From positions 124,001 through 188,000 of the forward strand of contig JALDZX010000027.1 in assembly GCA_022813865.1 (NCBI GenBank): a stretch of 64,000 nucleotides of DNA, written 5' to 3'. The position numbers were made by a program, and so were the translations under genes. Every line of letters begins with the position of its first letter. Within the stretch, counting starts at the first letter, position 1. Below, piece after piece: positions 1 to 64,000 of the stretch. This stretch comes from Xylographa opegraphella (lineage: Eukaryota). The notes below the pieces were generated by a model. It saw nothing but the letters and a program-made list of their open reading frames with translations. It had not been told where the DNA came from and did not search any database.

Positions 1-300
1 AGATGGACATGGTCGGTTAGCAGTGGAGGACTTTTGTGACGACCAGACGCGTTTGCGTGCATATTTGAGCTTTCTCACAATGTGTGATTAGCAGTTCACC
101 CTTTGGCGTTCAGACTTCCTAAACATGTCGATACCCCTGTGTAATATATATGCATCAGCATGAGAAGAGCAATTGGCGCAATCACGAGTGACAAATGATT
201 TCATTCATGCAATAGAAGCTAGTCAACAGGCGACCAAGTTGTCCACTTGAAAACAGCCCAAGCAAGGAAATGCTATTCCCACTCCCCAACCAGATAGCAC

Positions 301-1001
301 CTATGCGACCAGCTCCACTATCCCTCCCGCTTCCTTGATCTTCCGCTCCGCCTCCTTGCTAAAATACCGCGCCCTCACCACCATTGGTATCTCCGGTAAC
401 CTGCCCTTGCCCAACACCTTCGAGTATCCGAGCGGTAGTAAATCGAGCACAGGTGCCATGTCGCCTTCCTTGTTCTTCAGGTACTCGTCACGCTTCTCGA
501 CAGGGACGAGGGACCAGAGCTATTCGTTGCAACAAGAAACAGTCAGCCTCCATTATATTTATCTTCACTCCGGAAGCCCCCAGTCCACTTCGACAAACTT
601 CCATCCCAAACAACACATCATATCCAACAATTACGAGCCCTTTCTGGAACAACAAATTCGCAACCGCTTGGAGAGAGTCGCACCTTATCAAGATTGATCA
701 CCGGCTTCCAGAACTGGTTCTGCAGCTTGTGGAAATACCGCATGCCGACCTTTCCGAAGTACCCGGGATGGTACTTGTCGATGTTCGTCCGGTGGTGATG
801 TTGTCCACCAGCCATACCGCGACCACCGGGATGCTTGCGGTGCTTGCCCACTCGGCCGTGACCGGCGGAGACATGACCGCGGCTGCAGTGGAAATCAGAG
901 ATTAGCGTCTGCTTGGGCATGTAGCAACGGTGTCGAGGAGTATATCGGTGGTACACGGGGGCTCCTTACTGCTTGCGCGTTTTACTCAATCGGCTAGGCA
1001 T
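301..1001 (-). CDS. RPL28: 60S ribosomal protein uL15 (L27a / yeast L28), 3 exons
   Basis: The spliced translation reads [62 protein letters not shown]...[16 protein letters not shown] at 1001-999, TAG at 303-301, two GT-AG introns. Confidence 0.97.
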
Positions 1002-1122
1002 GTTGGCGATTGAGGTGGAGGGTTGGAATAGATTTCGATATCGTTGTGGTGATATTTGACTGTGGGAATTTGGAAGTTCGGGACGTGGCGCTAGTGGAGC
1101 TTAGTGGCTCGCTTATTACAGA

Positions 1123-1130
1123 CAGCCCTA
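1123..1130. promoter_or_regulatory. CAGCCCTA, resembling the AGCCCTAA (Homol-E/Tbf1-like) ribosomal-protein promoter element
   Basis: Lies about 120 bp upstream of the RPL28 ATG. It is a 7/8 match to the motif known from filamentous-fungal ribosomal protein promoters, and a motif this short may occur by chance. Confidence 0.3.
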
Positions 1131-1315
1131 TCAAGGATTCCCAGCAACAGGATTCACTCTCATCACTACTGTTACTGCTCAATGTCATAGTTATGGCTAC
1201 TGCTCCCATACTAGAGCCAGATTCGTACTCGATTATTACAGTGTCAGACTCAAAAGATTTCTGTTAATCTGGTGATGTAATCACGTATGTCAATAAATGA
1301 AACCCAACGTCAGGT

Positions 1316-3338
1316 TCAGTAGTAGCGTCTACGTACGATTACCACTTCGGAACCCTCAGAGCTGGAAGACACATCTGTTGATCTAGTAGATCGTGTAGTG
1401 GGATCGGAATAATCTGAACGGTATATCATCGGTGAGCTTGGAGCCGAGACTGGATCCGAAAGTTCCGAACGCCGTTGTACGTAGGAATAAGCACTGCTGC
1501 TCGCAGAAGTAGAAACGGACTCTAATGGTTCATCGACTTTCAATCGCTTGAACGGGCGTGTCTGAGTTTCGATCTTGCAAAAGCTGATTGCCAGATTTGA
1601 CGGGGGTTGATCTGGCTTTGCACTCGTGACAATGATTTTGAAACTCTTATGATTCCTTTCGACGAGCTCAGAGAGTTTCGACAACAACGATTCGCCTTCG
1701 TCTGAAAGAAACTCCAATTGACATAGGTCGAAGCGATCGATGATGATGTACAGCGGCTCGACGATGGTCACAATACGTTCGAAAATCCTCCATACTTGTT
1801 CGAAAGACTCAGCACGTTGAAACAGTCTCGTATCAAACAGTTCCGGGTTCTCCATGACGAGAGTCGGCTGCTTTTCTATGATCCGGCAGATGAGTCGTTT
1901 CACTAGCTGCGTATCCGTATAGCTTTCTCCACGAGGACGGTCACACAGTGCAAAGGATAGAAGAGCGTCTTGAGCCTGAGACGCGCGGATCACATCAAGC
2001 GAAAGTTCGGTGACCCAGGTATCTCGATTTGATGTCGGAGCGGATATCCACAGTATTGAATTGGCTGGAAGTCTTGTCCAGAATGTCAGGTAAAGGAGAA
2101 TATCATTCGCCTCCCATCGATCCTTTGGGGATAGACGGAAGTTTACATCCTGCCAGAGACGCATCTCGTCCGCAATGTTCTCGACATTATGGACAAGGGC
2201 ATTCTGGAGATTTGAGGACGCCTGTACCGCTTGTACTTTGTTCCACTCTACTGATGTATTAGCTATTATAGCACATATCAGGGCTTCGTAGATGATCAAC
2301 TGACTGCTAGAGAATGCTCTGATTTCATCTACCTCACTGCTCAAGTCTGTCATATTGCCTACTGCAGCATTCATGATCCGATACATCCCAGCGATCACTA
2401 ATGGTATGTTAACCATCAAAAATTCGCGGAAAGGCAGCTGAACACACCGGCGCCAGTTCCTTCAACAGTCTCCTTCACACTTTGCTGCTCTGCGTAATGA
2501 GATCGTTCTGCTAAATCATGGAGCCGTTTAGTCAAGAATGTCAATTTTGCAAATTCCTTGGAAAATTCGTATTTGGATCTCGGGAACATAGCGTCGACAA
2601 GCTTGCCTAATGTCTGGTCAGATGTGTTCCAACACCAATACAAGCCACTGTACCGAGTCGCCCGAGTGCATAGTATGACGCAGCATGCTCCAGAAGAGTG
2701 AGCACGTCTGCGTAGATGGTGGCTAAAAGAATCTTCATTTCGCTAGTTGGGAAAAGGTCCCCATACGAGCGTATGTCGGGCAGACATTGATGAAATTGGT
2801 CGAAGTAATCTAGAACCTCTTTCTGCTTTTCGCTCTTCGTGACGACAGCCTGTCGAGAGTTTAGGGTGAATGCGCTTGAGGGCTTCCCCCAAGCTCACCT
2901 TGAAGATGATCATGAGGATACCATAGGGAACTGCATACTCAGGGCTTTGAGGAACCAAAGGCGCCACCAGCTCCGACATACGCACCGCGAAGCCACAGAA
3001 GGTGTTGGCAACGTTTCCAATACTCCTAGAATATTTCGATGTGGCTCCCTTTTTTTCTTGGATCGTGCGCTCCATGTCCCGAATGAAGGTTTCCACCGCG
3101 GCGTATGATTTGCCGTTGTCAAATAGTTGGCGGTCTTCTCGAAGAAGCCTGGCAGTGAGCCTTGCGCTTGTGCCGTGACAAGCATCCAAAGCTATTGCGT
3201 AGAGTCTGGTAGATCGCAGCACATTGGCCACCGTACAAAGCATAGCATCAAGCAGGTAGGGTCATGAACTCACACGTCGTCCGAGCCGGAGACATACCAC
3301 TGTGTGGCAGAAGCACTGGTCGCAGGCACTGAAGCCAT
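1316..3338 (-). CDS. Fungal NLR/STAND-like protein: helical N-terminal domain (DUF7708-like) plus degenerate NACHT/NPHP3_N-like P-loop domain, no C-terminal repeats
   Basis: Spliced model MASVPATSASATQWYVSGSDDV|LYAIALD...PQSPEYAVPYGILMIIFK|AVVTKSEKQKEVLDYF...YGDLFPTSEMKILLATIYADVLTLLEHAASYYALGRL|... followed by ILWISAPTSNRDTW (Walker A position), LYIIIDRFDLC (Walker B position) and FKIIVTS. At least 4 GT-AG introns. Confidence 0.7.
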
Positions 3339-3883
3339 TCGTGCCAGCTCCGAGTACGTCGTACAGGCTTTCGCAATCAGGTATCGATTGAGCGAAACTA
3401 CAACATCAAACGACGAACGAGCGCACGCCCGTTCTTTCAATCTCTATCGTATGATGACTGCGTTACCAATCTCCATTTGATCGCGACGCTCATCGATATC
3501 GACGAGTCAAGATGTCTCGAGACTGGGCAAGTGAGGTTGAGGATATTGTGGCCACAAGCTCTTCGTTGCTCGTCGGGACGAGAATGGGCTTCAGCATACG
3601 TTCTCGAGAATTCGGAGCACTTGTCTGTCACCCTGGTCGCTTGGCAATCCCGCCACGAAAGCCACCTCGCAAGTAAAGGCTGCCCTTGGCCGACGACAGC
3701 TCAAGAGTGGGCGACGATTGACCCGACCGTACAGAGACGTTTGACTGTTTCCTTCACCTCACAATATACATGTATGACGTACGTCATTAGACTACGTGCT
3801 TTGTACATTTCTCTCTTTCTATGATACGACTTGGTATATATAGTAAGCAGCAAGCGTGATTCGCTTGATATTATTCGCTGCCA

Positions 3884-6545
3884 ATGGAAGTCGAGAAATC
3901 GGCCGACCCAGACATACCACGAGCAGGTAGCCGCTCACCCGAACACTTGGACGTCGACGATGAATCTGGCGTTACGTCTGTCAGGCAACGCCGCAGTAGA
4001 TCCTCCTCGCGATCACTCGAAGAAGCTCAATTACATCGAAATTCTCCGCCACCCCTGGAGTCTCTCCGACATGGCAGATTTAACGTCAGACGCCAGCAAT
4101 CTGAAATTACGGACAACGAGGTGTATATATATTTTCTCACCAGGGTGGATGACGAAGACCACATCCACATTGTGAGTCCTTTGGTTGTTGCAATAATCAA
4201 AGATGTTGTGAAGTTTTATCCTGCCGCCATTTTCAGGAGAGGCAGCGTTGAGCTAGTCTCTCCGTTCAGCCTTCTCTACCATTACTTTGATGAGATGAAG
4301 GCGAGAGTTTCTGCGGAAAGCTCGTCTCCAGAGTTGGTGGAACATTTCGGTTTCATCGAACGCTTCGTGGCAAAAAACTTGTCGGAGCGGTTCCAAGAGA
4401 TACGGGAATCACTTATGACGGATAACTCCGTGTCTTTCGAAGATCTTTGGGCATTATACAAACCGGGTGACTATGTGGTCATCAAAGACGGCTTACACCA
4501 AAAGCTCGTTCTCATGTTTACAGACATTGAGGAGAAGAAAGTTCGACAGCCATATATAAATCGCCCGTTTCCTTCTTATATCGTCATGGCCTGGTGTGTG
4601 GTCTGGAATCCATCGGAGAAACTTTTCCAGCGACGCAGCTGGAAGTTGAAAATCCCAAGATATCCTGGCAAGCGTCACGTGGTTTCTTTACCCGTCTATC
4701 CTCTTCACGCCGTATCCAAGGCTGAACAAGAAAGCCTTCTTGCACATCTCAAGGATCGTGGCGAGCGATGGAGATCCTTGGTTTCTGGCCCGGCTCTGTG
4801 CTTCATGCATACAGGTCCCGCCTTCAAGAAAATAGCTCGAGACGAGGACATGAGAAGAGACAGGTATCGACAAGATGGAGAACAAACTACGAATGTAAGC
4901 GTCCTGGTCTTTGTCTCCCACTCCCAAAGCTGACTCACAAAAAGCTTGTGGGAAGGGTCATTGTGGAAGAACAAAAATTAAGTGCGTATTCTCGAACTGC
5001 TTACTTCATCTTCTTCTACCAAAGAGCCATCAGGCATATCCTTGGCGTGTGTAGCAGCGCCTATGTGTACTTGATATAGATGTTAGAGCTCCCTATTTGC
5101 GCTGACTTTGAGATGTTCTGGTAGTGGATCTGGCAATGATGTCAACAGCCGTCAAGCAAAATTCAAGTGCACATGCTGTTGCTGGCTTAGAGTGCGTATC
5201 CTAGAAGTCCCTCTTTCCCACTTTGCATCTTTGCAAAGCCACAAACCATCATTCCGGAGCACGACAGCAATGTCTTGAATTTTCGAGATTGACATGATGG
5301 CTCCCTGGTTTCACTCGAACGAGCGATGCTAACGCTGAAGTCTTTCACTAGTGACCGGCCTGAATTCAAAGATTGGGATGACGTTGCTCCGGACACGGTC
5401 TTCAGCGACGAGCAAAAGCTTCTATGCCCTCCGACAATTGCTTGCTTCGACATCACCACATCGAAGTGGTATGTCGTGGCGGTGGACAATCTGAGACCTG
5501 TGACCTGGAACACGACCGCCATGAACCATCTCGTCCTTGCGGAATCCCGAAAGACTCTACTGAGGGCTGTCATCGAACAACACACGAAGAAGGAGGTTGG
5601 TGATATCATTCAGAACAAGGGCATAGGACTGGTCATTCTCCTCCACGGCCCGTCGGGCGTCAGTTCGCCTGCTCTCAAGCAGCAAAATATCTGCTGATGA
5701 CGGAGTATCTAGGTTGGCAAGACGCTCACAGCCGAGAGCGTAGCGGAGTCGACGAAGCGTCCCCTCATTCCATTGAGCATTCAAGCCTTGATATCCGACG
5801 GCAAGCGGTTCGAGTCCGATCTGGGCCTGTTGTTCAGCAACGCTCGGCGGTGGAATGCTATCCTTCTTCTCGACGAGGCGGACATCGTACTTGAAGCCCG
5901 ATCATTTGAGGACATCCACCGCAATGGCATCGTTTCAGGTATGTGCCGTTCTTTACCTACCTTATCTTGGCTGGTTGCTGACGCCATTTAAGTCTTTCTC
6001 CGGCAACTCGAATATTACGGTAGGGCCGCAACAATACTTTAGCTCTCCCAACCACGAGCGAAGGCGCTAACCCTCTATCAGGCGGGATCTTATTCCTCAC
6101 CACCAACCGCATCAGCACCATGGACGATGCCTTCCAAAGCCGCATTCAGATCGCCTTCGATTACAAGCCTCTCGACCGGACCATACGCCGCCAGATCTGG
6201 TCCAACCTCATCGCGAGCGACGCAATCGAGATCGCGGACGATGCACGGGACTCGATCGACGAAGCCCTGGACGACCTGTCGCGCCTGGATCTCAACGGCC
6301 GCCAGATCCGCAACACTCTCAACCTGGCGGAGTCGCTCGCCAACGACGACTTCGCCACGCCGGGCCAGCTGCAGCGCGACCACATCACCAAGGCCGCCGA
6401 CGCGACGCTGAAGTTCAAGAAGATGTTCAACGAGGCGAAGAAGACGGCCAAGGGCAACGCGCGCACGGTCTGGGCGCCGTATTCGTCTGCGGGCGAGCCG
6501 CCAGCGCAGGTCACCCAGAGGGTTAGCTCGTGGGATCTTTCTTGA
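3884..6545 (+). CDS. Fungal AAA+ ATPase (DUF7025-like N-region, AAA core and lid), multi-exon
   Basis: Contains VSFEDLWALYKPGD; GLVILLHGPSG|VGKTLTAE (Walker A split by an intron at about 5659-5712); WNAILLLDEADIVLEARS (Walker B); GILFLTTNR; MDDAFQSRI (Arg finger) and LNGRQIRN (lid). All catalytic motifs are intact. Confidence 0.9.
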
Positions 6546-6659
6546 CGTTGACGATATAGTCAGGAGCTCGGTTGAGATTTGTATATAGTAGCCATTTCAG
6601 CTCGCACGTATTGTTTTGTGGGCGGCAGCTGATGCGCTGAAGGAAGAACGATGGTGAAT

Positions 6660-6778
6660 GGAGGAAAAGGTCAGGAGGAGAATGAGGAGGATGAAGAATA
6701 GGATGAGGAGGAGGATTATGAGGAGGATGAGGAGGAGGAGGTGGTGGTGGTAGTGGTGTTGGAGGTGGAGGAAGAGAA
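6660..6778 (+). repeat. Degenerate (GAG/GAT/GTG)n purine-rich trinucleotide microsatellite
   Basis: Sequence gaggaggatgaagaataggatgaggaggaggattatgaggaggatgaggaggaggaggtggtggtggtagtggtg, located downstream of the AAA gene. Confidence 0.75.
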
Positions 6779-8029
6779 AGAGCTGTAATCAAATAATACC
6801 GAAAAGGGAGTATAAGCTCTCAAACAAGCGAGCGACTAGTATGGTGACCGAACGGCTCTACAGCTGCGTCCCTAATACAACCGTAACGACGTGTCTGCTC
6901 AGCGGATATCGATGCGAAACTGAACATCTTGAAGACAGGTGGGAGGAAGCGCTGGAGTGGACCTGCTGATATATCTTCACTCATGTAGTTTAAGCATTTG
7001 ATAGAAGCGCTGCACCGAGTCCTGGGCGAAGCAACCGTCCCCAGGATCCCTCCCTCGATAATAGAAGACATCAGAAAGCCCTCCAAATCTCAGCCCTGAT
7101 AGATACCTTTCATGCGGTGTGGACTCCAATGAGAGAAAGCAGCATACCCATTGCCTTTATGCTTTATGCCTCACAAACTCTCTCGGGCGAAGGGTAACAT
7201 CTGACAGATCATTGACATTCAAGCCCCACTGCACGATTTCATGGAAAGACTTTGTGGATAGGTGTGAAGAGCTGATGAAATGCAATGCATAGTTAGGGAA
7301 CGGGGCAATAGAAGAAAAAATCCGGACGAGATGGAGCGGATATTAGCACGGAGGTGATGTGAGCTCGGGGATAACTGGATGACAGGGGTTAGCAGTGAAC
7401 ATGAAAACCGCTCCATATAACGTATGATGCGAGCAGACGGGCCTGCTGCTTTAGGAGGATAGTATGGAGTATCTGGGTTGCGATATGATGGTATGGACCG
7501 TATGATTTGAAGGTAGGCATGGAGAAGTTTCCGAGATGGGGTCAGTCTGGGAGGCTGAAGTATTCTGCTGAAGCGGTTGAGGCGGGATCGATGGATGTCG
7601 CTGTGGTCACCGTGCCCTCCGACGAGTTCAAGAGGTCTAAGTGTAGCTGGAGGCTTTTGTTTTTGACCCTAGTACTCGAAAGACAAAGCTTTGCCTCTTC
7701 GGGTTGAAGACACGTCTTTTGTCGACTGGAGTTATTAACCTTCCTCGGGAAGAATGTTATCTCCCAGGTGATACATGAACGCTATGAGATGAAAATGTAG
7801 CAGCGGGTTCTGGCACTCAAGCCAGCGATCTTAATCCCATATTAACGATAGTTCTTCCGTCAATGATATCTTCTACCACATTTCCATGCACAACGTCGAC
7901 AATTCTGATATGAAGATCGAAAGCTTGATGCCTGCTTACTTTGGGAGACACTTTGCCATCTATAACTAGTGAGCAGTCGCAACGAGTTTGGCTTAGTGCC
8001 GAGTTATGTCAGCCATCAAGGCTCAATGG

Positions 8030-11000
8030 CTATGCTGTTTTGCCCTCAAAGAAACCAGCGACACTGCTCAGAATCTCAGGAAACTGCTCCTTGCCGTCTC
8101 TGTTCCGAAGACTCTTCTGAATCCACGCCGGCAGCTTCTCCTGGATGCGCGGCGTATTATACCTCCGGTCCAACATGACGATGGTCGCATAGTCATTCTG
8201 GTGACGGATAGCCCTCCCCACGCTCTGGTTGACAGCCCTCATACACGCGTTTTCATAAAATTGACGACCGGCCACCTTGCCGTCTGCGGCGTTTCCACCC
8301 CTTGACAACGTCGCGCTCTCGATGTATTCCAGCTTTGCCTTCCATTCAGCGGTGTGAATGTTCGGAAATGGTAGGCCGACGACAACGACGCCACGGCCTA
8401 GCTTATCGGAGAAGTTGATTCCTTCTGACATTTTGCCGCCTATTACAGAAAGCAGCAAAGCGCCTTTGCCAGCTTGGACCGCCTGTGTATAGTCCCGCAA
8501 CACATCCTCTGCACCATTGCTGTCTTTGCTTTCTTGAAAGACTGCCTTTTGGTTGGATAGCTCACTCCAAATACTGCGCGGATTTTTCAGCCCAGATTTC
8601 CATCGAGAAGTAGTCTGCTCGAGGTATGCATAGCTGGGAAAGAACACGACCATACCGTAAGGAATTACCTGACTGAGCTTCAAGATGCAAGTGCCCAGGG
8701 CGTCGATCATACCTGGTATGTTTCGCTTCTCGAAGGTAAAGTCAAAATCAAGCTCCGCTGGCCCTTTGGTTATTGGCAGGGCGAGAAGGTTCTCCACTGG
8801 TATTACGTGTCCGCAACTGAGTAGTTTTATCCGCTCAGAGCTAAGGTAAGGGAGGAGATGATGAGTGTAGTCCTCCATCTGGACACTGTCAGTACGACAG
8901 TATCAGTGCGTTCGATCGATGAGCTCACTGGCGACATGGTCCCACCAGCTAGAATTACCGCGCGCGCTTCCTCTACGATATCTTTGAAGTGGTAAGTCGG
9001 GTCAAGCAACATGTATTTAAGAGATAGGCCGTTTCCTTCATCACGTGAGAAGAAGTAGCGGCCGTCGGCTGCTGGGTTCACGAGTGTTTGGAGGAAACTC
9101 TGGACTTGAGTCAGGACTGGCATGGTTGACGTTGGCTTTTCGAACTTGGCATCCTTGCTCTGTTTTTGATACATGTCATATCCGTCCACCTTACGTGCGA
9201 GCCTGCTTTCTTGTAGGTATCGCACTACCTTGTACAAATTGATCTGGTCCACTCCCTTCCCAGCCATCAGATCATTGATGTCGACGAGACCGTCTGCAGA
9301 CTTGCTTTTCGCTGATATGCCGGTCAAGTACGCGATTAAGGAGTCTACGAGTCTCACAACCTGGGTAACGTAAACTCTGTTTCTGCCTTTCAGCTTGTTT
9401 CGAAAGCGTTGGAGGTAGACCCCTAGCTGGTTACGGGAGCGCTCCAGCTGGCTTAAGAAGATCTTGACTGAATACATGCTAGTGATCGCATCCATTAAGT
9501 TATGAGCTTCATCGATAATTACCACATGGCCTTTGAGAGTAATATCCAGAGCTTCTCTTGCAGTTTTCTGAAGAAGCAAAGGATAAGGCAGTGTGACAAG
9601 CTAAAACATGATCAGTAAAGCGTGATATCGCACGAGTTTTGGGGGTAAGTGGTCTGATCGAGTATTGCTACATACCTCGCTCGGCTTGATACCTGCTCGG
9701 GATGCGTAGTACGGGCAGACTCCGACTCTTTTCCCTAGTTCACCCATGTCCTCTATATCGCGTACTCTTGCCAATGCATGGTCACGAAAATCGTTCACTA
9801 GAGTCTCATTCTCTTTGTTTGGTATGAACGGACATCTGTCGTCTTGGGAAGTCCCTGGTTGCTGTAGCTCTAGACATCTTTCGTTGATCATGGATAGGTT
9901 CTCGAGTCGTGACACTTTGGGGTTGATGCAAAGATTTTTTCGAGAACCCAAGGACAAATATTTCAATTCCGCCAGCGGTTCTGTCTTTGATTTCAAATCT
10001 CCTGATCCAGTCATACCTTGCAGAGCGAATGGAATATTCACCCTTCTGACTTCATTGGCAAATTGTGTGAGTTGTGAATGTGTCCTAGAGCAGTAGAATA
10101 TCTTGGGTTCGTCGAGGGCTTCCACGTCGTCTGCTTCGTTCATTGGTTTCACAATCATGCCAAGCCTATTCCCAAGATTAGCTACTGAAGACCGGTACAC
10201 TGTAGGGTAGACAGCACACCTGTTGAGAAGCTCGAAGCTTTTCGTTGAGATACCACCAGATTCTTCCGGGTCGGCATTGACCTGGGGCTTCGTGATCTCT
10301 TCTTCACTATCATAATCATCCAGCAGGTAGGACGCTTCCTTATCTGCAGCTGCGCTATTGTGCTCGTTTGGATTGAACTTCTGGAAGAGCTCAGCTGCTA
10401 TCCAGAGACAACTAAGTCGTACGCACAATTCTTTTCTGATATGATTCGCCATTCTCATAGCGCAACTTCTGCTGACGTTCCTTTGCCCTTATTTGCGAGA
10501 GTCTTCCTTCAAGAACTTGCTGTTTTCTTCTAATCAACCCCAATCTTTCCTCTTTTCTATGCGCGATAACCCAAGCGGGCTCTTCGTCATCTGCTTCATA
10601 TCAGTGAGATTTCAGCATCTACCCCTACACGATCCTTACGATTGTCATCTCCTAGGGAGGCATGTAATTTTATTTGCTGGTCTCTAAGCCATGTCATTGA
10701 GCCACAAATCAGACTAAGCGATTTGCCCTAGGATCCTACGAGTTAATTTTGTAATTGAGCAGAGGTTATAAACCCGGCATTAAGGACTTGAGTGAAAAAA
10801 TGCATCAAGTCACCTGCGGAGAGTTTTGGTAATAGTCGAAAAAAATAAAGCCATTCTGGAACAGACGCAGACGAGATAACCACGACAGTCACGAAATAAG
10901 CATAGACATACAGTACCTATGGATTCCTTCAGTTTGGAATCGATGAGAGACATTCAATGAAGGTACCTGTCGGGGACTCGAAGATACCCACTTGACCATC

Positions 11001-11090
11001 CTCAATACAATCGTACAAAGCATTCATGAAATCCAGTTGGATATCATAAGGTTTGAATGGATGGTGGAAGTCCTTCGTAGGAGTTTCCAT
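8030..11090 (-). CDS. CHL1: ATP-dependent DNA helicase Chl1/DDX11 (XPD family, Fe-S)
   Basis: [16 protein letters not shown]...[18 protein letters not shown] (assembled across a micro-exon), [69 protein letters not shown]. Confidence 0.95.
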
Positions 11091-11800
11091 CGTGTGCATA
11101 CACAAAAGGCTTCCCAAAGAATCGCTGGAAGCTGTGTGGATGGAGGGTTTACAAGCTTTACGTGGGTACCCTCGTATTTACTCCCAAGCCGAGGAGCGCC
11201 TGTCATTCGAATTACTATTTCGTGGTTACCGGAAACCTCTTTCTCCAGCAGTCACAACAGTAGTAAGGTGGAAGTGCCTTACACGATCTTGGCGGTTGGA
11301 GGCCAAAATAGATTGACCACTAGACTGCTCTTGGCGCGGGAGCTAAGATTGTTTCAGCTCTCGGCGTCCAGGCTCTCACGTTTCAATCAATTCCAGGCCC
11401 TTTGTGATGGATGATGGGCAAGAGCCTGTTTATGGGCCGCATATCTATTTCGCCTCTTCCAACGCGGGAACATGCTCCAGACCACTGTTGCGAGACTGCC
11501 TGCGCCAAGGCGGCTGAATTATTCAACAATCAAACATAGTAAAGCTACACTTCCTTAGTGACCAGGGCTGTACGGTAGCCTTGCAACGAAGTAAGTGGTG
11601 GCTTATACAATTGCGGGATTCGGCGACAAAGTCCATAAGAATCTGATGCGCGCCTTGATTAACAAACCTTGCGGTGGCTCTCTTTCGTGATTCTCCAAGC
11701 AACAAACTCGCTGGATCTTGACCGGGAATTATAGGCGCTCGAACAGTGAAGTGACCAAGCCTCAGAGTCGGTTAGGTCGCTACCCAGAGTTGGCAGCAGA

Positions 11801-14552
11801 ATGGATAGCGAAACCGGATATCCTCAGCCGCATCTGGGGGCCACTTTCTATCCAGGGGGGGTTGATGATTTCTACATACCTGAACTTGTCTCTCCTGCTC
11901 CGCAAAGGTCAGTTATTGCGCCGGTGGATACTTCAATGACGTTCAAGGGCTATGCTAACGCTGTCGGTACAGGTCAATGCCTGAAGTGCCTCAACAAATC
12001 CAAGATAATCTCGCACATTTCGAGCTTGACGCCAGTTCTCCACAGAGTCCTTCCGGACCGCATTTACTAGAATCAATGCATTCTAGCCAGATTGGCGCAT
12101 CTTATAGCAACAGTGATGCGGCGCCGCCTCGAACGCAATCTTCAGGACCCGCACGTTCCAGATTCCAGAATAACGGGCCTAGTGGACGAGAACCTAACGG
12201 ACAGCGGCCGCATGAACCCCAGGACGTAGTGGATCAGCCGTCCTTCTCGCCTTTTCCGCAACTACGTAACAGACCGCCGAATGTTCCCCCGTCGGATGGT
12301 GAGAAAGAGGCTATACTTGAAAATGCTCGGGAGGCCGTCTTGCACTCAAACGATCCTGAGATGCAATTGACGTGGGCACAAGACGCCTTGAGTTATGTCG
12401 AGATAGCAATGGGGAACGAAGCACGGATGTCAGAATTGCGAAGTTCTCGATCAAGAACACCACGCATTGAGCATCAGCTTCGAGTCGACGCCGTGAATAT
12501 CGTGACATTCCTTGCAGATCAACACCATCCTAAAGCAGAGTTCCTACGAGGCATGTGGCTGGAGTTTGGCAAGCTTGGATTTCGAATGGACAAGAAGGAA
12601 GCATATCGATGTTATTCGCGAGCTGCACAAGGGGGCTATATTAGGGCAGAGTACCGGATCGGGATGCAGTTCGAGAACTCTAACGATGCTGTAAATGCTA
12701 TCAAACACTTCTCGCTTGGCCTTGTGGGACACGACTCAGCATCGAACTATGTATGTTCTGATATCTTAGTCATTTTAGAAGCGGGAAGAAGGCTAACTGT
12801 CCTAGCGCTTGGGGATGATGGCGCTTCTAGGACAACATGGTCAGCCACTAGATTACCAAAGGGGAATAGAAATGATCAGATTCTCTGCTGAGACTGCGGA
12901 CGAAAATGCCCCTCAAGGTGCATTTGTAAGCTTCACCATGCCACTATCGGCTGGACCGATTGGATTCAGCTAATATCGTCTCAGGTGTATGGAATGCTTC
13001 AAGCGCGTGAGCTTCCACAAGTTTTGGTACCCGAATCGTTGCTACCACTGGACTTGGATAGTGCTCTCTACAACATTGAAAAAGCTGCTTATTTAGGGTT
13101 TGCCAAAGCGCAGACAAAGATGGGAGTGGCATACGAACTTTGCCAATTGGGCTGCGAGTTTGATCCTACTTTGTCGCTCCACTACAATAACCTTGCCGCT
13201 AGACAGGGGGATCCAGAAGCAGAGATGGCTATCAGCAAATGGTTCCTATGCGGTCATGAAGGCATTTTCAAGAAAAATGAAGAGATGGCATTCTCTTATG
13301 CGCAACGAGCTGCGCAAACTGGTCTCCCAACAGCTGAATTTGCATTGGGATATTTCTACGAAGTTGGCATACATGTTACTGTAAGCATCAAAGAGGCAAG
13401 AGTTTGGTATAGCAGAGCTGCGGAACATGGTAACAATGATGCCGCTGCTAGAATTGAAGGAATAACTCGATCAAAGACACTGTCGAGAAAGGATCATGAA
13501 CAAATCGCTGTTGCGAAAATTAATTCCGCACGAGCTTCCCGCCTTGGCAACAAGCCACAGCGCTTGATGCGGCCTACGATGCCAGCCATGCCAGAGGTTC
13601 CGCCAATGCCTCAGCTACCATATAGGACGGTACGTATGCCCGATGTCGGATCCTCGTTCCAGGGATATGCAAACCATGGGCCATATTCTCCGCAAACTCC
13701 AACGTCGTCATATACAGGCTCTGCCTATATTGGATCGATAACTCCGCAACCAAGACCCCAATCCTCGAACACCTATAACAACCTTGGCCCAGCTGCTGCC
13801 ACAGGCACACTCCCTGCAAACGGTGGCTATGGTATGACTTCCTCTAGCCCGATTGTTCCTCAAAGACCATATTCAGCGACCCCCAATCCTACTTACGGGT
13901 TCGGACGAGGCGGCATAAGTCCCCACCCGCAACCCAGTACTCCAAAGCCTCCAATGACACCGAATCCGCAAGGTTATCGACGGTCATCTGAAAATGTACC
14001 GCCAGGCCCGGTAACTACTCAACCGGGTTATGATGCCGGACAGAAACCGCTACCTCAAATTCAACTCGGCTTCACTGCACCCCCAGATCTTTCTGGGGCT
14101 GACCGTAAGAAGCGGTCACAGCGCTCCGACAATCCAGTGACTGGATATCAGACTACCGGAAGAGCTAACGTCCCTCATCTTGATCGAACATCATCAAGAC
14201 CTCCAGTTGCACCTCAAGGCCAATTCCAAGGCAAAGAAGGCCGCGTGCAAACTTCGCACCTTACGACGTCCTCGCCTGCAGCCGGCAATAGACCACTACG
14301 AAACGAGCCCCAACCATTAAGACCCGCCGCTGGATCTTCTGTATCAAGTACGCCTACACCTGCTGCTCCTAGTATCTCGACTAGCACCCCAACTCCAACA
14401 GCGAGCAGCACTCCGGGAGGACGGCGACCTGGTAAGGGACCCAGTACTTTTGAAGAAATGGGTGTGCCTCAGGGGAAAAAGGAAGATGACTGCGTAAGTT
14501 CCACGAAGGATTGGGGAATGTCTCGCTGACCTAAACACAGATTGTTATGTGA
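11801..14552 (+). CDS. Sel1-repeat chitin synthase regulator / activator of C-kinase (ACK1/CHS4/SKT5 family) with C-terminal CaaX (CIVM)
   Basis: NDPEMQLTWAQDAL followed by several Sel1 repeats (AEYRIGMQFE, AQTKMGVAYE, AEMAISKWFLCG, AEFALGYFYEVG), a Pro-rich tail, and GPSTFEEMGVPQGKKEDDC|IVM*. Confidence 0.88.
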
Positions 14553-14710
14553 AATCTGCTGGCCGTAGTTTCGGAACTTTTTTGCTTGCTGCATAGCGAG
14601 GCGCATATTATACCCTGGGAAATGATACATGGTCTAGATGTTAGCTTTGAACTTAGTTGGATGACTATTTATTCGAGATATCAGAATCTCTTGAATAACC
14701 CTAGTCTTGT

Positions 14711-14719
14711 GTCACGTGA
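14711..14719. promoter_or_regulatory. GTCACGTGA E-box (Cbf1-type bHLH site) upstream of HOP2
   Basis: Exact RTCACGTGA about 130 bp upstream of the HOP2 ATG, with a second partial GTCACG at about 14733. Function not shown. Confidence 0.35.
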
Positions 14720-14844
14720 GACTGGTGATCTCGTCACGCTTCGAACTTAGGCGAAGAATAATTGTTACCTTAATCTCTGAATTTATTTTCTTTCGTCTCA
14801 GTTCCAAATTGAGCCATATAGCGCGCACTTGAGATACATTGAAC

Positions 14845-15809
14845 ATGGCGCCCCGCAAAGAGAAGACGGAAAAGATCAGTGGCGATGAAGGTGCTGCTGT
14901 CTATTATTTCCCAAGACGCGCCACTACTGATGACTCTGTAGGCGCTGCAATGATATTAGATTACCTAAGTACACATTTTTTAAGAACTGATATGAGTACA
15001 TCTGTTGATTGATGTACACAGAGAAGCAGAAGCATGTTTGATCGATCTATTATCTCTTTCTTTGTGTGAGCTAACAGACGGTCTGAAGTCGTCCATATTC
15101 GGTGAGATGAGAAATTTTAGACGGCGCAAGAATGTGGTAGACTGACAACTAGCTGTATGAGGCTATTGACATATCTGCGAACTTACATAACAAGGTAACG
15201 AAAAGCAACACTGTCAAGGTCCTTAAAGACTTGCACGAGCAGAACTTGATAGCCGGAAAAGCTGCAGGTGATAAATAAGCAAGACCAGAGGAGATCACCG
15301 ACTGACACTATTCGCAGGCAAACAGATCGTTTATCATGCGCTCCAAAATCCCAAGGATACCGCCAGCCTCGAAGATATTGCGGCCATGGATCGAGAGATT
15401 ACGCAGCTCCGCGAAGAGATTGCCATAGCCATCGGCGAAGAAAGAATCCTTAAAGCCAATTTAATCGCTTTGAATGCAACAATGTCGACTGAAGATATAC
15501 GAGCCAACTTAGTAGCACTTGAAGCTCAGAAGAAAGATATTTTGTCACGCCTCAACCCTTTACGTTCTGGCAGCGTCAAGCTGGTGTCGCCACAAGTGAA
15601 AGCAGAGGTGGACCAAGCGTGGAAACTTTGGAATTCTCGAGCCAATACAAGGAAGAAGATTTGCATGGAGCTGTGGGCTGTTCTGACAGAGGAGATGCCA
15701 GAAGGGAAGACGAAGGAAGAGCTCTGGGTACAGAAACCTTCGTAGACTTCTAAGGTGTCGCTGACGATTTTGACCTTAGGAGGAATATGGGCTAGTGGGC
15801 GACAGCTGA
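14845..15809 (+). CDS. HOP2: Homologous-pairing protein Hop2 (TBPIP), 7 exons including 10-nt and 13-nt micro-exons
   Basis: The spliced translation reads MAPRKEKTEKISGDE|GAAMILDYL|KKQN|RPYS|...AIDISANLHNKVTK...GKAA|GKQIVYHALQ...EELW|EEYGLVGDS*. Confidence 0.9.
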
Positions 15810-16458
15810 ATCAAGTTATAACTGGTGCATACACACCCTCGAAGACACTATGTTTGACAGGAAATCGGAATACTGCATGTAACATGCGTTAAGCCGTATA
15901 TCAATTTCAGTAGACCATCTACAGAGCCTAGACCGCTCCACGCACAGAGTAACACTCTCTTCTGAACGCTGTGAAAGACCCGGAGGATATCCATAGTAGA
16001 AGTGCAAAATGGTCATGCTGTCCTAAGTCCGGTCATCTGGAGAGTCCGCATGACTCAAGGACATTTCCCCATCTCCGAGACAGGTGGGTTGCCTGCAAGA
16101 GAGCAGAGGTGGTGACGACATCTCCATTTGCTATACCAGAGATTAATAGTCTAGAAAGACCGTCCGCGCACAACGTGCAGTGGGAACGACGTGCACAGAA
16201 CAAGAAGTTCTCTTTGATGGAGCCTGTTCAGTCCGTGATGGCCCGTGCTTGTTTTAGCCTTTGTCACTCTAGCGGGCCCTCGGCGGCTTGTTCCATTATC
16301 ACTTGAAGTACGAAGTTAACGACTTTCATCTTGTGCCTTTGGTAACTTTCCATTCGCATCGGCCCGCCGCTCGTAGTCCCTCAGCTTGAGCAGCACGATT
16401 CACTTCTGTATACAAGGGTGACTGCCTGCAGCGGCAAGCTCAAAACCCGGGTGCCAAT

Positions 16459-18476
16459 ATGGCCACTTACATGGCGCAAGTGCAACCCCCCGCAAACCCA
16501 CACCAAGACTTCCCACGCAATACCCCACCCGAGATGTTCCACGAGCAGACCGCCTCTCATCGAGGAGACTTTGCGCAGGTGGTATCTAATGGGACTCGAA
16601 ATCACAACAGGATGTCGGCTGAGTACAGGGGAAATGGCACATCGAACGGAAGCAAGGCCATTCCCTCAGGCCCGCAACTTCATGGTGCGAACGGTGCATC
16701 CAGAAACTTTGGACCTCTTGGTGGAGGCGCATTTGACGGGCCAAGGAGTCCGCCAAATACAAAGAGTATACTGCTCGAAATCTATACCGCCTAGGTCACT
16801 TGCTGATTGCGTTTCGTATAGATACCTCGCACGTGCCCTGCAAGTTCTTCAAGATCGGACAATGTCAAGCTGGTAAAGCTTGCCCCTTCTTACACTCAAC
16901 GGACAATTCGAAATTCGAAACACCTTGTAAATATTTTGCTAAGGTATGGCCTTTGCGGTGGATTTTGGTACTGCTTAAGTCCAACTGCCGCGTGCTAAAC
17001 CCGCTTTAGGGAAACTGCAAGTTCGGACCGAAATGCGCTCTCCTGCATATACTACCTAACGGACAAGTGGTCAACAAGCTAAACCGTTCAATGGGTGGCC
17101 ATCTTAATTTGGGGGGCAGAGTGGACCCAATGGCTTATCACCATCAAGAATCAGTTCTGGGCAATTCGCTTCTTGCGCAGCAAGCCAACGGTCTTCCATC
17201 ACCATTCAGTCATCAGTATCCGATGGCCGATATCGATCCCGCTTTAATGACTTCTATGCAGTCACAACCATACGAGAATGCCCAGCCATTAGACATCAGG
17301 AACTCCGTGTACCCGGATTCTAAGTATGGTTCGCCACGAGACGACAGCCGAATGCCTTTGTCACCGGTGATGCATCTCAGCACTCTTGACGCACCATTGC
17401 CAGCTTCATTCGACAGTCAAGGTATCTCATATATTGCAAGGCATGGCCCAGTTGCAGCTTCTGTGCCGTCGAAGTTTGGCCTGGAGTCTCCGCCTTCTTC
17501 ACTGCCGAAGAAAACTTTACCTCCATCGGACGCTTTGCGTAATTTATATGATTCCGCCTTTGGTGGCGACCACCGCCTCAAAGCGGCAAATCTCGGCTCA
17601 TCTCCCTCGGTTCCAGCGGAGGAGTATACTGGGCCACGTATGATGCACTCTCAACGCGTCACTAAACCGAAAATGCTATCAGCAAGCTTGCCGAGGCCAG
17701 GTGTTTCGGATGACTGGGACAATGATATATTGTTCGGTGGCGAAGAGGACTATCTGCCAAGCAATTTGACGCATTTGCTTAATGCGGATGAGAAAATACG
17801 GAGGTTTTCCGGAAGAGAACAAGACCCAGCCTCTCTGAGGGAGGGTCTAAGTGGTCACGGTACTCCTGCTGAGATTTCCAGCAAAGCTGGCTCCCCCAGC
17901 ACGGCGAGTCCGTCCAGATTCACGGCTTTGTTTACGAAGCAAAAACGGGATGAAGAAATCAACGGTTTATCAAATTCAACATTCGGACACGTGGGCTCAC
18001 CACTTCGGAATTCGTCTCTACATCTTGGCACCAGTCCCAGTATTCGAGCACTTCCTCGTTCGACTTCCGGCGACCTTCCGCTTCACGTTGCTAGTCCACC
18101 GCGTCAGGGCGCTATGTCTACATTATCACAGCAACTCCAACGTACACGACTAGCAAGGAATGACTCAAGCGATGGGCCCTCATCTCTGCACCCTATATCC
18201 GCGCGACAAATATCCAACCCCGCCAACCGTCTCGACCGCGCCATATCATCATCCAGCATACACAAGGACCGGATCGACGAAGAAGAATGTGTTTTCTCTC
18301 TCGATGAAGAGGAGTACAACGGGAACAGACAGAACGGAATCTGGGGCCAGCCGAATGGGACAAAGTCCCCGAATCTTGGACCCATCGGTGGGGGACGGCA
18401 GTTTTCTTGCGTCCATATTGCTGATGCGACGAAGTCTTCATCCAACGGAGTTCTGACCAACCAACGGGCCACGTGA
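16459..18476 (+). CDS. LEE1: Tandem CCCH zinc-finger protein (Lee1/cps3/Scp3, makorin-like)
   Basis: GPRSPPNTK|NTSHVPCKFFKIGQCQAGKACPFLHS...TPCKYFAK|GNCKFGPKCALLH, then LDAPLPASFDSQGIS...GPVAASVPSKFG and EEDYLP. Confidence 0.85.
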
Positions 18477-18560
18477 GGAACAGCGACGGGTTCTCTGTGG
18501 AGTATCTCAATCTTTACGGTAATATTTCATTGTAACACATTCTTCAGTATGCTGGGTGTT

Positions 18561-18568
18561 GGTGGCAA
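18561..18568 (+). promoter_or_regulatory. GGTGGCAA, PACE (Rpn4)-like element about 500 bp upstream of RPN12
   Basis: 8/9 match to yeast PACE GGTGGCAAA upstream of a proteasome subunit gene. It also lies in the LEE1 3' region, so it may be chance. Confidence 0.25.
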
Positions 18569-19062
18569 GTAATGATGCACAGGGCACTGGTAGGCAAAAT
18601 TTATCACGATGTTTGACGATCTCATAGATAAAGGACTTTGGCTCGGGCTTGGGGCTTTGCAAAACTACGGCGTTGAATGCTTATCTGGCTGGATCTAGTC
18701 AGACGACCACAGATCATCAATATAGTCACGAGTGCTAGATTTGGGCTTGGGGCTTAGGCATACTTACCTGTTGATACATAGGATTTATATGCTATAAGCA
18801 GAACGAAATCAACTACATAATATTCCCGATACCTTCAGTAATTGCGTTTTTCTTCACGATGAAAATGTATTACTTTCAATATAGCTTGTCGTGGCCCTTG
18901 AATATCTTCGCGAACCTGATTTCAGCCTTGGGCTTGGCACCCATCGGCAAGCGGCGCCAAGCCCGAAAGAGCTCTCCAGCAGAACCTCAACCCAAACATA
19001 TTGGCGGTAATACCCATCAACCAACCGACCAATCCGCAGAGGAAACGCCTCCCATCATAGCC

Positions 19063-20028
19063 ATGACCTCTGAATCTGATCTGTCCCATATCCTCGCTCA
19101 GCTCTCGTCCCTGCCCCCACACTCAACCCAAACCGCCTCCCTACTGTCGAAAGCAAAGCTCACCCTCCTCCATCTCAACGCCCTCATCCCTGGTCCCAAC
19201 ACACCGGCGTCGCTGCTTCTCCTCGCTCGGCGCACGCTCGAAACCGGCGCCCTTATCTCCATACGTAACCAGAATCCCGACGCATTCACGAGATACTATC
19301 AGCAACTCCAGCCCTTCTACGAGCTTCCCCCTTCCTCATACAGCGCCTCGAGCTCGAAACCGAGCGAGGAAGAGGCGGTGGGGCAACGGAGTAAGGTAAC
19401 GGGCTTATACCTGTTGCTGCTTTTGACAAAGGGGGATTATGCGGGCTTCCACACACTGCTAGAGGGGTTGGAGGTGCAGGCGATGGGGGAGGGTTTGGAG
19501 GGTGATGTGTTCATCCGGTATCCGGTCATGCTGGAGCAATGGCTGATGGAGGGACAATACGATCGGGTGTGGGGGGCCATGAAGGGGAAGGGAGTGCCGA
19601 GCGAGGAGTTTGCTGTGTTCTCTGAGGTATGTTTTTGCTGCGATATGAGCAGTGGCTGAGATGTGCCATCTCTTGCTTTAAACGATGAAGAGCCCCGCCT
19701 GCTCGGAGACGATGATAAGAGAGTGCGGTATGCTGACGCTGTGCTACAGGTCCTCGTCGTTACCATTCGCTCCGAGATCGCGTCGTGTTCGGAGAAGGCA
19801 TACCCATCTCTACCGATACCTAATGCGAAGAATCTTCTCTTCCTCGATAGCGAAGGCAGTGTTGTGGCGTTTGCGCACGAGAGAGGCTGGGTGGTGAAAG
19901 ATGGGCGGATATACTTCCCTTTGCAGCAGGGCCAGGACGTGCGGACGGAGAAGGAGATCCTGGTGGCGAGTGGGCAAGTGATTGAGAACACGATCGGCTA
20001 TGCGAGAGAATTGGAGACCATCGTCTAG
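19063..20028 (+). CDS. RPN12: 26S proteasome lid subunit Rpn12, 2 exons
   Basis: LLSKAKLTLL...ARRTLETGALISIR...FTRYYQQLQPFY...FHTLLE...YPVMLEQWLMEGQYDRVW...SEIASCSEKAYPSL...IENTIGYARELETIV*. Confidence 0.95.
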
Positions 20029-20109
20029 AATGCTTGATAGCACACCGGAAGGTATAGGTCTCCGACAATTGGAATCATATCGCAATAGACTTATCAAGTC
20101 TGCAGCGAC

Positions 20110-21089
20110 TTATCCATGATTGCTGTCCAAATCGGCTTTCCCTTCTAAACTCTTTTCGCACTCCCCTCTTACCTCCTCTGCGCCTCCTACCCCCTTCCAC
20201 TTATCCAGCAGCGCTTTGACTTCACTCCAGTCACTCTCCGCCGCTTCTCGCTGGCCCCTATCCACACAGTCCCTCAGCCGCCTTGGCGCATCAAGCACCC
20301 ACCTCACCGTCTGCCTCTGCCTCCACTTGTCCTCCGCCCGCTCCTCATCCGCCGCCAGCCCACCATTCTCCACAATCCTCGGGACCTGCACCCGCTCCTG
20401 CAGCGCGCTCGCCAACGACGCTGCGGTGTCCGAGATGTGCGCGATAGCCGGAGAGAGGGTCGAGGTCGTGGGCGTCAGGGGATCCATATTCACGCGCATC
20501 TACACCATCCGGTCAGTCCTTTGTGGTGTTCCATCCGCGCACGGGGAGGGCCGTACCTTCCGGATCGTCTCCGTCGCCGTGATGAGCTTCGAGTAGTTAT
20601 CGTACACCAGCGCCTTGCGCTCGCCGTCAAGGCCTTTGATCTCTGCTCTCCACAACATCGATCAGCCCTCTCCTGCATATAGCCCATCTACCTCCCTCCC
20701 CTCCTCTCCCCCTATCTAGCTCCGCACCCGCTCACCCCCCGGTCCCCAGACATACCATTCACCAACCCGGCCTCGATCCGCAACACGCCCTCCAGCCCCT
20801 CCCGGCCCAGCACCTCGCGCACATACCCCTCGGCATCGAAGCCCGCGCGGTCGAGCTCGCTCTCTTTCACGTCCGCGTCTTCGTGCTGCAGGCCCAGGCC
20901 GCTGGGCTCGTGCGCGGCGGCGTTGGCTGAGGGGACCGGGCTTTTCAGCCCGTAGTAGTCGCGAAGGGCGGCGCGGTTGCCGCGCCGGTGGGAGAGCGCG
21001 GGCGAGCGGGCGAGGGTGTCGGTTGAGGTGCGGCGGGAGGAGGAGGGGGTGGGGAGGGGGGAGGGGAGGGCGGGTGAGGGTGGGGGCAT
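20110..21089 (-). CDS. VPS51: GARP complex subunit Vps51 (short fungal form), 3 exons
   Basis: NRAALRDYYGL, SELDRAGFDAEGYV, EIKGLDGERKALVYDNYSKLITATETIRK|MRVNMDPLTPTTSTLSPAIAHI. Confidence 0.92.
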
Positions 21090-21530
21090 TGTGGGCGTGG
21101 GAAGATGGAGGGTGGAGGGGAGTTGGGGGGTTGCTGGTAGGGTGTATCCTAAGGTTGTAGGAGCGATACGGAAGCTTACCCGGTGGTGAAAGCGGGATTG
21201 TCGGCGGACATTGGCAGTCTCTCGGACGCCCATACGTGGAATTTTTCGAGACTCGTAAAATGGATAGGGTGTGGGAATATCCTGCATTTGGATGCTGATA
21301 CCAATGCAAAGCTAGTTGCGGCAATGCCTCGCACTCAGTGTTGACCTGGCAGGATTCCACGGAATGCAGATATCCAACCAGTCGCGAGCACCAGCACTGC
21401 TCGATATCGCATTCCAGCCAAAAGGGAAAGCACCACAGATCCTCGCTCCAGAATTCTTAGAAACTCTGCGAGACTTTCCACAGCGTCAACGACCTTGCCC
21501 CGCAACCGTTGACACAAACCCTCCCTGACC

Positions 21531-22220
21531 ATGACAACCTCCCTGGGCCCCCAGATCTCCGCCCTCCTCCTCACCAACAAATCTCTCGTGCCCACACCCA
21601 CCTGGCTCACCAGCTTCCTTAGCACTCAGCGTCCCGCTACGCCCCTCACCGCTCTCTATCAGACGGCCCTCTTCCGGCTGCTCGCCTCCGACATCACCAC
21701 CTCGCTCTCGCCGCTTCCTCCGAACACTTTCCCGCCAGACATTCACAACATAGACCTCCAGTCGCGGCACTTGCAGAGCCCGATTGTGGTACAAGTCCTC
21801 GATATCGAAGACATGAGCAAGAGTCGCTGGGAGCAGATCGAGGCGATTGAGGCGCTGGAGCGGGGCGAGGGTACGAAGGGGCGGGAGATTGTGCGGGTGG
21901 TGGCGGCCGTGGAGGGGAGTGATGACCTGGTGGCCGCGGGAAGAGCAGGGGGGCCGCATAAACTGCTGTTGCAAGATGCGAGAGGGGTGAGGGTATACGG
22001 GATAGAGTTGAAGGAGGTGGAAGGGGTGGGGCTGGTGATGAGTATTGGGTGTAAGTTGGTGCTGCGGGGTGTGAGTGTCGCCAGGGGGGTGGTGTTGCTG
22101 GAGCCGAGGACGGCGACGTTATTGGGAGGCAAAATAGACGCGCTGCATGAAGGGTGGCGGGAGGGGAGGAAGACGAGCTTGAAGGCGGCGATTGAGGCGA
22201 GTGAGCGCGAAAGAGTTTGA
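21531..22220 (+). CDS. RMI1: RecQ-mediated genome instability protein Rmi1 (N-terminal helical plus OB fold)
   Basis: TALFRLLASDIT, IVVQVLDIEDMSKSRWEQIEAIE, GPHKLLLQDARG, MSIGCKLVL, RGVVLLEP, LLGGKI. Single exon. Confidence 0.92.
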   Translation: MTTSLGPQISALLLTNKSLVPTPTWLTSFLSTQRPATPLTALYQTALFRLLASDITTSLSPLPPNTFPPDIHNIDLQSRHLQSPIVVQVLDIEDMSKSRWEQIEAIEALERGEGTKGREIVRVVAAVEGSDDLVAAGRAGGPHKLLLQDARGVRVYGIELKEVEGVGLVMSIGCKLVLRGVSVARGVVLLEPRTATLLGGKIDALHEGWREGRKTSLKAAIEASERERV

Positions 22221-22389
22221 TGTTTACGATAACGATAGATATTGAGCCGGCATGGAAGATCTCATCCACGATATATACAGCAACCACAACACACAACAGG
22301 GTATCTTCGACGGACAACAAAGCAGCACCACGCTCTCTCCTAACTGTGCCAAATGGCCAACCACAAGCAAAATCTCCAATCCAGTATAA

Positions 22390-23437
22390 TCAAACAGTCC
22401 AGGCGAGCACCTCTTTCGTCTGATAAAGACTTGGCTTCAAGCCCCACCGATTGTTGCTACCGGTGATATCCAGGTATGTGAAAACATCTGTAAATTATCA
22501 GCTGATCCGTTGTCAAATGCCTGACTGATGCATTATCAGCTGTCCATACCAGGTTTGTACGATAAGCCTATCTCCTGGCCCCACTCGCTCTTCCTCTTCC
22601 CCAATCCCAACTCTTCCAGCTTGAGTAGCACTCGCTTGACATCTTTCCTGTTGCTAAAATCCTCTGTATACACACAGATCAGTCTGCCCTCGTTCTCAGC
22701 TTGGCCATTTTCCGTGGCAACCTTTGCAGCGCCACCCAACTCTCCAGCCACGGTTGCCGTGGCCACAACACCCCACACACGATTAACCTCCGCCGCAGTG
22801 GGAAAGAGCATCCACTTCCCCCAGCTGCAGCCATTCTCGCGCGCCGCCGCCAGTATCGCCGTCCTGGCCGTCTCGCGCAGCGGATTCACCTTCTTAGTCA
22901 CGGTCTGAGCGGGTCTTCCTTTCAGACTGGCTTCGACATCCGCACGGCGTGTTTCGAAGTCGGCGAGAATTCCTGCGCCTTGTTCTTTAGTCTTGGTCCA
23001 GTTCTCGGACGTGGGCCTAGCGGTGGAGTAGGGGTTCGCAATGAATATCCAGTCGCCGACATGTGAGCGCTGAGATGACAGAGGAGGGAGGCGCTCCAGG
23101 AAGTCGGATACAGTCTCGTCGAGCTGACGCGCGAAGATTTGACCCTCGTAACGGTTGTAGAGAGTGGCTGGCTTGGACGACGATTTAACAGTGGTATTTG
23201 CCAGCGCCATGGTTGTGAGTTGAAGGTATGCTGGCGGAAGGAGTGTCGATACCGGAGTAGAGTCGACAAGACTGCAGAGATGCGTTTTTAGATCCGAGTC
23301 GCCTGATGGAAGCCTGCTTAGCTGGCGATGCCACAGGTAGTACATGCCGGACAAAAGTACACACCGTAGAAGCTGGAGTCGTCGGATATGTATCCCTCAT
23401 CGCCGTTCACATAATCCTCCTCCTTAGGCTCTGGCAT
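22390..23437 (-). CDS. BLES03 / DUF1917 (UPF0696) eIF4E-like fold protein, 3 exons
   Basis: ISDDSSFYG|..., ARQLDETVSDFLERLPP, WIFIANP, GKWMLF, AAKVAT, RLICVYTEDF, LSYKP|DVFTYLDI...WGLKPSLY. Confidence 0.85.
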
Positions 23438-23688
23438 ATTCGTTGATATGAATTTTACATCTTCAGCTGTTGAATGCTGTAGATCAATTGGGTGTGTTTG
23501 CTAAGGTAGGTATTTGTTCCCACAAGGCCGCCAAGACGATGCACGCTGTGATCGACACCGCTATTCTAGCGCCCGTCCCGTCCCGCGATTGTGCAACGTC
23601 AAATTATGCATTGACGAAATGTTCGTGATACTTTCAAAGCTCTATCATTTGGGTCAGGGAGAGAATCGAATCCTGCTAGCCACCCTGA

Positions 23689-25019
23689 ATGGATGAAACC
23701 GATGAGTCCATCTCAAGGATCGATTCCATCTTCACAATAATCCTAGAAAACCCCCCTAGCTGTATAGAATGGTCCCCATCATCACCCGATATCGTCGTGA
23801 TTGGCACTTATACCCTCAGCGAGCCCAACGACTCAAGCGAGGGCGCACAATCGCGAAGTGGCAGTCTGGTCATATACAGGCTGGTTGGCAAGAGCTTGTA
23901 CGGCTTGTCTCTCACGTAATCGTATCTGGGCGCTCGACTTCAATGTAGAGCTAAGTACGATCATTGGCCCATGTGCTGACCGAATGGCTTTTCTCCACCT
24001 GTAGGCAAATACTTCAGACAGTCCCTACGTCCGCGGCTGTCTTGGATCTACACTTCTCGCCGCATCGTTCCGAGGTCTTGGCTGTGGCGACTAGCACAGG
24101 CGTGGTCGAGATCTACCATTTGCGTGTTGTGGATAGCATGTATCTCGAGCGGTTACTGATCGTTCAGGCGTTTGATCCAGCCACATTGGTACTTTCCCTG
24201 GCGTGGCATCCGTCTCCTAAGAGAGCTACTGAAGTTGCAGTCTCTTTATCTGACGGTAATGTTGCTTTGCTTGACTATGCCAAGAACCCGTCTATTCAAG
24301 TTGTCAAAGAAGTACATGCGTTGGAGGCCTGGACTGTCTCGTGGTCAAGCCTCAGTAGCTTATCAGATGAGTGCGTGCTCTACTCAGGAGGCGATGATTC
24401 AGGCCTTCGAACTTTCCTTCCCGAGCAGCTGCGTAGCGATGTCGCATGCAACGATGGCGATACTGAAAGTGCTTCATCCGCTATCGCCCCTTTATTCAAC
24501 ACAAAAATCCATAGTGCAGGAGTGACAGCAATCCTGTCTCTCAAGCTCGCGGGACACTCGACACAGGAGACGGTACTCACAGGCAGCTACGATGAATACA
24601 TCAGAGTGCTCGCTCCAAGTCCCAAAGGCGTATGGAAGGTGCTCGCGGAGCGACGTCTTGGAGGCGGCGTGTGGAGACTAAAGCAGATACCCGGTCTCGA
24701 GAAGAGCGGCATGTCTTCTCCCACGCAAAGTACATTCCATATCCTTGCGAGCTGCATGCACGCTGGTGCAAGAGTTCTGCAGATCTGTAGAACAGATCAC
24801 GACACATGGTCGATCAACGTCCTCTACAAGTTCGAGGAACATGAAAGTATGAATTATGGAAGCGACGTTACTATACTACAGGACCAAGATGAAGGCAAGA
24901 ATCCGTTGATTATGGTTGTTTCGACGAGCTTCTATGACCGTAGGCTTTGTCTTTGGATGATTCCAAGCTTTAGTAATATATCGAATACTTCGGATATAAC
25001 ATTAAAAAGCATCACATAG
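23689..25019 (+). CDS. DPH7: Diphthine methylesterase Dph7/Rrt2 (WD40), 2 exons
   Basis: PPSCIEW...VVIGTYTL...QSRSGSL, HALEAWT, LYSGGDDS, HSAGVTAIL, LTGSYDEYIRV, LGGGVWRLK, LASCMHAG, EEHESMNYG, STSFYDRRLCLW. Confidence 0.92.
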
Positions 25020-25359
25020 TGTTTTGTATGGAAATTCTGATTCAGAAGACTGGTAGCTCAAATTTTACCGTTTGGAGATGTTAAATGGAAAGATGATGCA
25101 ACCAGCTACTCTCAAAACTGTCGAGCCGCTTCGGTTTCGAAGACGAATACATAATCTAGCTGAGCATTAACTTCAACGCAGCTGAATCCGCCAATTCTAG
25201 CAGACTCGAATCCTAATTCGTTGTTCTGTCGTAAATCAGGTGGCCTCGGCGCATCTGAGAGTCAGCTTTGGGGCCATTCATCTTCTGTCTTTGCGTGACC
25301 ATCAATCCACCCAGTAAGAGCGATGCTGATATCGCGACCGATACTCATCAGAAATACTG

Positions 25360-28300
25360 TCAAAGAAGTCCTTCCCAACCGGCAGCGACCCATGGCGCCA
25401 TCATAACAGCCCGCTGTGCATTAGCAGGCCGACTCGATCCTGCAAAAGCTTTGCCCAGAGCTTCCGCGTCCAGAGCTCCCTTGGGTGGCACGGAACCCAC
25501 AGCAGTCAGCAACACCATTTCCGTAGGAAATGCGTCATCGCTGAGCTCTGCAAGTTGGCTCCATCCATGCGGCTGGGACGGGGCTAGCATAACAGCTGTA
25601 GTGGCTTCGCCTATGATAACGCTTTCTCTGGTTTCAGTCCCGGGATGCGATATTGCTAGCGCAGCTAGAAGACGTCCGATTTTAAGCTGATACTGCTCGT
25701 CGAGGTCAGTCCTCGTTCTGAGATCATGTAGATCCGCTGTCACGGCTTCGGCGGTATCTTGATCGTCGTCAAGCATGGCGATAACTCCGAGAAGAATGAT
25801 GGCTCCGGCATGGCCAGGATATTTTTCCACGCAGTTGAAGAGCTGCTCTCGGGCGACATCACGTTCTTCGACCCCACCTTTTGCCCACAGGACTTGGGAG
25901 AGGATGCAGACAACATCAGGATTACCGTCTGTCTCTTCCAATGCTGCTCTGAACATTGTGATCGCCTTGTCCATCAACCCAGTATAGTGGTACGCCAGGC
26001 CTGCGGTTAGATGAGCGGACAGGCGGTACCGGTGGCAAGTATTGAATGCTTCAGAATTCGAGTCAAGGTCTGCGGACAAATCCAATGCAGTTTCCGCGTT
26101 CTCCACTGCCGCATCAAAATCTTGGGCTGCCAGGCAAGCTCGTGCAATATCAGCCTTGGCCTGTGCAAATCGTGCCAAGGACAATGACGACTCTGAAGTC
26201 TCATACTCCTCTTCCATCCTTGCGCATACAGCGCTTAAGCTCGCGATTGCTTCGTCACTTGCACTTATGCGTTCGCATAAAAGGGCTTGCAGGTGTTCGA
26301 AGACATAGTCTGTTGTGATCTGGGATTTGAGTTGATGCAGTGCAAATAATGGCTGCAGGATATCAGTGGTTCCGCTCGGCGACACTTGCTCTAGTGATTG
26401 GTCAAACGCAGAGGAAGCGTAGAGACGTTTAGTCACGATCGTGGAAGCATCAGCAATTTCAAAAGCATGAGCAAAAAGACTTCGGCTCTCCTTGACCTCG
26501 CCAAGTAGTAAGGCAAGAATGCCCTGGCCAAGCCACGCATGAGTGTATTCAGGATCTGCCGATTGTGCTCGTGTAAAAGCATCGTTGGCGAGCTGATTGT
26601 CGTGTTGGAGTAGGTAAAGGGCCCCGAGGTTTGTCCATACTCTTGCAGATTTATCGTTTAGATATAGACTTCGAACGAATGCATGTTGAGCCACCTTTGG
26701 ATTAAGCTGTGTAGTAACTACTGCCAGAGCGTTCCAGAACTCCGAATTCCCGGCCTCCAGCTCGATGGCTCTCTTAAAGCATCGGACTGATGCCTTGAGA
26801 TACACGGATCCGTTGTTTTTGGGACTCGCCGTGGAATCCTTACCCATAACAGAGTGTGCTCTGTACTCTGTCCAGCCTAGGTTATACCACGCGACGGCTT
26901 GAGCATGAACATCATGTACACAAGTATGAACAAGGCGTTTATGAGCAAGAATAGCCGCGTGGATGCATTGCTCCAGTGTGACAGGTGTTTGTTTGGTCGG
27001 ACACAATTGGTCCAAGGATGATGCGCCAACTTTATCGATATCAGACATCTGTTCGAACATTTCAACAGTTTTGTCATTACCCAGAACAGATCGCACCTCT
27101 TCAATCGGAAATCGATGAAGATATGCTTGCATCCATGAGAAAATAGCACATGCATCGCCTAATGCTTTCCACAGATTGAAAGCAGCCGGGCGGCCTTTGA
27201 CAACCACTGCAGCAACTGCAACTGCCTTGCCCGCACTTTCGGCGGCCTGACCAAAGTAGCCAAGCTCGATGCTGCACCAGGCACTCTCCACATGAGTCTG
27301 AAGTAGTGCAATCGTCACACCAAGCTCCGTGGGTCTCATCGACAGGACATCTTCATAACCCTGAGTTGCATCCTCGTAATCACCGAGCTCTCTCCTAACA
27401 TTTGCAAGCATGTATTTGCAGAACCAGGTGTCCTCTGCCTGAACTCCGCCTATACTGGTCTCTAGCTTTTGTGCCTGCTCAAAGGCCTTCGTCGCTGCAA
27501 TATATCGTCCCGAATTGTGATAACCTTCACCAAGGCCCACCCAGCACTGATAGTCGTCTGGAGAAATCCTCAATGCAGACTGAAACGAGACAATACTCTT
27601 TGCATAGTCCTGATTGTTCAATTGGCATACTCCTAGAGCAGCAAAAGGCCAGCTGATGCCCTTCCTTTTCGAGCCAGGTGGGGGTCTGATTTTTCCAGAA
27701 TCAACGACTCGTTGTGCAACGACTTCTACCAAGTCCCACTCGCGCTGATCAGCAAAAGCTCTGGCGAGCCTTTCGGCCGCTTCAACTTCTGATGATGATA
27801 ACTCGAAAGCTTTCTGAAAGCACTTCCGCGAACGCTTCTTGTCTTTTGCATAATCCGCATAATAGATACCCAGGATTGTGTACGATGGCGCATAATTCAA
27901 GTTGGCTTGTAGCGAGCTCAAAAATCGAGCGTACGCTCCAGCCCTGTCCTTCCGAGCCCTTTTCGATGGGTCAAGATTCCATATGCACATTCCGATGCGA
28001 TATAGGGTTTGTGCTCTAAGGGACTTGGTCTTGACATCGGCCTTCTCAAGCTCAGGGAGACAGGCTTCGAGCTCCTTGAGACTCGTGCCATGGTCACCCG
28101 TCATAGCTTTGCACCATGCATATTCTGCCTTTACTTTCACGTCTGTGGATTGCTTTAGGGCCCTAGCCAAAGAATCAGTGGCACCCTCGTAATCATCTTC
28201 CTCCTCTAGAATCAATCCGAGTCCGATCAGTGCTGATGTGTTCACTGGTTTGCGCTCGAGTATGTTTTCGAACAACGACCTTGCTTCCGGATGATTTCTT

Positions 28301-29707
28301 GGAGATTGGTAATGTATAAGTGCTGTCGCGAGTATTACGTTCACCGCATCAAGATTGTCCCGGAACTGGAGCCCAGAAACTTGAGCCTCAAGACTGATCT
28401 GTTCCCTCGCTTTCTTTGCAGAGTCTACTGCACTGGCATACTCATCCAGGAACGTATAGTACTCTGCCATTAATCTTTGAGATAATACCGATCTAGGGCT
28501 TTCCTCGGCGCCTTCGGACATCAACAATAGTCGATCGTCTGCTGTCATTATCGTCATTTCATCCTCGTCACTGTCATCGGTGCTTTGTTTGATCTGCTGT
28601 GGAAATGGTGAGATTTCACTACTCAGGTATGCCCTAAGTACTTTACTCAATCCATCGCTTGAAAATAGCTCAGTATACTCCCGAAGGAGTCCAACGTCAT
28701 ATGACTCTATGACCTCCCTGTCTTTCCATTCCAAAGTAACCATCCATGCCAAAGCAAATGGATGCTTAAGGATGACCAGCCCTTCCGCGGACTTCACTAC
28801 CTGAGCACGCTTAGCCTCCTTTTGCTTTGGAGGGAGGACAGCTAGCGTATCGTAGGCACGCTGGAGAGCCTTCTCCTCGTATAATCTTCGTAAATCGTCA
28901 TCACTGGTCCAGTCGATTATACAACCGTATAGGTATTCCAAATTACTGCCTTGAAAGACTTCACGTTTGACCTCCATCGTAACTTGTCCTATCTTAGCAC
29001 CTAGTCTGGTGCGGCGTTCGCCAATCTCCTTGTTGATTCGCTCTTTTTCCTCAGCTTCAGTTATCTCCACCACCTTGGTGTAGATATAATCCGGTTTGGG
29101 AAAACGACCTTCAAGATAGTCATACAGCGAGCTCGTGGGCAGCATCATTTCTAGAGCATGCTTGTACTGAGACCGGGTGCCATGTTGCTTTGCAAAACCT
29201 ACATATTTATCTATAACAGTTTGGCACCGTTCCTTATCATCCCTGTCACGGTCAAAGAGTCAGTCTCCGCCGTTTCCAGGGCAGGAATAATGGCAATAAC
29301 AACGATAGCGACAATCATGACAAGCACATACATTGCCATCAAACATTGCGCCAAATGGATAGCCGCGTCGCCATACTGGTCGATTTTCTTCCCCGCCTGC
29401 TTCTCATACAGCGTGATAAATCCCTGCCATACTAGAGGATCGTTCGGCTTGAGTTTGGCCGCAACCTCGTAGACCCTTTCAGCTTCATCATTCTTGTTTT
29501 GCTTGTCACACGCAAGGCCTAGAAATACGTTGCTATATAGCTATGGTCAGAAACCGAACCGTACGAGTCTAAGTCCAGCTTGACTGACGCGTGGTAGTTG
29601 TTTGGATCTACATCGAGCACCTTCTGAGCCTCGTTAGCTGCTGCTGCGTACTGATGCCCATCTAGAGCAGCTTTGGCAGCTTTCAAAGCCGCTTTCGTAT
29701 TTGACAT
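25360..29707 (-). CDS. SKI3: Superkiller protein 3 (TPR scaffold of the SKI complex), 3 exons
   Basis: N-terminal TPR KAALKAAKAALD...DPNNYHA, INKEIGERRTRLGA, RSRKCFQKAFELS, SIVSFQSALRISP, WVGLGEGYHNSGRY, AQRAVMMAPW. Confidence 0.95.
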
Positions 29708-30207
29708 GGTGGTCTCTCAATTCCATGAGGCAGTTTGGCAGTATATCAGCTGATTATCCGTCTTTCAGGGAATAGCAGCACTGCTCCCATTGGGGATATC
29801 AATTGTGGATGAAGTTGATGGTATTGACCCTAAAATTACGGAGCACCATTTATGGTCCGTATTAGAGCCAATAGTATCCTAGCGCGATCGGAAAGTCTAG
29901 ACTGTCCGAACCAGGAGGATCAATGATCCGCTCCGGCTGTGCTTGCTGAAGAACGTCATTACAGAGATCAGCATGAGCAGGGGCCAATGCCTCTGTCGAG
30001 TAAGGCAGAGTCCCTAAGGTACTATCTATCTATGGGGAGGCGACCTCGCATTCAAGAAAGCTAACACGAGACAGTCACCTCGATCTCCGTGAAATTGAAT
30101 CTTCTCGTCCCCTTCTTCACCCCGTCTGGAAACCCTGAAGTGCTTCGGACCCAGTTTGCATCTACATCTAATTATATAAGAGGCCTTGTCCTCCGTCTCA
30201 ACAGTGA

Positions 30208-32615
30208 ATGGCACCACTTCGATTGTCTATTGAAGGGCGAATTTTCCGCGATGCCAAAGGACGAGAGGTTACTCTACGAGGTATAAATTGCGCCGGGGAT
30301 GCCAAGTTCCCTCTAAAGCCAGAAGTTCCTTCTCATATCACTGAAGGCTTCTTTGAGGGCGATGAGCTATCCTTTGTTGGCAGGCCATTTTCCGTTGAAC
30401 AAGCGCATACGCACTTCTCCAGGCTGAAAAGATATGGCTACAATGCTATACGCTATGTGTGGACTTGGGAAGCCGTGGAGCATGCAGGTCCAGGGCGGTA
30501 CGACGAGGAATGGATACAACATACAATAAAACTCCTCCGGCTGGCAAAGGACTATGGCTTTTACATATGGATGGATCCCCATCAGGATGTTTGGTCCAGA
30601 TTCAGTGGTGGTTCTGGAGCACCGATGTGGACTCTCTATGCTGCGGGGCTGAATCCACGCGCCTTTGCTGCAACTGAGGCGGCCATAGTGCACAACACAT
30701 ACCCAGATCCAGCCAAGTTCCCTAAGATGATTTGGTCGACCAACTATACCCGTCTTGCCGCCCAAGTCATGTTCACTCTTTTTTGGGCAGGTAAGGATTT
30801 TGCGCCGAAAGCAATTATCAATGGCAAGAATGTCCAAGATCTTTTACAAGGCTACTTCATTGCTGCTTGCCGACATCTCGCACAACGGATACACGAAGCT
30901 GGGGATCTTGAAAATGACGTTGTGATTGGTTGGGAAAGTATGAACGAGCCGAATAGAGGGCTACTTGGCTGTCCAGATCTTTCAGCAATACCCGCGGACC
31001 AACAACTACAGAAGGGAACTTCACCCACCGCATGGCAAGCGATTCTGACCGGGTCAGGAAGATCATGCGAGATTAACACTTGGGATTTCGGCGGCCTCGG
31101 ACCATACAAATCGGGAACTCAATTAGTGGATCCAAAAGGAGAAACAGCGTGGTTACCAGCAGACTACGATGATTCACGATATGGCTGGAAAAGGGACCCA
31201 GGCTGGAAGTTAGGGGAATGTCTCTGGGCACAACATGGCATCTGGGATCCCACCAATGATGTGCTCCTTAAAAAGGATTATTTTGCGAAGGACCCCAAGA
31301 CGAACGAGAAACTGGACTACGAGTATTTTACGAACAATTATTTCATGAGTTATTATCGAGCACACCGGGCCGCCATCACAAGTGTACATACCGATGCAAT
31401 CCTCCTCTGCCAGCCTCCAGTGCTAGAAATACCGCCTTCACTGAAGGGTACAAAAGATGACGATCCCAACATGGTATACGCGCCACATTATTATGATGGA
31501 GTTACACTTATGACAAAGAAATGGTACGAAGACTCGTCTCAGCATCATGCAATATTATTGACATTTAGACAGGAATCGATACTGGAACGTCGATGTGTTC
31601 GGTCTTCTGCGAGGGCGATATATGTCACCAGCATTCGCCATCAAAGTAGGCGAAACGGCAATTCGCAATTGTTTCCGAGATCAACTTACCGCGATAAGGA
31701 AGGAAGGTATGGACTATATGGGTATCCATCCATGCTTATTCACAGAAATCGGTATACCCTACGACATGGACGACAAATATGCATACAAGACCGGCGACTA
31801 CACCAGTCAAGCGCTCGCCATGGACGCCAACCATTTCGCACTGGAGGGCTGTGGCGCCAACGGGTACGCATTGTGGGTGTACACGACTCAAGTCCGTATT
31901 TTCCGCCTCCTCCCTCCATGATATCGCTGACTAGTCCCAGAACAACCACGAATGGGGCGACAACTGGAATGGTGAAGACCTTTCCATATTCTCCGTCGAC
32001 GACAAACCCCTCCCCCTCTCCCCGCACGCCAAATCAGACGATCCTACCCGCTCAACCAATATATCCACCGCCTCCCTCGACCACACCTCGCCCTCCTACT
32101 CACACTCCCGCTCCTCGGACAGCCAGTCCCCCATTACGCAATCCAACCTCAAAACCACCCTCTCCCACCCCTCCATGTCCTCCACCCGTTCCACCACTCC
32201 CGCGGCCCTTGCCTCCAACCCCGGCTTCCGCGCCGCCGAAGCCTACGTGCGTCCCAGCCCCATCGCCACCGCCGGCAAAGTGCAGTCCTACGGCTTCGAC
32301 CTCCGCAACGCAACCTTCACCCTGACGCTCCACAGCGACACGCCCTGCACCGAGGACGCGCCCACGGAGATCTTCCTCCCGGAGTTTCACTTTCCCGCCG
32401 ACAACAGCACCATTGACGTCACCAGCGGGAAATGGACGCTGAACGTGGATGACGAAGACGGAGGCCTCATTCAGCGCTTCCGCTGGTGGCACGGCACCGG
32501 CGAGCAGAAGGTCAGCGTTAAGGGCGTGCAGCGGCGGCAGGGCATGGCGCTGGGTAAGGAGGAAGAGGAGGGCTATCTGGATCAGTGCCAGCAGAGCCGG
32601 TGCGCGCTCATGTGA
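30208..32615 (+). CDS. EGH1: GH5 ergosteryl/steryl-beta-glucosidase (Egh1/Sgl1/EGCrP2 type), 3 exons, ends CALM
   Basis: GREVTLRGIN, WEAVEHAGPG, MDPHQDVWSRFSGGSGAP, acid/base ESMNEP, APHYYDG, nucleophile FTEIGIPYDM, WGDNWNGEDLS, GFRAAEAYVRP. Confidence 0.9.
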
Positions 32616-33752
32616 GTGCCTTGGTTGGTGGGCTGTGCATCGCGAAATGGCGTTTGGAAAGCGTAGCGTCGGCGAGGGTGTGGTGTCGATGGGGGAACGT
32701 GCGTTGTGGGGAACTAGGGTGTTGGTGTACTTATTCCTATTCTTATCTTGTGGGTAGCATATTCTTCCGTTCGTTTGTGACAAGAGCCTCGGTCTTGTTG
32801 CTGGTGAGGCTGTGGTGAATCGATGGGGTGGATGGGGTTGGTATTCTCTATCTGTCCCTCATGCGTACCTCCGCTCACCCCCCTCCCTACCCATATCCCC
32901 TCCCCCCCAGCAATTTCCCTCCCTCCTCCTCCCCTACCTCTCCACCACCCCCATTCCGTAGCGTCCCAGAACCCCCAATCTTGCAACACTCCGCTACAGC
33001 CAGTCGCAAACGGGCAACGAGGCAACGCGGAGAAATGCTACGTTGGAGAGTACGGCACAGAGGGCAGTTGTGGACCAGAATGGGGATGGGTATTGTATCC
33101 GGGAGAGCGGTAAGTCAGGGGTGGGAATGGAGAATTGGAGGATGGGGATTTAGCGAGGCTGAGGCTAGAAAGGAAGATAGGGCGAAGAGGGGATAGGGGA
33201 TGAATGGGGAGTGTAGGAGGGCTGGGAGGAGCGGGTTGTATGAGGACGAGACGTGGCGGTCGTGAGGATCTAGAATGGACGGTAGGGAAGTACTGGCGGT
33301 GGGTGATAATTATGTAGATGTCGGTCGAAAGCATGTCCACTTGGCCACTTGACATGACGCTGATAGTCAGAAGAAACGATACCGAATAGGATTCCAGGTC
33401 GTCAATCTACTCTAGGCAGTCTAGCAACTCTATCGAAGGTAAAGGTATCTAGCAACAACGCCACGGCCAACGACCAACGAAGCCACCAAGAGTCTCCACA
33501 AACCCTATCGCGGTCCGACCAAGAACAACAAAGCCAAGCCAGCAAAACTGTTGAAAGCGCTTCCAACCGAGCAAAGTAATGCGACCCTCCACCAACAAGA
33601 GCCTACCGCGCTTTTTGAACGGCAGGAACGAAAAGAAGATTGTGAGCTTGAGCGAACGCCACGACTGCGGTATCACGCGCTCCAAACTCCCGTGATTTTG
33701 CCACGCGAACGATTCTTGGTAACGACTGCGTATGCACAATATGTACGATGTA

Positions 33753-36186
33753 TCAATAGCCGACGATGGCGGCCTGGTCTGTCATTCGATTGAAGGTTTC
33801 CCATGGAGTCAGAGCGCCCAGAGCGCGCTTCATGTGGACATTCACGATGGTCAACCCGTAGACGTAGCTCGCGTTGACCCACCCAAAGCTATATGCGTGT
33901 CAGCCAGTTTGTCTTAGAACAGAATGAAGCACTGGGTTTGAGAGAAACATACCCTTCCCTAGCAACACCCTTGAAATCACTTCCTTGATTTCCGTACTCG
34001 GCATCAACCTTGTGAGGATCAATGGGTCGGGTAACATCATACTTTTCAACTACTACCCCGTTGAAGTCAAAGAAAGCTTTGGTAACCATATAAAGCCATT
34101 TGTACGCAAGTCTTTCTGCTTCTTCTGTATAGCCATATCGTAGTAGTCCAGTCCAGGCAAGAATCTGCTGAGGGGCCCAGCCGTACGGATAATCCCATTG
34201 ACGATTAGGGCGACTTAGACCGGTGATACCTCTAGATTCTTCCGTACCCGAGACCAGTCCACCAAAGGCCTCAAATTTAGGCAGTGCTTGGATTACCATG
34301 GATGCAGCTTGCCGCGGTGTTGCAGCGCCAGACCACATTGCCCAGAATGTAGTAGCGCTTTCGTAGTGCATTTGCTCTTGCTTCACAGTATCATAGTCGA
34401 AGTACATCCCCTTCTTTTCGTTCCAAAGATATTTATCTATCGCAGCGCGCCTTTTCTTGGAGCGTCGATCCCAAACAGCTGATGTCTCGAATTGCTCTGG
34501 CGTCATACCCGCTGCACAAAATTGAGGGGGCATGTATAGCTTGTCCCCAAAGAAAACATGAATTGTCCGTGCAATGTCTACTTCATATTTGTAAAGGAGT
34601 GAATTAAGGTCAATGGTGGCCAGGTTGGCAGCTACCTTCTCAAGACGATAAGAGGTATCATGTCCCGACTCTCGAACAGCTCGATCATGTAGGAAGTACT
34701 CGTCTAGCTCGGGCTCTTCGATTGAACAACTGTTATAAGCAATAACAAATTCTTCATTGGACATACCGTGCTTCTCGGCATATGGTTTCAGGATATGCGT
34801 AAAGTGAGATGACTCCGTTTCTGGGGGCACTCCGACTCCAACAGGGCGGTATCGGGATAAACCAGTAATAGGATCGAGTCTGGGCTCCGCCATCCAGATT
34901 CCATGGTATTCTTTGATGGCTGCCCGTATTGCCATTTTCAAAAAATCCAAAGCATCAGGCTCTGTCTTTATCTTTTCGTAAACGCGTAGGGCCATATCCG
35001 TCAGAAAGGGAGGTTGACTACGGCCAAGGTAGTAGGATCGGTTAGCATTGAAAATCTTTCCGTAATGCTGGATACAGAAACAGAAGTTCAATACCATCGA
35101 TTTGGCAAGATCAACACGATCGTTAATGAGAAGACCAATCGACTCCATGTAACTATCCCATCCATAAAACTCATTGAATCTTCCGCCCGGTACAACAAAA
35201 GGCAAGCCCCTCAGATCTTTCTCCCCTGTTTTAGGGTCTGTGTACTCCTCCATTGCCACTGCGAGTAGTCCCGGTTTATCGTTGAGGTCTCTGACAAATT
35301 GTCCTGTAATCTCCTCACTCAGCAACCACTGGACATCCAGCCGAATCTCTGGCCGTTCTTTGGCCAGACGTGTGTAGTACTCATACTGCTCAGGTGCCCC
35401 TTGAGGCACATATATTCTGGGCCTTGGATCCGGAGTCCAGTCCTTCGGGTCCAACCCAACTTTCTCAATAACACTCCCATCTATTCGTCGAGTGAGATTA
35501 TCCCAGAACGAGGTCTTGATCAAGCGTGAAAGACGGCTGACTGGGTTCTCGTTAAGACGTGACTCATCGAGCACAATCTGCTTCCTGCCAAACCCTTGAG
35601 CGATCGTCAGTTCTTGGAGGAGATTAGAGAGCATGTAGGTGCCGCGAATGTCGAATTGGTTGAAGCCATTCGAGGCAAATGTACCCAGTCGGAGTACCTG
35701 GGAGTGTCAGAACCCAATTACCCTTCGTACTGAATCGTTCTACTATACCTTGGGACCATCATCCTCAATCGTGATTTGCATGTTACCATCTGTATCTTCC
35801 CTCCGTAGGAGTTCTTTCAGTGTGGAATCCACAGGAACAAGAAACCTCCTTGGCTCCTGCCCAGAATTGTCTAATCGTCTTTGTGATTAGCGCTCAGTAG
35901 TTGTGTGATGGCCATATCGGCAACACCAACCAAGGCTAGCTCTCCGGGTTGGTGGACGTGTCTCGTCGGCAAGTGCATTACGGGTGCCTGCTGGCTCAAA
36001 GATCTGAATGCAATCTGGTTATGACATATGATTGATGAGTTGAAGATTGGGGCATCATACAGAAGAATTGGCTCGGATCTTGGGTCGTCTAGCCAGACCG
36101 TCCTGGCCATAGTAGATGTGAGCAGCGCTGTACGGGTCCAATTCGCCCGAGCTTCGTCGTATGTTGCGAGCGTATGGCGATTTCAT
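33753..36186 (-). CDS. NTH1: Neutral trehalase (GH37) with Ca-binding motif and PKA-type sites, 5 exons
   Basis: [89 protein letters not shown]. Confidence 0.96.
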
Positions 36187-39100
36187 GGCATACAGAGGAG
36201 TCTCTGGAGAATAGAACGAGTGATACACAAAGTGATGATGTAGTCAGATGGTCACACGACAGCCAGGAATAGCGGTGACTAAAAGAGAAGTGCCGGCGGT
36301 TAGTAAGGAGTGAATGGAATTTGGCTCCAAGCTGGATTAGTCGTAGGTTTCGGGCCGAAGGACAATGGCAATCCGGTCAAAGGAATGTGATTTAAAGGAG
36401 GGATAATTAATCAATGAATCGCAGGACAAAAGAATTGAAGCCGATATAACAGCACAGGGACGAGAATGACGCACCGACCTCCCACGGCTATCTAAGGTCC
36501 AGAAACTATCGGATTGAGTTATCGACGTCGCCCGATGGAGCCTGGTGCCGGGGTTAGAGGGAGATTAGAGTCGAGATTATCCATAAGCGGCGCTGTTGGC
36601 TGCCAACAAATACCCGATTTATTGCTACGCCAATATGTGGCCGGTGCGACCTCATCCAGCTGCCTTCCTGGTACGAGGTGGCGTCGAGGTATTGTAAAGC
36701 ACGACCGAGTTAAGCTGCTGCAATGGGGGTGATAATGATGGTAAGCAATATAACTCGCAACACAGGCTTTGTTCTCTAAGACTATCTAGACCCGCAGCGC
36801 CAGCTACGATGACAACCACAAACCACGGAAGCCCTTGGTCAGATATCGTTTGCACACTTTAACCCCCAAAGGACTTGCAGAGCAGAAAGGTTGCTACAAC
36901 GAAAAAAACAAGATGCCCTTTTCTTCACCCTCTCTCGTCTTTGTCACACTGAGTAAGCCAATTTCGGTGATGTTCTCCTCGACAGTGCCGCCATGCCAGA
37001 CCGATGGTAGCGCAGAGCTGGCGGCCATTGGAACAAAGGACATCTTGACCTCTTCACGGTCAACGTTGTTCAAAATGCTCCATGGAAAGCAACCCTGCGC
37101 ACCGGCTGCTGGGGTCCCTACTGCCAGCTCTATCGGCAAGTGATTTGGATATCCTGCTCCGGTATTCTCCAATACTAGGAGGACGTGGTGGTCCACCATC
37201 CCTTCGACCAATGCAGTTTTGTGCGCCACCAGCAGAGGATTCATTGAGACAGTCTGGAGAGGCTTCTGCATTTCGCTTTGCCACCAGTGAAGTGCGCCAC
37301 TTTTTCAGGAATTTTCGCAGGGTCGGGAGGGCCTGTTCCGCTAGTGCCTCTTGTTCTATCTTCGGATTCGCCTGGTATTTTCATCAGCACTTCTCAAGCA
37401 AGCCTTACGGGTCTCGAAAACGGATTTTACCATTTGCTGGCTCGCATCATCACATCTTCGATCTCTCTGCTCCTTTGGGGCAGAAGTACCGTTCATATCA
37501 GTACAGTCAGAGCAGTCTGCCATCTTGAAGGCCTTGGCCCTTTATTTTGGTAATGGGGATCGTGTTCCGCTGGAAGGGTTCAGGATATATCAAGGCTTGC
37601 TTCGTGGGATTCTTCTTAAGTGACGGTCGTAAGCTAGGGGTGGAATTACCAAGATGTCGACTAAGCCCACAGATTTTCAAGACTTTATGCGACTTGGTGG
37701 AGCCCGAAGCTGGCAAAGGATTGCAAGAGTCGTATCGAACAAAATAAGAGGTGACATACCGCCCTCTATCTTGTAGTTGAAGAGCCTGGGCATCAGGTGG
37801 TTTCCTCTTGACGTGGTGAAGAGCATGTTTCATCCACACCTAATGCACAAGGCATCTTGCAAACCAATTAGGCCAGGCTGCAGTAGAAATTCTCTGACGA
37901 TCGTTGTCTCCAATGACTACTAGAGGACAGTACACTTTCGTAACCGTGCATCGGCACGCAGAACGCTACCCTTGTGGTCTCTCGTACTAAGGGCCTCGCT
38001 AGTGGTCATCAGCATTTCAGGAGAGCCCGGGAAGCTGTCGAAGACTTGCCGTTCTTCACCAATAGCGTGGTAAGTACACCCTCAGTGGGGGCCACTCGTC
38101 GCGACTGATGGTGTTTGGAAGTGATGCTAGTTATCTTCATTGGTCAATCGTCTTTGTTTACTTTCTACGGACAAAGCACGTACGCGAAACCGGGATCGCA
38201 GAAGAAGCACAGCTCTGTTGACCGAGTCGCGTCTGCCAGTCACTTTGTTTACTCGTTCGTGCATCTTGAACGCCGTCAACAGGATGAAAGTATGCAGGAC
38301 CTTATGATCACAATACTTATGCTGTCTGTATGGCCTCTATCACCATTACTCCTGGTATGCAATGGCCGGATAACGATGGTTTTTGGGCCCAACGACCTCG
38401 CCAAGCAAACGGAAGCACTCGACAGCGTTAGCCGTTCGGAAACAACTTATTACTGCTGTATCAAAATCGGAAGGGGCCATAGTAGGGTATTTGGCCATAG
38501 CCTGGCTGGATCCGATCCATGTCCATCAACCACCACCTAGATGCATAGACTAACGTCTTTGCCCAATGGTTTCAACGTTTACCCCGTTCAAGCATCCCGA
38601 TGCCATTAAGATCCCCAAAATGGTGGAAAGAATGACGTTTGATGGCTCCCGGAATCGCCAATTCCAGAGAGAAAATCAAGGATGTGTGGGGACTTCTTCT
38701 TACCTTCGTACGGGACTACAGCCAGTGTTATTTCTCAGTCAAAATACTGAGCTACTCTGGGATTGCCGACTTTGGGCCTTTGTTAAAGATCATACAAGGT
38801 TCTTGACCGGCACAGCATCTTGAAATCTCAACTTTATTAAGCTTGTTAACAGATGGTGCTTGTTTCGGCTGAACGGTCGGTCTTTTCGACATATACACCG
38901 CCATGCCATGGTCTGATACACTAGGACTTTCCCTCCACCAGGCCGAGCTTGAGATGGTCCAGCCCGGCGCAGCGGTACTCAATCATTTGCGGCGGGGCTA
39001 GCCGTGTCAACCAAGGCGTTGGAATGATCCTCGCCAGCTGCGAAGACTTCGGTTTGCGGGGAGGCTCACCCTGTGTCCCGGTATGCATGCTGGACCAGGA

Positions 39101-40580
39101 TCATGGGTACCATCAAACGGAATGGCTGCACTCATCTTGGACAAGAATCCAACCGGAGCCCGAAACAGTGGGAAGCAGGTCATGCCACAGAATGAGAACC
39201 TCGGTCAAGCTTCGTGTGCTCCTAACTATTTTCATATCGGCACCCCACCGCGCTCTCCTTTTGATAACCTGCGCAGTTTACTCCTTCGGTACAACGACAT
39301 TCACGCACTCAAAGGCAATTGCAGTACCCTTCCTGCCGATGCGATATAGAGCTGAGGCGGGCCACCACCGTGTCCAGTTGCCGTTGAAAATCCCATATTA
39401 GCTGACAGCCAAGTTGCAGCATGCACGACCTTTCACATCAGCGCTTCCAGCTCTTCGGGTGGGAACTTTTGGCTCCACTAACAAGAAGCGGTCCGGCATG
39501 CATCTGGACTTGTTCCCCTCCCTCGATTCCAGCGCGGTAAAAGCAAAAAGAAAACCACTGCAGTGACGATCGTCACCTGTTCTTGGCAAAGTTCGAGCCT
39601 GCAATCCAAGCATTGAGGTCATCGGGATTCAGCCTGGTACATTCCGTGCACATCGACTGACGATCACAGTATTGCTTTGCCCTCTTGCACCTCGATGTGG
39701 TCCTAGTGGGAGGGACGGAACGGCGACAGCGTCTTTGAGTTGAAGCTAGCCACGACCGGGTCGGCCCCCACGACGCTTGCGTACCCGATACCGCGGTCCT
39801 CGGTGTGCATTTTTCGCACTAAAAGCTGCCGGATGACAGCACGAATACACGGATCAGAGCGCGACAAGATGGCTGCATCCATTCCATGACATCCCGGCCT
39901 TGAGATGCACACCGCTTGCAGCCTGCACCGGCTAATTATACCCGAGGGCTAAGAAAATTGATGGATTTCCACAGCTTCATGGCCAACTCTGGTTCATTTT
40001 TCGTTTAATACTTGTGTGACAAAGTGCGGTTCACTTTTGGGTGATTACATAGTATAAGGTACCTTAAGATGCCAATCTTCCGGCCATACTTCATCGGGAC
40101 TAGGCCTAAAATCGAAGCCTCGGTGGTTTGTAGAGAAGCTAAACCTTATGGCATTCAGCTTCATATTGTTCTTGAAGCCCACTGTCTTGAGCGTAACATG
40201 CTAGTCCATGTTTCCTTGCCTGTTGATATTGCTGATGGCTCCCGGCAACATCCGCCTCAAAAGCTCCTTCAACAGCCTCTCACATGAGCTTCCGAAAATT
40301 CTTAACCTTTTTCTTCTACTTCGGTTAAGCAATGAAGTTGTGGTTGACTTGACGCATATATGATGTTAAACTTGTGCTGTTTCCACGGAAAAATTGAGCT
40401 TTGGCAAGGTATGATTCACTCACAAAGTATCCTTAAATGTTTCATAAATTGCTACGACTCCCAGCTTTTTCTCCCACCAGACTCAGCTTGCTTCATTCTT
40501 TACTACGTCTTTGTACGAAACTTCCAACATTCTTGCAACCCCGCCCCCCCAAATATTCTTCCTTGTATCCCAATTTCACG

Positions 40581-41564
40581 ATGTCGAACAAAACTGAGGA
40601 CATCAATGTTCATGTCATGGAAACCATATCTCGCCCCTTCACTGCTCTCAATAAAACGATGCAGCGGAAAGTGAGCAAGGCCAAATGCACGGGAAAGCAA
40701 ATAGTTCGGGCAATCTTGCCCTCGCATCCCCTCACCCTCCAATATTGGCAGCGACGCAGAGCCCTTTCCAAGATTCCGCTACCGATCTCGACATCACGTC
40801 TTCTGACACTCCCGGCTGAGATCCGTCAGATGATCTTCGCTCTCGTCCTCGGCAACTGTGTGCTGCATCTTACATGCAAGGCTCGATGGCTTCGCAACTA
40901 TATCAGACTAGTGAACTCCAGTATTAAAGTTCCTTTCGCCCTTATCAAAGACCATAGAAACTGGGCAGTGACACCTTACTATGGGATATCCGGTTGGTGT
41001 ATAGATATCAGAGGCTTGATATTTACCCTGGGAGCATCCGAGAAATACAAGCCTCTCGCTTTACTGAGGACTTGTCGTGCCATATACATCGAGGCCATTC
41101 GAATGATATACACCACAAACATCATCGATCTCGACTACTGGGACTTCGCAGAGCTCAACTACCTGTCCTCCAGCATCGGGCCTCTGCGCTTGGCTTCGAT
41201 CACCAGCTTGCAGATGCACTGTAACGTTTGGTTCGATCTGCGGAACACCGCAGTCACCCATCCCGTCATCGGGCTGATCCATGATTTCCCAGGCATCAAG
41301 CTCTGGCGAGAGGTCTGGCAGATGGTGGCCGAGCAGATGCCAGGCTTGCGCAGCTTAGTGGTGAGATTGCTCATGAGCGTGAGGTTGCATCCGGCCGAGG
41401 AGAGGGAGCTGCTTCGGCCCATCGCCCGGATGGAAGGGTTAAAGCGCCTGAGAGTCCAGAGGATCGTCAATGATGAGCATTGTTTGCGCTCCGAGACGGT
41501 GAATTTCCGGGACTTTGATGGGTCGGTCGTGGATTCGCGGAGAAGACGAGGTGCCTCGATGTAA
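40581..41564 (+). CDS. Fungal F-box-like (DUF7730-type) hypothetical protein, single exon
   Basis: LLTLPAEIRQMIFALVLG and LALLRTCRAIYIEAIRMIYTTN motifs, then LASITSLQ and MPGLRSLVV. An alternative in-frame ATG lies at 40437. Confidence 0.75.
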   Translation: MSNKTEDINVHVMETISRPFTALNKTMQRKVSKAKCTGKQIVRAILPSHPLTLQYWQRRRALSKIPLPISTSRLLTLPAEIRQMIFALVLGNCVLHLTCKARWLRNYIRLVNSSIKVPFALIKDHRNWAVTPYYGISGWCIDIRGLIFTLGASEKYKPLALLRTCRAIYIEAIRMIYTTNIIDLDYWDFAELNYLSSSIGPLRLASITSLQMHCNVWFDLRNTAVTHPVIGLIHDFPGIKLWREVWQMVAEQMPGLRSLVVRLLMSVRLHPAEERELLRPIARMEGLKRLRVQRIVNDEHCLRSETVNFRDFDGSVVDSRRRRGASM

Positions 41565-42358
41565 GAAACGCTGAGGTGTCCGGGTTCTCGGGTTTGAAAA
41601 CCAGTTTCTGTCGCCGAAATGGGTTTTGCGGAGAAATCGCGGTGATGCTGGATTTGCTTAGGGTGGAAGTCCTTGAGCTAGCCTTTCCTCTGTCCTCTTC
41701 ATGTGACCAAATGCATTGGGTATGCTCATGGCAGCAATCATCGAACTAAACGAACTCCTTGTGTCTACGCGGCAGACTTGATACCCCAACCTCTGCTTCA
41801 CCATAGCACCTAACAATACATAGCCCTGCAACGTCTTAGCCATATCACTGCACGCCGGGAAATATTCTCAAAGCACGAGCAAGGAAATCGAAGCTCAACT
41901 CCTGCCTAAAGTTGTCCCTGTACCACCAGCTTCCACCATATCTGCCTCGCATCGACTATCTTACCACAAACCGGCATCACCCCTCGCCAGCTCTCTACAA
42001 TCATACGTTTCCTGTCTTCTCGTTGCCACTCGAAGATCCGCCGCACTCTCCAGACATGAACGCTCTCGGGTTATGAAAGGAATCAACAGAGGCATTATGA
42101 TACGCTTGCAGAGTCAGTTGACGCGTTTGGAGGAGATAGATATATTTGGTGTTCCGGTTTAGAGGATAGACCGTTATGACCAATAGCAAGGACTTACCTC
42201 CATCACGAGGTTTACGCTCACCGTAGCCCATCACAGCGAGCGACAACCTAACGCCCTGGATCCAGCCAACAGCCCTTTCCATTGGACACATACCACTGTT
42301 GCTTCATATACCACAAACGTAAGCCGTCAACAAGAACAGAAAATCCATGTTCAACACA

Positions 42359-43101
42359 TCAATCCGATCCAAGATAAGACCTTTGCTTTTGCCGCCACAC
42401 CCTCAACGATATACACGACGTCGCGAGCGCGCTGAGCAATGACACGACGCCGACCGCTATCCCGGCGATGGCGCCCGTCGACAGAGATCCTTCATGCGGG
42501 CCACCAAACCCAGCCGAAGGCGTGGACGAGCCCGTCGGCAAAGGGCCAAACGCCGCCGTCGCCAACGAAGCCAGCAGCGCAGAAGCCTGCTCGAAAACGA
42601 CTTCGCACGCATCCTGCGTCGTGCTCTAACGAAGCAAAACGTCAACCCTCCCGTTTAATGCATCGCATAGCAGGAGGCAAATACTCGAGGGGAGGGACTC
42701 ACCGCATTCGGGCTCGCCAAACACAGCGCCAGCAAAGCGAGCTGGTTCGCGGCCATCGACTGCCCGTTCGCCGTCTCGCTCACCACGTACGACAGGATGG
42801 CAAAGACCCCGAACAGGACGCCGATCACGAGCGCGATGCCCTGCAGCACCGCGTTCCAGACGAACTGCGTCTTCGACGTCGCCGTCTCCGCGGGCGGGAG
42901 GCGGTCGCCCATCCGTTGGAGCAGTAGTGCCAGCTGCTGCGGGTCCGGGGCCTCGGTTTTCGGCTTCAAGCCCGACAGGGTCTCGTCGAGGCGCTGCAGG
43001 AGCGCGGCGTGCTTGTTGAGGAGTTCGGCGTTGAGGCGGGCACGGAGGTCTTGCAGTAGGGCTTCTTGTTGCGCGGCGGTTGGGGGTGCGGGGTTGGTCA
43101 T
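42359..43101 (-). CDS. Uncharacterised small membrane protein (coiled-coil N-terminus, 2-3 hydrophobic segments), 2 exons
   Basis: Strong GC3 codon bias. A GTGAGT...TAG intron (about 42702-42626) joins ...ANQLALLALCLASPNA in frame to STTQDACEVV...AIAGIAVGVVSLLSALA...RVWRQK. Confidence 0.7.
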
Positions 43102-44162
43102 GGTGGATGCGGATGGGGGAGGTGATGGTGAGGCTCTGAAGTGTTCGTGGGGGTGTCGGAACAGGTTGACTGTCGCTTTATGTAGGTGCTCATGTAGGTA
43201 TGGGTGATATCATCGGCGAGACGGATTTTGTAGCCTGCGAGGCAAGGCGGAGGCTGTGCAAAGACCGACCCGACGTTTTTCGCTCGAACCCCGGCCGGTT
43301 CCCACGCAGCCGCAAGATTTCATCAGCTGTGAATCATGGGAAACTTTGCCTCGAAGGCATGTCTTTTTTTTTTCGATTGAACATGTCGCCGTTGCGTCAC
43401 CACGATGGCTTTTCGAGAGTTTGCCCCTTGTTTACCCCAGGATTAGGGGATTGTCGATTGCATTGCTTATTGGGAAAAGAGCGCGATATATCTGACCCTT
43501 GGTTAGAAAACTTGAAGAAGCGGATGGATGCACACTAAACCTTTCGAGACAGAATTATTTATCCACACAGGCGCAAATATATTTAAGATTTTTTCCTTAA
43601 CCCTGACCTACAGATTCGCGGCGCTGAATTCTAATTTAACTAATCCCTTCTTACCCACCATAAGGAACCCGACTTTCGAGCCTTGAACAACGTTGTAGCG
43701 TTCCTTATTGTAGGCACCCAGTGTGTAGATTGTTTTTTATTGTTTTTCCCCCCTTCTTTGAAAAGGTACGGGGCCTCCGGCTCCCAAGATTTAAAGACAG
43801 GCTATATCGTTCTTCTACGAATACTTAACCAGCGCAACCGCAGCGAACAGCCTGACTTAAACTATCATGTCGGTAGTTCCATAGTCTCTGCACCTCGAAC
43901 CCCACCAAACATATACACAAAGATGTAAACATTGTCATGTATGGAAGTATCCTAGTAGTACAGTATCAAGCACGTCCCTCCCCTTCGCCATCTACCAGAC
44001 TCCACGCCACGAAGCCAGATACTCAAACGACCGTGTAGGGTATCTCCTCAATCGCCAAGAACCAAACCCGCCGAAACGCCTCGCTCAACCAGCAAACACT
44101 TCCATTCCATCGCATCAGTCATCGCGTCCCAACCTTCCTCTTAACCCCTCTCACCCCCCTTC

Positions 44163-45566
44163 TCAGCCCCCAACCCTCCGCATCCACTCCGTAGCCGTAG
44201 CTCTCCGCCCCACCTCCCGCTCCAAACTCCCCTGCAACACACCATCCGCCACTCCCCCGTCCATAACGCGACTCCCTTGCTCCCCAGCCCACGCAAAGGC
44301 CAGCGGCCGCCCCTCCCTCGCCATCGTCAGCCGCTGCAGCGCCATACCCTGATAGGGCACGTCCCCGATGGCCGCGACGAGCAGCGTCACGCCCATTGCG
44401 AAGACATCGGACGCAAATGTCGCTGAAGACACGCTTTTACCCGGGCGGTAGCCCTCGAGCAATTCGGGTGCGGTGAAGGCAGGCGTGATGGCATCGTTGG
44501 CGGGATTGGTGGATGGCGGGGGAGAGCCGGGTGGTAGGACGACGGATGACGAGAAATCGCAGATGAGGGGCTGGAAGTCTGTGTCGGAGACAGGCGATAG
44601 CAGGATGTTGGCGGGCTTGATGTCGCCGTGAATGCAATGCCTGCTGTGGAGGAAAGCGAGACCGCTAATCAAGGCTTTAGCGAAAGTCGTCCATTGCGTG
44701 GTACCGATCACCGGGTCGAACATCGTCCGCGTGGTGAGGGTTTCGCGAGCGGTGTGCAGAGCGGCACGGGCGTGCTCATCGAGGGTTAAAGGAATCGCGC
44801 CGAGGACGAGAGAGTGCGTTTCAGATACGAAGCCGTAAAAGGGAACAATGAAAGTGGATGCTGCTGGGACGGCGTGTAGATAGGTAAGAATGCGGGCTTC
44901 GTGTGCAAGGACGGTGTATGCAGAAGGGCGAACAGGTGTTTTGACAGCATAGACGCGCGAATCGGATTGCGGTAATGGCTTCATATCATTACGTGGCGGC
45001 GAGTTGGGAGGAGTGAGGGGATCGGAAGATGCGGACGTGGAGGAGCTTGCTGTGGCCCGGCGGACGTTGCTCCAGGCCCCGTGGCCGTAGGACTCGCGTA
45101 AGCTAAGGGTTTCTGTGAAGAGCTTCGGGGTGGTTTCATCCCATGATAATGGCTCTATGAGCCTCGAAACAGATTCTTCCTGCTTCGCTTCAAGAGTCGC
45201 ATCCTGGCTGTCTAATGGGGATGCTGCAGCCATTGACTCCTCGGTCTCGTCCTTCGACGTCTCTCTCTTTGACTGCGGAGCTATCGGCGTAACGGGTGGG
45301 GTAAGTATATCAGCAGATGCAGGAAGATCAACTGCTTTAGTCCGGACACATAGAGACGAGTGAGGGGACAATGTTTGTAGCAGAATTTGTCGCGGTTTCG
45401 ATAAGGGTATTGTGCATTCAGTCAGTGGTGGTCTAGTTTCTGTGGCCGAGAAAGGCTTCGTTTGGTTGTCCATAACAGATATTGACCTTTTGTTCAGGGG
45501 AGTTGTAGGCAGCGATTGCAAGGGCTGACGCTGCCTAAGAGGTCCAATATCACGTGATGGTTCCAT
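44163..45566 (-). CDS. Ser/Thr protein kinase (fungal divergent family), single exon
   Basis: YGHGAWSNV (Gly loop), YAVK, HEARIL, HGDIKPANIL, CDFS, TAPEL, SDVFAMG. Confidence 0.88.
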   Translation of the reverse strand: MEPSRDIGPLRQRQPLQSLPTTPLNKRSISVMDNQTKPFSATETRPPLTECTIPLSKPRQILLQTLSPHSSLCVRTKAVDLPASADILTPPVTPIAPQSKRETSKDETEESMAAASPLDSQDATLEAKQEESVSRLIEPLSWDETTPKLFTETLSLRESYGHGAWSNVRRATASSSTSASSDPLTPPNSPPRNDMKPLPQSDSRVYAVKTPVRPSAYTVLAHEARILTYLHAVPAASTFIVPFYGFVSETHSLVLGAIPLTLDEHARAALHTARETLTTRTMFDPVIGTTQWTTFAKALISGLAFLHSRHCIHGDIKPANILLSPVSDTDFQPLICDFSSSVVLPPGSPPPSTNPANDAITPAFTAPELLEGYRPGKSVSSATFASDVFAMGVTLLVAAIGDVPYQGMALQRLTMAREGRPLAFAWAGEQGSRVMDGGVADGVLQGSLEREVGRRATATEWMRRVGG

Positions 45567-46606
45567 TGCGAGTGGCGAGAGACAGGACACAAGGATGTAC
45601 AAGTCTATGCGTCTGTGACGAAGGTGAAAAAAATCAAGACTGATGGAACAAGTGAGCTGATGACAGTTGGCGATTCGATTTCTGATGCGGTGATATAGCA
45701 AGTGGCAGTGCCAAATCTGTGGTATAGGAATACAGACACCAGCACAGAAACCTTTCAGATCCTGCTCTGTCTACAAATGTCCAGAGACAGCAAGATAAGA
45801 TGGAAGTTCGAATTGTAACAGATGAATCTATGTTGATACTCGACCGGGAGTAAAAAGCCCCACTAACGATATTTCACCGAGTGATGCAGTCCAGACTTAA
45901 ATGCGATTGAAGTACATAGTCCGTGAGCCCAAAATAAGGGAACCATGGATCAGCAAATCTTGCAATCCTGAGAAGAGGGCGGATGAAAAGGCAGGTGGTG
46001 AGATTGGCGCGTAGAGATGCGACGTTGGCAACGAAATGTCGCACTTCATGATCGCGGTCTCAGGACCGACGGCGCATCCGCAACGTGCAGGAATCCTCGC
46101 ATCAATTGGCCAGTCATCATCCTTCCAGTCCGGCTTGAGGACTGTATGCCTTTTGATTAGTCTGCGGCGTCGTAGGATTCCCGCCTCCACACTCGATCTT
46201 GGCATGGGCGGTACTGAGTCTGAATCCCGACTTTATTGAAGTCTCTTTCAATCCACATGAGAGTCGCACTCCCAAAAGACGTACAAGGACAGCAGTCAGC
46301 GTCGACATTGCAATTCAATGGGGCCAATATTATCAATATTCATTGTGTGATGCTGCTAAACGACTTCTACGCTGACTGTATTCTTGTGCTCTAGTCCTGA
46401 ACAAGCTTGGCGCCTCACTCTAGCCTTTCGAGATAAGCGAGTATCGGACAAAGCTTCCTCCGTTCCAGCAGCGATTGAACTTTCCAGCTACGTCAACATG
46501 GGGTGAATGCTGCAAAGCAATAATGCAAAGATTGTCGCCCTTCAACGACCGGAAATAGTTCTACACACCGAAAAGCTCAAGCTTGCTCCCCAAGCCAATG
46601 CTCAAG

Positions 46607-47317
46607 ATGGCGCTCAAAACCCTTAGCGCCGCCAACGCCGCCGCCCTGGACAAAGACCTGATGAGCACGGGCGCCTTCTCGCTCGACCAGCTGATGGAGC
46701 TCGCCGGCCTCTCCGTCTCGCAAGCCGTGTACAAAGTGCACCCGCCCAGCCGAGGGCCGAACGTGCTCGTCGTCTGCGGCCCGGGCAACAACGGCGGCGA
46801 CGGCCTGGTGGCGGCCCGGCACCTCGTCCACTACGGCTACAAGCCCACGGTCTGCTACCCGAAAGCCACCAAGAACGAGCTCTACCAGCGCCTGATGACC
46901 CAGCTGCGGAACCTCGACGTGCCGTTCACGAGCGACTTCGCGGCCGCACTGCGGAGCACAGACCATGTCGTCGACGCCATCTTCGGCTTCAGCTTCTCCG
47001 GCGAGGTGCGCGAGCCGTTCGGGGCCATCATCGAGGCGATGGAGAAGACGCCCGTCTCGGTCACGGCGGTGGACGCGCCGTCGTCGTGGAATATCGAGAG
47101 CGGGCCTCCCGCCGCGGGGCCGGGCAAGGACTTCCAGCCCAAGGCCTTGATCAGCTTGACGGCGCCGAAGCCCCTGGTCAAATACTTCAAAGGCAGGCTT
47201 TTCGTGGGTGGCCGGTTCCTACCGCCATCGGTAGCGGAGAAGTACGGCGTGGATATGCCGGCGTATCAGGGCGTGGACCAGATAGTGGAGGTGGATCAGA
47301 ACGGGCATAGGTTATGA
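46607..47317 (+). CDS. NNR1: NAD(P)H-hydrate epimerase (YjeF-N / AIBP), intronless
   Basis: FSLDQLMELAGLSV, VCGPGNNGGDGLVAARHL, VVDAIFGFSF, AVDAPSSW, LISLTAPK, GGRF. An in-frame ATG also lies at 46598. Confidence 0.95.
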   Translation: MALKTLSAANAAALDKDLMSTGAFSLDQLMELAGLSVSQAVYKVHPPSRGPNVLVVCGPGNNGGDGLVAARHLVHYGYKPTVCYPKATKNELYQRLMTQLRNLDVPFTSDFAAALRSTDHVVDAIFGFSFSGEVREPFGAIIEAMEKTPVSVTAVDAPSSWNIESGPPAAGPGKDFQPKALISLTAPKPLVKYFKGRLFVGGRFLPPSVAEKYGVDMPAYQGVDQIVEVDQNGHRL

Positions 47318-47942
47318 ATGGATGAAGTGGACGACCGGCTTATCGAACCACAATGTTCATTGCTATGATGCGTGTCTTGTTCCCAAGACCACCACGATGT
47401 CTAGGTGAACCCCCCATGGCAAGCACAAACATTGATCCCTCATGTCTGAAACCGATACACATGTTCTCGCACCGCATCCCGCAGCCCTCAACCCGATTGA
47501 TCTGGTCAGTGAACCTTTGGGCAACGGAACGCCCGAACTCCTCTGAATACCATGTCAATATAACCACCCTTACCATGTAGCACGTCCCAACAACAATATG
47601 ACTCTTCTATCTTCCGAATCCGACCTCTCCCGTAAAGTAGCAGCAGTGAGAGGACGAATAGCAGCCGCAGGTGAGAATTTATGTTGGGACTCGTGAACAG
47701 ACCGATATCATAGAAAGTACGAGAAGAACCTACAGCACAGAGTTCGATGCTCCCGATAAATGTAACTCATATCTCAACGCTCATGATATGTAGAGCAGCG
47801 TTGAGCGATGGTATTATGCTATTGTGTACTATGCCAGCTTGCCAAGAAAATGAAATAAATTGGTATCACGTCTATGAAGTCTATCCCATCCCGTGCTTTA
47901 CAGAAAACATATATGGCCTTACTACTGTACATACTTCCTTTG

Positions 47943-50015
47943 TCAGTCGTCGTATATCTTGACCTTCTCTGCATACTCGCGGATATTAGACATAAAGTTC
48001 TCCTCGATCTGGTCGCCTTTGCCGCCTGCGACGCGGAGGACAAGATCGTTGAGCGAAGACCTGCCGAGGATGTCGACGTGGTCACCTAGTGCTGCGTCAA
48101 TAGCTGTTTTTGAAATCAAGTATTGGGAGCCATGCCTGTATTTGGGCCGCCCCGGGGTGAGAACCGGTCAGGTTCGTGGGGCATCTCGTAAGTTTTGATC
48201 TGAACTCCCGCGGGATTGTACCTCTTCATCTGCCAGCCCTTTGCGCACATGTATCCAGTGCTTAGCAGTGATACTGTGCCATCGCCTTCGGCGAGGACGA
48301 CGCCACGATCGACCTCTCCTTTGCTGAATCCTGTGTCTATGGTCACATTCAGTGCCGACGTCTGTGGTTCCTCGCGGTAGTAGTAGCTCCGCTCCGTTGC
48401 TTTGCCAATTCCATAAAAGCAATAGATCTTCAGGTGAGGAGCAAGTGGTAGTCGCGTCTCAAGCGGATTTATCCATTTCCTAGGATCCTTTAGGTTATCT
48501 TCAACCTCGGTAGTGGTGTGAGCAACTCCATGAGAATAGCTATTGTGAATTTGATCTTGATACCAAGAATCGCTGTTAGTAAGGAGATACTTGAGACTTT
48601 CCTCGACTGTTAGATTTCCAGGGGACTGCGTTGAGTTACTTTCTTTGAAATTGATGAAGGTGCCGAAGCTGAATGCCTGACCAGGCAAGTCATCTGGGGC
48701 CCATGTCTTGTTGCCCCATACCGCATTACCACCTATTGGTAGCATACTGGAGATACCGGGCATAGCTCTGAATATTTCCGCACGTTCTTCTCGAGCTAGA
48801 AACTTCTCCAATCCATAGACAGCGAACGCGTTCAATTGGGCGGTGTCCTTCATTTCTCCGGATAGCACGGCCGGGTAACCTTTGAGAGCCCCGAGCATAC
48901 AGCCACTAATATTGATCCATGAGTCGACATGTTTGTCAACCCAATCTGGTCCGCCATTTCCATGTCCTTCGGCTTCGACCCACTGAAAGAAGAAATATAA
49001 GACCTGTGATCCCATACTGTGGGAAACAAGGACGACCTTGGTATCGGAAGTCGCTAGGGCAAGTTCAATGTATGATTTGAGCCGAGTAAAATACCTATCT
49101 CGCTTTTCGAGGTTTATGTACGATAAACGCCAGTCATATGCAGCCGTGAAGGAGTTCAACTTCAGGTCGTGAGTGTCTTCCCAACAACATGTAATTCGGA
49201 CACGTACAGGATCATACCCTATGGTGGCAAGGTTCTCTAGTATCTTATTCCATATCCAATAACCAGTAATGAAGCTGCGTGTGGTATTAGAGAAAGTAAG
49301 GATAGCTAGCCGAGAAGCTCACAAGTCGGCTGCATCAAACCCCTGCGCGGCACGAAGCTTGATGTGCGGAGGATCCAGCCCCGTAACTTTATCAAGCATT
49401 ACATGTCTCTTCCAGCTTGCTTTATCCATTATTAGGGCCCTCATCATGCTCCAGCTGCCCCATAGCCTCTTCCTAAAGTATTGTCTTGAACCAGGTTCGG
49501 TACCCCAACTCTCTAGGCCAGTAGAGATGACGCCAGGAACCATGATGACTGGATGCAGTGCCCTGACACCTTGTGACTGGAGGTGAAGACCGACCGAGAA
49601 TGAATCGTAATTTGTGGCATCACGCTCATGTCGCTACTCCAATACTTCCCGTTAGTGTCAAGATTTCAAGGGAAGTCCTGCAATATTCTAGGCCTACTTG
49701 GAGGTCCTTTGCTTCCTTCACTATCCCGGATGGTATAATATCAAGCAAGCTTTCATAGAAATTCATGTCTATCAGCCCATTAAGATTAACCACATCTTGC
49801 TGGTTGGCGAAATAGGCCGCAACAAAAAGCCCAAACAGTCCACCGAAAGCGAAAATCAGGACATTGCGCCGCTTGCTTCTTTTATGGGTCTTGAGGGTAA
49901 GGTTCCTGAGTTTCGAGAGCGGCACCAGGCGGACTTCCTCATCTTTCTCAGGTGTGACATCGCGCGAAGGCTCTGCCGACGACTCCCCAAGGAAGCGACG
50001 TCTCAACGAGGACAT
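47943..50015 (-). CDS. LRO1: Phospholipid:diacylglycerol acyltransferase (PDAT, LCAT family), 5 exons
   Basis: N-terminal TM segment, HPVIMVPGVISTGLESW, GYWIWNKILENL, AAYDWRL, SHSMG, EGDGTV, DHVDILG. Confidence 0.95.
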
Positions 50016-51054
50016 TACAATCTGATATGTAGCCCATGGGAGCGGCCGTCCAGCGAAAATGTTTTTGAAAGCCGACCTCACATGCGAGCTTGTGACGTAT
50101 CGGGGCTAAATAGCTACTAGGCACATTCTTACCTAGCGTGTCACGGATTGCTGGAGGGCATCGCGTGAGGTCAATCAGATTCCGACTGATCTGTTCGATA
50201 ACCATGGAAATAATGGATATTATCGAGATCACGAGCATGCTCCGGCGATATGATTATGATTTGTCCGAATATATACATTGAATCTACAGACTGCTCAGCT
50301 GCTTCTGTCGGCATAAAAACTGCCTGTTATAATTAAACGATAAAGACCCCCAATTATCTTCACCTTTGGTTCCAATTATCCAAGAAAAGTAAAGCTGACA
50401 GAAAGTCTTGCTTCAAGCGGCGGCAATGATAAGCTTCGAGCTTTGTCGACTGGTCCTACTTCCGCTCGAATTGCCTTCTCGATGAGTGTTTCCAATGTCC
50501 TCGAGTCCACTGCAGCCCAGTACTTTGCTCTCGGCTCCAATACTACATAGTCAGCTCTATTGAACCTTGGCCGGCAGTATAGTATTCAGGAACTTTTGCA
50601 TCAACCTTCCTTCCAGGCTTCTAACGGAAAAGTGGCTACCAGTCGACAGATATGGGGTCCTGAAACCAGAAGTGACCTATTTGCAAGCAGATATATATCA
50701 CAAGTGAAGGCATGATAATCTTGCTCATCATAGCCGTCTAATCTGTGAAGGCAATCGACCCACTTTTGCCGGAGTTCCAAGGACCCTCAATCACTGATCG
50801 GGTTGCAAGTGTCAATCTGTGTCTGTCATCCAAATTGTCCCGGCGTATGGCACTGGTGCTACCCCTCCCGGGTTCGGCCGCTGATTCTTGGGCCATGAGT
50901 ATTTCGATAGTAACGAGGCCTTTAATCTTCATAGACAATACTGTTGCCCAATAATCCTTCTTGGGGGCCCTGCCTAAAATTGCTGAAGTGTTGCCACAGC
51001 TCATGCGCCCGAGCGAAATCCTTGGTCCAATGAATCACAGCCTTGTGTATAGAC

Positions 51055-52171
51055 TCAGAATTGGTAGGATCTTATTGATCCACGGATAACGGCAGGATCA
51101 AAATCGGATTGCGAAGGTGATCTACGTATCTTCGCTGGTAAGCTGGATATTGCTCTTGAAGGAGGCTTTTCTCGTAGCACGGCTGGTGCCATCGTTGATC
51201 GTGGAGTGACCCCATTTGGAAGCTCATAGATGAATTGCGCTCCTGGGAGCTCTTGAACGTTGAGGGGCATAGGTGGCGATATGGGCATTTTCTGATAGGC
51301 TCGTCGTTTCTCCGAGGATATCCATGGAAGTGGGGATCCGTTGCCGGATAATGTCCATGGACCTTTCCATCGACATTTTTGTCCAGCTGCTTTTCTCTTC
51401 TTGTAAATTGAGCGTAGGGACCATCCCGCAGCGATTCCAAGCGCTATAAAGAGGGGAATCCCAACACCAAGACCAACGCCAATGCCTATCTTTGTGGTGG
51501 AGCCTAAACCATTATCACCACTATAATCATTATTCCCGTTGAAGTTATGGTGGCCTCCGCCATAAGAATTCGAGGCCGATGATACAGGTCCCGTGGAAGT
51601 CGTCGATGTCGGAGCTGTATTGGAAGCTACCATAGCACTCGACGCTGTGACCGCAGCTGGCGTAACCATGTCAGGAACCGTTGTCCCTGTGGCCATCGCG
51701 GATGACCCAGGAGCAGCGGATGAAAATGTGCCAGGAGATGCAACAATTGAAGCATCACTTAGATTGAAATAGTGGGAGCTGAACGAATCATGTGTTCCTG
51801 GATCATAGATAGACAGAGAAAACACGTTCCCGTTTGAAGTATTTTGGCTCGTCGAGACTATCCAGTCGTAGTTGTTCATGTTCGTAACATTGGCTACCAT
51901 TCCCGCATTAGATTCAGAATATACACAGAGCAAGAGAAACCTTACGCAGAAGAAACTCGTAATTCCGGTTACCAACTTGGGTCAGAACCAATGATATTCG
52001 GTCCCAAGTCACAGACCACCGAAGCTGAACCGTCGATCCGACTTGGTAGGTGGGGTTCTGGCTGTAATCGGAGGCCATGCCCGGAGGGAACGGGTTATAG
52101 AAATTGCCATCGGTCTGAGCTGCACTGTGACTCGTCCAGACGAGAAGAATAAGCAGCAAAAACACGTTCAT
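51055..52171 (-). CDS. Type I cell-surface membrane protein (signal peptide, extracellular domain, Ser/Thr stalk, single TM; Mid2-like architecture), 2 exons
   Basis: Signal-like MNVFLLLILLVWTSHSAAQ, YQVGSTVQLRW...FSSHYFNLS, S/T-rich stretch, TM KIGIGVGLGVGIPLFIALGIAAGW followed by KKRK, cytoplasmic QELP/YELP. Confidence 0.8.
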
Positions 52172-53179
52172 TGGAGAAGCGGGCTGTTCCTGGACCGTTA
52201 TGCTCGAAGAGCAGTGGACGTAGAGAGAGAACTTGACAGGCAGAGAATGAGACCTTCAATCAAGAAAAAACGTGAAGACATCCGATAAAGCATGAAGCAT
52301 GCGTGTGGTACAGCCATCAATGATCGCGGCCCGCGCCCAGGCCTGCAGCTCGACAACGCATGACGACGAGCAGGCCAGACTGGTTTCAGATATCAAACCG
52401 ACGATACGCGGCGTCGACCACGAACTGATTCATCGAGAGTCCATCATTATCTGAGTCGTCGAATCATATCAACGGCATTCGTAAGACCCACGGCAGCCAA
52501 GCATTTGTGCATCTGGTCGTCTTCATGGAAGAAAGGGGCCAGACGGCTCGCTTCTGTCGCAGCCATGTCTTATCCGCAATCACCGCACACCGACGTACGT
52601 TAGCTAACGGCTTGCCCAGAATATGCTGATCCGTCGGCGAACACGGGCGGTCGGCTCGTTGAAGTGGATCGTCAGGATTCGAGACGCCAAGTGAATAAAT
52701 CCTGCGTTAAGGAGGTGCTTAGGATCACTGCTTCATGCTGTTGCCAGCCTTGGTGTTGTATCAGGAAGTAGTTCTCTGGAACTTGATCTCGCAAGCTCGA
52801 ATTAACTAGGTAGACTACCTTAAGTTAGTAACAGGTGGGGCAGGCTGCTGTGGTGATCACTCGGAGTGCCTATTTTAGGGGCGCGAACACGAAAACTGCC
52901 CCAAGTGAAAGTGAATGAATGATAAGGTATGCTTGGTATGCTTGATTGATATATCTCCTCCCGAGGTTGTATACAATTCAGCGCAATAGATCTATTGCTT
53001 GATATTCTGTGGGCATTGTGGCGGCATCTGTGAAGGCAATACTGTACCATTTGGGCGCTGTCTCCATATTCTTATTATCAACCCTCTATTTTTACATCGT
53101 ATTGGTGCCCCAGTCCGGGGGTGGATTGAATTCCCGGGTTTTGTATCATAAGTTGAATGAACATCATTCGAACTCAAGC

Positions 53180-54673
<1,494 letters not shown>

Positions 54674-55498
54674 CAAGCAGTTGATAGTGAGTTTGCAAGG
54701 ACTTCTTTGTATACCAATGCCTGACAGGTTCCTGGCTCAAGTTTGATCATTGGGCATTGCCTTGAATCAGAACAGTGCCAATAGCACAATATTACCGTGT
54801 CTTCCACCAAACAAGTCTTAGACCCTGTTCCAAGTCGCTGCACGACCTTCTTGATCTCAGAATGGCCCGTGAGCAGCTATGCGAGCAGTATACTATGCTT
54901 CATATTGGTCTCGCAGCCAAAATCAATAAACCTACCGGACTCACACAGAAATGATACTCGAGATCTGAGGATGCAGTGTTCCGATACGGTGATCGAAGTC
55001 GTAGGCAAACACTCTTCCGCAGGATGTTTTGTGCCAATGCGAGTCCGACATAAGGCGCGATTGCTTCGGCAGTGGCACACTTCATGTGAAAGGTTTCTGG
55101 GAGGGAATAGAATTGCGTGCTGTGCCTATTGAGTCGAGACATTTTCCGTGTTGCTGATTCACGGAACAAGCGCCCTTCCGATATAGCTCGTGGGATGGCC
55201 GCACAGTCCTTTCGAGGGTCTCGCTCGAAGGATTGTATCAATTTGCGTGGTTGTCAAATGTTATATGGAAATTACATGGTTGGATGTGTTGTGTGTTTCA
55301 GATCCAGTTGATCATCCAGGTTAGAATGCAGACATCATCACAAAATCCTGATACAATGAACAGGTGATGCAATATGGATTGAGATCAATCTAATGAATAT
55401 GCACAACATAGCTCTGGAAAGTTCGGTCTGCTATCTGCATGATCTACTAGACAGTGCTATGTATTTCTTGAATTTATCATCATAGCTCAACCTCCCTA

Positions 55499-56104
<606 letters not shown>

Positions 56105-56856
56105 TCAGCATTCCATCGTAAAGAACGGTGTCGCAGCATATGCAAAGTAGGAAGTCGGAGTCCAGAGATTGTATTAGAGAGACCTACCTACTCAGCAAGT
56201 GAGATCCTCAGCTGCTACAGACTCATGAATGTTAGTCGGATTGCCCAGGCTCTAAATAGGTGTTATTTCACTTACTCTTTGGCTGCTGGATCTCGAGACT
56301 GTACACTTGAACTTGATTGTGTGTGTGACGACTCGCTTAATGCTAGCGCAGAAGTATACCGGATCAGCTTTAGTCCGGCGTTGCTCTGGCGTCGACGACA
56401 ACAAATGCCTTGGAATCCATTTAGCCCGGACTATATCAACTTTTAACACAATCAACCACATCTCATAACACCACCTCTTCCCATCAAAACCCTACGCAAA
56501 GCTTAGGTTAGATAACACTATATCAAGAGCTTTATTTGATTGCCGAAATCTAAGCTACATCTGTTATACCGGCAATCCATCAGGAGCTTCGACTCTCGGA
56601 GAGCTTCTGCCAGGAGTAGATCCTCCATCGCCGCGAGACATCAAATTCACCAAAATTATCATTGAATTGGAAATTGACTGAGTAAAACTTAAGAAACAAA
56701 TTTTGCCCGGCCGAACGGCTGCGCTGCGTGAGGTAAACAAATAACCAGACACCGCACAAGTGTTAGCGAAAGCTGAATCTTCTGAACAGTCTCGAACCAC
56801 GAAGGATATTCCCTCAGGCCTTCGACAATCCGTTTTCGAACTCGACTTGTATAACG

Positions 56857-59251
56857 ATGCTGTCCAATCATACCCCCGAGCTATACACCCAACACCGACG
56901 GACCAATTCGACACCAACACCTCGACATGTCGTCCCGAAGACATCCATTCCTTCTGCAGATCCAGCACCACAAAAGGGAAGCTATCGTAGGGGTCTAACC
57001 CTAGACCAATCGATACTTGGCCTAGCCCCCACTCCGCAGGATAATGGACCAGTATATACTAACCAAGGACCACAAGCACAGTACACTATACGAGAAACGC
57101 AGCAGCACGCAATGGCTCGACCGGGCCAACATACAATTCAGAATCCACATAATACAATAGAAAAGGGATACTGCCAATACTTGACTCTATCCCCAATGAC
57201 GACACAAGGTTTAGATCAGAGTACGTTTGAGACGAGCTCAGATTCCACCTACCAAATTCAAGTAAAAAACCAACACCATCCTCAACACCGGCAAAATCAG
57301 AATATGTTTTCAGAAGTAGAGGAGGTTGCATCGCTAAGAGACTTAGAAGGTCTTGATGACGGGACCAAAAAGCATATCAGAGACGTAGAAAGCAACTTGT
57401 CGAAGCCGACATTATCTTCGGACAACATGCCGGTGTGTCAATCGCTGGTGAGTATATCTGATGACATACAAAGACCATCCACGCCTCCATCTCAAAGTAA
57501 CACCAGTAAGTTTGATGCATAGTGTCCTAATACATGACGACTGACTTCGTGCAGATTACTATCCACTCACACCTTCCACGACACCATTCACATCGCGGAT
57601 AGGGACGCAGAATACTTCCACCAGCCGTACAGCACAATCCTCTCCTGTCCGTCGTGGCCCTACTGGAACGATCAAAGCTCCACGAGCACTGTCAATGATG
57701 AGAGGATCGTCGCATCAAGGTGTTTTTGACACCAAATATTCAATCAGCGCTCAAAAGATGACTTCACCTCCACACACCGTCCAGTTACCATATGCAAGCA
57801 CCTTCGATGTCGCCCCTATACCTTCGCCAAGCTTCATGAGTATGTCCGCACTGAACATGGAATTTAGCAGGAGCGACACCAGCTACGACTCGTCTTATTA
57901 CTCACCAAAATCACATCGAGTCTCTCCTGGCTTGTCATCGTTTCAGTCTTCGCCCGAACTTGCACACCTTGATTTATTTCCCGAGCTCGATGACAGGAAC
58001 CAAAGCACTGCCAAGACGGAGCCAATACCCCAAATACCGAATATACATACCATTGGAATGAACAATGACTTTTCTTTCGATATCAGAGAGGAACACTCGT
58101 CGAGAACACAATCAATGTCGGATCCATCTAGCCAATCAATCGATGGTACGATGGTAGATACGGGAATAACTTCGGAAGAGATTGCGTCTTTCATCCAAGG
58201 TCCTGACGGACAAAGCAAGTATGCTTGCATGTTCCCTAGATGCACCAAGAAGTTTGGCAGGAAAGAGAATGTCAGAGCCCATGTACAAACCCACTTAGGA
58301 GACAGGCAATATGTGTGCAACCATTGCTACAAGCCATTCGTCCGCCAGCATGATCTGAAACGGCATGTAAGGATTCACAGCGGAGAAAAGGGGCACCCAT
58401 GTCCTTGTGGCACAGAATTTGGGAGAGAAGATGCACTTACACGACACCGACAACGTGGAATGTGTTCTGGTGCATTTCCAGGAACACCAAAGAGAGAGTC
58501 TAAGCGTGGGAGGCCAAGAAAGAACAACCGACCGGATACACCAGAACGTCGCGAGAAAGCCGCTCGAACCAGACAACGTGTTCTCGAAAAGAAAGCATAT
58601 GCATCGTCTTTGTCAGGGTCATCGGAATCCTCTTTACCAAGTCCGCCACAACTATATGGAGATATAGACATGCGCGACATGAGCCCGTTCGACAATCTCC
58701 CTGAGATTCAGCCAACATCTTACGCCGTCGCTCCAGATATATTTTCTTACACCCCCCCTGAATCGCCTAGTAATAGTACTGGCAACTGTTTCTCACCACA
58801 GCAATCCCAACTTTCACATACTCCGAAGGCTGGCACAAGCAGCCCTCCCTCAAAGCGAAGCAGATCCATAATAAGTATTGTGGAAGAAGCATTAGAATTG
58901 CCACTGCCCGTTTCACCAGCCAAGAGCGCTTTCAGTCAATACGGTACACCGCCGGAACTCGAGCTATCTTCGTCTTCGCCGATTGCAACTAAATTCTTTG
59001 CTTTCGATGAAGCATCAGAATCCGGCGACTTCTTAACCAAGACAACAAGCCTATCCAAAGGCGAAGACGGAGAAGACTTCGACTTGTCCAAACTGCAGCA
59101 GTACCAAACCACCTTTGAGGAGGCTTTTGAGCCGAATAGTATAGGGAGTCCGTTGTCGCATGACCTGTTCCAAGCCACATGGGGGCTGGATGACTTCGTA
59201 ACAGGAAAGATCACGTGGGAAGATGACTTTACCTTCGGAGACCATCTATGA
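56857..59251 (+). CDS. ACE2: C2H2 zinc-finger transcription factor, Ace2/Swi5 family, 2 exons
   Basis: QHRRTNSTP N-terminus; DTGITSEEIASFIQGP; CMFPRCTKKFGRKENVRAHVQTHLGDRQYVCNHCYKPFVRQHDLKRHVRIH; CPCGTEFGREDALTRHRQRGMC; KRGRPRK. Confidence 0.88.
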
Positions 59252-60508
59252 CGTTTTGAAGAAAGAATGCTGCTGTCTTATTAATCTGGACCCGATGCAC
59301 TTGGTTTTATGCTGGTTGATGAAGGAGGGTGACGATCTGGAATGATGGACGCGGAGTATTCCAACTTTGAATTTTGAGCGCTCTGATTGATCTCTACACA
59401 TTCGTTTAACCTCGTCATCGATCTGCTACATAGACGATCGAGTAACTCTTTGCAATCTGAACATTGTGGTTACGAACATAGAAAAAATGTTTGCAACTTC
59501 CTCAATTACCCTCTCGCAGTGTAGACTGTAGTAATCATTTGACATGAAAACTTTGTGAAATTTGATAAAACGTCGCTCATATTTACTTTCTTCTGGTCGG
59601 TATGTAATTGACCTCCTTTATCTTTAGCCCCTACCAAGCCGTGCGGCGCCTTTGTGGTGTTATAGAGCCCAAGTACAAACCACTCCAAGCCTCCTTCCGG
59701 TATGCCAATCTTGACTATGGTACTTAGCGATCAGCAAGCAGCTAATGAGGTCCTTGTGCTCATTTTGTACACTCTGTGTACTGGCTGCACCGCACCTACG
59801 AAGTTCACCGAGCCGAGCCCATTCCAACATTAAGTTGACCATTGCTCGGTCGGCAGCCATTCAGTATGACCGTATGACTAGGCGTGATATGTTCTCTGCT
59901 CTCTGGTTTCGCCTGTAGTTGCTGTGCTCAATTTATGCCATCGCCGTGGGACTCAAGTTTGTATGTTGAAGCGTGAAGAATCCGGACATGCTTCCAAAAC
60001 TTCCACATCGCGGTCAGTCTGTGCTTTAGTTTGCTGTCTCACTCCAAAGTCCCAAACTGCTTTCCTCCGACGATAGCTCATAGTTTCCAGTTCCAGAGAA
60101 TCGAGAGGCCATTCCGTTGTCCTATCCCGTGCAAGACTAACGTGTATTCTATGTTGAGGTCTTTCGCTCAACCATCAGGTGGCGATAGGTTTAACCTGAC
60201 TACCATCGTCCCAGTGGAATAGTTACCAAAGAATAGCTGCATGCTCAAGAAGAGAGCAAAGTATTCTCGTATCACTCCTAAGAATGCTTCTTGAAGCGGC
60301 GAGCATCTGCGGCTGAGGCCGTTCGAGTGGGAAACTGTATAAGGGTCATTCGACCAGTTTTTGGGACGTAGCTGGTTTGGCTTTCTGGGAGAGTGGTCGG
60401 TTTGTTTAACATATTGATGAACCGAGGTTACCGCAATCCTCGCCCAAAGACTATACAAGCCCGAATATGTTGTTTTGAGAGCGAAGTGACAATCTCGGGA
60501 TTCTTATC

Positions 60509-61289
60509 TTAGGATAGTACAGCGGCATTTTCTGTCCCAAGATTCTGATCCTTCGTTTCCAGCTTGTTTAAAAAGTTCTTTGGCGGAGTTGTCTGAATCT
60601 CTATCGTCACCTAGATGTTGCGAAGAATCAGCTTGGAAGTGTTGAAGACTAATATAATGTTGAAGTTCGGAATTTACCACGCCATCGTGACTATGATATT
60701 CTACACCTACCGGGCCATCATTGACTAACCCGACTTCCATCATTGCTTGAAAGACTCCATTTTTGACCATTTCGGGATCATAAAGGTCTTGGACTTTTGC
60801 ATAGAAGTAGTCATAGAGTTCTTTAGCCTTCTCTCCTCCCGCGGCTCCATGAAAGTCTGGCTTATTCCCCTTCTTAGTCGACGCAGCTAAAGTGAATTGT
60901 GAAACTGCAATCATATTAGATTGATCCGATATGCCCTGCTTGGAGCTTGGAATCGCACCACATAGAACTTCGGCCTTAATATCAAGCACGCTCTGCTTCC
61001 ACTGATGGGTTAAGTTAGGACAGAATCGAAACTCCAAGAACAGAATGATGTACGGTACCACCCGTATCATCGGGCCACAATTTCAGTTTCAATACTTTGG
61101 AGGCCATTGCTTCAACCTCTTGCCGCGTGTCATCACGTTCGACTGCGGCAAATACTAAGATGCCACGACCGATGGAGGAAATGAGCTGCTTGTCAATAGT
61201 GACTGACGCTGACAAAACTCTTTGAAGTACCGCTGATAATTGGTTAACAAAAGTATCACCAAGCAAGAAAAGGCCATGAAACCTTTCAT
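60509..61289 (-). CDS. DTD1: D-aminoacyl-tRNA deacylase, 5 exons
   Basis: MK|AVLQRVLSASV, IGRGILVFAAV, KVLKLKLW, WKQSVLDI, VSQFTL, KGNKPDFH, GVFQAMMEVGLVNDGP|VTIEI. Confidence 0.95.
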
Positions 61290-61755
61290 TCTGATGGCTA
61301 GTCTATCCTAATGTCAAATACCGACTTTGGGCCAGAAGGAGAACCTGCACCTCTAATTATAATCAAGGTGCTATTGCCAAAGCATAAAGTTACCTACCAG
61401 ATCCTTTTTCATAGCACAGTGCGTTTTCCCCAAAGTGGCGCTGTTTTAGCGTTTCCGCGAATCGTGGAGTATTCTACTGTAAGGTAAAATATCGCGAAGT
61501 TTAATCGCGAACTCTGATAAGGCTTAGCGAGAGACAGCCATCACAAGGCTCGAACTCAGTGACCGTAACGGTACAGGTCAAATGTGCTATGCCACAGCGT
61601 TCACATAGAATTCTTTCGCATCGAGGCTGCTTAGGCCCAGGGCTCAACAAGAGGACAGTAACGGGAACTGTATACCATACCTCTGAGACATTGCTGTATC
61701 CCAAGCTCGCACACATTACAACTACGCTTTGCCAGTCATCTGGCTGCCGGACATT

Positions 61756-64000
61756 ATGGCGCAGCGGAAACTCCAGCAGGACATTGATAAAACCTTCAAG
61801 AAGGTCGCTGAAGGTATACAAGCATTTGAGGCGATCTTTGACAAGATACAACAAACGACCAATGCCTCCCAAAAGGAAAAGCTTGAAGACAATCTGAAGC
61901 GGGAGATCAAGAAGCTTCAACGGCATCGAGATCAGATTAAGACTTGGGCTGCTGGAAACGAAATCAAGGACAAAAAACCTCTCATGGAGCAGCGGAAGCT
62001 TATTGAGAATGTCTGTGCTACCTAAGGACAAACATCGTTCAAATGGCCGTTGGAGTGGGGCTGACCTTACATGTGCTTGCAGGAAATGGAGAAGTTCAAG
62101 GCCGTAGAGAAGGAGATGAAAACTAAAGCTTTCTCCAAGACCGGCTTGTCTGCCGCGGCTAAGCTGGATCCAAAAGAAAGGGAAAAACTAGACGCTTGTC
62201 AATTCTTGTCAGACATGGTTGACTCTCTAGAACGGCAGATCGAGACGTTAGAAGCGGAGGAAGAAGCGCTACAAGCGACTGTAAAGAAGGGGAAAAAGGA
62301 CACTGGGAAGTCGGATCGGCTTTCGGAAATAACACGTCTGACAGAGAGGCACAAATGGCACCAGGGGAAGCTCGAACTCCTGCTTAGAGCCCTCGAAAAT
62401 GGAAACGTGGAGACGGAACAGGTGAATGATCTGAAAGAAAGCATCCAATACTACGTCGACGAGAATCAAACTGTAGAGTTTATGGAGGACGACACTATCT
62501 ACGATGATCTCAATCTTGAACAAGAAGAAGGCGTCTGGGGAATAAATAATGATGGTGATCGGTTATCATCGCAGGATGCTCAATCGATACAAGACGATCT
62601 TCCAGAGACTGCAGACGGACGAGGCTCGGGCAATGGAACCGGGAAATCCAAGGCGGCATCTATATCTGACCCGCAGACATCGCAAACAAGGAGACCATCT
62701 AATCAGCTCAAGTCTCCATTACCTGCTCTTGCTACACTTCACACCTCCCTACCTAGTACGACAAACGGAATAACAACCAATACAATGAAACCAGCTCCTT
62801 TGCCCACGAGACCTCCAGGCGAAACCCTCAAATATGCGTCTGCCGCAGCGGCTGCGGCCGTAAGCGACAAGAATGCTTTAGGAATTGCACCATTGCCACC
62901 TCCGCCTGGAGCTGCCGCCGCTGCCGCAGGTAGCGGAAGTACTAGTCTCTCGCCTTCAGTACCAGCCGCTGTTTTGAAAGCCAGTGCATCGCCATCCCCA
63001 AGCGTGGTACCATCCTTACCCGCAAGCGTTGATCATACATCGACACAGAAGCCTCCTACTCCTAGTACTTCTGTTCCGGACACGATATCACACAGCCTAA
63101 CTCAGGCCAAATCACCCACTCTCAGTCACGTAAGCACAGCAGCATCGACTAGCGTTCCCAACAGCATTCCACCAACTCCTGCACTAGAGAAGGCCGAAAA
63201 TGCTCTTCCACCGCTGCCAGCGTCGAAAATATCACCACCACAGCCTAGTGTACGAGAAGAAAAGGAACCTTCACCCGAGCCCGAACAGCCCAAAACTCCG
63301 CCCCAGCTTCCATCAAGAAACATCGCTGTACGAGCGAATGGTGACTCGCAAGTCGAACCAGAAGACGAGTCGATATATCATCTCCCGCCTGGTCTACAGG
63401 ATTTGATACAGTCGTTCGAAGTCACAAAAGCTAGGGCGACGTCTACCTCATCATATTCTGCGCAACGCCTTCTCGCTGCGTCACATGCCACATGCCCAGA
63501 TGTTTTCGACGGTGAAAAACCGCGGCACTACACACCACAGACCAGATACAACACTCCTCGATTCTACCCGCAAGAACCGTCGATGATAATTGACGATCCT
63601 AACCTTTATGGAAAGATAGATACAGATACACTGTTCTACATTTTCTACTATCGCCAAGGCACCTATCAGCAGTACCTGGCGGCAAAGTCCCTAAAAACAC
63701 AGAGCTGGCGTTTCCACAAACAATACCAGACTTGGTTTCAAAGGCACGAAGAACCAAAGAACATAACGGAAGAGTATGAGCAAGGCACGTATCGATTTTT
63801 CGATTACGAGAGCACATGGTATGACAGAATCTAATTTTACCATATAAGCGAAGCGGATATGCTCTTCATATGGAGCTACTCCCTTCTTCCGATTGTTGTC
63901 TTAGCAGTAGAAGACAACGGCTAACACCGGTACTCTTTGACAGGATGAATCGTCGGAAAGCTGAGTTTAAATTCGCATACAAATTTTTAGAGGATGATCT
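61756..64000 (+). CDS. NOT3: CCR4-NOT complex subunit Not3/Not5, 3' end just beyond the window
   Basis: [20 protein letters not shown]...[18 protein letters not shown]..., [21 protein letters not shown]-box [32 protein letters not shown]...[27 protein letters not shown]. Confidence 0.94.

What the first reader, a model, noticed from the sequence alone, without database searches (positions are those of the whole stretch)
1316..6545. Head-to-head pair of a sensor-less NLR/NACHT-like gene and a fungal AAA+ ATPase: candidate two-gene nonself/immunity module
Seen: two accessory-type genes are transcribed divergently from a shared 545-bp spacer (ATGs at 3338 and 3884) and sit between core genes (RPL28, CHL1). 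One encodes a helical DUF7708-like domain plus a NACHT-like P-loop domain with no WD/ANK/TPR sensor. The other is an intact AAA+ ATPase of the expanded fungal DUF7025-type family. Both carry Arg/Ser-rich disordered ends (the NACHT-like C-tail and the AAA N-tail). Established: fungal NLRs often work with physically linked partner genes (for example NWD2 with het-S), and paired plant NLRs are often head-to-head. Inference: the two form a co-regulated module in which the AAA+ ATPase remodels or activates a catalytically degenerate STAND-like partner. I know of no characterised system with this architecture.
Basis: partly seen in the sequence, partly recalled or inferred. Interest (0 to 1): 0.75.

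Follow-up and report, generated by a model that had tools for sequence, protein, structure and literature searches.

The report
Conserved pseudo-NLR and AAA+ ATPase gene pair
A lichen fungus carries two back-to-back genes, a truncated immune-receptor-like protein with a dead nucleotide pocket and an intact AAA+ ATPase, and the same two families also sit side by side in two very distant relatives, so they probably work as a so far undescribed two-gene unit of unknown function.

Summary
The window is Xylographa opegraphella (gene B is 100% identical to MMC26_004403). Gene A (minus strand, 3338-1316, 6 exons, 583 aa) is DUF7708 plus an NPHP3_N/NACHT-type nucleotide-binding fold. Gene B (plus strand, 3884-6545, 7 exons, 712 aa) is DUF7025 + AAA + AAA_lid_13 with intact Walker A and B. 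The ATGs are 545 bp apart, between RPL28 and a CHL1-type helicase.

A belongs to a distinct Ascomycota family: 63 clusters at E<=1e-30, all <=645 aa, with no WHD and no repeats. The Walker A lysine is absent in 0 of 56 members (mostly Asp instead). The sensor-1 arginine is kept in 1 of 56.

The new result concerns linkage. In the only two distant metagenomic loci with readable flanks, an A-family gene again lies next to a B-family gene. One pair is head-to-head in a different gene neighbourhood; the other is tail-to-tail. These loci and the window fall in three separate clades of the A tree.

So the pairing is old and retained, but a shared promoter is not required. The immune role and the remodelling mechanism remain inference. 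I found no expression or interaction evidence. No paper matched the Pfam names or accessions of these families.

The parts
1316..3338 (-). Gene A, 583 aa, 6 exons (3338-3274, 3205-2899, 2849-2654, 2606-2448, 2397-2305, 2247-1316): DUF7708 helical domain + pseudo-nucleotide-binding domain + disordered Ser-rich tail
   Evidence: all introns GT..AG, 79% identity to P0001. The fifth intron (2304-2248) is supported by the ortholog alignment.
2448..3205 (-). Exons 2-4 of A: DUF7708 (Goodbye-related) helical N-terminal domain
   Evidence: exon 3, E 1.3e-10. (ortholog P0001, DUF7708 81.5 bits, residues 87-230). (all-helical residues 25-291).
1622..2062 (-). NPHP3_N/NACHT-type alpha/beta nucleotide-binding fold of A
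   Evidence: NPHP3_N, E 1.9e-9. (model residues 295-503 match STAND/initiator-type NBDs: Avs3 Z 12.3, Cdc6/ORC Z 11-12, NRC2 10.1, Apaf-1 9.4).
2012..2056 (-). Pseudo-P-loop ILWISAPTSNRDTWV. Asp (2023-2021) sits in the column of the Walker A lysine.
   Evidence: lysine column is K in 18 of 18 canonical relatives and 0 of 56 family members (D 35, Q 9, E 5, H 3, N 2, G 1, R 1).
1721..1753 (-). Walker-B-like strand LYIIIDRFDLC: Asp kept, followed by a family-specific Arg
   Evidence: D in 55 of 56. The next residue is R in 52 of 56, against A/G/S in 18 of 18 canonical relatives.
1316..1560 (-). Ser-rich, predicted disordered C-terminal tail of A, ending in a short hydrophobic-basic motif (VVIVRRRYY)
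   Evidence: tail alignment in close relatives. (pLDDT <50 for residues 517-595 of the ortholog).
3339..3883 (.). 545-bp spacer between the two divergent start codons
3884..6545 (+). Gene B, 712 aa in my model, 7 exons (3884-4894, 4945-4981, 5125-5191, 5352-5658, 5713-5938, 5993-6019, 6082-6545): DUF7025 + AAA + AAA_lid_13
   Evidence: The choice of middle exons follows the X. soralifera model P0008.
4406..4708 (+). DUF7025 domain of B
   Evidence: E 2.3e-16, residues 175-275 of exon 1.
5647..5724 (+). Walker A GPSG|VGKT of B, split by intron 5659-5712
   Evidence: The same motif is uninterrupted in L004.
5860..5883 (+). Walker B ILLLDEAD of B
   Evidence: AAA, E 3.5e-8.
6171..6443 (+). AAA_lid_13 (fungal AAA+ lid) of B
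   Evidence: E 6.4e-9.
618..920 (-). Flank: first exon of RPL28/uL15
8030..10488 (-). Flank: CHL1-type DEAD_2/Helicase_C_2 helicase

Best explanation
The two genes are an old, co-inherited functional pair rather than chance neighbours.

Gene A descends from DUF7708-type fungal NLRs. It has lost the repeat sensor, the winged-helix arm and the nucleotide-contacting residues: Walker A Lys to Asp, and the sensor-1 Arg gone. It keeps a strongly conserved pseudo-pocket and a Goodbye-related helical N-terminal domain. Gene B is an ATP-competent classic-clade AAA+ protein with a family-specific N-terminal DUF7025 domain.

Most likely mechanism (inferred, not shown): A can no longer switch itself with nucleotide, and B supplies the ATP-dependent step. 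B would hold A in, or release it from, an inactive conformation or oligomer. A's helical N-terminal domain would be the output, possibly membrane-directed or death-related, by its published kinship with HeLo/MLKL bundles. Tight linkage would be kept because one partner without the other is useless or harmful.

Shown: the domain anatomy, the loss of motifs across the whole family, purifying selection on A, and adjacency in three deep clades. Inferred: that the proteins act on each other, the direction of control, and any immune or cell-death role.
For: Linkage.
- A metagenome scan with the A-family profile gave 5 loci. Only 2 of them have readable flanks.
- L004 has a B homolog (37% identity over 670 aa, intact GPSGVGKT and LLLDEAD) head-to-head with an A homolog.
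- L005 has a B homolog tail-to-tail with an A homolog, about 230 bp apart.
- L004's other neighbours are FMO-like, a Tc5 HTH fragment, peroxidase_2 and Mid2-like genes, not RPL28 or CHL1.
- Apart from one 24-aa match at 52937-53008, tblastx of the whole 64-kb window against the loci matches only A and B.
- No second B-family copy lies in the rest of the window or of L004.
- On a tree of 59 family rows plus 6 canonical outgroups, the family is one clade (SH-aLRT 100). The window (5-row clade, 100), L004 (13-row clade, 100) and L005 (5-row clade, 97, inside a different 20-row branch) are far apart.

Close relatives.
- In Lambiella, A is MMC13_003615 and B is MMC13_003617, on the same 645,950-bp contig.
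- In 3 of 3 ENA assemblies with an A ortholog, a B ortholog sits on a contig of identical length: 167431, 90404 and 2672399.

A is a constrained pseudo-NTPase.
- 0 of 56 members have the Walker A Lys and 1 of 56 has the sensor-1 Arg, against 18 of 18 and 17 of 18 canonical relatives.
- 0 of 86 listed relatives have G....GK[ST].
- The motifs FRLSPKDHWExNGIL and GNQDSWVTE are conserved.
- dN/dS is 0.28 over the domain between L004 and L002.
- The best 116 rows of the library search are all <=645 aa.
- 8 of 8 full-length members carry DUF7708 and none carries WHD or repeats. Among 5 canonical relatives scanned, P0123, P0125 and P0135 carry GPIID_WHD and P0125, P0130, P0135 and P0139 carry ANK or TPR repeats.

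B is ATP-competent: the Walker A and B motifs are present and its nearest solved relatives are Rix7, VAT and p97.

Kinship of Goodbye-like domains with HeLo/MLKL four-helix bundles: Wojciechowski et al. 2022, PMC9815663 (passages read). Linking DUF7708 to Goodbye rests only on an automatic Atlas cluster name.
Against: - Only two distant loci could be examined. The other three (L001-L003, 1.7-2.7 kb) are too short to say anything.
- For two further A relatives on contigs of 3,021 and 21,677 bp (P0005, P0006), no B fragment on a contig of the same length appeared. That search is word-limited and used only window-type and L004-type N-termini, so this may be a miss or a real absence.
- In Lambiella the locus tags differ by two, so one gene model may lie between the partners.
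- Orientation is not conserved (divergent twice, convergent once), so there is no obligatory shared promoter.
- I could not measure how common B-family genes are in these genomes. The chance estimate therefore rests on an assumed frequency. From the about 31 other ORF-level genes seen here, 0 are B-family, which only bounds the frequency below roughly 9%.
- B has no aromatic residue at the pore-loop-1 position that aligns with K-Y-V-G of Rix7 D2. A threading or unfolding action on A is therefore doubtful.
- No expression data exist.
- The link to immunity or cell death rests only on family resemblance.
Confidence: 0.45

Rival explanations
1. Neighbours without a shared function. A truncated NLR relic and a member of a large AAA+ family happen to lie together. 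The adjacency in other loci is residual synteny, or reflects both families favouring the same accessory regions.
For: The sample is tiny: 2 informative distant loci. Close relatives add little, because synteny is expected among them. Both families have many members in Ascomycota. L004 lies beside a transposase fragment and accessory-type enzymes. No co-expression or contact evidence was obtained.
Against: The three loci with known context lie in different deep clades of the A family. The flanks differ while the pair persists. Orientation changed in one locus yet adjacency was kept. No other B-family copy occurs in about 75 kb of surrounding sequence. A is under purifying selection with family-specific conserved motifs, so it is not a decaying relic.
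Confidence: 0.25
2. A real functional pair, but not an immune or nonself module. For example, the pseudo-NBD protein could be an adaptor or regulator that targets the AAA+ ATPase to a housekeeping or stress substrate, as cofactors do for Cdc48/p97-type ATPases.
For: In the window the pair sits between core genes and is single-copy. A has lost every feature that makes an NLR a receptor. B's nearest solved relatives are general remodelling ATPases. A orthologs are well conserved within Xylographaceae (69-79% identity), which does not look like diversifying selection.
Against: A's only recognisable relatives are fungal NLRs with DUF7708/Goodbye-type heads. The family is patchy rather than universal: only 6 word-sharing homologs among 5.8 billion clusters for this lineage.
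Confidence: 0.2
3. A poison-antidote type pair. A's helical domain is harmful when free and B keeps it in check (or the reverse). Linkage would then be maintained because separation is lethal, and the pair may behave as a selfish or addictive unit.
For: Adjacency persists through changes of neighbourhood and orientation. This is the pattern expected when only linkage, not co-transcription, is selected. Goodbye-like domains are related to pore-forming HeLo/MLKL bundles (PMC9815663, passages).
Against: No toxicity data. No sign of mobility or drive in the window, where core genes lie on both sides. No repeats or transposon ends were looked for beyond Pfam on the flanking ORFs.
Confidence: 0.1

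Closest known systems
Fungal NLRs with Goodbye-like/DUF7708 N-terminal domain and NACHT (NPHP3_N) nucleotide-binding domain (Dyrka et al. 2014, PMC4986451; Wojciechowski et al. 2022, PMC9815663)
   Same: Same N-terminal family (DUF7708) and the same NBD family by Pfam. Canonical members are the next-best hits of the A profile. Non-canonical P-loops in fungal NLR candidates were already noted (PMC4986451, passage read).
   Different: The A family has no repeats, no winged-helix or lid arm, no Walker A lysine and no sensor-1 arginine, and is <=645 aa. It scores only 30-55 bits on NPHP3_N, against 120-143 bits for canonical relatives.
Linked fungal NLR-partner gene pairs (NWD2/HET-S type amyloid signalling; PLP-1/SEC-9) - names recalled; adjacency principle in PMC9815663
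   Same: Two adjacent genes inherited together, one of them NLR-related.
   Different: The partner here is an AAA+ ATPase, not an effector with a prion-forming motif or a SNARE. By eye, no shared short motif is seen between the A N-terminus and the B C-terminus (no motif model was run). A has a long N-terminal domain of its own.
Head-to-head plant NLR pairs (RGA4/RGA5, RRS1/RPS4; recalled) with a P-loop-independent sensor and a P-loop-dependent helper
   Same: Divergent arrangement in the window and in L004. One partner has a dispensable or dead nucleotide site and the other an active one.
   Different: B is not an NLR. A has no integrated decoy or sensor. Orientation is not conserved (L005).
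Bacterial CBASS HORMA-TRIP13 modules (recalled): an AAA+ remodeller encoded next to an immune signalling protein
   Same: An AAA+ ATPase genetically coupled to a signalling protein that it could switch or reset.
   Different: There is no HORMA domain. B is a DUF7025-type classic-clade AAA without the pore-loop aromatic residue. Eukaryotic, not bacterial.
Bacterial pairs of an active ATPase with a dead-ATPase partner, noted earlier in this scan (e1-3128639; e1-1230602)
   Same: An active P-loop ATPase gene next to a gene for an NLR-like or P-loop-less ATPase-like protein, conserved as a pair.
   Different: Different families (DUF4143 or STAND with TPR or nuclease), bacterial operons. Those notes were not checked here.

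Membership tests
NLR / STAND NTPase of NACHT type (gene A) | NACHT/NPHP3_N-type alpha/beta nucleotide-binding fold | tested here: met
   NPHP3_N scores 38.4 bits against a cut-off of 24.8. It is found in 7 of 8 full-length family members. The model's five-strand core at residues 295-503 matches Avs3 (Z 12.3), Cdc6/ORC, NRC2 and Apaf-1. Pfam NACHT itself is below its cut-off (17.6 against 26.7).
NLR / STAND NTPase of NACHT type (gene A) | Walker A GxxxxGK[ST] | tested here: not met
   0 of 86 relatives match the pattern. The lysine column is K in 0 of 56 family rows and 18 of 18 canonical relatives.
NLR / STAND NTPase of NACHT type (gene A) | Walker B hhhhD[GAS]hDE (consensus quoted in PMC12258605) | tested here: not met
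   The first Asp is kept in 55 of 56. However, [GAS] is Arg in 52 of 56, and the final Glu is kept in 14 of 56, against 17 of 18 canonical relatives.
NLR / STAND NTPase of NACHT type (gene A) | Sensor-1 arginine (the TSRP motif; motif name recalled) | tested here: not met
   R in 1 of 56 family rows, against 17 of 18 canonical relatives.
NLR / STAND NTPase of NACHT type (gene A) | Helical lid and winged-helix arm after the NBD | tested here: not met
   The model ends its fold at about residue 515 and is disordered to 595. There is no GPIID_WHD or lid hit in 8 of 8 members, while canonical relatives P0123, P0125 and P0135 have one.
NLR / STAND NTPase of NACHT type (gene A) | C-terminal WD40/ANK/TPR repeats (sensor) | tested here: not met
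   No repeat family was found. The best 116 library hits are all <=645 aa.
DUF7708 (PF24809) N-terminal domain proteins (gene A) | Pfam match above the gathering score | tested here: met
   Exon 3 alone scores 41.7 bits. The ortholog scores 81.5 bits, and 8 of 8 family members match.
Classic-clade AAA+ ATPase (gene B) | Walker A GPxGxGKT and Walker B hhhhDE | tested here: met
   GPSGVGKT and ILLLDEAD are present. AAA scores 34.4 bits. The best solved relatives are Rix7, VAT and p97.
Classic-clade AAA+ ATPase (gene B) | Aromatic-hydrophobic-Gly pore loop 1, used for substrate threading | tested here: not met
   In the alignment to Rix7 D2, K-Y-V-G faces T-D-E-gap-D in L004's B. The window has S-D-G-K-R-F-E in that segment.
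Classic-clade AAA+ ATPase (gene B) | Ring (hexamer) assembly and ATP hydrolysis | not testable with these tools
   The monomer model was poor (pLDDT 46.5).
Fungal DUF7025-AAA-AAA_lid_13 family (gene B) | All three Pfam domains, in this order | tested here: met
   for the window. for the orthologs and L004.
NLR-effector amyloid signalling pair (NWD2/HET-S type) | The same short amyloid motif at the NLR N-terminus and the partner's C-terminus | tested here: inconclusive
   Compared only by eye. No similarity was seen, and no motif model was run.
HORMA-TRIP13 type module | A HORMA-domain partner | tested here: not met
   No HORMA hit in A.

The most novel reading that the evidence does not exclude
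An ancient two-gene cassette, spread through Ascomycota, in which an AAA+ ATPase replaces the lost nucleotide switch of a truncated NLR. The ATPase gates an MLKL/HeLo-related helical executioner held by a self-filled pseudo-pocket (P-loop Asp paired with the Arg next to Walker B). This would be a new way of building a regulated cell-death or immune switch in fungi: a STAND-derived scaffold driven in trans by a classic AAA+ protein.
Probability: 0.2. Interest if true: 0.8.

Novelty: new variant of a known kind. Interest (0 to 1): 0.6.

Why it matters
Fungal NLR-like proteins number in the hundreds per genome, yet very few have a known partner or mechanism. Goodbye/DUF7708-headed proteins have no assigned function. 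A conserved, compact partnership with an ATP-competent AAA+ protein gives a concrete, testable handle on two large uncharacterised fungal families (DUF7708 pseudo-NLRs and DUF7025 AAA+ ATPases). Express or delete the genes singly and together, trap B with a Walker B mutant, and ask whether A is its client. It would also be an example of a pseudo-NTPase derived from an immune receptor that is retained under selection, and of functional gene pairing in fungi outside amyloid signalling. If the survey across genomes fails, the locus is just two ordinary accessory-type genes.

Tried and rejected
- Complex prediction of A (P0001, residues 11-595) with the B N-terminal half (P0009, residues 76-470): score 0.00, verdict 'no answer'. 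This is not evidence either way.
- Structure of B: mean pLDDT 46.5, unusable. The DUF7025 fold stays undescribed.
- Foldseek of the A model against PDB: only generic AAA+/ORC hits, TM about 0.2.
- VIA-wide search: informative for residues 295-503 only. The helical N-terminal domain was barely tested (two designed helical bundles at Z 8.1-8.8, within the noise for helical models). A structural link to HeLo/MLKL was therefore not tested here.
- RNA evidence: no RNA holder listed.
- Whole genome: none is held.
- Cluster-member look-up for accession numbers: switched off.
- Search of the 312-kb record behind L004: the record is not held.
- Scans for A relatives in genome contigs and viral contigs: none found.
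- Earlier scan notes by place and by sequence: nothing.
- Literature: 0 papers for DUF7025, DUF7708, PF22942, PF23232, PF24809 or AAA_lid_13. Searches on fungal NLR with AAA ATPase and on Goodbye-like with AAA returned NLR surveys. In the passages I read none mentions an AAA+ partner. Supplements were not opened.
- Fusion of A and B in one protein: none among the 20 relatives scanned with Pfam.
- Co-phylogeny: not attempted, because only three independent pairs are available.
- First Pfam call failed on a frame with stops and was corrected.

Full report
**What is there.** The window comes from the lichen-forming ascomycete Xylographa opegraphella: exon 1 of gene B is 100% identical to MMC26_004403.

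Gene A lies on the minus strand from ATG 3338 to stop 1316.
- Its exons are 3338-3274, 3205-2899, 2849-2654, 2606-2448, 2397-2305 and 2247-1316.
- The five introns of 47-68 nt all have GT..AG ends.
- This gives a 583-aa protein that is 79% identical over 547 aa to Lambiella insularis MMC13_003615.

Gene B lies on the plus strand from ATG 3884 to stop 6545.
- My seven-exon model gives 712 aa.
- It differs from the deposited 735-aa model only in the donor of intron 2, and agrees there with the X. soralifera model.

The start codons are 545 bp apart. The flanks are RPL28/uL15 and a DEAD_2/Helicase_C_2 helicase of CHL1 type. Each gene is single-copy in the 64 kb.

**Gene A.** Pfam finds DUF7708 and NPHP3_N above their cut-offs, NACHT below its cut-off, and no repeats. 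A profile of the C-terminal domain, searched against 1.84 billion representatives, found 856 proteins at E<=1e-3, 135 at <=1e-10 and 63 at <=1e-30. The best 116 rows are all <=645 aa. Long canonical NLRs appear only from E 3e-13 downward.

Those canonical relatives score 120-143 bits on NPHP3_N. P0123, P0125 and P0135 carry a winged-helix domain (GPIID_WHD). P0125, P0130, P0135 and P0139 carry ANK or TPR repeats. The 8 full-length family members scanned score 30-55 bits and have none of these.

I aligned 56 family members with 18 canonical relatives:

| Position | Family (of 56) | Canonical relatives (of 18) |
|---|---|---|
| Walker A lysine column | K in 0 (D 35, Q 9, E 5, H 3, N 2, G 1, R 1) | K in 18 |
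| Sensor-1 arginine | R in 1 | R in 17 |
| Walker B aspartate | D in 55 | D in 18 |
| Residue after the Walker B aspartate | R in 52 | A, G or S in 18 |

The loop itself (LWIGGxSGNQDSWVTE) and an upstream motif (FRLSPKDHWExNGIL) are strongly conserved. Between two metagenomic copies the domain has dN/dS 0.28.

An AlphaFold model of the Lambiella ortholog (mean pLDDT 81.7) shows three parts:
- a helical region at residues 25-291 that ends in a very long helix;
- a five-stranded alpha/beta core at 338-498;
- a disordered tail from 517.

The core matches STAND and initiator-type nucleotide-binding domains: Avs3 Z 12.3, Cdc6/ORC 11-12, NRC2 10.1, Apaf-1 9.4.

A is therefore a conserved pseudo-NTPase derived from DUF7708-headed NLRs. 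It lacks the sensor, the winged-helix arm and the nucleotide-contacting residues. The paired changes Lys-to-Asp and Ala-to-Arg suggest a salt bridge that fills the old phosphate site. That is my inference and was not checked on coordinates.

**Gene B.** B carries DUF7025, AAA and AAA_lid_13. It has Walker A GPSGVGKT, split in the window by a 54-nt intron, and Walker B ILLLDEAD. Its nearest solved relatives are classic-clade remodellers: Rix7, VAT and p97. In the alignment to Rix7, the pore-loop-1 K-Y-V-G position has no aromatic counterpart in B. B therefore looks ATP-competent, but not like a standard threading unfoldase.

**The linkage test.** No whole genome is held, so I looked for relatives with context. 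The metagenome scan with the A profile returned five loci. Three are 1.7-2.7 kb and hold only the A gene. The two with room both have a B-family gene as the immediate neighbour of A.
- In L004 (20.7 kb of a 312-kb contig), A (+, about 8.9-10.7 kb, 45% identity in the domain) and B (-, 8.39-6.49 kb, 37% identity over 670 aa, intact Walker motifs) are head-to-head. Their putative ATGs are about 0.25 kb apart.
- In L005 (5.8 kb), A (+, 3015-4751) and B (-, cut by the contig end, stop near 4985) are tail-to-tail.

L004's other neighbours are an FMO-like gene, a Tc5 HTH fragment, a family-2 peroxidase and a Mid2-like ORF, not RPL28 or CHL1. Apart from one 24-aa match at 52937-53008, tblastx of the entire window against all loci matches only the A and B genes.

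On a tree of the domain, the family is one clade against canonical outgroups (SH-aLRT 100). The window, L004 and L005 sit in three well-separated clades (supports 100, 100 and 97), with L005 on a different basal branch from the other two. The A-B adjacency is therefore either as old as most of the family or arose repeatedly.

Among close relatives:
- Lambiella has A and B two locus tags apart on one contig.
- In three of three ENA assemblies, the A ortholog and a B N-terminal ORF lie on contigs of identical length.

**How strong is this?** Outside the pairs, none of about 31 ORF-level genes in the window and L004 is B-family.
- That bounds the family's frequency only below roughly 9%. Even at that bound, chance adjacency in three independent lineages is below about 1%.
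- At an assumed 1% frequency, which I could not measure, chance would be about 1e-5.
- Against this, the sample is very small.
- For two further relatives, on contigs of 3 kb and 21.7 kb, no same-contig B fragment turned up in a word-limited search.
- One gene model may intervene in Lambiella.

**Mechanism.** What is shown is the anatomy and the linkage. I infer that B provides in trans the ATP-dependent switching step that A has lost, and that A's DUF7708 helical domain is the output.

Goodbye-like domains, with which DUF7708 clusters by an automatic name, share a four-helix core with HeLo and MLKL. They also have an N-terminal extension that has been speculated to need displacement for oligomerisation (PMC9815663, passages read).

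The direction of control (activator, or restraining 'antidote') is open, and so is any role in nonself recognition. The rival readings are:
- mere neighbours;
- a non-immune adaptor-ATPase pair;
- a poison-antidote pair.

**Known or new.** Non-canonical P-loops in fungal NLR candidates and the unknown function of Goodbye-like domains are in print (PMC4986451, passages). Linked NLR-effector pairs are well known for amyloid signalling (PMC9815663). I found no paper naming these Pfam families. In the NLR surveys I opened, no passage mentions an AAA+ partner; I did not open their supplements. I rate this a new variant of a known kind (linked NLR-type gene pairs), with moderate interest that depends on a genome-wide synteny survey I could not run.

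**What led nowhere.** The complex prediction gave no verdict. The B model was poor. No RNA run is listed. Scans of prokaryotic and viral collections found nothing.

Noticed in passing
window 5599-5712; proteins P0008, P0009: The deposited B models of X. soralifera and Lambiella jump from '...AKKH' straight to 'VGKT'. They omit the roughly 23 residues (beta-1 strand and first half of the P-loop) that the window and L004 encode in frame. This is probably a splice-site mis-call in those annotations. If it is real, those orthologs would be ATPase-dead.
   Followed up: partly
window 4982-5124: The deposited X. opegraphella model of B (P0007) keeps 23 residues (SAYSRTAYFIFFYQRAIRHILGV) that the X. 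soralifera model and my GT..AG model treat as intron. Without RNA data, either could be right.
   Followed up: partly
window 1316-3338: No 100%-identical protein for gene A appeared in the 197-629 aa search of the protein collection, although gene B's deposited model did appear. Gene A may be unannotated, or modelled very differently, in the deposited genome.
   Followed up: no
window 6640-6780: There is a purine-rich GAGGAGGA/GGTGGTGG low-complexity tract just downstream of gene B (GC skew 0.37 in 6501-7000). The 1.5 kb between B and the CHL1-type gene has no convincing ORF.
   Followed up: partly
window 1316-1345 and orthologs P0001-P0004: After the disordered Ser-rich tail, A orthologs end in a short hydrophobic-basic motif (VVIVRRRYY, VRIVRRRRY, VVYVVRRD, IIVIK). 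It could be a docking or degron-like tag. Distant relatives end in a basic stretch instead.
   Followed up: no
L004 2912-3715: An ORF with a Tc5 transposase HTH domain lies about 3 kb from the L004 pair, among accessory-type enzymes (FMO-like, peroxidase family 2).
   Followed up: no
window 12892-14526: A 545-aa ORF with Sel1 repeats lies downstream of the helicase. It is unrelated to the finding.
   Followed up: no
window 2899, L001, L003, L004, L005: The intron directly after the '...MIIFK' codon of the DUF7708 domain is at the same position in the window and in all four metagenomic A genes that cover it. This is consistent with one ancient gene lineage.
   Followed up: partly
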